DNA from: the human T2T-CHM13v2.0 reference genome, Homo sapiens
Strand: one strand, 5' to 3'
DNA: 64,000 bases
Assembly: GCF_009914755.1 (NCBI RefSeq)
Contig: NC_060932.1
In this document: positions 1-64,000 of the stretch, piece after piece
Position numbering within the stretch: position 1 is the stretch's first letter
How the letters are laid out: the number at the start of each line of letters is the position of its first letter
Notes under the pieces: model-generated
Told to the model about the DNA's origin: nothing
Seen by the model: the letters and a program-made list of their open reading frames with translations, nothing else
The model's database searches: none
Position numbers and translations under genes: made by a program

Positions 1-175
1 TCTTGAGCAACTGCATGTATGGAGGTGTCCTTTTTTTGAGATGGGAAATTCTGCAGAAAGAGCGCATTCAGGAACCTGGAGGAGGATCAGGAACTCCCTT
101 CTAGACAAGTTGAGATTTAGGAGATATATACAGAAGCTGCTAGCAGTCCAGTTGGATATTCGAGTCTATAGCACG

Positions 176-206
<31 letters not shown>

Positions 207-365
207 TCTCTCTCTCTCTGTCTCTCACGAGATGACTGAGATGAAAATATAAATTTCAAATTTGTCAACATACATAGATGATATTTAAAGCCCTGAGTGT
301 GAGGTGATCCCCTAGGGAGAAGAAAAAAATGAAAGGGGAAAAGAAAGAGATTAAGAGAATGAGAC
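1..365 (-). mobile_element. L2 LINE fragment
   Basis: Antisense L2-like motifs (cagttggatattcgagtct; gatgatatttaaagccctgagtgtgaggtgatcccctagggag); interrupted by a microsatellite. Confidence 0.6.
172..227. repeat. Compound (CA)n(CT)n microsatellite
   Basis: Directly visible CA run followed by CT run. Confidence 0.97.
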
Positions 366-1454
366 ATGGTTATGGCTATAATTAGCTACTGTTAACTGTC
401 ACTGGGAAGGACTTGTCTTTGAGTACACAAAGAATAATGGGCAGACTTACTTTCCATTAAGATGATAGGATGAAGGTGTCAGGAATGTTTTCTATGATTT
501 TTTCCAGGCCACCCCAGTAGTTGGCATCTCCTCCCCTCTCCCAATCCCAAATTTCATCCTCAAAGGTACAACACTATGGGATATAAGAAGCCTTGTTAAG
601 TGATAGTAGAGGAATACTCTTTTTGATGTGTGTTATTTACTTCTAGGTATTAAGTTTTCTCCCCCAAGAGTGCCATCCGCGAATTTGTAGTGTTTGTATT
701 CTCACTAGCTCTGTTAGCCCTGTTAACCAAGTGAAATCTCCATGTGAGAAGCCAGAGGGTAGCTATCAAATCCTACCATTCAGACACTTTATGGAAATGA
801 ACTGAGTAGATTACAAAAGGAAGAGCCAAATGCCAAATACCATCCTCCCCACATCAGTCCCTAGGTTGACATTTAGGCAACAGCCTCTGAGTCTATGAGG
901 TTTTCTGAGATTGTTCAGAAATCTAGCCAAGGTTACTAAAAACTTCAATTCAAGAGCCAGTGGGTCTTTGCCACTTACTTAGTGCTTCATGAATATGCAC
1001 TTCAGCATGTACCCCTTCCTGTTCTTTTTTTTCTCTTTCCTTTTCTCTGTGATTTTTATACATGATGCCCAGCTCACTATGGGTCCAGCACAAGGAAAAG
1101 AGGTATCAAGTGTGAGAAGAATATGTGACAGCTGGTGCCATAGAGCCCCCATCAAGGGGGAAAAAAAAAAAAAAACAGAATAAGACCAATTTCAGTTTTT
1201 CCTACAGTGCTTGGAAAATATTAGCTCACTTGTAAGCCAAATTTGGGTGTACTCATAGAAAGCATTTCAAGGCACAGAATTGTTATTTAGCTAAATGTGC
1301 CAAGTCAATTCACTCAAGGTTACAGTATAACCATCCATTTCTTCTTTACTCTTTCCTTTTATGTTTAATGACCCCTCTCAAAACGGGAGATGGTAGAAAA
1401 ATACACCCAACTTTTTGCTGTTCATGGTGCTAACACTCAGGGAATCTACTATGA

Positions 1455-1618
1455 CAGTCGTCCTCAAATTTTAATAGGTGTAAGAATCACCTGGAGCATT
1501 TGTTAAGATAGTTTTATGCACCCCTTCTGATTCAGCAGGTCAGATGAACTTGCATTTCTAACATGTCTGCAGGTGATGCTGATGCTGCTGGCCCTACAAC
1601 CATATTTTGAGAACCAAT
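1455..1618. mobile_element. MER5A (hAT-Charlie) DNA transposon
   Basis: agaatcacctggag...ttctgattcagcaggtc...tgcatttctaaca...caggtgatgctgatgctgctgg...tttgagaacca matches recalled MER5A. Confidence 0.8.
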
Positions 1619-1627
1619 TTGTACTTG

Positions 1628-1834
1628 ATCTCCCAGAGGTCCCAGTGGAAATGAGCCCCAGTTGCTCACGTAGTAACCTACTCAGTAACTCACTCTTTCT
1701 TCACTTCTTTCCCTTCCCCGCGTGATGTTCCTATTCCTCTAACCAGTGTTTTCTGGGATCATCTCCCTAATAAACTATTTTCACTCAAATCTCAGGCTCA
1801 GTGGCCATTTCTGAAATTAATTCAAACCAAGATA
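1628..1834 (+). mobile_element. ERVL LTR 3' part (LTR16-like)
   Basis: ctgggatcatctccctaataaactattttcactcaaatc...aaaccaagata resembles the LTR16-family 3' end. Confidence 0.55.
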
Positions 1835-2266
1835 AAGACAGAGCCACAGGGCAAATAAGCAAAAAGGAAAGCAATGGGAAACGTCTCAGCAGGAGGCTGC
1901 CCACGCTGCTGTGCAGAGCACTGCTGCAGCCTCAGGGCTCCTGGAAGTTTCAGCGGTATGCTCTCTGCAAGCCTCACTCCAGACTCAGTCTCAGGCCAGA
2001 GCATTAGGTGGACTAAGCCTTGGACTAATGCTGCTTTTTTGGCTGCCTAAATGCCCAAGTTCAAAATATCGATATAATCTTGGATTTCTCACTCTCCATT
2101 TCCCTTTATCATCCAATTGATCATCACATGTTGCCACTTCAGCCTCTTTACTTCAAAGATGTTTCCTCATCCACATCCTCTATGTCCAGTTCAGGCCCTC
2201 CCTCATCCTTTTTCCCTTGGCAAACAAGAGTCAAGTGACTGATGTCTCTGTCCTTAGTCTGGTCTC

Positions 2267-2562
2267 TTTCTTTTTTGAGACAGATTCTCTCTCGCTCTGT
2301 CGCCCAGGCTGGAGTGCAGTGATGTGATCTTCACTAATTGCAACCTCTGCCTCCTGGGTTCAAGTGGTTCTCCTGTCTTGGCCTTCTGAGTAGCTGGGAA
2401 TACAGGCGTGTGCCATCACTCCCAGCTAATTCTTGTATTTTTAGTAGAGACGGGATTTCACCGCGTTGGCCAGGCTGGTCTCAAACTCCTTACCTCAGGT
2501 GATCAGCCCACCTTGGCCTCCCAAAGTGCTGAGATTACAGGCATAAGCCACTGTTCCCGGCC
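2267..2562 (-). mobile_element. AluS (Sx/Sz-like)
   Basis: Full-length antisense dimer: T tail, gcccaggctggagtgcag, cctcaggtgatc, ends cccggcc. Confidence 0.97.
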
Positions 2563-2831
2563 CCCTCTTCTTTACATCCTTAATACTGATGCTAGTATAA
2601 ACTTTCTAGAATGAAAATATGACCAGTCCCTGAAAACCTTCTGGTGGTTCCTTGGATAAAGGCCAAGATCAAAGAAGGCCATCTATAACCAAATCCCTGC
2701 TTAGTTCTCCAGTCTAATCTCTCATTTCTTCCAAGCATACACTGTACACTTAAGTCACATCAATTTACTTTCATGATCCTATACAGATGCTCTCTTTCAC
2801 CTCCATGCTTCTGCTGACATGCCTGGAACTC

Positions 2832-3180
2832 ACTTATTCAACAAATATTATACTGAACTCCAAATCTATGCCAGATACTGTTCTAGATGGTAGTTATATA
2901 GCTGGGAACAAACATGATAAAAATTCTGCCCTCAGGGAGCCTCCCTTCTCACATGGTGAGACAGACAATATACGAAATCAATAAGAAGAATGTCAGATAG
3001 TGACATGTGCCAAGGAGAAAGAAGATACAGTGCGATAGAACAAGAAGTTCAATTTTAAATGGGATGTGAAGGGAGCCCTCAATTAAAAAGAATACATTTG
3101 AGCAAAATCCTCCTGGAGAGAGGCAGTGAGTCTTGCAGATATCTGAGACAGGTTGTTTCAGCAGAGGGAACAGCAAGGCT
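2832..3180 (-). mobile_element. L2 3' end
   Basis: ttattcaacaaatatt...tatgccagatactgttctag...ctgccctcagggagc, typical antisense L2a terminus. Confidence 0.7.
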
Positions 3181-3354
3181 GAAAACCCATCCTTGTTCTC
3201 CTTTTCCTGCCTGGATTCCCTTATCTAATTCATCCTCCAGGTTGGATCTCTCCTGCTACCTGGAGCCTTGCCTAACTCCCATTGTCCATTCTCAACTAAA
3301 CATCCCACCTCTGTGCTCTGAGAACATCTGGCCATGTGCTTATTACAGCATTTA

Positions 3355-3580
3355 AAATATTGATGATAATAAATTGCAGTTAACATGTGTAACGTACTTA
3401 CTGAAGGCCAGGTATTGTGTGGTTCACTTGGATGACCTGCTTTCAATACTCATGTCACTGTAAGAAGTTGTGTATTTATATTATCTCATTTTATTATCTC
3501 ATCCCTGTCTGCTTTACAACAAGGAAGAAATTGACACACAGAGAAGTTAAGTAACTTGTTTAACATCACCAAGAATTCTA
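3355..3580 (-). mobile_element. MIR
   Basis: gaagaaattgacacacagagaagttaagtaacttg MIR core. Confidence 0.6.
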
Positions 3581-4228
3581 GACTGGGCTTTTGGATAACA
3601 GGGACAATGTAGCTCCCATATGTGTGCCCTTCACAATGGTCTAGCTCTCAAAAAGGATCACTAGCTCAATGCTTCAAAAAGACCTTAACATATTCATTTA
3701 GTAAAATGGAACTTCTCTCTGTATCTTACCAAATCATGATCACATGAATCTATACATGTTTGATGAGTATGTTTGTGATGTATAACTTAAAAGTGAAATT
3801 TATTTGGTGAGACTCTGGGGTCACCTCACAAAGAAAGACTGGCATCTTTCAGAGAAGCTGGTATGGAAATGAATGCAAAGCTGTTTGGCTGCAAATTGGG
3901 AGAGACCTGCTCTATGAATTAAGACTCCATAGACTGAGGGAAACAGTAATGGTTTCAATGAAAAGCTCCAAATGGAAAATCAGATGTTCAGAATCACAGA
4001 TGTTGATGTATCATCAAGCCGCTTCTCACATGAGCACCTCCACATTGCTCTCCAGGTGAGTGGCAAGTCTCCGGGTGAGTAACTCCAGGGAGTTATTTAT
4101 ATAATTATGGTCAACAATTCTCCCAAGCAACTCCATGTGGGCTTGCAAGTGTCTAATATTTGTGAAGTTCTGCCAGCTAATCTTACCATTTCTCAGCTCC
4201 AGAATTGTACTACCTGTCTTTCTAGCCT

Positions 4229-4430
4229 AGTGTTTCCTAAGTGGCAATGATTTTGCCCTTTGGGGGATATTCAGCAATATCTGGAGATGTTTTTGGTTGT
4301 CACAACTGGTGGGGTCAGGTGCTACTGGCATCTAGTGGGTAGAGGCCAGGGATGCTGTTAAACATCTTACACTGTACAAGACAGTCTCCCGCAACTGAGT
4401 TATCCAGTCCAAAATGTCAACAGTGCCACA
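4229..4430. mobile_element. MER20 (hAT-Charlie)
   Basis: tttttggttgtcacaactgg...gctactggcatctagtgggtagaggccagggatgctgttaaacatc, diagnostic of MER20. Confidence 0.9.
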
Positions 4431-4614
4431 GACCTGTCTTGTTGCCTTTTATAATCCAAAGTAGCTCCCTTTGGTTCTCACCCAATGATGTGTCAAGAGT
4501 ATAAGCACTGTCCTTGCTGTTGTTTACTGGGGAGAATTATTGTTGCATTACATACATTTCCTGAAGTTGAATTGGGATGAATCATTGGAGCAAAAATGAT
4601 TCTCAGGTTGCTGC

Positions 4615-4955
4615 TTCAGCCTGGCATGCTCTTCATACCCTGTCCTTGGGGTGAACACTAATTCCCCTTGAAACTCAGAAGTGCCACTTCCAATATGAAG
4701 ACTTCTCTAACACCCCACAGGGAGAAATAATCACCTTTTCCTTTGCACCCCAACCATATCCCGTACATAATTCCAGCAAAGAAACCATAATACTTCATTG
4801 TCATTATTGTTACAAGCCTGTCTCCTTTACCACATCCCCATTAGCCCTTCACTGGAGCTCAGAGACCATGTCTTACTATTTTTCATTTCCCATGCCCGTA
4901 GCACAGCACCTGGCCCTTAATAGACATTTAATGCACGTATTTGAAATGAATGCAT
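4615..4955 (+). mobile_element. L2 3' end
   Basis: tagcacagcacctggc...tatttgaaatgaatg terminus. Confidence 0.55.
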
Positions 4956-6487
4956 TTTCAGGGAGAAATCTGGTTCTCGCAGTTGTTCTACATTCAGCTA
5001 CTCTAATTTTTACCATAAATGTGACTTTCTTCTCCAGTTTCCAAATAGAATAAAAGCCAAGCAAACTACGTGGCCCATCCCTTTGCCCTCAGCCTCATGG
5101 CCCATATTACTAATGTTCAAGTTCAGAAGACATTTATCCAAAGCCCCAAAACAGCAATATGAAAGTCCTAGTGATGGTGGGAAAGGATGATAAAAATAGG
5201 CTGCTTAAAAATCAAGCACTTTTGCACAGAAAAAAAAGGAGAGGCAAACAGCCACTGGCACCTTCCTGTGAGTAACAGAAGTTTCTATTTTAAAAGAAAG
5301 GCAGTCAAATAACAAGCAACTTTATCACAATGCTGCTTTCCCAGATTTTTTGGCCAAGGCAACACATCAGCCTGGATCAGACTCTTGGCATTCCATGATG
5401 GACCCCGCTCCAATGATGATTCATAGCAGCCATGTGAGGAATGGAGACTTTCACACGAACTCGCCTCTTAAAAAAAAAAAAAAAAAAAAAAGCCAGCTAT
5501 TGCTGATATCTCCAGATATCAGCCAGTAAATGCAGCTCTGTCAAGCCTGCATGTGGCACTCAACTTTCCTCGGTAAATGACAAGGTAAGTGATGAGGTGG
5601 CCAAAGGCCTGGCCTCTCAGTGGTTCCCCATCATTTTACTCTCAGGTAGCCAGGATGTTTCCTCTCTTGGTTCAGTGTTCAAGTATCCCAGAAGTTTCAT
5701 GAACACAGTGGAAAAACAAATCTAATCCTTGTTTTCTTTCTTCACTCTTAAACTTTCTTTGGTTTTGAGTAATCTGTGTAGCTTTTGGATGGCTTTCACA
5801 TTAGGAATTTAAAAAAAAAAAAAAGTTCCCCTTACATCATTTTGACTTCCAGGTATTAAATAGTTGAGATGTCTAAGTTTGTTTGTGTTTTCATTAAGTT
5901 AACGTTTCTATCACCGTCTGCTCCTGATAGGCTTCAAGAAAACAATGCTGACCATTTAAGAATAAAACAGCACAGTTCATTGGAAGGAAACAGAAGGGAT
6001 GAATGCTCCTCGTAGCCTAAACCGAGTTGATTATCATTCTTGGGCACAATGTTGGCTTCAAGTTTTCCTGAAGCTAAGCCAGAAAAAAGAACAGATTGCA
6101 AGTGTGTGCATGTCAACACTGAGGAATTCGGATATTGAAAAGCGGGGAGGCAGGCCCCCACATCTCTTTCCTGAGAAAGGCTCAGGAGCAGGGGGAGCAG
6201 CCTCCTGTCCCTCCTAAGAGTGGGCGGTCCTGCCCTACACAAAGTCTGGCGAGAGGAGGAAGTCACTCTGGGACTTTCCCAATGATAATGGCAACATGTC
6301 GCTGGACTTCTGTCTAAATGACGTGCTCAAGGGCACAGATCCAAAAGAGAAGGTCTAGAACCCAAAATGAGAGCCTACTAGGCAGGACAAGCAGGGTGCT
6401 TTTTAGGTCTGTGATGCCTGACTTTTAAAAAGCAGTCCCACCATGGAATTTCTAAAATTCAGTTGATTCTTTCAAAATAGCGAAGCC

Positions 6488-6630
6488 AGGTTGGTCTCAA
6501 ACTCCTGACCTCAAACCCTGTCTCTACTAAAAATACAAACAGTTAGCCGGGCATGGTGATGGGCACCATTGCACTGAGTGACAAGAGTGAAACTCTGTCT
6601 CAATAAATAAATAAATTAATTAATTTAATT
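6488..6630 (+). mobile_element. Rearranged AluS (Sq/Sp-like): 5' inversion plus internal deletions
   Basis: 6485-6512 is antisense Alu left arm, 6513-6601 is sense Alu, then an AAT-rich tail; TSD aaatagc(g/a)aagcc at 6475-6487 and 6631-6643. Confidence 0.9.
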
Positions 6631-6729
6631 AAATAGCAAAGCCCTAACAACCCAGTTGCTATTATAAGTATCTGCCACTTATTAAGCATTTTTCAGTCAA
6701 TCCTCACAATAACACAATAAAAAAAGTAA

Positions 6730-7672
<943 letters not shown>

Positions 7673-7714
7673 GATAGGTCACAGGTTTAACTGCTACACT
7701 GTGCTCCTCTGAGG

Positions 7715-8165
7715 CTGGTATTATTATTCTCATTTTACACACGAGAAAACTGAGGCTCCATGAAATAAAATAAATGACCTAAAGTCACACAGATAGCCAA
7801 AGGTGGATCTGGCATCTGCTGACCCCAAAGTCATGCCTCAAAACCCTGCCCTATTGCCTCCACAGCATGTCCTTCCTTAGAGAAGTTACCTGCACAAGGG
7901 AATTTAGTCTCACGTGTCCTGGTAACTTTCTTTTAACTTCCATGAAAGGTGATAAAGAAATGATTGAGAAAATGCACTTCAGAATTAAGCTCAGGACCAA
8001 GCTGTGTGACTTTAGACAGATCATTTAACCTTTCTACACCTCGATTTCCTCATTTGTAAGAGAAGAATAATGACATCCACATCTTAGAGTTCAAAGACAC
8101 TGATTGTAAATAGTGTGGTCCAGTGCCAGGCACACAGTAAGGGCTCAGTAAATCCTAATTCAATC
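7715..8165. mobile_element. Two MIRs (about 7715-7860 minus, 7950-8165 plus)
   Basis: gagaaaactgaggctc; gctgtgtgactttagacagatcatttaacc...cagtgccaggcacacagtaag. Confidence 0.65.
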
Positions 8166-9352
8166 AATTAGAACACTGTTCTGGGGCGGGGGGTAGGCAT
8201 TGAGGCAAGTCCAGGACAAAGAAGGAGGTTCAGCTGCGGAAAAAAGGAGGAAAAGAGAGAGAGCGATAAAATTACGTTGTATGAGAATGTTGTGGTTGTT
8301 TTCATGCCTGTGTCTCTAAGACAAATCAGCAACATGGAACATTTGCAAACACTTGATCCACACCAAGACGTCTGGAGAAGGCCCCAAGGGAGAGCTGCTC
8401 CGTTCTGCCCTCCCTTCAGGCCAGCTGGGGGTGCCTCACTTGTTTCCAATCCTAAATCATTTGTTGTCAAAGAATTCAAAAATTTTGAGTTGGGGGGTGG
8501 AGATTTCAGTTTTCATTCTCTGGGAAGCCAAAATAGGCTAAAACAGTAACCTCAACACAAGCATGCCAATTACATATTCAATCAAATTTATTTCTGCATT
8601 CCACTTCATGCAATTAGAGAAGATAAGTACTAGTTTCAGGATACACAGTAGGTTTCTGAGTTTTTAAATTAAATCATTTATAATTAATTGAAAATTGTCT
8701 TTCTCAAAAGCAATGCAAGCCTACTTTTGAGATCTTACTAGCAGGCCCTGTATCAATTTGGAAACTGCAGACATACAACAAGGGATATGGAAAAGACAAC
8801 AACTAAAATAAGCTCTTTTTAAAACAGAAGAGAAAGAGGCAGGCTATTTAATGTTACAAGCTATAAAAGAGCAAGTTATTTCAATCACTAAATGAATTTA
8901 ATTTTTGGTTTTTTGCCTGCAAATAAAGCCTTTTATTCACTTATTCAGGTAATGTGCACCTATTGGTAACATACCGATTCTGCTGCAGGTTTCAGAGAAT
9001 TCATTCTTTGTCAATGAAATTTTTTAAAAAACAGTTGTTTATGCAGGGGGAACAGGAGGAGGTGAGCTGATGTGAGGACATTTTTCGATGGTTCCGTTCA
9101 TGCTCAAGAAAACTGTACATGTTAGACCTAAATCATTGATCTACCTAGACCTGGACTCTGCACACTAATCTAAAATGTTTATATTTTGGAAAGCAGAGGG
9201 TGAGGGAAGAAGCACATTAGCAAAGGTTGCTTGGCACCATCCCGGGCTATTTAAAGATCATGTGTGCATTGATTCAAAGAATAATTTATAAGCATCTATT
9301 ACAATAAAGACTAGAAGCTGGTGGCTGGAGAATTTTCACTGTAGTAAACCTT

Positions 9353-9839
9353 ACTTTGGTGGCCACTAATAAACCATGCATGCCAGCACCCATGACTGGT
9401 GTCATCCCCTCCCACACCCCATCCAATGGATCTGGACTTGCCCATGGGACTGGCTTTGGCCAATGGGATATTAGCAAATATGATGTAAAGAGATGTTTGT
9501 CTTCTTGGAAAGCTTGTTTTAGGAACAAACACTCTTAAAACCTAGACTCCGTGCTGTGAGAAGCACAAATTAACCATAAGCGGGAGATTTGAGGCCCTCG
9601 CTGAGAGCCTCAGCTGAGTTCTCCACCAACGGCCAACATCAACTTGCCTTGCCTGCCATCTTGGAATAATATCCTCCAGCACCTATTGAGCCTCCCCTCA
9701 TGGGTCATACTAGCCAATGCTACATTGAGAGAGATGAGCTGATCCTGCTAACTCCTGTTCAAATTTCAGAATAATGAATAGAAGAATAAATGTTGTTTTA
9801 AGCCATCATTTAGTTTTGCAGCTTTAGATAACCAAAATA
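9353..9839 (+). mobile_element. MLT1 (MaLR) solo LTR
   Basis: catgggactggctttggccaatggga...aataaatgttgttttaagcca...gcagctttagataaccaaaata. Confidence 0.75.
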
Positions 9840-10019
9840 GTGGTCTGACCATAGCACCAAGCACAGATGTGAAGTGAACTCTGCTCTTCCAGCCCAATAT
9901 GCACCTTCCTGAATCACCAAGAGGAAGAGAGCCTGCCTCTGACCTACACTGAGAGTTTGAGAAGGCTGGCTTATGCCCTGATATTCCCAACAATATTCTC
10001 TTTAATATCAACAGCAAAA

Positions 10020-10250
10020 GTATCATTTATTCTGCTCTTTTTAAGTGCCAGAGACTGCCAAGAGCTATCAATGTACACATATGTAGCATATCATTTTGTC
10101 CATACACAGCCTGTGAGAAATGAAATATCTCTATAAGAAGGTTGAGGAAACTGAGACTTAACGAAGTTAAATAATTTGCCCAAGAGGTTCCAGGCGACGT
10201 TCCAGTAATAAAATTAAGATTCTAACTAGTCCTTTACTGCTAAAGCCAGC
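10020..10250 (-). mobile_element. MIR
   Basis: tgaggaaactgagacttaacgaagttaaataatttgcccaag. Confidence 0.7.
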
Positions 10251-10714
10251 TTTCACCCGGGATATGCCTCCTTTACACTAGGAAGGCATTGCTGACCCAC
10301 TTCCATAGCCTGAGTCTCACATTCTGTTACCAGCAGAGGGGTAACTACTAAGGGGATTCTACTAATCTTACAACACTCTCTAGCCTTTATCTTCCCAAGC
10401 ATACATTTTTTTAGTAGTTGCCAAACATCAGGCAACTTCTGCCTTCTAGGAGGGGAAAAAAAGGAACCCATTCTTGGCAACATCCCACTCCTCATAGGTG
10501 TTCTCATCCCTGGTTCATCTCCAGCCACCAGCCACCCACCTCAGCTTCATTAAAGAGCTTGAATCACCAATGGGAAAACACCCACCCCTGGCCTGACCTG
10601 TCACAACCATACTCCTTGATGTTCTCTAGGGAAATATGCACACAGGGGACAGGGCCAGGAAAAGAAAGTGTTGTTACTGGTTGAATGCTGGACCCCAGAT
10701 GTTTGTACATGCCA

Positions 10715-10845
10715 GTATTGTATAATCATAACTTTTATTTGCACTAGGCAACCAAAAAAAAAGTTTGTGTGACTTTCTTTACTGCAATATTTGCTTTATT
10801 GTGGCTGTCTGGAACCAAACCTGCAGTATCTCTGAGGTACACCTG
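10715..10845 (+). mobile_element. Tigger1 (TcMar) 3' terminal fragment
   Basis: cataacttttatttgcactagg...tctggaaccaaacctgcagtatctctgaggtacacctg followed by TA. Confidence 0.85.
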
Positions 10846-13800
10846 TATGTTTCAAATGTTAATAATAATAATTACAAAGGGACAAAAGAGGGAAGATGGG
10901 AAGAGGAGGAGAATGAAGATGGGTTTATGGGGGAGAAAGATAGGAGTTCTGAGGTTGAGATCTACTGTTAACACTCCTTGTCAATACAGCATGCCACCCA
11001 CTAATAATAATTATTCATTTTTAAGTCTATTTGACCTGTTAAATAGTGAATTCATTGACAACAGGGATCCTGCCTTAGGTAAATTTGTAACTCCATCTTA
11101 TACAGCACTGACATATACATTTTTAGGATGATGGAGACTGAATGAATATTTTTTCTTAATTTCTACAGTTTTCCTAGTTGCTGGCACCTTGGCCCTGTGT
11201 CCAAACTCCTTGTTCCACCGTTTCAGCTTCTGTGGGCCATAAATCATGATATGACAGGAAGACATTGAGAAAATTGTATTTGGCCAAGATGCAGAATCCC
11301 AAAGTCTTGAATTATGCCCTCCCACAGACTCCCTTTTCAAGGACCAAAGAAGATATACGCAGAGAAGAACAGTAAAAAACACACAGTTGTTACATGAGAA
11401 TTTAGCATAGTGAACAAAGCTGGATGATGTGAAGGCCCTGCCCAGCCTAAAAGCAGACCTAAGCAGGCCTTGCTTCTTTTCCCTCTGGATTCATAGCCAC
11501 GATGAGGGGAAATGAGTCCTTGGAGAATCCCACCAAGGTCAAGCAAGCCAGAGAGCATTTGCCCTTTTTAGCTGGTCTAGTGGGCAACTGCAGGGCATCC
11601 CTAGAGCAGAGTAACTATCAAGCAGGTGCAGCATGGAGCCTATTTCTGCACCTGTCATGAGGAAGAAAGAGAGAAGGAGAAAGAATGCTCCAAGAGATGA
11701 CAAAGGACTCCAGAGAAACTGCTGCCACTTGGGACCCAGGGCGGATGCCCCTTACTTATTAGCAAAGATGTTCAAGCCTCTAGCATTGTGGCACAGTAAA
11801 TGGCCTTGACCTTAATCCATTATCAGCATTTATCCTTGAGGATACAATTTGGAGCTTGGTGTAGAAGAGGAGCTTCCCTCAGAGGCCAGGATAGCTCTGA
11901 AGACATGGCGATTTGTTTTTCCTGGTACCTGCTATCTTACTTTGAGCTGTGGTACTTTTACCTTACTGTTTCTTGTTTTTCTACCACATCTTTGCATCTT
12001 TGCATTTTTGGTCCCATCTCTCTTGACCTTGAACTCAACGTACATGCCTTATCTCTCATGAGTTCTCTGTGTTCGGTCTTGGGAAAAGAGAACAGGAATT
12101 TTCTTCCAGTGAATTCTGGAATCTTCATTTGTCACCTTTCTCCTCACGTTTTCCTTGCTGGAAGCTGCACACACATACTCACACAACACGCATGCATCCC
12201 TTTGCCTTCTGTGGATAAATAAGATTTTGTGTCTCAGAGCACAATGCTCTCTTGGGCTCTACCTTTTGGTGATATTTTTGAAATCAATTTAAAGTACCCT
12301 TGATATCCCTTGAAAGTTTTGTAAGATTTAACCCCTTAGGGGAAGAGTCAGAGGGCCTCTCTTTACACCTTACATCCCTCACCCTTTCAATCCCTTGGGT
12401 AAGAAGAGACATCTGAAAGGTTGAGATGCAGTCTTTACTCTGAGAACCTCCCTCCAAAACTGCTTCAACTGCTGACAGCTCACAAGACAGAACGTTGAGT
12501 TAATACCCAATATTAAACAAAGTCAAAAATCAAATACATCAATCACCTAACTAAAAGCACATTTCAAAGGAAGACATAGCCAACTGGATGGCAATCCTGA
12601 GCAACACTTGCCTTGGCAGGTATCTGATGAAGACACTGCTCTGTCTTGCTTCCAAAGTCCTTCTAAGCAGGCAGCTTGGCAGGCCAGTCTTGGATGGAGA
12701 GGGATGCCTCCAGTTTCCGGAGCCAGAGCTGAGGAAGGAGAAAGTAGACCACCTGCAGGCAGTACAACACTACTTCATACTTCCCTAATGCCTCACTCAC
12801 ATTAGCACACTGATCTTGCCTATGACCTTCACTGAGCTAGATCAAGATCCCCATGCTGCAGTGGGAAAACAAATATCCATTGTCTACTGATACCCACTGG
12901 GTCACTTTTGCTTTTGAATTCTTGAAATCTGGATTCCCTCTCAGTGTCCTCTAGGTTACCAGTACACTTATCCCCTCCAAATCAGGGCATAGTTGCAACT
13001 AAGCAATTAAGAGAAGACTGGAGACCAGTGGGATTGGAAGGTAATGGTGTCACTGGAGTTTCTAGGCTTTTATCTATCCAGACCTCTCCAATGTCTTGTC
13101 ATGCATCAATTCTCTCATCCGATCTTTTTGGGAATGCCCTCATCCTGGGTTACCAAGGAGCACCTGAAGCAGAGGATAAGTGAATGCCTTTCTCAAGGCA
13201 CAGGGCAAGACATTGGTGGTCTTGATTTGCTCCATCAACCCCACCTCCCAGATTTATGTTTGAACTGTTTGATCCTGGTGCTCACATGCAGGAACAGGAC
13301 ACTGGAGTGTGAAACGACAAAATACACCTCTTTCCTAAAGCAAAGCAATCTATCTTGATCACAAAGCTTGTCATGACACTAAAGCAAATCAGTGTAAACA
13401 AGGGCAGAGATGAGAACCATAATGAAGAGTTTGAGAAATTGTAAAGTGGTCCTGAAAGGAAGTGGTACCTCTTGAGAATAGTCCTATAAAGTGTATACCT
13501 GTCACTAAAAGATGCCCAAGACACTGACCTTAAGCCAATTACCATGTGTAGATCTGCTGTAACCAAAGAAGGTCACAGATATTCGATTCTGCAAAAAGCA
13601 GCTTTTAAAAATAAAAGTCAATTCTTGGCATGTGTTGCAATACTTCCCCTGTTCCAAACATAATACTGAAGCCACCCACAGGACCGCTGTCTTAGCCAAA
13701 TACAGTAAGGAAACAAGCCTTCTCGGGAAAGGCCCACATGAATAGTATCCAAGGGCCAAGGTCAGGTATCAATGCAAACCGGCTGCAAAATCTCCTCTTC

Positions 13801-14079
13801 TAGCACCACTGGGCATACTGTAGCTGAGTAAGCCAGCGATACTCTGTCCAGCTTTCTCAAAGTACTGCTCATAAAGACAATTCCATAGACTACAGGGACA
13901 GATGTCCGCTGGCACTCAGAACTTCAGACTCTGGGGAAGGCTCTGCCCAGTTTTTGCCTGTGAACTCAATCTCTATAAAACAGAGTGATGGCAATTGAGA
14001 AAAAGGCCTCTCATACAGTCTCCATGTAATCCAGAGTATCTGCTTCCTGAAATAATTTACTGATCTTTTCCCTATACAA

Positions 14080-14375
14080 TTTTTTTTTTGAGACAGGGTC
14101 TCACTCTGTTATCCAGGCTGGAGGGAGTTCAGTGGTGTGATCACGGCTCCCTGCAGCCTCAACCTTCCAGGACCAAGCAATCCTTCTACCTCTTTCCCCC
14201 AAGTAGCTAGGACCACAGGCATGCACCACCATCCCCAGTGAACTTTTTTATTTTTTGCAGGGAAGAGTTCTCCCTATGTTGTCCAGGCTCGTCTCAAACT
14301 CCTAGGCTTAAATGATCCTCCCACCTCGGCCTCCCAAAGTGCTTGGATTACAGGCGTGAGCCACAATGCCCAGCC
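14080..14375 (-). mobile_element. AluJ (Jo/Jr-like)
   Basis: gagacagggtctcactctg, ctcctaggcttaaatgatcctccc J-type features; degenerate TSD ccctata. Confidence 0.95.
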
Positions 14376-14725
14376 CTATAATTCTCATTGTCATAGCTAG
14401 ATCATTACATGCAGGAGGGCAGAGACGATCCAGCTCTAGAAGCAACTTTAAGCCATTAGGACTGACTGCTTCCCTCCAAACTTACCACACACTTGGGTTC
14501 AAAAAAACGGGACCATATTTCAATGTTTTGCATTATTCATGCCATAGTCCTGAACTATTCACTCTAATTCATCTCATTTCTTGTTTCCTGCACTATTTTT
14601 CCTGGCTTTTAACCTTCTAGTCTGTCTTCTGACGGATGATCTTTCCTTGCTTCTTGAATTGGGTCCTGAACCTGAGACCTTCTTCAGCAGTGGGTAAGAG
14701 AACTGGCTTTGAAGCCAGTTTTTCT

Positions 14726-15071
14726 TTCTTTTTTTCATATTATACTTTAAGTTCTAGGGTACATGTGCACAATGTGCAGGTTTGTTACATATGTACACAT
14801 GTGCCATATTGGTGTAACTCATCATTTACATTAGGTGTATCTCCTAATGCTATCCCTCCCGCCTCCCCCACCCCACGACAGGCCCCAGTGTGTGATGTTC
14901 CCCTTCCTGTGTCCAAGTGTTCTCACTATTCAGTTCCCACCTATGAGTGAGAACATGTGGTGTTTGGTTTTTTGACTGGATTAAGAAAATGTGGCACATA
15001 TACACCATGGAATACTATGCAGCCATAAAAAAGGATGAGTTCATGTCTTTGTAGGGACATGGATGAAGCTG
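14726..15071 (-). mobile_element. L1PA4-6 3' fragment with 5' inversion
   Basis: Antisense 3'UTR at 14726-14972, sense ORF2-end segment at 14973-15071; perfect 15-bp TSD gaagccagtttttct at 14711 and 15072. Confidence 0.95.
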
Positions 15072-15225
15072 GAAGCCAGTTTTTCTAAATTCAAATCCTG
15101 ATGCTGTCATTTATTAACAGTATGATCCTGGACAAGTTATTTTAATTTTCTAAACTTTAATTTTCTTAACTGTAAAGTGGTGCTCATAATAGCACCTACC
15201 TCTTGGTCTGCAGTCCAGTGCTCCT

Positions 15226-15556
<331 letters not shown>

Positions 15557-16344
15557 CTACCTCTTGGAATTCTTGAGAAAATAAAATGGTTTATATCCAA
15601 AACAATTAGAACAACAACCCAGCGCAGCTGAATTGCTCAATAAATGCTAGCAGTTGTGAGGCATTTTTCAGCCACCTCTACAGCCATGTGGACACTTTAG
15701 TCAACCTGAGAGAATACCCAGTACAGGTCATCTCCCAGATATTTTATACCTGATAATCCATGCTAGGTTCACTCAAGCAAACAGAGAAGAAAGCATTTAT
15801 TTCTCTTTGCTCTAACACAGAGGAAAGCATTATGATAAGAGCTAAGATTTTCTTATCCAGTGATTAATTTCTTATTGGATCCAGCTATTTAAATGGAGCT
15901 CCACAGAGAGTTAGTTAAATTAAACACAAAATTTCTTCTTCTTTTTTTTTTTTTGTCAAAGAAACACTTGCCTTGCTCTTCACTATATAGTAAAACTCAC
16001 TAATAAACCACAACATGTCTTACATGTCTGTTCCTGATCTCCATACTTGAGTGGTCACCAAGAAAGTATTGTACATTCAATCCATAGCATTTAATTTCCA
16101 TGGACCCTGCCTTTAACAGGTTATTATCTGGTTGTTAAGAGAAGACTAACACATAAGACATTATCAAAGAACAATAGAAGGTATATAATTAAGCACTGAG
16201 CCAAGTAAATGGTGCCGATTATAAATTCAGTAGTTCTGGAAAGGACACATCAGGTAATGGGTTATAGTAACTCACCTATTCACTCAACAAACACTTACTG
16301 AGTACCATCCAAGTGCCAGTTTCTGTGCTAGGCTCTGAACGTAG

Positions 16345-16665
16345 GTGGAGGACATTGGGATCTTTCTTCCCTGCAGTCTTCCATTCTTTCCTACGGCCCC
16401 CCATGGTATAACCATCATGCAGCTGGGTCATTCATTCTTCTGAGCCAAGCATGGTAAATTCATTCACCTTGCCAGTGATTGGTTCCTAAATGACCATTGA
16501 TGTTGAGAAGAATTGGCTTGAAACTTCTGGGAAAGTTCCTCCTTGGTCTGAAGAAACTATCCCAGGAAGACATACACCTTTTCCCTTGGTTGATGCCAAG
16601 CATGGATGTGAAGTCCTTAACTACCACTTACATCTTGCCACCAGCTTGCAAATAGAGAAGCAAGG

Positions 16666-16700
<35 letters not shown>

Positions 16701-16865
16701 ATAGAGAAACAGAGTCAGTGCCATTAGATTAAGTCAAGTTTTCATAGACCCCTACTTTTGGGCGTCCAGTAAAGGAATCCAGTACATTTCCTTATTCACA
16801 TTAGCTTAAGTTTTGCGCTTTTTTTTTTTGCCCCTGTTATTTGCAGTCATACATATTCTAACTTA
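16345..16865 (+). mobile_element. Old MLT1-type LTR containing a ~31-nt A run
   Basis: cttgccagtgattggttc...gcttaagttttg...tatttgcagtcatacatattctaact, resembles MLT1J/K/L. Confidence 0.5.
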
Positions 16866-17295
16866 TAGAACACATGAAAAAGACAAATGAAATACAATCA
16901 GTTCTCAAGGTGCTCACAGGCTAGTGTTGACAAACATGTAATCCTGCAGCATTGTAATTTGTTAGTTAAGTACAAGAGAATAATGGTTCAGGAATAAAAG
17001 TATATCAAAGGAAGGAGGAGTTGGCAAGATCTAAGAGAGGTAGCTTTACCAACTTTAATTAGTCTTTGAAGGGCAGTCAGTGAATAATGATAAAACAGTG
17101 AGTAATTGGCAATACCCCAGCTTATCACTGCAAAAATTGGCTTAATTCCTATTGTTTTGTCAATTTCAGTTGTTATTACTAATGTCTTAAGATAGGGAAA
17201 GGAGAATCTCTTCCTAGAATTATAAGCTAAAGAATATGTTCCTTTAGTTTGATTCCTGTTTCTGGATTCAGTCTGGAAGTTTCTGTTTGCAAGGC

Positions 17296-17650
<355 letters not shown>

Positions 17651-18144
17651 TAGAAAATCAGAACATTTTACCCAGTGTGCATAAGTTTTCGTAATTATGT
17701 GCATGTAAGGAAAAAAACATTTTTTCTGTTTGATATCATTAGATGGTTGAAATTACACTTTCATCTATCTTTCTCTACAGAAAGAGATTTTTTTCTGCCA
17801 GCTAAAAAAAATCCAGATATTCATTGACTAGACTTGTGATTATCTATTTTACATAAGACTTGGGCTTCATCGTATAACTTAACTGTAATATTGAAGATTT
17901 CCAAGTTAAATTTGGGAAACAATGTTAAAGCCTTGCTAAGATTGTGGTTAGGAGAAGCCGTAGTATAGAAGCTTTATTTAGTTGAGCTTCAAATGCTCAA
18001 ATTAATTTCCAGCATTTTCCAATGTTTATAAATAAAATCATTGCTCATGGCAATGTTTCCGTGATGGGACTTTCTGAGGAAGTCTCTCAGGAGACCACTC
18101 AGGTCCCCAGAGTTGGTTAGCAGCTCCCTACATGCTGTCTGGTG

Positions 18145-18355
18145 TGCTAGGGAATAAATTTACAGATATTAAAAACCTAGATTTTAGAATCAGACTGACC
18201 TGGGTTCAAATCCTGGTTCTGTACCTTATTAGCTGTGTTATTTTGAGCAAGTTACTTAGTCTCCCTGTGTCATTGTGGTAAAATAAAAACAAGCTAAGAT
18301 TATTTTGAGAATTAAATCAAATAATATAGTCAAGTTTCTTAAAAGAGTGTCTGAC
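18145..18355 (+). mobile_element. MIR
   Basis: gaatcagactgacctgggttcaaatcctggttctg...agctgtgttattttgagcaagttactta. Confidence 0.75.
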
Positions 18356-18529
18356 ATTCATTGTCTTTGAACAAATTTATTGAACTAGAGACATAAGGCA
18401 GACAAAAGTAACCCCCACGAGGCTTCTGTAACAAATGCTCAACAAATAATATCCAAATAGCCATTATTATTTTTAATAAGATCTTTTTATTTCCTGGGAC
18501 ATAACCATTATCAAGTGCTCGGAGAGAAA

Positions 18530-19257
18530 AATCAAAGAATGATCATAGATTCCTCCATTGCCTCCTGCCTCCCAGCCCATATCCATTCTATCATGTCATG
18601 CTTTGAGAATGGGTCTTCTCCACTTCACCTGCTGCCATGCCAGTCCAGGACCGTTATGCAAATCATAGCCCTTTTTTTGAACTTCTTATGACCATCTTGG
18701 CCATCCATTCTTCTTACATCCATTCTGCACATACTGGTTGCTGATTTTTTTTTTTTACCATTAACATCATTGATTTTATTTGCCCCAAACCTTCAAATGA
18801 CAAACCATTCCACGTGAAATTAATGTCAACTCTTCCCACGTTTCTTGAGCGGGGTGCTGCCTTACCTCTTCTTAACATCATGCACCCTGTATAGCACTAT
18901 TTTCTAGACACCCTAGCCTTCCTGATGCTCCTTCAGCAAACCAAAAGCCGTTGCTCTCACTCTTCTCCCTCCTATGTCTTCATAGAGCTGGCCCCTTATC
19001 ATGATTTGAAAGTCAGCTCAAATGGACTTCCTTAGGTTGTTCTTCTGCAGCCGGTCTCAAAATAATACCCTATTTTGTCTTCTTCATAATATGAAATGAG
19101 TTTGTCTACTTATTTATCTTTCTACAACTTCTGTAGCTTTCTAGAATGTAAGATGCTATAAAGGCAAATACCTCATCTACCCTGTCAGCTGCTAGATCCC
19201 TTGTGCCTTAAAAGAGTACATGGCACATAGTAAGTACATAATGAATGTTTGTTGACT
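18530..19257 (+). mobile_element. L2 3' region
   Basis: ctagaatgtaagatgct...tggcacatagtaagtacataatgaatgtttgttgact terminus. Confidence 0.65.
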
Positions 19258-20704
19258 AGTATCATACTGAGACTCCAAATGCTGCTTCAGTTTATTAACA
19301 AGTTTCCCAAGTCATTTAACTTCCTACTTGGGGGAGTTTAGACCCTTAGAGTTATGAGTTCAAAGAACAGAGACCCAGGGAGGTGATGAGTCTTACAGAA
19401 TTAGTTAGTGTTAGAGCCTAGACAAGATCCCTGGGGCTTCTAAGATCTAGATGAGCACCTTGCCATAATATTGGTTTGCTAGGCATGAGTCCTCTGACCC
19501 TCTAGATTGTCCAGAAGAAGGCAATGAAGTTTGAAATCATATCAATCACTTTCAATGGAATTAAGACCTGGACTGGGTGGAGGAGGAGAACTATGCTACT
19601 GAAACCAAATAAAGATGGTACAAGGGCAGAGAAGGCACTAGAGTACAGAATCCCACACACACACAAATTACTTCTTTATCACCATGAGTGGAAGGACCTC
19701 AGATTCGGAGCTACAAGTTGTCAACATTCAAAGCATGTATCGAACACTGTTCTGATTAATAGAATTATAGAATCTCAGCATGGAAAGATAACCCTTCTCA
19801 CATGTTTTACACCATTTACAGTATGTCTGCCTAGAAGTCATCCACCTCACTTTAAGTATCTACAGTTAGGAAGAACTCACTGAATCCCAAGTAAGCTTAT
19901 TCTGTCTTTCAACAGCTCTGATTATAAGAACATTTTTCATTAAACTGGGCTAAAAACCACTGTTGTATATTTTATTGATTCTAGTTTTGCCATGTTGGGT
20001 TATCTAAAGGCAGCTATCATGTCACCCCCGAGTTTTCCTTTGTCCAGGTTTTTCTAATACTTTTTCTATGGAATGATCTTTCATTGACAAAAGGTTTATT
20101 TTTGCTGGTCTTTCCCTCTCTACATGGTTGGATATATCAGCATTCCTCATGAAGTAGGTCTTCAGGTATAGGAAGAGCAGTTTAGAAGCCAGAACTTTCC
20201 TTGCACTGGAAATTATATTTATGTAATGTAACTAAAGTTATTAGTCTATATGAGTACTCGCAACCACCCCCAAGCCACCTCCAGCCCATTAAAAATAATC
20301 CAGCATTGACTTCTAGGTTCCCACTCCCTCCCAGTCCTACTAAGGAAGGATTTTTGCTTGCTGAGAGAGAAGCTAAGTTGACCTACATAATAAAGTGATA
20401 AAGGGGTTGTGGCCTGGTTATCAAGGAAGAGTTTTTTTGGAGCTCAAGTTTATAAGAAGGAAACACTAGAGCAACTGCGGGTATAAGGGAATTGGAGAGA
20501 AAAAGAAAAGGTGGCATTATGAAGCACCAAGGTGGCTTAGTAATGGAATTCTCTTAGATGTTCTCCAAGAAATTCAAGTAGAAATTTCTAGTTCCTTTTA
20601 ACTGCCTTTAGTTGTTACACTATGTTCCCTTGAATGTGACACACCACTCTATGACAACAGTGGTCACTGAATTTATAAAGTTATGCACATTAAAAATTAA
20701 TTCC

Positions 20705-20935
20705 ATAGCAATGATAATGATTTATACGTACAATTATTTCACTGTACTAAGGAGTTGACATTTATTATCTCATTTAATTCTTAGAGCAAGCCTTTGAGAT
20801 ACATGCTATTATAATCCCCATTTTTTCAGATGAGGAGACTGTAAAACAGAGGTAAAAGAAATTGTTTACAGCTAAGCAATGGTATAGTTCTCAGACCCAT
20901 GTCTGTCTAACTCTAAATCCCGTACATTATGCCTC
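20705..20935 (-). mobile_element. MIR
   Basis: attatctcatttaattct...tattataatccccattttttcagatgaggagactg. Confidence 0.7.
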
Positions 20936-22444
20936 ATGGTAGTCCTTGAGCAGAATGGCCTCAGTGCTTGTCCAGAAAGAAAAAGATAAACAGCTAGAGG
21001 GATGAGCCTGGAATCCAGGAATTATCTGCTGCTCCAGGGAGACCATACTACCTAAAACCTGTCTCAAGGCTGACAGTCCAGCACTGAGATCATTGAGATC
21101 AGAAACAAAATCAAACTGATATTGAGGTTTCTGGAACATTCCTTAGAAAAAGATCCAAACTTTCAAAAACTTCAATCTTATTTTCCACAATATTGATGGC
21201 ACAATTTTAGCCCATGGCTATTTTTTTCCTTCTTGAACACATCAATTCAGAAATTTTAAAGAACAAAATTGTGTTCACAAAAATGTAATTGATAAAACTA
21301 ACTCTTTCCTAGCTGACTTTTTATGGCTTCAGCTAAAATTCAAGCTAAACTGAATTCCATAATGGACCATACTTCATAATAATTGTAGTCTATTTGTATG
21401 CAAATAGCTGAACGACATCTCTCAATTTCAGACTCTGGCTGTAAACTCACATCAGTTTTGGGTAGATTCTAATTATGAATCTGATATAATAGGTGTTGAA
21501 TTAATGAGAATCTCTGACACCAGTTTTGAGAGTTAACACTCATTATTCACTATTTGAACCTTAAAAATGGAGTATCTTTATGATAGAATGTATTGGGTGG
21601 TACCATTATCTAGTAACTATTTGATCTGAAATGGTTATTTAATTTCTTCCAGACCACAGTGTTAGAAAAATGAGAATAATAATGATTCCATGATAGGATT
21701 ATTGGATAATGAAAAAAGATAATGTATACAAAGTACTTAGGAAAATATTTGTGGATCAATAAATTACAGTTTTTTCTGCTCTCTGTTGCTAGATCAGCTG
21801 AAGGTCCCTCCAAGTGGCCAAAACTTAGTAACTCCTTCATAAGGCATTGCCTTGCTACAGATGTCCTCAAAAAGCTTCCCTCCGTGATGAGAGCCCAACT
21901 TTAATGTGAACACAGAGACAATCTTTAATAAGAACTGAGGAAGCAGGAATCAAACTCATAAGACAGGGCCAGGTAGACACATACATAAGGTCTGCTCAGG
22001 GTCAACAACTTGCCCACCTAGTATCACATAACACCCTCTGGCATTAATGATGCCCATCCTGCCTTGCATTTCTGAGGACAAGGGCCATAGAAGGAAGGCA
22101 ACGTTCTTTCCAGGAGATGTTTATTTTTCCATTAATAAAGGGAAATTACTTTGTTGGTTGAGAGCCCAGATTTTAAAATTACTCCCATGGCTGTATCTAA
22201 AACCAATTAAATGTTTTAAAACTCAAATTTGTTTGGCATAATAGAGTTGAGGCTGTCAGATCTTGTGACATGGCCAGTCATAAAATGTTCCCTGGGAACC
22301 GAATGGGGCATACTGGGGGGAGTGGGAAGAGAGAAATCATAATCACTTATGTTCAGAGGGGCATAGCAAATGCCTGGGTCAAACCCAGCTTCTGAGAACA
22401 GGAAAAAATCCATCCAAATGGGTGGAAGATGGTTATCCTACTTG

Positions 22445-22935
22445 TTGGCAGTATAGTGTGATTAAAGGACACCAGGCTTTAGAATTGGACAAACAGATCT
22501 TGGCTCACATCCGGGCTCTGCCCTTTATTATCTGGGTGACATTGGGTAAGTTACTGACCTTGCCAAGCCTCAATTTCTTCAGTTGTGAAATGAGGATCAT
22601 AATATTAATTTTTTTATGGTGGCTAGGATAATGTAAGTAAAACACTTGGCTCAATGCCTCATGGATTATAAGTGCTCAACAAATGCTAGATGTAGTTATT
22701 GTCATTTTATTGTTGTCGTTTGTGTGTTAGCAGCTATTATGTACTAGTTAATCCACCTATTTTGTCTCTTTTCTTTAGGATAAAACACCCTGTGATGTTA
22801 CTATTAACATACCATTTTATAGAGGAGAAAACTGGCTCATATATCCAATACCACATAGTTAAGAGAAAGCAGAGCTGAAATTAGAACCTAGGTCTGGCTG
22901 ATTTCAAAGCCCATGCTATCTCCGTTGCTTCCATC
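22445..22935. mobile_element. Two MIRs (about 22445-22705 plus, 22780-22935 minus)
   Basis: ctgggtgacattgggtaagttact...gcctcaatttcttcagttgtgaaatgagga; ccattttatagaggagaaaactg...gaacctaggtctggctga. Confidence 0.7.
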
Positions 22936-23689
22936 ACTACTGTGGAAGTGAAAAGCTTCACTTGTAAGATGTGGGCTGTAATCTAAGAAAGGCTTTGATA
23001 TGTGAAAGTAAGCAATAACAGGACATCCTGACAGGTGAGTATGTAGAATCCTGGGGGAAATTTATTCAGAGATCTGGACAAACAGGGCTGTGTTCAGGGA
23101 TATCAGCAAAGTCGATCCCAAGGGTGGATTCAAGGGCTCAAGGTTACAAGGCCAGACTCAGAACAGAGCTGGCTCACACACCAGGGTAGGTGGCTCCAGG
23201 TTACCCAGAAGCCCGCTAGGGTTTTTAAAGCCCCTGTTGGCAGAGGGAAGAACTAGGTTCAGGGTATGGGGTGGCACCAGCTAATCTGCAAGTGGGTCTC
23301 AAGTAGATCCAGATGTGGGGAGGAACAGAGGAGAAGCAAGAAATCAGGCAAGTCCTGACATCAGCAACAACTAGTCGATTGATGCTTTTTTTTTTTTTAG
23401 CTTTGCAACAGTTTCCCTGAAATTGTGCAGACAGTCTTAAACCTGTCAATTCTGGAGGCTCCTGATTTATATATGAACACTGCACTGTCATTCTCCAAGT
23501 GCAAAACTACAAAATGCAATGTTTCTTTCTCTTTATAGCTATCCATTCTTCCATGACCTTGAGTTTAATGACAGCTGCTTCTCTAGTTTTTCCAGTTATT
23601 AGGGACCTTCTCCATGAGCATTAGCAATTCTAGAAATTAGGTAACACTCCCTGGCCTATGACTTGCACCTGTGACCCATGACAGAGGCA

Positions 23690-23882
23690 GAATTCATCTA
23701 TTGCAGAGTCAGCACATATGGAAAAATAGATGAAGTCACTGCCTTATCCATGTCCATGGCAGACATTATTAATCAATCACAGCACTCTTTGTAATTTGGC
23801 CTAGAAAATCTTCACAATTATGCTCCAAATCTAATCAATGGATTAGATTTAGCACATGATAAAACTTACTGACCAGTGAAGC
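23690..23882 (-). mobile_element. MER102-like (hAT) fragment
   Basis: ccatggcagacattattaatcaatcacagcactcttt is the reverse complement of the recalled MER102 core. Confidence 0.6.
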
Positions 23883-24084
23883 CTAGTGGTTTACCTTTCA
23901 ATAAATCACTGAATTAAAAATAAAGCTAATAATGGCAGTTTTAAATTGACTTTCTGGTTAATTGTACAAATAAATGCCTAAGTACATTGGAATCTGGACA
24001 GAATAAGAAAAGCAAAAACAAATTTTAAAAATCCTCATTATAGAAGAAGGAATAAGGAACTCTGAATTCTTTTATTAGCTATCT

Positions 24085-24340
24085 GACTTAATTCAGCTAT
24101 GTGAGCTTCTACTATATGTCAAGCTGTATTCTAAGAACTTTACATGTTATCTCATTTAATACTCATAAAATATTAAATATATATTTTCATTGATTTTTTT
24201 AAAAAATAAAGAATAGAATATTAAAGAGGCTAAATAACTCCATAAAGATCATGCAAGGTCATCAGAGATAGCAATGAGATTTAAATCCAGTCCACCTAAT
24301 TTTGCAACCAGTGCCCTTAACCTCTACATTCTATACTGTC
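24085..24340 (-). mobile_element. MIR
   Basis: tactatatgtcaagctgtattctaagaactttacatgttatctcatttaat. Confidence 0.65.
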
Positions 24341-25404
24341 TAACCAGATATATAAAGGCCAAAAGAAAAAGAAAAAAGCTAAGTTGGCAAACAATGGGCA
24401 TGCCCTAGATTCAGAATATTCTTAAGGTGATAGGAGTTGCTAAGACAGCAGCAGTTCTTTCAAGGCTTCACATCAGTCTGCCCCCTTGGGGACCAAAGAG
24501 AATCAGGAGCCATGGCAGTGCAGGACAATCATGCTCCACAATCCCAATGGATTGGGACATCGGAAAATTTCCCTTTGGGAAATTCTGTTCCAGCAGTTAA
24601 CTAGGACATGAAATAAAGACTACGTGGGCACATGGCCCATGATTTTCTCTGCTCTATCAGGTTGACTGACTTAACAGAATCTCTCTTCTCTCTAGAGGCA
24701 CATGCATAGCCCCAACAGATGCCCTTGCCATGCAAGGGAGGATGAACTATGACAGTCAATGTCAACCCATCAATTACAATGTAGGGATCAATCCTAAAGG
24801 TCTTGTCATTCCTGAAGTCTGTTGTAGCCACCACCTCTCATTTCCTTGGCTTATGAGTAGTTCCAAGGGAGACGGGAGCGCAGTTGGGAGCTGGAGGACC
24901 CCACTCCTGTTCAAATAGCAATTAAACCCCTCAAATCTTCTCTTGCAGAAAGAAAATTGTGGCCACTCTAGCATGAGCTTCCTCAACTTGTCTCCATCTC
25001 TGTTTTTCTCTATTATCACTTTTTTCTTCCTTTTTTGTGCTTTCAGAAGAGAAGCGTCTCCGTATTGACCAATGCTGCTGCTGCTGCTTCTGGTGCTCTC
25101 TTCTGCAGTTTCCCTGGGACATTGCTCCATTGATTCTCTCCTCCCTATCTTAAAGAGAAGAGAGATAACCCAGGCAGTCAAAATTTTCCTATAGCCTGTA
25201 AAACATTCTTTCCTTTGAGCCTGCTACCCTGCTATTGCCTGATCTCTTTCTTTTCTCACTCTCCACCAACATTCTTGCAAAAGTAATGTGCACCCACCAG
25301 CCTCTACTTAATCACCACCACTCACTCTATTACCCCCAGAATAACACATCTGTCACCACAACTCCAAGAGAAATGACTTCTTTTTGGTCAACCACATGGA
25401 TATT

Positions 25405-25890
25405 TGTATCAGATTGTGCAGAGAAGACTTCCGTTTATAAATGAAAGAAACTAAGTCACCCTATTCAAGACTAAAGGGGGAAGGGAGTGTTTGTTTACTG
25501 CTTCACATGCCCAAACCTTGAAAAGGGCAGGAATGGACCTGGCCAGAGAACATCATCAGGATGCTCTGTGTGACTGCCCATCTGTCTCTCATTTCTATCG
25601 TTGTGTGCCAACAGGGAAATGGGGCCATAGACCATTCTGGTCTCACGTTTTTCATTGTGTTCCCCAGTTTGTTGGGAAAATCCAGAGAAAGGAATCAATT
25701 GGCCTGCCTTGATTTGTATAGCCACTTCTTGAACCATTTACTGTGGCCAGAGGAAAGCCATGGCAGTTGGATCAGCCTAGGTCCTGCGTCTACAAGGCTA
25801 GCTAGAAATGGGCAGCATTCTGGTATTAGAAGCAGCTGGGGAACCACATACATGCCTGCTGGGGAAATCATAAACTCTACAGCCACCATG
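25405..25890 (-). mobile_element. Old MLT1-type LTR
   Basis: aattggcctgccttg...gccacttcttgaaccatttactgtggccagagg...gttggatcagcctaggtc. Confidence 0.5.
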
Positions 25891-27561
25891 ATTTATGTCT
25901 ACTAAACAGACTTATGTGTACAGTTGAGTATTGTGCAGAATAAAATAATAGATGGTGGAATGGTGGTCATCATCAAAATCACACAGTTATGAAGGCTGAG
26001 CAAAACTATTAAGATATATTTGCAATTCTAGCCAAACATGTATTTAAGATCTTATGTCAAGTAGACCTAATGCATCTATGGGATCTGAGCTCTTTGACCT
26101 GAAGGGACATCCAGTAGGGCCAGATGTCCCAAAATATGAGCTCCACCTGCCTGCTGCTTTTTTGCCTCTGGAAACCCCTTTTAGTTTCAAATTTTCACAA
26201 TTCAAGTGCAAACCCCTATGAGAGGGCTCCTGTCATAGTTACAAATTAACAGCCCTGGAAAGAGTAGTTCACAGACAAATCTGAACAAAAAGACCCTGCA
26301 GCAACAGAACCAGAAAACTCCTGGGAATTTTGGGACAGTGGAAAAAGGAAGTGGAGCTGCAGGAGCAACAAGTCTTTCCCAGCTTGAATTTAGCAGACAG
26401 TAATATCATATGTCAGGAGAGTGCTCTGACATTTTCTAAACATTATTATCCCCCTCGACAGAAGAAAACAGTGAGGCTGAGAAAGATTTGTTAAGGACTC
26501 GTCTTGTGTCAGGTGAACTAAATACTGCCCAGGATTTAGCTCAACCCCATTGTGCAGATGAGAAAACTAAAACTCCAAGAACCTGACCACATTTACACAG
26601 CTGCATAGTGGCAGGTTTGGAATTCTCACACAGATCTATTTACCTGGCTCCAAAAGACTGCAGATGGGGCAGTGAATAAATACGATAATTGGTTTCAGAA
26701 AGTAGGTTTTTTGACTTCCAAGTTAGTGCTCTTTCTGAGGAGTATACCACCTTTCTTATTTAAACCATAATGTTGAACAAAGCATTTCCACAAGAGCAAT
26801 GTCCTTTTTTCTCTTTACATCTGCGAGGCAGGCAGGAGGTGGATGATTTTCCCTACTCAACAGCTAAGGGGACCAAGGCTCTGATGATAAACTTAGCCCA
26901 GTCAGGATGTCATTCTAAACCCAGCAGGGCTGGGAGCCCTGCAGGCACTTTGCTTTTGCTTTCTGTAATCACCTTCCCCCGAGTTCAGCCAATCCTGGAA
27001 CCAGGGCCAGGCTGGCTGTGTTTGAGTGAGCTCATCTCTCCACGTTTTTTAGCTTCAATTCCTCATAACTGTTTTACATTCTGAGCCTTGCTCTTATTTT
27101 CAGTCTTTCATGAAGAAAAGTTGTTACATTAGAATTGAGTGACTGTCTGCCTCGTTCCTCATCTCGAATTGTATTTTTACATTATCAAGTAAATTAAAAG
27201 CCATACATTACAGAAACTCATTTAAAATTCTGTTTAGTGCATATTTGCAGAACTTTTGCTGATTCAATGAATGCCTCACTTACCAATCATGTGTAAATCA
27301 GCGTTTTGCTGTGGGGAATACTTTAGGGCCGGCTGAACTGACAGCATCCAGTTGGTACTTTCTCAAGTTTCAGGTTATCTCTAGCCCTCCACACCTGAGC
27401 CTGGGAATAAGGGGGAGCTGAGCCCAGGAAGGCAGTGTGACTTCTGGGGCATGTGCCCACGACTTCACACCTCAAGAAGAAGGGGGAGATGGCGCATTCT
27501 CGGTAGTGGCAGCATCTCTGGCAGAATCATCACTATTATAGTAACACTACCAATAGCCAAA

Positions 27562-27730
27562 ACTGGCTTCCTGGGCACACTACCTGTGCAGTCATGAAAA
27601 GCACAGTGATGAAAGGGCCCCGTGCTTAGTTTAATTATCTGCTATTGCCAAATGAAATGCTTGATCATTTTTTAGCAAAAGTCTCTCATTTTCATTTTTG
27701 CAGTACACATCACACAGTCAATTTTGTTGA
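27562..27730. mobile_element. MER53 (hAT)
   Basis: ggcttcctgggcacactacctgtgcagtc...aagggccccgtgcttagtttaat...cattttcatttttgca. Confidence 0.7.
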
Positions 27731-27814
27731 CAGCTGTCACTTAGTGAAGATTTTTCTCTAAGTTAGACCTTGAGCTTCTCTTGCATCATCTAATTTAATA
27801 CTTACAATATTCAG

Positions 27815-28200
27815 TTATTCAACAAATATTGAGCCACTCATTAGGTACCAAGCACTGTGCTAAGCCCCAGGGATGCTAGAATAAACAAGACAGGCGTGGT
27901 CTCTACCTTCATGGAACTTACATTCAAACAGTATAATCAAAAATAAATCAAAATTGTAATAACTGTTCTCAAGGAAAAAACAATAATAAAAGACCAAGGT
28001 AAATATATTAGAAAGGGTTCATTTAAAATAAAGTGACAAGGAAGGGCATTTCTGAGAGCCTAAGAGGTAACAATTCTTGTACCCATTTTACAGATAAAGA
28101 AACTGAATCTCAGATAGGTTAGGTGACTTAGCCAAAGTCATAGAGCCAGATAATGGCACTGGCAAGCTCTGAAATCAAGTCTTTCTGACCCAGGGGCCAG
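27815..28200 (-). mobile_element. L2 3' end (about 27815-28060) followed by a MIR
   Basis: tattcaacaaatattgagc...gcactgtgctaagc; cccattttacagataaagaaactgaatctcagataggttaggtgactt. Confidence 0.7.
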
Positions 28201-30747
28201 TGTGTTATAAAAAATCTTTTCAAACTTCAAATAATAGTAATCACTGGGGATTGTATTAAACTATAGATTCTGATTCTTGGATGGTGCTGATATTGCTGGG
28301 CCCAGAACCCCACTCTGAGTACAAGGCCCTAATCCCTGTGTTAGTGGACATGGTTGGGTGGCTGCAGACAGAACTCCAGGGCACTAAGCCCTGGAAAGGT
28401 GGTTCTTGCCATCAGAAGTGGTAGGGCTCAGTACCAGAGGGGCAGAGTGGGAACTCAAGGGCTGCAACTCCTGGAAGATTTCATGAATTTGCAAAAACCC
28501 TGGGGAAAAGAATGCAAAGATCATCCTAACAGTTCTGACCAAGAACTTTGAAGAGGGCTCACCTACAAGAGAAGGAGTTTTGCCCCCACTCTACAGATCC
28601 AAAAGCCTAGGTATATCACCTTGAGTGCTAAGAAATGTTTCTTTCTTATGTCCAACTACAATCTCTCTTATTGTATCTTAAGCTCATTTTCTTTTGCAAA
28701 TTTCTTTAGGAAGAAAGAACACAAGCAGTTAGCATTTCCACATATTGAAGTTAGTTTCAAGTCATCTCTTATGTTTCTAAGTCCAAATCTAAATACCTCA
28801 TTGCATTTTATTTTTGTCTTTATAGGAGTATGGGAGTCATTTTTTAAAATCTCTACAATAATCTTTTTTCTGATTCTTCTGCAGTTTTTATGAGCCAAAT
28901 ATGACATTATGAGATCTGACTAATTCATAGCAAAAATAACCACTTCCCAGCCCTCATAAAACACACTTCTTTTTTCCCCACAATGTATTAAACTTATGGT
29001 CAACTATGAATGCCAGGTCTCTTTCTACTGTTTATGTATATGTTGAGTCTCTGTTCTCTGTGTTTGTCTTTTTTGTTAAGTACTGAAACAATGGCAATTG
29101 ACACAGTAGCTGGCGCGTAGTAGATGATTAATAAATATCAGTGAAATAAACGTATAAATAATCTTGAACTAGTTTTTGCTGAATTATAACCTGTTTTTAA
29201 AGTGTATTTCTGTGCTCAAATCATTAGGAACCTCCCTGAAGGGGGAAGTGACCTCACTTAGAGCAAAGACATGAGTGTAGAATTGCCTGGAGGCATCTAA
29301 TAAATATTTTCCATGAGTGATGGTTGACCAAAGAAAGAGCAGAGTCTGTAATTTTCGAGATGATATAGAGAAAAGAAGGACTAAGAAAGACTATTGGACT
29401 GGGAATCAACCAGCAAAACTTCTAGCATTCGCCATACCCCAAATTAGCTGTGTGACCTTGAGGAATTCATTAGACTTCTCTGGGCTACAGGTATCCTAGC
29501 CAAGATACAATGGGTGGAATGAGATGATCGATCTCTAAGTTTCTCTTTAGCACTAACAATCTGTGGATCCATATGAACACTTGTATCAGGGTTTAGAAAA
29601 TAGAAACCAGTTGCCAAAAGACAAAGATTTGTTTAGAAATGCAAGTTATCTGTCAGAGGATCCTTGGACAAAAACAGCTCTTGCTTTCTCCTTTGGAGTC
29701 ATATTTTCCACCCTTGTGGCTTATTGCAATGGTCTTTAATGCATGCAGTTTTCTCTGTGACCCCTTTCAGTTTGTCATGCCTAGCTAGATTTGTGTGGTG
29801 CCTCATCACACCATTTGGCTCTGCGTCTGCCCGTGTTTGGTTGCAAAGTTCACAGTACTCCTCGTGGTGTGCTTGATTTGCCCTCGAAACTCCCATTGAC
29901 TTTGTGTACTCATTGCCTGATCAGGCCCATTTAATCTGCACAACTATTCAACACAAAGATGGATAATTAAACATTCTATGGATTTCAGTCTCATTCTCCA
30001 AGATGTAAGGGGTTTCCTGGCAGCACTGTCTGCCTGAATCCCTTGGAGCTTCCTGAGAGCTCTCCCTTCATAACCTACAGATAAATCACTCTTCTTCCCC
30101 AGAAACACAGCCACTTTCTCTTTTCTAAGGGCATCTACTTCATTTGTACCTGGGCCATGGTTAGGATATTTCAGGTAATTTCAGCTCCAGGAGGGCAGCA
30201 CTGCAATATCAGTTGGCCTCCATTTACCTCTGTTCCTTCCTGCCTGCCCTCTACTGAGGGCCTATTTTTGCCAGAAAATTTTGTTTTTGTTTGTTTCCAA
30301 TCCAATACACAAGCTTCCCACAGGTACCTAATGTGCCATCTGCATTTTAGCAAATATTATCTCCTCATTCAGCCTGAATCAAGGGCTTTTCTCTTAGCAT
30401 CTGGAATTTGTAGGTATGCTGTGTGCATTGGCAGAGCTAACCATGAGTGGAAACAAAACAGCATCTGTGAAATGGGATAATATAGGGACAGAGGCCAAGG
30501 AACTTTGAAGTAAGCAAAAGAGAAAACTCCAGCTGTGTTTAAGGGAAAGTTAATCAAAGCAACATGTGTTGTGTATTTTAGACCTACTATGTGCCTAGCA
30601 ATGTGCTGAATGCTTTTAATTATGCCAACTACTCATCTCAATGTCTCCATATAGTATTAGTTTCAACTTAGAAGAAGTAAGGCTAGGAGAGAAAAAAATA
30701 ACTTTCTCAAAGTCAAGCAACTAATAAGTGGGTTCAAATCTAGGCTT

Positions 30748-31240
30748 TCTTTTTTTTAATTTGTGTAACTGTATTGGGTAGAACTGTAATTTTGTTACAT
30801 ACATAGATTGTATAGCAGTGAAGTCAGTGCTTTTAGGGTTTCCATCACTCAAATAACATACATCATCATTAAGTAATCTCTCATCATTCATCGCCCTCAC
30901 ATCCTCTCACCTTTCTGAATCTCTGTTGTCCATTCCACAGTCTATGTCCATGTAGACATATTATTTAGCTCTCATTTGTAAGTGAGCACATGCAGTAGTT
31001 GTTCTTCTGTGTCTGAGTGGTTTCCCTTAAGATAATGACCTTCAGTTCCATCCATGTCGCTGCACAAGACATGATTTTAATTTTCTATGGCTGAATAGTA
31101 TTCCATTGTGCATATGTAACACATATTCTTTATCCAGTCTTTCATTTACGGGCACTTAGGCTGATTTTTGCTGTTGTCAATAGTGCTGTGATCAATTTAT
31201 GGGTGCAGGTATCTTTTTTATATAATGATTTCTTTTCCTT
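30748..31240 (-). mobile_element. L1PB3/4-type 3' end inserted in a MIR
   Basis: gtgaagtcagtgcttttagggtttccatcac...tatggctgaatagtattccattgtg; degenerate TSD ttcaaa(t/c)ctagg. Confidence 0.88.
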
Positions 31241-31654
31241 TCAAACCTAGGACTTCTTAACTTTAAAATTTATGTTCTTTTCCTTTTTTATCAAACCGCT
31301 ATGAGAGGGAAGAGTAAATGTGAGGACAAGTGCAGGAGAGGAGAGGGAGATACAGGAAAGGAAAGGATGTAGGTACATTCACAGCTGCCTCAAGTGGCAC
31401 TCAGAGTGTGTCATCCATGCCAGTGATCTGTCATCAATACCAGAAACTACATACACTTTACAATTTGGTTCCAGCACAACAAAAGTCAATACATATAACT
31501 CTCTTCTGAATCTTTCATCATCAGGCTTCTTACTGGGGAATTCTCCAAGTGTGCACAAGTGTCCACATATCCCCATGACCTACTTTGTAGTTCATGTTTG
31601 GGGTGCAGGCCACCCATTCTTAGTTTCTAGCCTTTCCCACCCATGTATACGCAC

Positions 31655-32370
31655 TGTGATCTCTGACTGTAAGCGAGCATGCTAAAAATGTAGTAGCCTA
31701 CAACAACATCATCACTTTGTTATTACCTCTCATGGTTCTGAGGGATAACTGGGCTTAGCTGGATGGTTCTTGCTCAGGGTCTCTCATGTGGCTGCAACCA
31801 GACAGTGACCTATACTGAAGACATCTCGAAGGCTTCTTCATTTGCATGTGTGGTGGTTGGTTCTGTCATTTAATGGCTCATTTGTGTCCTCTCCATGTGA
31901 CTGGAGCTTTCTCACAGCACAAGGCTGGGTTCTAAGAGAAGCAGCTTGACAGATCCTCTGGAAGCTGGGTCAACTTTTAGGCCTTGGATGTCTCACAGTA
32001 TCACTTTGCCATACCCATAGCTCTGTCTAGATTCAAGGAGAGGGAACATAGACCTCACTTCTTGATGAAAGGAGCGTCACTGTCACATAGTAAGAGGAGT
32101 GTGTGCAATGGATCTTATGATGACCATCTTGGAAACTCTATTTTGCCAGAATCCTCCCATTTTATTTCTCTCCCATATGTGACATATACTCATCTTTTCT
32201 CCCAAGACCACCGTATCCCATACCATTACAGCATCATCTCAAAGTCAGGATCTCATGCACTAAGTAAGATATGCTGTGGGTGAAGCTCCTTGGATTCCTC
32301 TCCTTGACTACCGTTTCTGTATCTGAAGATGTATGAACTAAAGAGACAAGTTATCTGCCTCCTAAAGACA
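31655..32370 (-). mobile_element. MLT1 LTR, probably with adjoining internal sequence
   Basis: tctcatggttctgagggataactgggcttagctggatggttcttgctcagggtctctcatg. Confidence 0.65.
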
Positions 32371-32764
32371 TCACTTTTTAAACATTCACTCTGTATTGGG
32401 CCCTGAATCTGGCATTTAGATGAGTTACTTATCAACAGTCCTGAGAAGTAAGTAATATTATCCCTAATTCCAGGCATATCAAAGTAAGTACCCAAGAACT
32501 TGTAGCTACTGAGAGTCTTTAGCTCCCCAATGAGGCTAGATGAACACACATTATGCAAGACAAATTATAAATACCTTACCATGCAGTTAACTTATATTCA
32601 GTAGCATTCATTTATATTCAGTAGTAATTCTGAAAGTGTCCATAGACCACAAGGAGTCCCTGAAATATTTTCAGGAAACTCAAGAGGTTAAAATGGTTTT
32701 CATAATAATATTAAGACTTTACATGCCCTTTTCACTTGACATTTGCACTGATGGTGCAAAAGCA

Positions 32765-34047
32765 TGAGAGTTAAAAGGAACCAGGCCTTCTCAAAGAAAT
32801 AGCTGAGCCAGGGACTGGAGCAAAGTCAGTACAAAGATGAGCCAGCAACAATTTATTAGGCCAGAAAGTGAGAAAGTATTCAAGGAAAAAAAATAATGAT
32901 TGGGACACATCACAGACATAGGATACAGCTTGGAAGGCTCCTCCTGGCCAGATCTGGGACAATTTTAGGACAAAAATAAGTAAGTTCTGGGAAATAATAT
33001 AAACAATTGAAAAAAACACAAATTCATGAGTTTAGGCCAATAAAAGATAGCTAAATAGATGATAGAAAGATCATAGGAGAAGAAAAGAGGGCTCTTGCTT
33101 ACAGTAGAATGCTAAGGCTAATTGGCACACATGGAGGGGATGCTGAAACTGGAGAATCATCATTTTGCAATCTCCATAGTTGCAATCTCCAAAGATTGGA
33201 TCAGGCAAGAACCATCATTGGATGCTAAATCTAGAAGAAGATTTTTATGAGAAGCTGAATTTGCATGGTCTTGAAGGATCTCACCACACACTACTTATTG
33301 TGGTAAAAGAGAAAAATAAAATAAATTTAAAATTAAAAGAGTGGAAAATTAAAGACTGGAAAACTCGAACCATGCCTTGAATAATGATAACAGTTAATGT
33401 TACTAATGAAAGGCATATGGTGATCGTGTGACTTCACATGTGGCTTCTGAGAAAGACACTCATGCAGTATTCTGGCATAGGATGCATAATGTGAACCTAA
33501 TCACAATGCACCATCAGAAAAACACAAAATGAAGGATGCTCTGTTTTTTTCTTTTTATAAGTGGATACATGGAGGAAGGTGGCCTCTACTCTTAAAAAAG
33601 TGTCATAAAAAAAAGGTTGTGGAAATGTTTCAGATAAAAGGAGGCTGAAAAGACAAGAGAACTAAATGCAATACTACCTGATACTGGATCTTGTACCTGT
33701 AAATTATCACATTAGGTCAACAGACAATACTGGAATACAGACAATAAAAATGTTATCAATGTAACTTTATAAAGTTGATAACTCTACTGTGGTTATTGAA
33801 GAGAAAATTCCTCCTCTTAGCAAACAAATATTGAAATATTTAAGGGTAAATAGCCATGATGTATGTAACTTAACTTCATGATTCAGGGGAAGAAAAGAGG
33901 TGGGGAAAGAGGGTAAGTGATAAGGCAAATGGGGAAAAATTTTAAACTGGTAAATCAAAATAAAGAGTATCTGGGTGTTCCTTGAATTATTTTTATTTTT
34001 GAAAATTTTTAAGTTAAATATGTCTCCAAACAGAAAATTTAAAATAA
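32765..34047 (+). mobile_element. L1MC (L1MC3-like) 3' region
   Basis: aaaggaaccaggccttctcaaagaaatagctga...gtacaaagatgagcc; flanked by caaaagca at 32757 and 34048. Confidence 0.75.
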
Positions 34048-34156
34048 CAAAAGCAATGGTGGAGCAAAGCACTGGTGTTTTGAACAAATTGAGGCAGTGC
34101 CCCCAAATGGTAGTAGGTGTTGTGGTGTGTTCTTCACCACCACATACTCACAATTT

Positions 34157-34244
34157 AAAAAAGAAAGAAGAAAGAAAGAGAGAAAGAAAGAAAGAAAGAA
34201 AGGAAGGAAGGAAGGAAGGAAGGAAGGAAGGAAGGAAGGAAGGA

Positions 34245-34296
<52 letters not shown>

Positions 34297-34324
34297 AAAG
34301 AAAGAAGAAAGAAAGGAAGGAAGG

Positions 34325-34371
<47 letters not shown>

Positions 34372-34377
34372 AAAGAA
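34157..34377. repeat. Complex (GAAA)n/(GGAA)n purine tract, 221 bp
   Basis: Directly visible; no pyrimidines on the + strand. Confidence 0.99.
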
Positions 34378-36459
34378 TCTGGTTTAATGTTTAAATGTTA
34401 TGGATGAAATAATAAGAATTATTAACTTTATTGTGCTATGTGCCCTGAGTACATGTCATTTTAATATTGGGAAGACTCAAATATTGGGAAATGGGAAGTA
34501 TACATAAAGCACTCCTGCTGTGTGCTGAAGTGTGATGTTGTCTCAAGGAAACGCAGGAAGGTGTGCACGTGCTTGAGGGCTGAGCTGCAGTCGCTGCTTC
34601 TGTCCATGGAATTCCATTTTGAGTTGAAAGGACAATTGGCAGGCAAACTACAGTTATTCAGACAAATGATGGTTATCAAGCAGACACTCTCTCAAATATG
34701 AAGGAAATGAGCCTGTCACTTCAAGGAAAACAACTGACAAGATTTTTTGCTAATAATAAACTTTGAGGAGGTTTCATGTGATAATTAGAAAACTTAGTAT
34801 CTGACACTATGACACTTGACAGCTTCCCAATATTTAAATATGTTTCTGATGAGACTGGTAGTGATATTAAGTACTATGATTTTGTATATTGTAAATGAAA
34901 TGGGTCAATATTTGGAAGATCTGCATTACTCAGTGAACCAGTATTTTCTGAATGATCAACGCATGATGATACAAAATTGTGCCTGGGCAAGCCTCATTCA
35001 AAGTGTAAGAAATACTAATGGATTTTAATGTAACTGAGTATAAAAAGTTTATTAATAAGGTTTCACAGTTTTAAGAAACTACTACTTATTGAGTTTTGGT
35101 ATAGTATCAAGAAAGAATCTCCATAATTATCTGAAAGGCTATTAAAATACTCCTTCCCTTTTCTACCACACATCTGTGTGAGGCAAGCTTTTTTTCGTAT
35201 ACTTTAACCAAAATAAAATATCACAGCAAAGTAAATCCAAAAGCAGATATGAGAATTTCTATGTTTTCTATTAAGCCAGACATTAAGAGATTTGCAAAAA
35301 CAGAAAACAACTTTTGCTCTTCTCACTAATGTTTTTTATTTTGGAAAATACAGTAATTTTCGTTTTTAAAATATATCATTTATGTTCATATGAATGAGTA
35401 TACTGTTGTTACTTATAGATGAATTAATAAATAAATATATTTAAAATGTTAATTTTTAATATCTAACATGGAATCTACAAAAAAAAAAGCTCTTTGGGAT
35501 CCTCAATAATTAAGAGTATAAAGGGGTCCTGACATCATTTTGTGTTCTTAATGGAAAGGGTGGTAAACTCAGGTGCCTGTGCTCCTATTATGGCAGCTGA
35601 AGCCGTACTGGGATGCTGCCTCTACAGGTGCTTGCGTTAACCACACAGTACAGTCAAGGGCAGGCATGTGACCTAAGCTTGGCCAATTGGACTTTTTCTT
35701 CTGGCATTTTAGTTATTGAATGAAATGAAACTACAGTAGAAGATATAGTGTATGTTCATTCATTCTAGTTTTTGAGACCATATGGAGGTTCCTCGTTTCT
35801 CTCTGTTACAAGCCCAGTTTCTTCAGTTTTCCTGTCATTCTAGCAGGACAATACATCTCTCCACACTCATCACCCCCCGCATCTCCATATTTTAGCCACC
35901 ATAGGATTCTGTTGCCTGCTACCAAAAAATCTTAATAATACATTAATCTCTTACTTTACCCTGGAAATGACTTCTCCTTGAATTTCCTTCATGCTGCAAT
36001 TCTGCTCTTTACCTTGAGTGTCTCATGTCCTGATTCGGAAAGCTTTTTGCTCCTGCCTGTGGGTGACACCCAAGAGTTATAGCCTACTCATTCTAGTCAA
36101 TCCATTAATAGCTGGAATTCAGGCTTAAAACAACTCACATTGGTAAGAAACATGGCTTCTAAGACAATTTTTGTTTCTCATGAATAAATTTCACTTTGTC
36201 TAGAGGAGCCCAGGAAATTTCCTGTTTAGCCAATTAAAGCCCATTTTGTTTGTTTGTTTTTAAGTAGGTGAAGATATTTAGAGATCTAATAGGCCCTGTA
36301 GAAATAATTTATTATGTTTTTTTGTCGTGGTTATTGTTATATGATAAATGAAGAATCAAAGGGACCTCCTGGTGATAAAAATGCCAGATTTGGAATCAGA
36401 AAACCAGAATTACAGCTGTAACCTTTTTTAAAAAATGTATTTTCTGCTTATGTATATAG

Positions 36460-36729
<270 letters not shown>

Positions 36730-37539
36730 GTATATAGCTATAACTTTTTAACTCACCTAAAGGTATGTCCTTGAGCAAGGACTAGATGATCTCATCAGGC
36801 CCTTCCAATTCTAGAGTTATGTAATTTAAAGTTCAGCAAAGCTTCACCAACTATCACTTCCTACTCTATCCCTCCCTAGACAAGAATTGACGCCTACCTT
36901 TCCTGAGCAGTGCTGTTGGCAGGTAATAGCACAGGCTCTGGATGCAAGTAGACAAGTGCCCAAACCTGGGCTAAGTGACCTCACCTCATCTGAAAAATGG
37001 GAATGATGATATTAAGGTATTGTTTTGTGGATTAATGAGGTAATGTGCATAACACATTTAGCACAAAGCCTGTAATAGAACAAATGCTTGGTGAAAGCAA
37101 GCCACAATGCTATTATAGCTATAGCTGAACACACTCTTCACAGATTATAGTCATCCCGCCACTAAATACATTTTGCAGACAGCTTGCTATTTCTTCTTCT
37201 GTAATTCTAAATGTGTTTTACCTACAACTCAGTAGGAGTTAGGCTAAATTTATCGCTTTGCATGGAATCAGCAAAAACTGTAATAGGGTATACTGTCAGT
37301 GAGTAATGGCATATATTTGTAAAGGATCAGTGTTTCCTGCAAAGGAGAGGAAGGATTCAGCACCCCATCTAGAAGAGCTCCTTTGCTGCTGAAATTGAAT
37401 CTGTATGCTGCTCTTCAGTGTATTACTTTACTGTGAGGTGACTCAGGAGATAAGACAACAGAGCATTGTGGGCAAATAGATCACATTCAGAAGAAGCTGC
37501 CTCTTAGCACTTGTTTTTCTTGTGCCCTGCTATATCCCT

Positions 37540-37852
37540 TTTATGGCCTGAATTGTGTTTACCCAAAACTCATATGTTAAAGGTCTTTAGGATGATTCCC
37601 TAATCCAATATGATGTCCCTGGGAGAAGAAGAAATCTGGACACAGACGTACATGAGCAGAGGGAAGGCCATGTAAAAACACAGAAAAAAAGATGGTCATC
37701 AGAAGCCAAGGAGAGAGGCCTCAGAATAAACCAACCCTGCTGACACCTGGATTTTGGACTTCCACTCTCTAGAGCTGTGAGAAAATAAATTTCTGTTGTT
37801 TAAGCCACCCAGTCTGTGCTGTTTTTTATGGCAGCTTGGGCAAACTAATACA
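37540..37852 (+). mobile_element. MLT1B-like solo LTR
   Basis: agccaaggagagaggcctcagaa...tgtgagaaaataaatttctgttgtttaagccacccagtctgtg...aaactaataca. Confidence 0.85.
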
Positions 37853-38733
37853 ATCTCCAAGGCCTAAAAAAGTGTCTGGCACACAGTAGGTATTCAATAA
37901 ATACTTGTTGGATGACTACAAGAAGAAATGGAGCAGTTGGCAGCTGACACCCAGTTTTAATGAAAGCAAGTCTCAGTTCACACAGTACAAAATAAGTCAT
38001 TTACTGACAGGTGGCTGAAAACAGTCACACAAGCATGTCTGGAAACTCAGAGGACTCTGAGTTCTCTGTCCTTTTTGAAACTCAGAAGATGCTTTGGACA
38101 AAAGGTCAGTGGGGCAAAGGCAAAAATATGCCAGCAGCAGAATTTGCCTAACATCCATTGGACTGAGGACTAGGGACATTTAGGAATCAAGAATTAAAAA
38201 AAAAAAAAAAAAAAAAAAGAAGCAGCTGCTGCTTCTCACCTCTGAAGCAGAAGATGCAAATTATATAGCTATGTCACTGAGTCCTGGCTAACAGAGAAAC
38301 CTCTCAACCTGTTTAGAAGAATCCACGGCCATTAGTGGAAATATTAGTACATCAGAGAGGTTAACTTTGATGATCCCCAAGCAGCACTTGTAAAATTCCA
38401 TAGTTTACAAACTTCTCCATTCCTTTTCATTTTTCTCTGAGGTTATTGTGGTAAAGCAATCTGCTTAAGGTCTCAAATTAGTCAGTGGCTGTATCAATTA
38501 AGCTGATTTCAGAGACAAGTAACAATTCAACAGCTGTAAACAATTAGGAAATTTACTGATTCACATAACTGCAAGTCCAGGAGTGGTATGTAATTCAAGA
38601 TTTTTTAATCTAGAAGCTCCATAGTGTGCTCCAGAGTTCAGATTCCCTCTGACATTCACAGTTTTAGTATTGCCCTAAAAACAGCTCCCTTAATGGTCAT
38701 AGAATGGAGGCTTTTTCTTTCACACTCAGTAGA

Positions 38734-39099
38734 TGAGATGGTTTGGCTGCATCCTCACCCAAATCTCATCTTGAATTGTAGCTCCCATAATTCCCATGTG
38801 TTGTGGGAGGGACCCAGTGGGAAATAATTGAATCATGGGGGTGGGTCTTTCACATGCTGTTCTCATGATAGTGAGTAAGTCTCATGAGATCTGACGGTTT
38901 TATAAAGGGGAGTTCCCCTGCACAGGCTCTCTTGCCTGCTGCCATGTAAGACGTGACTTTTCTTCTCCTTCACCCTCCACCATGATCGTGAGGCCTCTCT
39001 CCAGCCATGTGAAACTGTGAGTCCATTAAACCTCTTTCCTTTATAAATTACCCAGTCTCGGGTATGTCTTTATTAGCAGTGTGAGAATAGACTAATACA
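38734..39099 (+). mobile_element. THE1B solo LTR, nested in an older MLT1 LTR
   Basis: TG...CA ends, cccaaatctcatcttgaattgtagctccc...actaataca; perfect 5-bp TSD gtaga at 38729 and 39100. Confidence 0.95.
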
Positions 39100-40219
39100 G
39101 TAGACAAAGAGAATCACTTAAAGAAGTTGTACCTGAAGGGTGAGCAAGAACTTTCTCAGAATCCCTCAGTCAGATCCCTTCTTATTTGTCAGTGGTCCAA
39201 TTTGGATTCACATGTCCATCAAGGAACCAATCATTGCCAAAGCAGGGAGAAGATTGTCTTAAGTCAATCAGGCACACTCCTGAACAACAAAAAAAATATG
39301 GCTCCCTTAAGGAGGAAGGCAAAACATATGTGAGATAGGAAATCAGCATTGTCTACCATGGTGGTTCAACTGAAACATGAGCCAGGTCCTTCCTGTCTAC
39401 CATGTCATTTCTTATCTGAAAAATCTTTACAACTTACAAGTAATTGACAAAATGGTTAATCACGTTGTTAAATAGCTGTTTTCCTCGCAAAAGGACAGTA
39501 AGTTTTCTTTAAATAGTGAAGTTCTTACTAGTAATTAAAAGAGGCTACAATATTGAAGGTTCTGATTTTCCTATGATTTCGATAATAAGTTACTAACATT
39601 AAGCCATGTCCTCCTGTGTGAAAATCATCCCCTCCCTCGTTCCAACTTTCAGGACATTAAATGTAACTGGGACTACTCCAGGAACACTAAAAGCCACTGC
39701 TTTATTACAAACGGTATTTTGCTGCTCATTAAAGTAGGTACATCACACTTAATGAAAGCTCAGTAAGTTATAAGCAAGCATTCTCAAGAGTAAGTCATCA
39801 TGACTGCCAACCTGGTGCTTTCAGCTGTGGAGCATCCCCTAGGGACTAGGTGGAGAAGTGCCGGGGAAGCTGGAGCTCCTACCTACAGATGTCTTGGCAC
39901 TGGAGGCTGCTTTCTTTGAGCCTAGCCTTCCAGGCAATTGATCCTGATCCTTTGGCTCAGAGAATCATTATCGTTTTTAGCTTTGCAGCAGGAGACCAAT
40001 AGAGACAAATGAAGAAATTAGAACCATACTCAGGCTTCACCAAATCTTATGGCAGAGCCCAGAAAAGCCCACTGGGATTGCTCCATAGAGACACCACAGC
40101 ACTTAAGCACTGACAGTATCAGGTTAGACTAGAAAGCGTGGGCTTCCACAGGGCAGAGGAAAATGGCCCAGGAAGAAGGGGTGAAGCCTCCCTCAAAGAC
40201 AAAGCGTGCTATAAGGGAT

Positions 40220-41830
40220 CCCAAATCCAATCAAGAACCTAAATCCCAACTCCATCCTCAATGCAGTTTCTCCCCCTCAATTCTTTTATTTTGTTAATGT
40301 CTTCATCATCTGTCAGATACTCAAGCTTGAAGCTTCACGGTTACATGTGACTTCTTCTCCCTTATCCCCCATTTCTGATCAGCTGTCAAGAGCTGTCAGT
40401 TCTATCTCCTTTACTCCTTTTCTTTCTGCCTCTTCCTCTCCATTCTATTTGCTGTCAGCCTAATTCAGACCCTCATTAACTCTTGTTGGATTATTAACAT
40501 GGCTTCATCACTGGCCTATTCATCTCCTGCCCCTATGCTGTCCAACCACTCTATTAATTGCTGAATTGATTTTCTTTTTTTTTTTTTTTGAGATGGAGTC
40601 TCGCTCTGTCGCCCAGGCTGGAGTGCAGTGGTGCTAACTCGGCTCACTGCAAGCTCGCCTCCCGGGTTCATGCCATTCTCCTGCCTCAGCCTCCCGAGTA
40701 GCTGGGACTACAGGCGCTCACCACCATGCCCCACTAATTTTTTGTATTTTTAGTAGAAACGGGGTTTCACTGTTTTAGCCTGGATGGTCTCGATCTCCTG
40801 ACCTTGTGATCTGCCTGCCTCGGCCTCCCAAAGTGCAGGGATTACAAGGCATGAGCCACTGTGCCCGGCCCGCTGAATTGATTTTCATAAAGCACAGCTC
40901 CAATTCTGTCACTTCCCTGCTTACTGAAAAACTTTAAAAGTCCACTTTCCCTACAAAAACACATCACAATCCCTGTCTTAGATTTAAGAACTTTTGTGTT
41001 CTGATTTCCCCAGCCTTATCTTCTAACTCTCCCCTGAATATTCTCATTCTCACAAGACTTCTCAAAATTCCCCATATATACCCCACGTTTCCCTCTCTGA
41101 TTCCTATCCAAGAGTTACTCTGTACCTGGAATCCCTCAAATCTCCATTTCCACCTACCATTTATCCTCTTAGATCCAGCTGTTATGTTATGGCCTTGGAG
41201 GACATACTCACCAGTTGTGATCTATCCATCTTCTGAAAATCCAGTAAGTATTACCTTTCTGCTGTTGCACAAACATCTCTATTTTTCAATTATAAACCAT
41301 AGCTTTCCCACTGTATTCAACTCATTTTATCCATTAATTATACAAATATTTATTGAGTGGGGTATTATTACTGCTACAGGCACTAGAGACATCATAATGG
41401 ATGTACAAAACAGACCAAAACCCCCACTATCTTAGAGCTTACATTTTATTAGAGGAGAAAACAATAAGATTAAGAAGAAAAATCTGTAATATATTAGGTA
41501 GTGGTGAGTACAATAGAGAAAAGAAAAAGCTGAGAAAGGGAAAGGAAGTGTTAGCTCAAGGGGTTTGACATTTTAGATGCAGTGGTCAGGAAAGCACTCA
41601 TTGAAAAGATGACTTGAAGTGAAATTCTGAAAGAAGTGAGAGAGCCAACCATGCAGATATCTTGAGGTAAGAGTACTCAAGGCAAGGGAAACAGAAAATG
41701 TGAAGGCTTTGGAGCAGAAGCTTGCCTGGTGTGCTCAAAGAACAGGAATGGGACCTGCATGGAATGAACATAACAGAGTGTCCCTGGATGTAAAGATTGT
41801 AATTAAAGACAATGATGGACATAGAGTAGA
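40220..41830. mobile_element. L2 fragments (about 40220-41290 plus, 41335-41830 minus)
   Basis: tcagaccctcatt...tctgtcacttccctgctta; caaatatttattgagt...gagcttacatttt...gtggtcaggaaag. Confidence 0.65.
40575..40870 (-). mobile_element. AluY
   Basis: ctgcaagctc / catgccattctcc diagnostics; 15-bp TSD gctgaattgattttc at 40560 and 40872. Confidence 0.97.
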
Positions 41831-41906
41831 ATATCCCCAAAAGCAGACATAAAATAGTATCTATTGAAATATTGAACATTTTAAATATATTTCTGTGCTT
41901 TTATGT

Positions 41907-44241
41907 TGATATGGTTTGGGTTTATGTCCCTGCCCATATCCCATTTCAAATTGTAATCCCCAATGTTGGACAAGAGGACTGGTGGGAGGTGATTGGATCA
42001 TGGAGGACAAATTTCCCCCTTGCTGTTCTTGTGATAGTGGGTGCGTTCTCATAAGATCTGGTTGTTTAAAAGTGTGTAGCACCTCCCCCTTCTCTCTCTT
42101 CCTTCTGCTCCAGACATATAGGACATGCCTGCTTCCCTTGCACCTTCTGCCATGATTGTGAGTTTCCTGAGGCCTCCTCAGCCATGCTTCCTGTGCACAC
42201 TGAGGAACCACAAGCCAATTAAACCTCTTTTCTTTATAAATTATGCAATCTCAGGTAGTTCTTTATATCAGTGCAAGAATGAACTAACACAGAAAAGTGG
42301 TACCAAGAGTAGGGTACCTGAAAATGTGGAAGAAACTTTGGAACTGGGTAATGGGCAGAGGTTGGAAGAGTGTGGAGGGCTCAGAAGAAGACAGGAGGAT
42401 GAGGGAAGGTTTGGAACTTCCTGGAGACTTGTTAAATTGTTGTGGCCAAAATGCTGATAGCGATATGGACAATGAAGTCCAGGCTGATGAGGTCTCAGAT
42501 GGAGGTGAGGAACTCATTGAGAACTAGAGCAAAGGTCACTTTTGTTAAGCATTAGCAAAGAGATTTCAGCCGTTGTGCCCATGCCCTAGAGATCTGTGGA
42601 ATTTTGAACTTGAGAGAGATGACTTAGGGTATCTGGTGGGAGAAATTTCTAAGCAGCAAAGTGTTCAAGACATGGCCTGGCTGCTTCTAACAGTGTATGC
42701 TTATATGTGTGAGCAAAGAGATGATCTAAAACTGGACTTATATTTAAATGGAAAGTAGAACATGAAAGTTTGGAAAATTTGCAGCCCAGCCATATGGTAG
42801 AATATTAAAAACCCATTTTCTGGCGAGGAATTCAAGCTGGCTGCAGAAATTTGCACAAGCAAAGAGGAGCCAAATGTTAATAGCCAAGATAATGGGGAAA
42901 ATTCCTTGAAAATTACAAAGACCTTCACTGCAGGCCCTCCCATCACAGGCCTGGAGGCCTAGTAGGGAAGAATGGTTCTGTGGGCCAGGCCCTGCTGCCC
43001 TGCTGCCCTGCACAACCTAGGGACACTGATCCCTGCATCCCAGCCACTCCAGCTCCAGCCATAGATAAAAGGGCCTAAGATACACCTTAGGCCATTGCTC
43101 CAGATGGTGCTAGTTGTAAGCCTTGGTGGCTTCCACATGGTGTTTAGCCTGCAGGTGCACAGAGGGCAAGAGTTCAGGTTTGGGAGCCTCTGCCTAGATT
43201 TCAGAGGAATGTATGGAAATGCCTGGATGTCCAGGCAGAAGTCTGCTGCAGGGGTGGAGTCCTCATGAAGACCCTCTATTATGGCAGTGCAGAGGGGAAA
43301 TGTGGGGTTGGAGCCCCCACATGGTGTCCCCACTGGGGCACTGCCTAGTAGAGCTTTGAGAAGAGGGCCACCATCCTCCAGACCCCAGAGTGGTATATCC
43401 ACTGACAGCTTTGCACCATGGAAAAGTTTTAGGCACTCAATGCCAGCCCTTGAGGTCAGCCATGGGAGCTGAGCCCTGCAAAGCCACAATGGTGGAGCTG
43501 CACAAGACATTGGTAGGCCACCCCTTGCAACAGTGTGGCCTGGATGTGAGATATGGAGTCAAAGGAGATTATTTTGGAATTTTAAGATTTAATGGCTGCC
43601 CTGCTGGGTTTCAAACTTGTGTGGGGCCTGTAGCCCTTTTGTTTTGGCTGATTTCTCCCTTTCAGAATGGCAGTATTTAGCCAGTGCCTATACTCTCATT
43701 GTATCTTGAAAGTAATTAACTTGTTTTTTTTTTTTATTTTACAGGCTCATTGGCAGAAGGGACTTGCCTTATCTGAGATTAGACTTTGGATTATGGACTT
43801 TTGAGTTAATGCTGAAATTAGTTAAAGGACATGAGATCTGGAAGGATACAGGGCAGAATGATATGATTTGGATTTGTGTCCCTCCCCAATCTCATGTCAA
43901 ATTCTAATTCCCAGTGTTAGACAAGGGGCCTTGTGGGAGGTGATTGGATCATAGGGGTAGACCTCCCATTTGCAGTTCTCAGGATAGTGAGTGAGTTCTC
44001 ATGAGATCTAGTTGTTTAAAAGTGCGTAGCACCTCCCCCTTCTTTCTCTTCCTCCTGCTCCAGAAACGTAGGATGTTCCTGCTTCCCCTTCAACTTCTGC
44101 CATGATTGTAAGTTTCCTGAAGCCTCGCCAGCCATGCTTCCTGTACAACTTGAGGAACTGTTAGCCAATTAAACCTCTGTTCTTTAGAAATTAGCCAGTC
44201 TCAGGTAGTTCTTTCTAACAATGCAAGAATGGACTAATACA
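41907..44241 (+). mobile_element. Complete MaLR element (MSTA/THE1D-type): LTR 41907-42291, internal 42292-43858, LTR 43859-44241
   Basis: Two ~385-bp direct repeats tgatatg...actaa(c/t)aca; MaLR internal motifs (ggaactgggtaatgggcagaggttggaa; gggcagaa before the 3' LTR); decayed TSD tatgt/catgg. Confidence 0.95.
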
Positions 44242-45350
44242 CATGGTTACAAACAGAGTCATTTTTTTTCTACTTAAGAATTCTCATTCCTTCTTTTCAT
44301 GCAGGCTTACTAGAAATTGACTTTCACAGTGTTTGTTTGAAAATGTCTTTATTTCATCTTCACTTGTGAAAGATAATTTTTCAGGGTAAAGCATTCTATG
44401 TTGGCATCATTTTGCTTTCAGAAATGTAAATATTCTTTCCATTGTTTTTTGTCTTCTATGTTTCCTGTTTTCCTGTTCAGAAATCAACTATCTAATTAGA
44501 GCAAAGTTTATAGTTTCATCCTTTTGGGCTTGGTTGTTTTTCAAATTTTCTTTTCCTTGGTTTTCAGCAGGCTTATTTTGAAGCATCTCAATGTGCTTTT
44601 CTTGCATTTGTTTTGCTTGGAATTCATATGGATTTGTGTATGTATGGTTTGATATCATTAATCAATTTGGGGAAATTCTCAATGATTTTCGATTCATATA
44701 TTGTTTGTCCATTTTTTTTCTTTTAAAACTATAAATCTACATATGTTTGGTACTTTTATTGCCTCATAAATTGTTTATGCCCACTCTTTCTTTCTTTCTC
44801 TTTCTTTCCTTCTTTCTCTTTCTTTCTTGCCTTCTTTTTCTTTTCTCTTTCTCTTTCTTTTCTTTTTCTTTCTCTCTCTCTCTTCCTTCCTTCATCTTTG
44901 CTTTCTTCCTTCCTTCTTTCTTTCCTTTCCTCTTTTCTCCTTCTTTCCTTTCTATCTTTTTTGTTTATTTCTCTCTATGCTTAATCTGGACTTTTCTACT
45001 TTAGATTTTCCAGTTTAGTAATAATCTCTTCAGCTATGTTCAATCTGTTACAGTTTCCATTTAATTCTTTGTTTTTTAAATAGATCTCAGATTTGGTGAA
45101 AGTTCCCATATTGTCATCTATTTCCTTTAACATATTAATCACAGTTACTTTAAAGCTTATGTCTGACTAACTCCAATTTTGTATCACCTGTAGTTTTGTT
45201 CCTATGATTTATTTTTCTCTTTGTCTTATTTTTGATAGAAATTATACTTTTTGATTGAATGCTGGATATTATATATGAAAAACTATAAGCACTTCCATTC
45301 ATGTTATTTTCCTCCAGAGAAGATTCACTCAATCATATATGGCAGATAGC
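44242..45350 (-). mobile_element. Old L1M fragment
   Basis: tttgtttgaaaatgtctttatttcatcttcac...aatttggggaaattctca, T-rich antisense L1M. Confidence 0.7.
44785..44960. repeat. Pyrimidine-rich (CT/CTTT) low-complexity tract
   Basis: Directly visible. Confidence 0.93.
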
Positions 45351-45361
45351 GAAAATAGGAC

Positions 45362-46140
45362 ATGTCTCCATTAACTATTGCTGCGTAACAACATTACCCA
45401 GAGTTAATTGCATTAAAAAAAAATCATAATCCCAGCACTTTGGGAGGCCGAGGCAGGAGGATCACTTGAACCCAGGAGTTCAAGACCAGCCTGGGCAATG
45501 TAGTGAAACCCCATCTCTACAAAACATGCAAATATTAGCTGGGAGTGGTGGCGTATGCCTGTAGTTCCAGCTACTTCGGGGGCTGAAGTGAGAGGATCAC
45601 TTGAGTCCAGGCTGTCAAGGCTGCAGTGAGCCAAGATTGTGCCACTGCACTCCAGCCTGGGCAACAAGAGTGAAACTCTGTCTCAAAAACAAAACAAAAC
45701 TAAGCACTTATCAAGCTTGTGATTCTGTGGGTTAGGAATTCAGGCAGGATCCAGCAGGGATACCTCAGCTCTGCTCCATGTTGTCTATAGTCACAGCTGG
45801 GGTGATTCAAATGGCTGAAGACAATTGGGACAACTTAAATAAAGCCCTATGTATGGAGCCTCTGTTTTTGTCCACATGGTGTCTCCTGTGGAGCTAGCTC
45901 CTTTACTCACATATTTATTCCCTGGGCTGGGATGGCTGGAACAGATGAGAGTTGGCTAGACTCACTTTCAACACATTGTGGTCTTAAGGTAGTATGACTT
46001 CTTCATGACAAGTGGCTTCCCACAGAGTGGGCATGTCAGTAGAGAACTTTCCAAAAGGCCTAAGTGAAAGCAGCAACGCTTCTTATAGTCTTAGTCTCAG
46101 AAATCACACAAGGTCACTTTCAGGGCATATTTATACATAT
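45362..46140 (-). mobile_element. MLT1 LTR interrupted by an AluJ
   Basis: ctattgctgcgtaacaa...ttctgtgggttaggaattcaggcagg...tagtctcagaaatcacaca. Confidence 0.75.
45427..45700 (+). mobile_element. AluJ, 5' truncated
   Basis: gaggatcacttgaacccaggagttc, aaggctgcagtgagcc; (AAAAC)n tail. Confidence 0.95.
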
Positions 46141-47111
46141 GGCAGATTCGGGGAATGAACATCAAAAGAGGAAAAAACATAGTGAAGTAGATCATGTCAT
46201 TCTAATTAACAAATTCAAGGTGGCATTTCAGACTTTGAAAGTTTAGGCAATTTCTGTTTGCCTCCAGTCCTAGAGTTAGCCCTTCAGGGGTCACGACTGA
46301 GTCCAAGGTACTTAGAACTTTTCTTCCTTTGTGGCTGTTAGATTACCATTTGTGTCTCCTTACTACTGGAAAGCTGATGAAACTCCTTTTGACTTTTATC
46401 CTATGACTTTTACTCAAAATCTAGGACATTTTCCCTTCTCTCCAAAATCTTCTTCCCAGAATCTTGATTTCTCAAGTCATGTCTGCTTTTGTTGTCACAA
46501 ATCTAATTTTTATCTCTTCAGCATCATGAGATTCCCAAGGGCTCTGCTGGATTCTCTGTCTCTTGTGTCATTTCTCTGTTCAGCTTCTCAGCCACTCATC
46601 TAACAAAGCTTATCAATAGGCAAATACCCCATGGATAAATTAGGGGACAGAACATTGTGCTTGCCTCATTAAGTTCCCTTTTCCTCTCAATACGTGCCTC
46701 AAGTTCTGCATACCTTGAAAGCTTCCCCACTTATACAAACATATTTTTTGTGCCTTTCTAATTGTTCTTGACAGTAGGTTTGGTCTACTACAAGTGACAC
46801 CACCATCATCAGAAGTAGAAGTCCATAGCCTTTTATTTGAATGATTTTCACTGGCTCACCACTCACAATAGCTCATGTACTGTTTCTGATTATCATATTC
46901 TCTAACTTTGTGACGTATTTTCACCATATGGAATCTTCTTGTTTTTTTTTACCCAGCTTTCATGGGGATGATGATATCCCTGATCCCCCAGGACCATAAT
47001 GTCCCTTGTCCTTGATGCAGACACTGTCTATATTTCTTTTAGATTCCCCCAAATAAATACCCACTCAGAAGATATCTAGTCACAAGCCTTTGGTTAAACT
47101 AGAGCTAGACC

Positions 47112-47409
47112 TTTTTTTTTTTTTTTTTTTTTCTGAGACAGAGTCTTGCTCTGTCGCCCAGGCTGGAGTGCAGTAGCTCAATCTCAGCTCACTGCAAACT
47201 CCATCTCCCGGACTGTTCAAGCAATTCCCTGCCTCAGCCTCCCCAGTAGCTTGGCACCACGCCCAGCTAATTTTTGTATTTTTAGTACAGACTAGGATTC
47301 CCCATCTTGGCCAGGATGATCTTGAACTTCTGACCTCGCAATCCACCCGCCTGGGATTACAGGCGTGAGCCACTGCTGGGATTACACGCATGAGCCACTG
47401 CGCCCGGCC
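47112..47409 (-). mobile_element. AluS with an internal 25-bp tandem duplication and deletions
   Basis: Antisense Alu; TSD agctagac at 47103 and 47411. Confidence 0.95.
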
Positions 47410-50400
47410 AAGCTAGACTTTAATAGCTTACCCTAGTCTATACAGCAGAACCAGGGTATAAGCCACATCATGTCTTTCACATCCCACTTATGGTAGAATA
47501 ATATACTGAAACATGTTCCAGACCTATTTACAAAGCTGTTGTGTGTTCTCATACTCTGATTCATAATGTATTACATGACTTTAAGGTTGCTGCTTTGCAT
47601 ACCCATTACCAAAATAGAAAAAATCTAACTTAATAATAATAAATCGGTTTTTAAAAAATACCATCTATACTCATTCCTTCTTCCCTCCAGAGTACAGTAA
47701 TTTTTACAGCAGGCTGCTAAATATATCAAGGGATAAACCACCACTCATCTGGTGGTATAAAGAAGAAAGTGAATATTAAAAACAAAAATGGCAAAAAGGG
47801 CCTCAGCTTCCTGCTTCACCTGTTAGTTTTCTTTCCTGAGCACTGAGCTTGCCAAGATTGATGTCAGATGCAGCCTCAAACTCCCCTGCATTAACAGAAA
47901 GCATTAGGTTCTCAGGTGAGAAAGTTTTTCTTTAGTGACAACTCTTGCAGACAAATCCAGTTAATATGCCTGTGTGTGCATGTGCACATGCACACACATT
48001 CATGTATACTAACAGCTTGATAGATGAGAAATGGCTTTCTGATGATTTTTAAATCAATTTTTATAGTTTAAGGGCTTTTTTTCCAGAAGAGGAGAAAACT
48101 TTATTTAGGTAGTCAAGTGTTTGAACTTGCTGACAGGCACTTCGCAAATAATTTTTGAGTGAATGAATGAATGTGAATAATTGAATGACTAGTGGACTCT
48201 TGCATTCCTTCTTCAATAAAAACCAAAAGCAAAGCAAAGCAAAACACAACAAACACAGAAATCCAGTTCTCCTAAGACTAGCACAAAAGGAGATCTGCTA
48301 CTTGGGGAGCATGATAAGGTAGACTATCCATTTTAACTTTCTGCTCTAGATTTCTCACAGCACAGGAAAAACAAGGGCCTGTATGTTAAAAAGTTATTTT
48401 ACTAAAGTTGGGGGATAACAAAAAGAAAAACAAAAGAAGCATGAGATCATCTATTCTGTTTGGCAAGACACAATGTTCTCTGTGTTCAAAAATTGAGTTC
48501 TTAAGAATCACAATAAAATGATACAGGAGCTGACAGATAAAATAGCCTGTATAAAAAAGAACCTAACAAAACTGACAGAACTGAAAAACACACTACAAGA
48601 ATTTCACAATGCAATCACAGGTATTAACAGTAGAACAGACCAAGCTGAAGAAAGAATCTTGGAACTTGAAGAATGACTCTAAAATAAGGGAGTCAGAAAA
48701 AAATAAAGAAAAAAGAATGGAAAGGAATGAACAAAACTTCAAGAAATATGGGATTATATAAAAATGTCAAATCAACAAATCACTGGAATCCCTGAAAGGA
48801 ACAGGGAAAAACCAAACAACTTGGAAAATATATTTCAGTATATCATCTGTGAAAACTTCCCCAACCTCACTGGAGTGGCCAACAGTCAAATTCAGGAAAT
48901 CCAGAGAACCCCTGCAACATTCTATACAAGAAGATCATCCCCAAGACACAAATTCATCAGATTTTCCAAGGTCAAAATGAAAGAAAGGATGTTAAAGGTA
49001 ACCAGAGAGAATGCACAGTGGTCACCTACAAACAGAATCCCATCAGGCTAAGAGCAGACCTCTCAGCAGGGACCCTACAAGCCAGAAGAGATGGGGGATC
49101 TATATTCAACATTCAAGAAAAAAAAATCTTTAACCAAGAATTTCATATCTAGCCAAACTAAGCTTCCTTAGCAAAGGTGGAATAAGATTCTTTTCAGATA
49201 AGCAAATGCTGGGGGAGTTCATTAACCCCACACCCACCTTACAAGAGATCTTGAAAGGAGCACTAAATATGGAAAGGAAAGATCATTAACAGCCAATACA
49301 AAAACACATTTAAGTATACAGAGCAGTGATACTATAAAGCAACCACACAGTAATAACCAGCTAACAACACAATGACAGTATAAAATTCTCACATATCAAT
49401 GCTAACTTTGCAAATATGTTAAATGCCCCATTAAAAAGACATAAAGTGGCAAGCTGGATAAAGAAGCAAGATTGAATGGTATGCTGTCTTCAAGAGATCC
49501 ATCTTACAAGCAATGACAGCCATAGGCTCAAAATAAATGGATGAAGGAAAATCTACCAAGCAAATGGAAATCAGAAAAAGCAAGGGTTGCAATCTTAATT
49601 TCAGACAAAACAGACTTTAAACCAACAAAGGTCAAAAAAGACAAGGCCATTACATAATGGAAAAGGTTCAATTCAATGAAAAGAACTAACTATCCTAAAC
49701 ATATATGCAACCACCAAGGAGCACACAGATTCATAAAGCAAGTTCTTAAAGACCTACAAAGAGACTTAGACTCCCACACAATAATAGTGAGAGAATTCAA
49801 CCCTCCACTGACAGTATTAGACAATGTTAAGCAGATCATCAAGGCAGAAAATTAATAAAGATATTCTGGACCTGACATCAACATTGGATCAAATGTATCT
49901 GATAGATGTCTACCAAACTCTCCATGCCAAAACAACAAAATATACATTCTTCTCATCACCACATGGCACATACCCTAAAACTGACCACACAATCAAACAT
50001 AAAACAATCCTCAGCAAATGCAAAAGAATTGAAATTATACTAAGCACACTCTCAGACTACAGCACAATAAAAATAGAAGTTAAGTCTTAAAAAAATCACT
50101 CAGAACCATGCAATTACATGGAAATTAAACAACCTGCTCCAGAATAACTTTTGGGTCGATAATGAAATTAAGGCAGAAATCAAGAAGTTCTTTGAAACTA
50201 CCGAGAATAAAGATACAACATACCAAAATCTCCAGAACACAGTTAAGGCAGTGTTAAGAGGGAAATGTATAGCACTAAATGGCTCCATCAAAAAGTTAGA
50301 AAAAGCTCAAATTAATGACCTAATATCACGACTAAAAGAACTAGAGAAGCAAGATCAAACCAACTCCAAAGCTAGCAGAGCACAAGAAACCACCAAAATC

Positions 50401-51297
50401 CACGCTGAACTGAAGGAGATTGAGACACAAAAAACCATTCAAAAGATCAATGAATCCAGGATTTAATTTTTTGCAAAAAAAAAAAAAAAAAAAAAGATAG
50501 GCCACTAGCTACACTAATAAAGAAGAAAAGAGGGAAGATCCAAGTAAACTCAGTTAGAAAAGGCCAAGAGCATGTTACCACTGACCCCACAGAAATACAA
50601 ACAACCATCAGAGACAACTACAAACACCTCTATACACACAAACTATTAATAGAAAACCTAGAAGAGATAGATAAATTCCTGGACACGTACACCCTCCCAA
50701 AACTGAATCAGGGAGGAATTGGTTCCCTGAACAGGCCAATAATGAGCTCTGAAATTGAATCAATAATGAATATCTTACCAATCAAAAAGAGCCCAGAGTC
50801 AGAAGGATTCACAGCTGAATTCTACCAGATGTACAAAGAAAAGCTGTTATCATTCCTACTGAAACTCTTCCAAAAGAATTGAGGAAGAAGGACTCCTCCC
50901 CTACCCATTCTACGAGGCCAGCATCATCCTGATACCAAAACCTGGCAGAGACACAACAAAAAAATAAAACTTCAGGCCAATACAATATCCTTGATGAACA
51001 CTGATGCAAAAATCCTCAAGAAAATCTTGTAAACCAAATCCAGCAGCACCTCAAAAAGCTAACCCATCACAATCAAGTAGGTTTTATTCCTGGGATGCAA
51101 GGTTGGTTCAACACACACATATCAATAAATGTGATTCATCACATAAACAGAACAAAAGACAAAAAACACATGATTATCTCAATAGATGCAGAAAAGTCTT
51201 TTGATAACATTCAACATCCCTTTATGTTAAAAACTCAATAGATTGGGTACTAAAGGAACATACCTCAAAATAATAAGAGCCATCTATGACAAATCCA

Positions 51298-52773
51298 GGC
51301 TGGGCACAGTGGCTCACGCCTGTAATCCCAACACTTCAGGAGGTCAAGGCAGGCAGATCACTTGAAGAGTTTGAGATCGGTATAGCCAACATGGTGAAAC
51401 CCAATCTATACTGAAAATACAAAAATTAGCCAGGTGTGCCCTCTCCCTCTCCCTCTCCCTCTCCCTCTCCAGGTGTGCCCTCTCCCTTTCCCTCTCCCTC
51501 TCCCTCTCCCCTTTGCACGGTCTCCCTCTGATGCCGAGCCAAGGCTGGACTGCACTGCCGCCATCTCAGCTCACTGCAACCTCCCTGCCTGATTCTCCTG
51601 CCTCAGCCTGCCCAGTGCCTGGGACTGCAGGCGCGCGCCGCCACGCCTGACTGGTTTTTGTATTTTTTGGTGAAGACAGGGTTTCGCCGTGTTGGCCAGG
51701 CTGGTTTCCAGCTCCTGACCACGAGTGATCTGCCTCGGGCTCCCAAGGTGCTGGGACTGCAGACGTAGTCTTGCTCACTCAGTGCTCAATGTTGCCCAGG
51801 CTGGAGTGCAGTGGCGTGATCTCGGCTCGCTACAACCTCCACCTCCCAGCCGCCTGCCTTGGCCTCCCAAAGTGCCGAGATTGCAGCCTCTTCCCGGTCG
51901 TCATCCTGTCTAGGAAGTGATGAGCGTCTCTGCCCGGCTGCCCATCGTCTGGGATGTGGGGAGCGCCTCTGCCCCGCTGCCCCATCTGGGATGTGAGGAG
52001 CGCCTCTGCCCGGCCGCGACCCCGTCTGGGAACTGAGGAGTGCCTCTGCCCGGCGGCGACCCTGTCTGGGAACTGAGGAGTGTCTCTGCCCCGCCGCCAC
52101 CCGGTCTGGGAGGTGAGGAGCGTCTCTGACCAGCCGCCCCGTCTGAGAAGTGAGGAGCCCCTCCGCCCGGCAGCCACCCAGTCTGAGAAGTGAGGAGCCC
52201 CTCTGCCCCGCAGCCGCCCCGCCTGGGAAGTGAGGAGCGTCTCCGCCCAGCAGCCGCCCCGTCCGGGAGGTGTACCCAACAGCTCATTGAGAACGGGCCA
52301 TGATGACGATGGTGGTTTTGTCGAATAGAAAGGAGGGAAATGTGGGGAAAAGAAAGAGAGATCGGACTGTTACTGTGTCTGTGTGGAAAGAAGTAGACAT
52401 AGGAGACTCCATTTTGTTCTGTACTAAGAAAAATTCTTTTGCCTTGGGATGCTGTTAATCTATAACCTTGCCCCCAACCCTGTGCTCTCTGAAACATGTG
52501 CTGTGTCCACTAAGGGTTAAATGGATTAAGGGCGGTGCAAGATGTGCTTTGTTAAACAGATGCTTGAAGGCACCATGCTCGTTAAGAGTCATCACCACTC
52601 CCTAATCTCAAGTACCCAGGGACACAAACACTGCGGAAGGCGGCAGGGCCCTCTGCCTAGGAAAACCAGAGATCTTTGTTCACATGTTTATCTGCTGACC
52701 TTCCCTCCACTATCGTCCTATGACCCTGCCAAATCCCCCTCTCCGAGAAACACCCAAGAATGATCAATAAATA

Positions 52774-52817
<44 letters not shown>

Positions 52818-52962
52818 CCAGGTGTGATGGTGCAACCCTGTAATCCCAGCTAGTCGGGAGGCTGAGGTAGGAGAATCACTTGAACCCAGGAGCTGGAGGT
52901 TGTGGTGAGCCATGCACTCCAGCTTGGGCGACAGAGTGAGACTACATCAAAAAAAAAAAAAA
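51298..52962 (+). mobile_element. AluS split by the SVA (left part 51298-51438, right part 52827-52962)
   Basis: ggctgggcacagtggctcacgcc...aaaattagccaggtgtg resumes after the SVA as atggtgcaaccctgtaatcccagc; degenerate TSD acaaa(t/c)cca. Confidence 0.93.
51439..52813 (+). mobile_element. Full-length SVA, older subfamily (SVA_B- or SVA_A-like)
   Basis: (CCCTCT)n, antisense Alu-like domain, short GC-rich VNTR about 51890-52270, SINE-R, AATAAA at 52766, A tail 52776-52813; TSD aaatt(a/t)gccaggtgtg. Confidence 0.98.
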
Positions 52963-53279
52963 TTCTGAAAACAAACCCACAGCCAACATCATACTGAATG
53001 GGCAAAGGATGGAAGCATTCCCCTTGAAAACAAAAACAAGCACAAGACAAGGATGCCCTCTCTCACCACTCCTATTTAACACAGTATTGAAGTCCAGGCC
53101 AGAACAATCAGGCAAGATAAAGAAATAAAGAGTATTTAAATAGGATGAGGGGAAGTAAAACTATCCCTGTTTTCATACAACTTGATTCTATATGTAGAAA
53201 ACCCCATAGCGTCAGCCGAAATGCCTGTTCAGCTAATAAAAAACTGCAGAGAAGTTTGAGGATATAAAATCATTGTACA

Positions 53280-53857
53280 GTGGCAGTTCCTCAGGTATCT
53301 AGAACTAGAAATACCATTTGACCCAGCCATCCCATTACTGGGTATATACCCAAAGGATTATAAATCATGCTGCTATAAAGACACATGCACACGTATGTTT
53401 ATTGTGGCACTATTCACAATAGCAAAGACTTGGAACCAACCCAAATGTCCATCAATGATAGACTGGATTAAGAAAATGTGGCACATATACACTGTGGAAT
53501 ACTATGCAGCCATAAAAAATGGTGAGTTCATGTCCTTTGTAGGGACATGGATGAAGCTGGAAACCATCATTCTCAGCAAACTATCGCAAGGACAAAAAAC
53601 CAAACACTGCATGTTCTCACTCATAGGTGGGAATTGAACAATGAGAACACATGGACACAGGAAGGGGAACATCACACACCGGGACCTGTTGTGGGGTGGG
53701 GGGAAGGGGGAGGGATAGGATTTGGAGATATACCTAATGTTAAATGACGAGTTAATGGGTGCAGCACACCAACATGGCACATGTATACATATGTAACTAA
53801 CCTGCACGTTGTGCACATGTACCCTAAAACTTAAAGTATAATAAAAAAATTTAAAAA
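53280..53857 (+). mobile_element. L1PA3-like 3' fragment nested in the older L1
   Basis: atctagaactagaaataccatttgacccagcc...cctaatgttaaatgacgag...taaaacttaaagtataat; TSD ataaaatca(t/c)tgt(a/g)ca at 53264 and 53858. Confidence 0.95.
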
Positions 53858-54869
53858 ATAAAATCACTGTGCAAAAATCACTAGCATTTGGGTATACCAA
53901 CAACAGCCAATCTCAGAGCCAAATCAGGAACGCAATCCCATTCACAATTGCCACAAAAAGAATAAAATACCTAGGAATGCAGCTAACTAGGGAGATGAAA
54001 GATTTCTATAAGGAGAACTACAAAACACTGTTCAAAGAAATCAGAGATGACACAAACAAATGGGAAAACATTCCATGCTCATGGATAGGAAGAATCAATA
54101 GCATTAAAATGACCATACTGCCCAAAGCAATTTACAGATTCCATGCTATTCCTATCAAACTACCAATGACATTCTTTACAGAACTTGAAGGAACTACTTA
54201 AAAATTCATATGAAACCAAAAAAGAGCCCAAATAGCCAAGGCAATCCTAAGCAAAAGGAATACCATGTTAACTGGCTTTAAACTATACTACAGGACTACA
54301 GTAACCAAAATCATGGTAGTTGTACAAAAACAGACACATAGACCAATGGAACAGAATAGAGAACGCAGAAATAATGCCACACACCTATAACCATCTGATC
54401 TTCAGCAAAGCTGACAAAGACAAGCAATGGGGAAAGGACTCTGTAGTCAGTAGGTGGTGCTGGGATAACAAGCTAGTCATATATAGAAGATTGAAACTAA
54501 AACTCTACTTTCCACCATATACAAAAATCAATTCAAGATGGACTAAAGACTTAAATTTTAAAATGCAAAACTATAAAAACCCTAGATGAAAACCTAGGAA
54601 ATAGCATTCTGGACATTAGCCCTGAAAAGACTTCATGACGAAGACTCCAAAAGCACTCACAACAAAAGCAACAATTGAAAAAAGGGGTCTAATTAAACTA
54701 AAGTGCTTCTGCAGAGCAAAATAAACTATCAATATAGTAAACAACCTACAGAATGGGAGAAAATATTTGCAGATTTTATATCGGACAAAGGTCTAATATC
54801 TACCATCTATAAGGAATTTAACAAATTTTCCAGAAAAAAACAAACAACTCCATTAAAAAGTGGGCCAAG

Positions 54870-55165
54870 GGCCGGGGGCGGTGGCTCATGCCTATAATCC
54901 CAGCACTTTTGGGAGGCTGAGGTGGGCGGATCACCTGAGGTCAGGAGTTCGAGACTAGCCTGGCCAACATGGTGAAACCCCATCTCTACTAAAAATACAA
55001 AAATTAGCCAGGTGTGGTGGCAGGCACCTCTAATTCCAACTACTTGGGAGGCTGAGGCAGGAGAATCACTTGAACCTGGGGGGCGGAGTTTGCAATAAGC
55101 CAAGATCACACCACTTCACTCCAGCCTGAGCGAAAGAGTGAGATTCCAACTGAGAAAAAAAAAAA
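54870..55165 (+). mobile_element. AluSx/Sq nested in the L1
   Basis: gatcacctgaggtcaggagttcgag; TSD aaaaagtgggc(c/g)aag at 54855 and 55166. Confidence 0.97.
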
Positions 55166-56154
55166 AAAAAGTGGGCGAAGTACATGAACAGACACTTTTC
55201 AGAAGAAAACATATGTATGGCCAACAAGCATATGAAAAAAAGCTCAATATCACTGATCATTAGAGAAGTGCAAATCAAACCACAGTGAGATACCATCTCA
55301 CACTAATCAGAATTGCTATTATTAAAAAGTCAAAAAATAACAGATGCTGGTGAGGTTGTGGAAAAAAGGGAATGCTTATACACTGTTAGTGGGAGTTTAA
55401 ATTAGTTTAAATTAGTGGGAGTTTAAAACCATTGTGGAAAGCAGTGTGGTGATTCCTTAAAGAGATAAAAACAGAATTACCATTTGAGCCAGCAATCCTA
55501 TTACTGGATATATACCCAAAATAATATAAATCATTTTACCATAAACTCACAAGCACGCATATGTTCACTGCATTACTATTCATAATAGCAAAGACATGGA
55601 ATCAACTAAAAGCTTATCAATGACAGATTGGATAAAGAAAATGTCGTACATATACACCATGGAATATTATACTGCCTTAAAAAAAGAATGAGATCATATC
55701 TTTTGCAGGAACATGAATACAGCTTAAGGCCATTATCCTTAGCAAAGTAACACAGAAACAGAAAACAAAATACTGCATGTTCTCACTTATAAGTGGGAGC
55801 TAAATGATGAGAACACATGGACACATAGATGGGAACACAGAAACTGGGGCCTACTTGAGGGTGAAGGGTGGGAGGAGGGAGAGGATAAGAAAAAATAACA
55901 ATTGAGTACTAGACTTAGCACCTGCCTGACGAAATAATCTGTACAACAAACTCCTGTGGCATGAGTTTCTCTATATTACAAACCTGCACATAGTACCCCA
56001 AACCTAAAATAAAAGTTTTAAAAATTCAGTTCTATCAACACATAACCCTCTGAACAAAGTACTTCCAACTACCTACTCTGTTTCCATGTCTTAGAGGACA
56101 TATTCAACCATCCCTATCTGAATGTGCCTTCCCAAGCCTTCGAAATTCTTCCAA

Positions 56155-56760
56155 GTTATTCAACAAACAATCATTGAGTACTAACTCTGGATCAGGCACT
56201 ATCTAATCACTGGCACACAAAAATGACTAAAATACTATCCTTGCCCTCACATATCTCCCAATCTTGTGCCAGAAAGGCACCTAAACAGAAACCCCCACTA
56301 TAATGTGGTATATGCTGTGAAAGAAATATGCACAGGATGCTACGGTAGAACAGGTAAAGGGTATCTGATCTAGTATACCCTGAGATGGCTGTGGGGAAAA
56401 ATAGAACAGAAATTCCGGAGGAAGTATTGACTGAATTCACTCTTAAAGAATCAGCGAAAAATCACCTGGGGTAGGTTTGGGAAAGGAAGAGAATAGAATT
56501 CTAGGCAGTAGGGACAACGTTAGCAAATGCATGAAGACTAAAAACAATAAAATATGTGCTGATAACCATAAGTAGTTCACTATTGCTGAAAAAGAAAGTG
56601 ACACTTGGAAGAATAGCAAGAGGCATCAGGGTTGGGATTATGAGACCTAGAAAACCATGTAAAGGAGTTTGAACTCCATCTCCTAGGCAATGCAGAATCA
56701 TTGAGTGCTTATAAGTAGCAGAGGGATGTGGTTAGACTTGTTATTTAGATAAACCATTCC
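56155..56760 (-). mobile_element. L2 fragment
   Basis: tattcaacaaacaatcattgagtac...catgtaaaggagtttgaactccatc...gggatgtggttagactt. Confidence 0.7.
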
Positions 56761-56787
56761 CTATACTTTGTTTTCTATATGTACATT

Positions 56788-57148
56788 TGTTATGGTCTGA
56801 ATGTTTGTGTCTCCCCAGATTTCATAGGTTGAAACTAATCCCCAATGTGAGAGGATTAAGAGGCAGGGTTTAAGGGAGGTGATTAGGTTATGAGGAGTCT
56901 GTTCTCATTAATGGCATTAGTGTCTTCATAAAAGAAGTTTGAAGAAGGCTTTTTGCCACTTCCACCATATGAGGACACATAGAAGGTGCCATCTATGAGG
57001 AAGCCCCCGACCCCGCCCAAACACCAAATCTGCTGGAGCCTTGATCTTAGACTTTCCAGCCCCCAGAACTGTGAGCAATAAATTTCTGTTGTTTATAAAT
57101 TACCCAGTCTAAGGTACTTTGTTGGGGCAATTTGAATGGACTAATACA
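56788..57148 (+). mobile_element. MaLR solo LTR (MSTD/MLT1A-like)
   Basis: tgttatggtctgaatgtttgtgtc...agaactgtgagcaataaatttctgttgtttataaattacccagtc...ggactaataca. Confidence 0.88.
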
Positions 57149-60100
57149 GCCTTCCTCTAAAAAAGTGGCCCATAGCTTTCATCAGATTCTAAAAGGTATC
57201 CATGACCCAAAAGGATCATGGACCTTGGCATGGAGAATAATTCTAAATATGACCATTTATCAGAAGTATCTGTTCATATGTTAAAATAGTCAGATGATAG
57301 GACATACCCCATGCCTATTGAATCAGACTTAGGATGTGGGCATAGAAATCTATATGTTTTTTAAAGCTCCTTTAGTGGTGCTGATAGGCATACAAATTCA
57401 GGAGCCATTGATCAGGACCAAGAGAGCTAGATTTCAACTCTTAACTGCCAAGGATTCATCCACATAGACTCTATCTCTTTTTGTTTACTTGCATTATCAA
57501 TGACCTTTTCCCTCGAATGAGGTCTTAACTTCATGTGAGAATGTGTCCTTACTTTTGAAAACTACAGTAGGATAATCATTAAATTGCTGGATAAGGCAAC
57601 CCCAATTTTCTTGCAGGAGCCATGGCCCACCTTTAGTAATTTAGTTGGGTGATTCCCTTAGATAATCTGTGATCCAGGCTAACTCAAAAAGGTAATTGGC
57701 TTTTGCATGGTTATTTAAGGAGCGGTTTTGTAGCATTCATGTAGGATGCATAAGGTATTCACCTAAATAACATGAAGACAGTTGTTTCCATAATTAAAGA
57801 TTAAGTGATATATTGCAGAGTTGTTGCCTTTAAGCAGTTTGAGGCTTTATTTTTATAGAAACTACAAGATGATGGGCGAGGAAAAAAGGGGGCCTCAAAA
57901 TAAAGTATTTAGACAATGTTATGCAAAAAATAGCTAAAGGAATTTGTTCCTGCCAATTTCTACAAGCTATAAATAAAGAGTTAGGGAGTGAAAAGGAATA
58001 AACCAACATGTAATGCTTCTGAGATATGCTTGGCTTAAAGATACTTTTTTCTTCAAAAAGGTTGGAAACAGATTGGCCATAGATATAATATTCAGTGAAA
58101 AATCTGAATGTTCTCTTTCTTACCTAAGGAAGGGGGTGGAATATCATACCCATTTGTTGCGAAAACTAGGTCAGATTATATCCATTCATAGATGCTCTAA
58201 GTCAGAGCTAGACCAAGGGTTTGGGATCATGAAGAATAACAAAACATATTAGTCACCCGATACAGATAATTTCCCATATCTGTCAAAAATGCAAAATGTC
58301 TATCACTCTTAGCCCTCTCCTCCCCTCCCATCTTCAGAAGCAGTTTTGCCTATCATGACCATCGTCTCTACGTGGTTAAATTGTATTATTGATAATGTCA
58401 ACACACTGGTTGATCCTTTGACTCAAGGTGACTTGGTTTGGAAATGGGTTCATTTTCCCACTGAGAATCTTCAGGCCAATTAATTCAACCTTATTTGGAA
58501 ACTACAGGTAATTAATTATTTTTTGTTAACCTTGAGCACTCCCACAAGATAGGATAGCAAAAAATAAAAGATTTGGTGGGATTTCACGTGCTATATTTAG
58601 TGGAAATGTCATATAAACTGGAGGATGAAATCTTCCTACAAAATCAAAATCCAATATATGGAAAGACTGCTAAGAAATAGGACTGTCTTACTTAGTAAGA
58701 GACAGGCCGTTTCTGCTGTAACTTTCTATGATTTTAAGCATTTAGGAAGGCATTCCTTACCCCAGTATTAGTAGAATCTAAGGAGTCCCTGGATAACCTT
58801 TAGGGAGTCCATGAAACTCTTTAATGATGTCATATTATGAAATGTCAAATATTGTGTGCATGTGCTTATGTGTATCCCTGGGCCAGAAGTCATAACTTTA
58901 ACTGAATCTTAAAGAAGTGTGGGACCCAACAAGCTTGAAAACCAATTGCTCTAGCATTTCCACAGTAATGCAAAGCCTACTTTCGTAAGTCCTGAATGTC
59001 TCCCTATGGTATAGCCAATCTACTTTTAGGAAAGGTGCTGTGTTGTCTTCTTATTGGCTAATATTTGTTTTCAAAAATGCATTTCGTTTATTGTCTGTGA
59101 ATTTGCATATTCATAACACATCTTAAATTGAAGTATAACATAGTAAAGTGCATAAAGAGAGGTTAAGTATACAATTCCTTGAGTTATGACAGTTATATGT
59201 ACACTTGTAACCACCTCCCAAATCAAGATATAAAAGATTTAAATTACCCTAGGCACTTCTCTCATAATGCTTTAGTTATTTCTCACCTCCTTCCCAATGC
59301 AGAGACAACCACTGTTCTTATTATTATCATCACAAATTATTTTTGCCAATTTCAAAACTTCATAACAGTATTTTCTTAATGGCATCTTCTAATGAACTTT
59401 TCACTGAAAGAAACTTTTCATCAAAATTGTTTATTTTTATTTTTATTCCTTTATTTCATATTTTTTTTTTATGATTACTTTTTGTTTGTCCTAAGAAATG
59501 TTTTCTTACTCCAAGGTCATAAAAATAGTCTCCAACCTTTTCTTAAATACCACTGCTTTTGATATGTTGATCTTGTATAGTAAGACCTTCATATATTCAC
59601 TTATTTCTATTAGTTTTTTGTAGATTCTTTGGGGTTTCTAAATACTTCTAAGTAGAATTGAAATAGCTTTACTTCATCCTTTTCAATCTTTATGACTTTA
59701 ATTTTTTATTATTGGTATTACTGCACTGGCTGGGATTCCAGTACAATGTTGAATAGAAATGGTGAGAGTGGACTTTGAACTGTTTCTGATCTTAGAGGGA
59801 AAGTACTCAATGATTCACCATTGATTATAATGTTAACTGTAGGGTTAACATGTTGAGAAAGTTAATCAGGTTGATAAAGTCCCCTTCTGTTTCTATTTTA
59901 CTGAGACTATTTATAATAAACAGTGGTTGAATTTTGTTAATGCTTTTTCTGTATTTTTTGAAATGATCTTATTATTTTTCTCTTTGCTAAAAATGTGAGT
60001 AACCTTGAGTTGACTTTCTGTGTAAATCAACCTTGTGTCCCAGGAAAAAACTCCAATTGATCATGATGTGTTATCCTTTTTATACATTGCTGTATTCAAT

Positions 60101-60506
60101 ATGCTAATATATTTATTTTTTGTGTCTATTTCATGAGGGATATCAGTATGTAATTGTTTTTTCTTGTTATATCTTTGTTGGTTTTATTAATCAACATTAT
60201 GCTAACTTCATACAATATATTGGAACATGCTCCCTCCTTTTATTTTCTGGAAGGGTTCATGTAACACTGAAATTATTTCATTTTTAAACATTTGATATAA
60301 TTCATTAAAAATCCAATTGTTCCTTGATATTTTCTAAAGAAAAGGTCATTGTTACAAATTCAAAACCTTAATAAATATAAGGCCATTTATATTTTCTGTT
60401 TCTTTTTGTGTTGGTTTTGGTAAATTTGTATTTTTCAAAAAGTTTTTCACTTTAACTTGTTAAATTTATTGGTATTAATTTTTCATAATGTTCTCTTTTT
60501 GGTCTT

Positions 60507-61072
60507 TAAGAGTTAATTTAATTTAATGAGTGTACATTATTTTTTAAAATAAAAAAGAAAAACTTGAAAATGCAAATTAACAACCACATCCCCATTTGCC
60601 CCAATACGCTGTAGACCCCACCACAAACACAATACAGATGAGTGAATCAACAGTAACGTGCTCAGAGCTGGGGCATGTGACTGTTATGACCGAGTTCCAT
60701 ATTATTGTCTACACCTAATGCAATGGTGCAATAGAGATCCATGTGATGTGGCACTTCACCATGGAAGGTTTTGGAGATTGCTGAATCGAGACAGGCAGTG
60801 GAATATAATAGAAAGCACACTCGGAAATAGATTGGTTGATTCGTAGATTTACTAGTAATTATTATGTGACCAGGGACAATCTCTTAACTTCCTTATGCCT
60901 CGTGGTGCAGCAAAATATCACAAATCACCACTAATGAACTTACTGATATAACCAAACACCACTTGTTCCCCAAAAACCTATGGAAATAAAAATAAATAAA
61001 TAAATAAATAAACCAAAATACCTCCATATTGACCAGATAAGGAAACTGAGGCATAAGGAAGTTAAGAGGTTG
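60507..61072 (-). mobile_element. L1PB 3' end plus 3'-transduced DNA (MIR and unique sequence) with a 5' inversion
   Basis: 15-bp direct repeat tctctttttggtctt at 60492 and 61073; L1PB1-like terminus at 60902-61011; 27-bp inverted duplication 60875-60901 / 61048-61074. Confidence 0.85.
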
Positions 61073-61232
61073 TCTCTTTTTGGTCTTCTAATACCTTCTA
61101 ATACCTGTATAGTGATGTTCTCTCTTTTGTTCCTCATATTGGTCATTTGTGTAATTAAGGTCTGCTAGAGATGAAATTTCTCAACTATTGTCTGTCTGAA
61201 ACTATTCTTGCCATTCTTTTGAAGGATTTTTT

Positions 61233-62049
61233 TTAATTAGACTTTAAGTTCTAGGGTACATGTGCACAACGTGCAGGTTTGTTACATATGTATACATGTG
61301 CCATGTTGGTGTGCTGCACCCATTAACTCGTCATTTAGCATTAGGTATATCTCCTAATGCTATCCCTCTCCCCTCCCCCCACCCCATGACAGGTCCCCGT
61401 GTGTGATGTTCCCTTTCCTGTGTCCATGTGTTCTCATTGTTCAATTCCCACCTATGAGTGAGAACATGTGGTGTTTGGTTTTTTTGTCCCTGAGATAGTT
61501 TGCTGAGAATGATGGTTTCCAGCTTCATCCATGTTCCTACAAAGGACATGAACTCATCATTTTTTATGGCTGCATAGTATTCCATGGTGTATATGTGCCA
61601 CATTTTCTTAATCCAGTCTATCATTGATGGACATTTGGGTTGGTTCCAAGTCTTTGCTATTGTGAATAGTGCTGCAATAAACATACATGTGTATATGTCT
61701 TTATAGCAGCATGATTTATAATCCTTTAGGTATATACCCAGTAATGGGATGGCTGGGTCAAATGGTATTTCTAGTTCTAGATCCTTGAGGAATTGCCACA
61801 TTGTCTTCCACAATGGTTGAACTAGTTTACAGTCCCACCAACAGTGTAAAAGTGTTCCTATTTCTCCACATCCTCTCCAGCACCTGTTGTTTCCTGACTT
61901 TTTAATGATCGCCATTCTAACTGGTGTGAGATGGTATCTCATTTTGGTTTTGATTTGCATTTCTCTGATGGCCAGTGATGATGAACATTTTTTCATGTGT
62001 CTGTTGGCTGCATAAATGTCTTCTTTTGAGAAGTGTCTCTTCATATCCT
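61233..62049 (-). mobile_element. L1PA3/4 3' fragment; ORF2 C-terminus still open
   Basis: ORF 61331-62134 contains the L1 ORF2p C-terminal domain ([19 protein letters not shown]); TSD ttttgaaggat(t/a)tttt at 61217 and 62050. Confidence 0.97.
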
Positions 62050-62404
62050 TTTTGAAGGATATTTTTAGAGGGCACTTTTTATCTTTGATTCTCAATAACT
62101 TGACTATTTTGTGCTCAGGTATATTTTTCTTCATATTTATCCTGTTTGGAATTGATTGAGTTTCTTGGATTTGTGAGTTAATCTAAAGATTACATCCATT
62201 TTTGAAAAGTTCTCAGCCATTGTGTCTTCAAATATTTTTTTCTCCCCTATTCACTCTAACCTCTTTTTTGGAGGACTCTAATTATTTAAAGTTAGACTGT
62301 TAGATATTATCCTTCTCTTGTGGAAGCTCTCTTTGTGTTTTAAATGATTTTTTCTTTTTACATTTCAGTTTGGATAATTTTTATTGATATGTCTTTAAGT
62401 TCAC

Positions 62405-62409
<5 letters not shown>

Positions 62410-62447
<38 letters not shown>

Positions 62448-62706
62448 AGACAGAGTCTTGCTCTGTTGCCTGGGCTGTAGTGCAGTGGCACGATCCGGTT
62501 CACTGCAAGATCCGCCTCCTGGGTTCACGTCATTCTCCTGCCTCAGCCTCCCAAGTAGCTGGGACTAAAAGTGCCCGCCACCACGCCCAGTTAATTTTTT
62601 GTATTTTTAGTAGAGACAGGGTTTCACTGTGTTAGCCAGGATGGTCTTGATCTCCTGACCTCGTGATTCGCCCGCCTCAGCCTCCCGAAGTGCTTGGATT
62701 ACAGAC
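62410..62706 (-). mobile_element. AluY, slightly 5' truncated, long pure tail
   Basis: ctgcaagatccgcc, gttagccaggatgg; TSD aagttcactgatt at 62397 and 62707. Confidence 0.97.
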
Positions 62707-64000
62707 AAGTTCACTGATTCTTTAGTCTGCTACATTCAGTCTGTTGTTAAACCCATCAAACAAATTATTTCTGATATTTCTATAGAATTTCCATTTAGTT
62801 CTTTTCTATCTTTTCATGTTTCTGCTTAAACTCCTCAGCTTTTCAATAATGTTGTGCATTGTTCTCACTAGATTATTTAACATATTTATAACAATTATCT
62901 TAAAGTTATTTTCTGCTAATTCCAACAGTTGGGTTGTATGTGGATCTCCTCTATTAATTTTTTCCTCTTTATCATAGGTATATTTTTCTGTTTCTTTGTA
63001 TGTCTTGTAATTTTGTATTATATACTAGAAATTGTGTATAAAAATGATAGTTATGACTACAGTAATACTGTGCTCAGAAAATATCATGCTTCTTCTTCTG
63101 TTAGGCTGCTGGTGAGAGATCTCAATCTGATTTGTAGTTGAGCAGGGTCTGGGCTTCATTGCAGCTTTAGTTAGATTCTGTTCACCACTGGCTTCAAATA
63201 TTTGAGGATGGGGTTGAGACTTTCCCTTCAGTGGGCTTTGAATCTCAGCACTACCACCACCAGACTCTAAAGGTCTCTATAGCTTACAGTTCAGCTTCCA
63301 GAATTCCAAGTACCATGAAAATGCTCTGTGCTTTATAGTTCAGCTGCCAGTTTTTTGGGGAACAGAGAAATTTCCTTTGCTTTTCATCTCTATCCCTAGG
63401 TCTCCTTACCTTGGGAGATCTATTTCTCCCCAGGCTGTTACACACTGCTCCCAGCCTTCAGCAAGACATTGCATTGCACTTGATGACAGCACCTCAGGGC
63501 ATCTATCTCAGCAATCCTGCCCCTTCCCCAGCTTTCATTAAGTCACTACTTTGCATTTGATTAAGGTCCTGTGTACCTTCAAAATAGACTCTCTCAGCCC
63601 TCATGCCTTGCTCCCAGGCTTTAGGGAATTGCTGACTTATACTTGGTGAAGGTCCTGTGAACCTCAGGGTTATTTTTCGTAACTTCCTTGTCCTTGTCCT
63701 TAGCCTTTGATTGGCCAGTGCCATGTATTCGGCGGAAGTTCAATATACCTGGGTGGGGACATCTTTTCTGTGTGCTTCAGGGAAATCTTTCTCAACTTTC
63801 TTGCTCTTCCCCTGGTCTTTAGTAGGCCACCGCCTTGCACTGTTATGGTCCTCTGCATCTTGGAATGGAGGGGATCTTTCTCAGTGTTCTTGCCCTGTCC
63901 TCAGTCATTGGTGGGCCACTGCATTTTACCCAGTAAAGATCCAGTGTGCCTCAGGCGGATTTCTCTTGGACCTCCTATCCTGCCTCTAGCATTGAGTATC

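What the first reader, a model, noticed from the sequence alone, without database searches (positions are those of the whole stretch)
60492..61087. Hidden ancient L1PB 3' transduction with a twin-priming inversion inside the transduced DNA
Seen: the antisense L1M stops at tctctttttggtctt (60492-60506) and resumes at an identical 15-mer (61073-61087), so the 566 bp between are one insertion. Within it, 60875-60901 (gacaatctcttaacttccttatgcctc) is the reverse complement of 61048-61074 with one mismatch. Joining 60902-61074 (+) to 60874-60507 (-) gives one continuous molecule: L1PB1-like 3' end, its own (AAAT)n tail, an uninterrupted MIR core, about 280 bp of unique sequence, then two ATTAAA signals (minus strand, 60517-60527) 10-15 nt before the TSD. 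The inverted arm shares tc microhomology with the TSD. Known: L1 3' transduction and twin priming (Ostertag and Kazazian model) produce these signatures. Inference: an L1PB source element read through into its flank, and the internal primer landed in the transduced MIR, duplicating 27 bp. Standard repeat annotation would show only scattered L1/MIR pieces. The unique DNA should tag a source locus tens of millions of years old. Caveat: there is almost no terminal poly(A), and the endonuclease site is imperfect.
Basis: partly seen in the sequence, partly recalled or inferred. Interest (0 to 1): 0.8.

Follow-up and report, generated by a model that had tools for sequence, protein, structure and literature searches.

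The report
Old inverted L1 retrocopy carrying chr10 DNA
A 566-base insertion inside an old LINE-1 is an ancient LINE-1-made retrocopy, half of it flipped during insertion, that joins a LINE-1 tail end to DNA copied from chromosome 10; it is a well-preserved but ordinary example of known processes.

Summary
An exact 15-mer (60492-60506, 61073-61087) brackets 566 bp that split one old antisense L1. Inside, 60902-60991 is the 3' end of a high-copy L1 family, followed by an (AAAT)n tail.

The rest has one paralog in the genome, on contig C10 at 63,427,722-63,428,145. There the two oppositely oriented window segments form one uninterrupted stretch and overlap by about 27 nt. Homology ends 10-15 nt after two ATTAAA signals.

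This geometry fits a twin-priming 5' inversion with a junction duplication:
- The inverted upstream part abuts one copy of the 15-mer.
- The duplication sits at that end and at the inversion junction.
- 4 of 5 nt of microhomology link the target to the internal priming site.

The 3'-transduction claim is only partly supported. The predicted donor exists with the MIR uninverted, but no copy of that L1 lies beside it or within 10 kb in this assembly. The most likely cause is a source L1 that never fixed or was lost, a situation already in print as "proxy elements". A template-switch or ligation chimera is the main rival.

Divergence from the donor (K2P 0.17) suggests an age of tens of millions of years. 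Inversions inside transduced DNA are already documented, so interest is low.

The parts
59718..60491 (-). Left flank: old L1 in antisense orientation, ORF2 reverse-transcriptase region. This is the host of the insertion.
   Evidence: 59718-59861(-) matches ORF2p residues 636-673, E 1.1e-7. A profile of 21 genomic copies aligns 60199-60508 to profile positions 2-320.
60492..60506 (.). Target-site duplication, left copy. It lies next to the 3' end of the retrocopy.
   Evidence: Exact 15-mer, 2 matches in the window against 0.01 expected.
60507..60901 (-). Non-inverted 3' segment of the retrocopy, sense on the minus strand: 3' part of a MIR-like repeat, about 280 nt of single-copy DNA, then polyadenylation signals.
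   Evidence: Aligns to L002 1472-1869 (contig C10). Identity is 82% by blastn and 85% over 381 ungapped columns; K2P 0.17.
60517..60527 (-). Two overlapping ATTAAA polyadenylation hexamers, 10 and 15 nt before the target-site duplication.
   Evidence: Read directly. The donor has ATTAAA and AATAAA at the same place, and homology ends a few nt later.
60875..60901 (-). Junction copy of the 27-nt duplicated stretch: the far end of the first cDNA.
   Evidence: Inverted repeat with 61048-61074; 28 of 30 over 60872-60901 / 61048-61077. Both arms map to L002 1472-1498.
60902..60991 (+). It is part of the inverted segment.
   Evidence: 1195 candidate copies. The 40 scored are the window's own locus at 100% and 39 others at 85-93%. 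All 29 fetched copies continue upstream where the window copy breaks off. Copy L027 encodes ORF2p residues 1038-1143 upstream.
60992..61019 (+). The L1's own A-rich (AAAT)n tail.
   Evidence: Read directly. Several of the 29 family copies carry (AAAT)n tails at the same point.
61020..61072 (+). Inverted segment, donor-derived part: the MIR-like core up to the internal priming site.
   Evidence: 61022-61065 aligns to L002 1446-1489, 43 of 44 identical. nhmmer extends the match to 61020.
61073..61087 (.). Target-site duplication, right copy. Its first 5 nt (TCTCT) resemble the template's TCCCT at the internal priming site.
61088..61229 (-). Right flank: continuation of the same old antisense L1, up to a younger antisense L1 that starts at about 61230.
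   Evidence: The profile resumes at position 320 at window 61099.

Best explanation
The 566 bp at 60507-61072 are one L1-mediated retro-insertion, made by target-primed reverse transcription into an older antisense L1.

Template RNA (inferred). It read, 5' to 3': the L1 3' end, the L1's own A-rich tail, then about 430 nt of the sequence now found on contig C10 at 63,427,722-63,428,145. That stretch holds a MIR-like repeat and single-copy DNA. The RNA was cleaved 10-15 nt after ATTAAA signals.

Insertion steps (inferred).
1. The plus strand was nicked after ...GGTCTT. The first cDNA copied the RNA from its 3' end, giving 60507-60901.
2. The other strand was nicked 15 nt away. Its end (...AGAGA-3') annealed inside the RNA at TCCCT.
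3. A second cDNA was primed there and ran upstream through the MIR core, the tail and 90 nt of L1, giving 61072 back to 60902.
4. The first cDNA overshot the internal priming site by about 27 nt, which produced the inverted duplication.
5. The two cDNA ends were joined at 60901/60902.

Origin of the RNA (inferred). It was most likely a read-through (3' transduction) transcript of an L1 that sat at the C10 site in an ancestral population and was later lost or never fixed.

What is shown and what is not. Shown: the target-site duplication, the interrupted host L1, the identity of the L1 3' end, the single donor paralog with both arms contiguous, and the end of homology just after the polyadenylation signals. 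Inferred: the order of priming events and the former presence of an L1 at the donor. No function is implied.
For: - Target-site duplication: 2 matches against 0.01 expected.
- Host L1 is collinear across the gap: profile positions 2-320, then 320-380.
- The single-copy part has exactly one other locus in the 3.1-Gb assembly (repeated from the donor side).
- On that locus the two arms are contiguous and overlap at L002 1472-1498.
- The arms match each other at 28 of 30 positions and share differences from the donor.
- Homology with the donor stops within about 10 nt after the polyadenylation hexamers. This points to an RNA intermediate.
- The L1 piece belongs to a family with at least 1195 candidate copies. 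The terminus and tail sit exactly where the family's copies end.
- Microhomology at the internal priming site is 4 of 5 nt. Passages of PMC2912911 report microhomologies at the 5' junctions of 5'-inverted L1s and a target-site duplication peak of 14-16 bp.
- Passages of PMC13009371 report 5' inversions in 30% of partnered and 16% of orphan transductions, breakpoint clusters inside transduced sequence, and 'proxy elements': truncated reference L1s with transduced sequence whose source L1 is absent from the reference.
- The ages agree. K2P between window and donor is 0.17. The L1 piece is on average 90.3% identical to 29 family copies, which are 93.6% identical to each other. Those 29 were the best matches to the query, so the last figures are biased.
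Against: - The donor locus has no L1 next to the homologous stretch, and no copy of that L1 3' end lies within 10 kb on either side. The defining proof of a transduction is therefore missing.
- There is essentially no terminal poly(A); at most 1-2 A lie between the last template base and the duplication.
- The nick site TCTT/CT matches the TTTT/AA preference poorly.
- No sibling insertion carrying the same transduced DNA exists in the genome.
- 9-12 nt between the (AAAT)n run and the first clearly donor-homologous base (CCAAAATAC) cannot be assigned.
- The 44-nt MIR core is 43 of 44 identical to the donor, while the rest is 82-85% identical. None of 353 44-column windows in the other arm has fewer than 2 differences. 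This unevenness is unexplained.
Confidence: 0.65

Rival explanations
1. Template-switch or RNA-ligation chimera. A polyadenylated non-L1 transcript of the C10 locus was the retrotransposed template. During the second (top-strand) cDNA synthesis, or beforehand by RNA ligation, the reverse transcriptase continued onto the poly(A) end of a separate L1 RNA. The L1 end and tail were thus fused to the C10 sequence without any L1 ever having been at C10.
For: The donor locus is L1-free in this assembly, and no L1 of the family lies within 10 kb. Chimeric L1 insertions formed by template switching, ligation or twin priming are documented in passages of PMC13174262. The junction joins an intact A-rich tail to an internal point of another sequence, which is what a jump to an RNA 3' end would give.
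Against: In the catalogued chimeras the L1 is normally the 3' partner and the other RNA the 5' partner (PMC13174262). Here the polarity is the reverse, which is the polarity of a 3' transduction. This rival needs an independent, polyadenylated transcript of an anonymous C10 stretch, for which I have no evidence. About 25% of L1 insertions carry transductions (PMC13009371), and source L1s missing from a reference are documented, so the prior favours transduction.
Confidence: 0.2
2. Two events. First came a twin-primed retrocopy of a C10 transcript without any L1. Later a short 5'-truncated L1 fragment with its tail inserted exactly at the inversion junction, with ATGCCTC / ATACCTC as a 7-bp target-site duplication.
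For: A 6-of-7 direct repeat (60895-60901 and 61017-61023) flanks the L1 piece plus tail (read).
Against: The second insertion would have to land precisely at the 60901/60902 junction. 7 bp is short for an L1 target-site duplication, whose peak is 14-16 bp (PMC2912911). The bases CTC at 61021-61023 are also explained as donor sequence, since the donor reads ...AAACTCCAT.
Confidence: 0.03
3. DNA-level event not made by reverse transcription: double-strand-break repair with a captured or template-switched C10 DNA fragment (fold-back or microhomology-mediated), which happens to be flanked by a 15-bp duplication.
For: There is almost no poly(A) and the endonuclease site is atypical. Inverted duplications can arise by fold-back mechanisms (PMC3907307, search listing only).
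Against: The copied stretch ends 10-15 nt after polyadenylation signals. A 15-bp duplication is at the peak size for L1 endonuclease-mediated insertion (PMC2912911). An L1 3' end with its tail is part of the same piece. The inverted part is the upstream part of the template and abuts the duplication, as twin priming predicts.
Confidence: 0.05

Closest known systems
L1 twin-priming 5' inversion (Ostertag and Kazazian 2001; paper not held, recalled. Described in passages of PMC2912911 and PMC2837659)
   Same: Two oppositely oriented pieces of one template lie inside one target-site duplication. The inverted piece is the upstream part and abuts the 5' copy of the duplication. There is microhomology at the internal priming site and a small overlap at the junction.
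   Different: The internal priming site and one breakpoint lie in non-L1 (MIR-like, donor-derived) sequence rather than in the L1 body. The overlap is a 27-nt duplication. PMC2837659 describes internal deletions as typical; that duplications also occur is my recollection of the 2001 paper.
Partnered L1 3' transduction whose source L1 is absent from the reference ('proxy elements', PMC13009371)
   Same: A truncated L1 3' end with its own tail is followed in the same orientation by unique DNA that maps elsewhere and ends after a downstream polyadenylation signal. The source L1 is not at the donor in the assembly. That paper reports 5' inversions in 30% of partnered transductions and breakpoints inside transduced DNA.
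   Different: This insertion is tens of millions of years old rather than polymorphic or somatic. The missing source therefore cannot be recovered from population data, and the terminal poly(A) is gone.
Chimeric L1 insertions by template switching or ligation (U6/L1 and others; PMC13174262)
   Same: Two unrelated RNAs' sequences are fused inside one target-site duplication.
   Different: In those chimeras the L1 is the 3' partner. Here the L1 end is the 5' partner with its tail internal, as in a transduction.
SVA insertion in SPTA1 listed as an orphan 3' transduction with inversion (table in PMC4859970)
   Same: An inversion within a transduction-bearing retro-insertion.
   Different: That case is an SVA, an orphan without element sequence, recent and disease-causing.

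Membership tests
L1 endonuclease / TPRT-mediated insertion | Target-site duplication of about 7-20 bp flanking the insert | tested here: met
   Exact 15-bp direct repeat; 2 matches against 0.01 expected. The host L1 is collinear across the insert.
L1 endonuclease / TPRT-mediated insertion | First-strand nick at a TTTT/AA-like site | tested here: inconclusive
   The site reads TCTT/CT: T-rich 5' of the nick, not A-rich 3' of it. Variants such as TCTT/AT are listed for real insertions in the table of PMC4859970.
L1 endonuclease / TPRT-mediated insertion | Poly(A) tail at the 3' end of the insert | tested here: not met
   At most 1-2 A lie between the last template-derived bases and the duplication. 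Loss through age or priming at the very start of the tail is possible but not shown.
L1 endonuclease / TPRT-mediated insertion | RNA origin: the copy ends at a cleavage/polyadenylation site of the donor | tested here: met
   Homology with contig C10 ends within about 10 nt after the ATTAAA/AATAAA hexamers.
Twin-priming 5' inversion | Two segments of one template in opposite orientation inside one target-site duplication, with the upstream segment inverted and abutting the 5' copy | tested here: met
   Both arms map to one strand of L002 1446-1869. The arm holding the upstream part (1446-1498) abuts 61073-61087.
Twin-priming 5' inversion | Microhomology between the top-strand target end and the internal priming site | tested here: met
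   TCTCT in the target against TCCCT in the template, 4 of 5. The inverted repeat extends 3 nt into the duplication. This is short, so the support is weak.
Twin-priming 5' inversion | Small deletion or duplication of template sequence at the inversion point | tested here: met
   A 27-nt duplication (L002 1472-1498) is present in both arms.
L1 3' transduction | L1 3' end with its own tail followed, in the same orientation, by non-L1 DNA that ends at a downstream polyadenylation signal | tested here: met
L1 3' transduction | The transduced DNA maps immediately 3' of a source L1 at the donor locus | tested here: not met
   The donor was found on contig C10, but no L1 adjoins it and none of the family lies within 10 kb. 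Only one assembly was examined. Sources absent from a reference are documented (PMC13009371). I therefore say it works like a transduction, without proven membership.
L1PB subfamily | Diagnostic positions of the L1PB 3' end consensus | not testable with these tools
   No Dfam, Repbase or RepeatMasker was available. Only membership of an L1 family with this terminus is shown.
MIR (core-SINE) | Similarity to the MIR consensus across the core | tested here: inconclusive
   The resemblance to the MIR core is recalled. One independent copy at window 10108-10284 aligns to L002 1421-1601 at E 0.0026. The genome search found no other copies.

The most novel reading that the evidence does not exclude
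The insertion is the only surviving trace of an extinct, never-fixed L1 progenitor that sat at C10:63,427,7xx roughly 40-80 million years ago: an ancient 'proxy element'. Alternatively, it is a reverse-polarity template-switch chimera in which an L1 RNA was the 5' partner of a host transcript, joined during the top-strand cDNA synthesis of a twin-priming event. That would be a combination not catalogued in the passages I read. My searches for twin priming with transduction turned up no description of this locus.
Probability: 0.2. Interest if true: 0.3.

Novelty: new member of a known kind. Interest (0 to 1): 0.15.

Why it matters
This is a clean, fully resolvable fossil. It shows that an ancient retro-insertion can still be traced to its donor locus (C8 to C10). 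It also shows that twin priming can start in transduced, non-L1 sequence, and that a simple repeat annotation would probably break it into unrelated L1, MIR and unique pieces. It could serve as a teaching example or a test case for annotation pipelines that try to reconstruct composite insertions.

It has no apparent functional consequence. It lies in a gene-poor stretch about 8 kb before the start of EXT1's span (window 68893, hub annotation), inside an old L1. The mechanisms involved are already well documented.

Tried and rejected
- Blastn of the flanks against 29 fetched copies of the host L1 gave a right-flank hit in only 1 of 29 (L056, collinear).
- Local alignments of the right flank to 21 copies were mostly collinear, but scores were only 0-4 SD above shuffles because the sequence is T-rich. 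I replaced this with a profile search.
- Pfam scans of five short minus-strand translations of the flanks found nothing at E <= 1.
- A PDB search with 60208-60333(-) found only chance hits. The RT piece 59718-59861(-) did match ORF2p.
- Comparison of the flanks with the younger L1 at 61236-64000 gave no useful alignment.
- The genome search with the donor's MIR region found no other MIR copies. Blastn found one 26-nt hit in the window and the other fetched loci, and nhmmer found one copy. MIR identity and its continuation upstream of the L1 junction on C10 are therefore only weakly supported.
- Ostertag and Kazazian 2001 is not held.
- I could not annotate the C10 donor, because no gene table exists for that locus, and I could not examine orthologous loci in other primates.
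- A chance origin for the 15-mer and the inverted repeat is rejected.

Full report
**Observation.**
- The 15-mer TCTCTTTTTGGTCTT occurs at 60492-60506 and 61073-61087 and nowhere else in the window, even with one mismatch allowed. The expectation is 0.01, and 0 of 100 shuffles reached two matches.
- The 566 bp between the copies contain an inverted repeat, 60872-60901 against 61048-61077, with 28 of 30 positions complementary.

**The flanks are one interrupted old L1.**
- The minus-strand translation of 59718-59861 matches human L1 ORF2p residues 636-673 in solved structures (E 1.1e-7).
- I fetched 29 genomic relatives of the left flank and built a profile from the 21 whose matches reached the insertion point.
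- That profile aligns window 60199-60508 to positions 2-320 (E 3e-49) and resumes at window 61099-61152 with positions 320-380 (E 4.3e-6). The host element therefore continues where it stopped.
- Between 61088 and 61098 the window has an extra 11 nt, a local tandem duplication (CTAATACCTT / CTAATACCTG).
- Plain blastn saw the right flank in only 1 of 29 copies, and that hit was collinear. Local alignments scored only modestly above shuffles. Pfam found nothing in five short translations.

**The L1 piece.** Window 60902-61021 found 1195 candidate loci in the window's own 3.1-Gb genome.
- The 40 scored comprise the window's own locus at 100% and 39 others at 85-93% identity.
- All 29 fetched copies share the same terminus, ending ...CCTATGGAAATAAAA. 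Each continues upstream with shared sequence where the window copy breaks off at 60901/60902. Downstream each runs into its own A-rich tail, and several tails are (AAAT)n.
- One copy (L027) encodes ORF2p residues 1038-1143 about 0.5-0.85 kb upstream (E 5.7e-45 to 4e-44 across four ORF2p entries).
- So 60902-60991 is a 5'-truncated L1 3' end and 60992-61019 is its tail. The subfamily name L1PB could not be tested.

**The donor.** The single-copy part (60507-60875) has exactly one other match in the genome: contig C10, 63,427,777-63,428,145, minus strand, 82% identity. A reciprocal search from the donor side found only the two window pieces.
- Window 60901-60514 (minus) aligns to L002 1472-1869.
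- Window 61022-61065 (plus) aligns to L002 1446-1489, 43 of 44 identical.
- On C10 the two arms are therefore one uninterrupted stretch on one strand, overlapping at 1472-1498.
- The arms resemble each other more than either resembles the donor in that overlap, as expected if both were copied from one template.
- Homology ends a few nt after the donor's ATTAAA/AATAAA hexamers. In the window two ATTAAA signals lie 10 and 15 nt before the target-site duplication. This points to a polyadenylated RNA intermediate.

**Mechanism.** The layout is what twin priming predicts, as described in passages of PMC2912911 and PMC2837659.
- The non-inverted 3' segment abuts the duplication copy at the priming nick.
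- The inverted segment is the upstream part of the template, and its 3'-most template base abuts the other duplication copy.
- The top-strand end (...AGAGA-3') could pair with the template's TCCCT at 4 of 5 positions.
- The overlap sits at that end and at the inversion junction, as expected if the first cDNA passed the internal priming site by 27 nt.
- A 15-bp duplication is at the 14-16 bp peak reported for L1 (PMC2912911).
- Against a textbook event: the nick site is TCTT/CT and there is practically no terminal poly(A).

**Is it a 3' transduction?** The polarity is that of a transduction: L1 end, internal tail, unique DNA, downstream polyadenylation signal. But on C10 the homology starts at L002 1444-1446.
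- It is preceded by non-L1 sequence and, 50 nt further up, by an Alu with its own short direct repeats.
- No copy of the L1 family lies within 10 kb on either side.
- One independent MIR-like copy (window 10108-10284) aligns to L002 1421-1601 (E 0.0026). This hints that the repeat on C10 runs on upstream of the junction point, so that C10 is an intact 'empty' site. The evidence is weak.

The likeliest reading is that the source L1 was an allele at C10 that was lost or never fixed.
- Truncated reference L1s that carry transduced DNA from a source absent from the reference are described as 'proxy elements' (PMC13009371).
- The same paper reports that about 25% of L1 insertions carry transductions. 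It reports 5' inversions in 30% of partnered and 16% of orphan transductions, with breakpoint clusters inside transduced sequence.
- The main rival is a template-switch or ligation chimera between a C10 transcript and an L1 RNA (mechanisms reviewed in PMC13174262). Its polarity would be unusual, and it needs an unevidenced host transcript.
- A later L1 insertion exactly at the junction (6-of-7 repeat ATGCCTC / ATACCTC) and a DNA-level repair event are unlikely.

**Age.** K2P between the window copy and the donor is 0.17 over 381 aligned nt (39 transitions, 18 transversions, 7 gap events), or about 0.085 per lineage.
- The L1 piece is on average 90.3% identical to 29 family copies, which are 93.6% identical to each other. 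These copies were picked as best matches, so the figures are biased.
- With commonly assumed primate neutral rates (recalled, roughly 1-2 x 10^-9 per site per year), this suggests tens of millions of years. No ortholog test was possible.

**Verdict.** Twin priming is strongly supported. 3' transduction is probable, but the source L1 is not at the donor in this assembly. The phenomenon, including inversions within transduced DNA and missing sources, is already in print. This is a well-preserved new instance of a known kind, with no sign of function.

Noticed in passing
window 61022-61065 vs L002 1446-1489: The 44-nt MIR-core stretch is 43 of 44 identical between the C8 copy and the C10 donor, while the rest of the copy is 82-85% identical. 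None of 353 44-column windows in the other arm has fewer than 2 differences. This could be rate heterogeneity or chance. It is unexplained.
   Followed up: partly
window 61088-61108: An 11-nt tandem duplication (CTAATACCTT / CTAATACCTG) lies just after the right target-site duplication copy. It is absent from the profile of the host L1 family.
   Followed up: partly
window 61230-62069 and beyond: A younger L1 in antisense orientation starts with a T-run at about 61230. Its sequence reads as the reverse complement of a primate-specific L1 3' end (recalled). 61462-61480 is 95% complementary to 60950-60968 of the inserted L1 piece (I3).
   Followed up: no
L002 1160-1397 (contig C10, about 63,427,436-63,427,673): An Alu, apparently 3'-truncated with a short A-run, lies 50 nt upstream of the donor stretch. 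It is flanked by an imperfect direct repeat (...CCAGAGAACTG / ...CCTAGAGAACTG) and is absent from the C8 copy.
   Followed up: no
window 10108-10284: A diverged MIR-like copy. It was the only independent relative of the donor's MIR region found in about 490 kb of held sequence.
   Followed up: partly
loci L004, L006, L007, L011, L017, L020, L028: Many copies of this L1 family carry (AAAT)n rather than pure poly(A) tails. The terminus ...GGAAATAAAA may seed this microsatellite.
   Followed up: no
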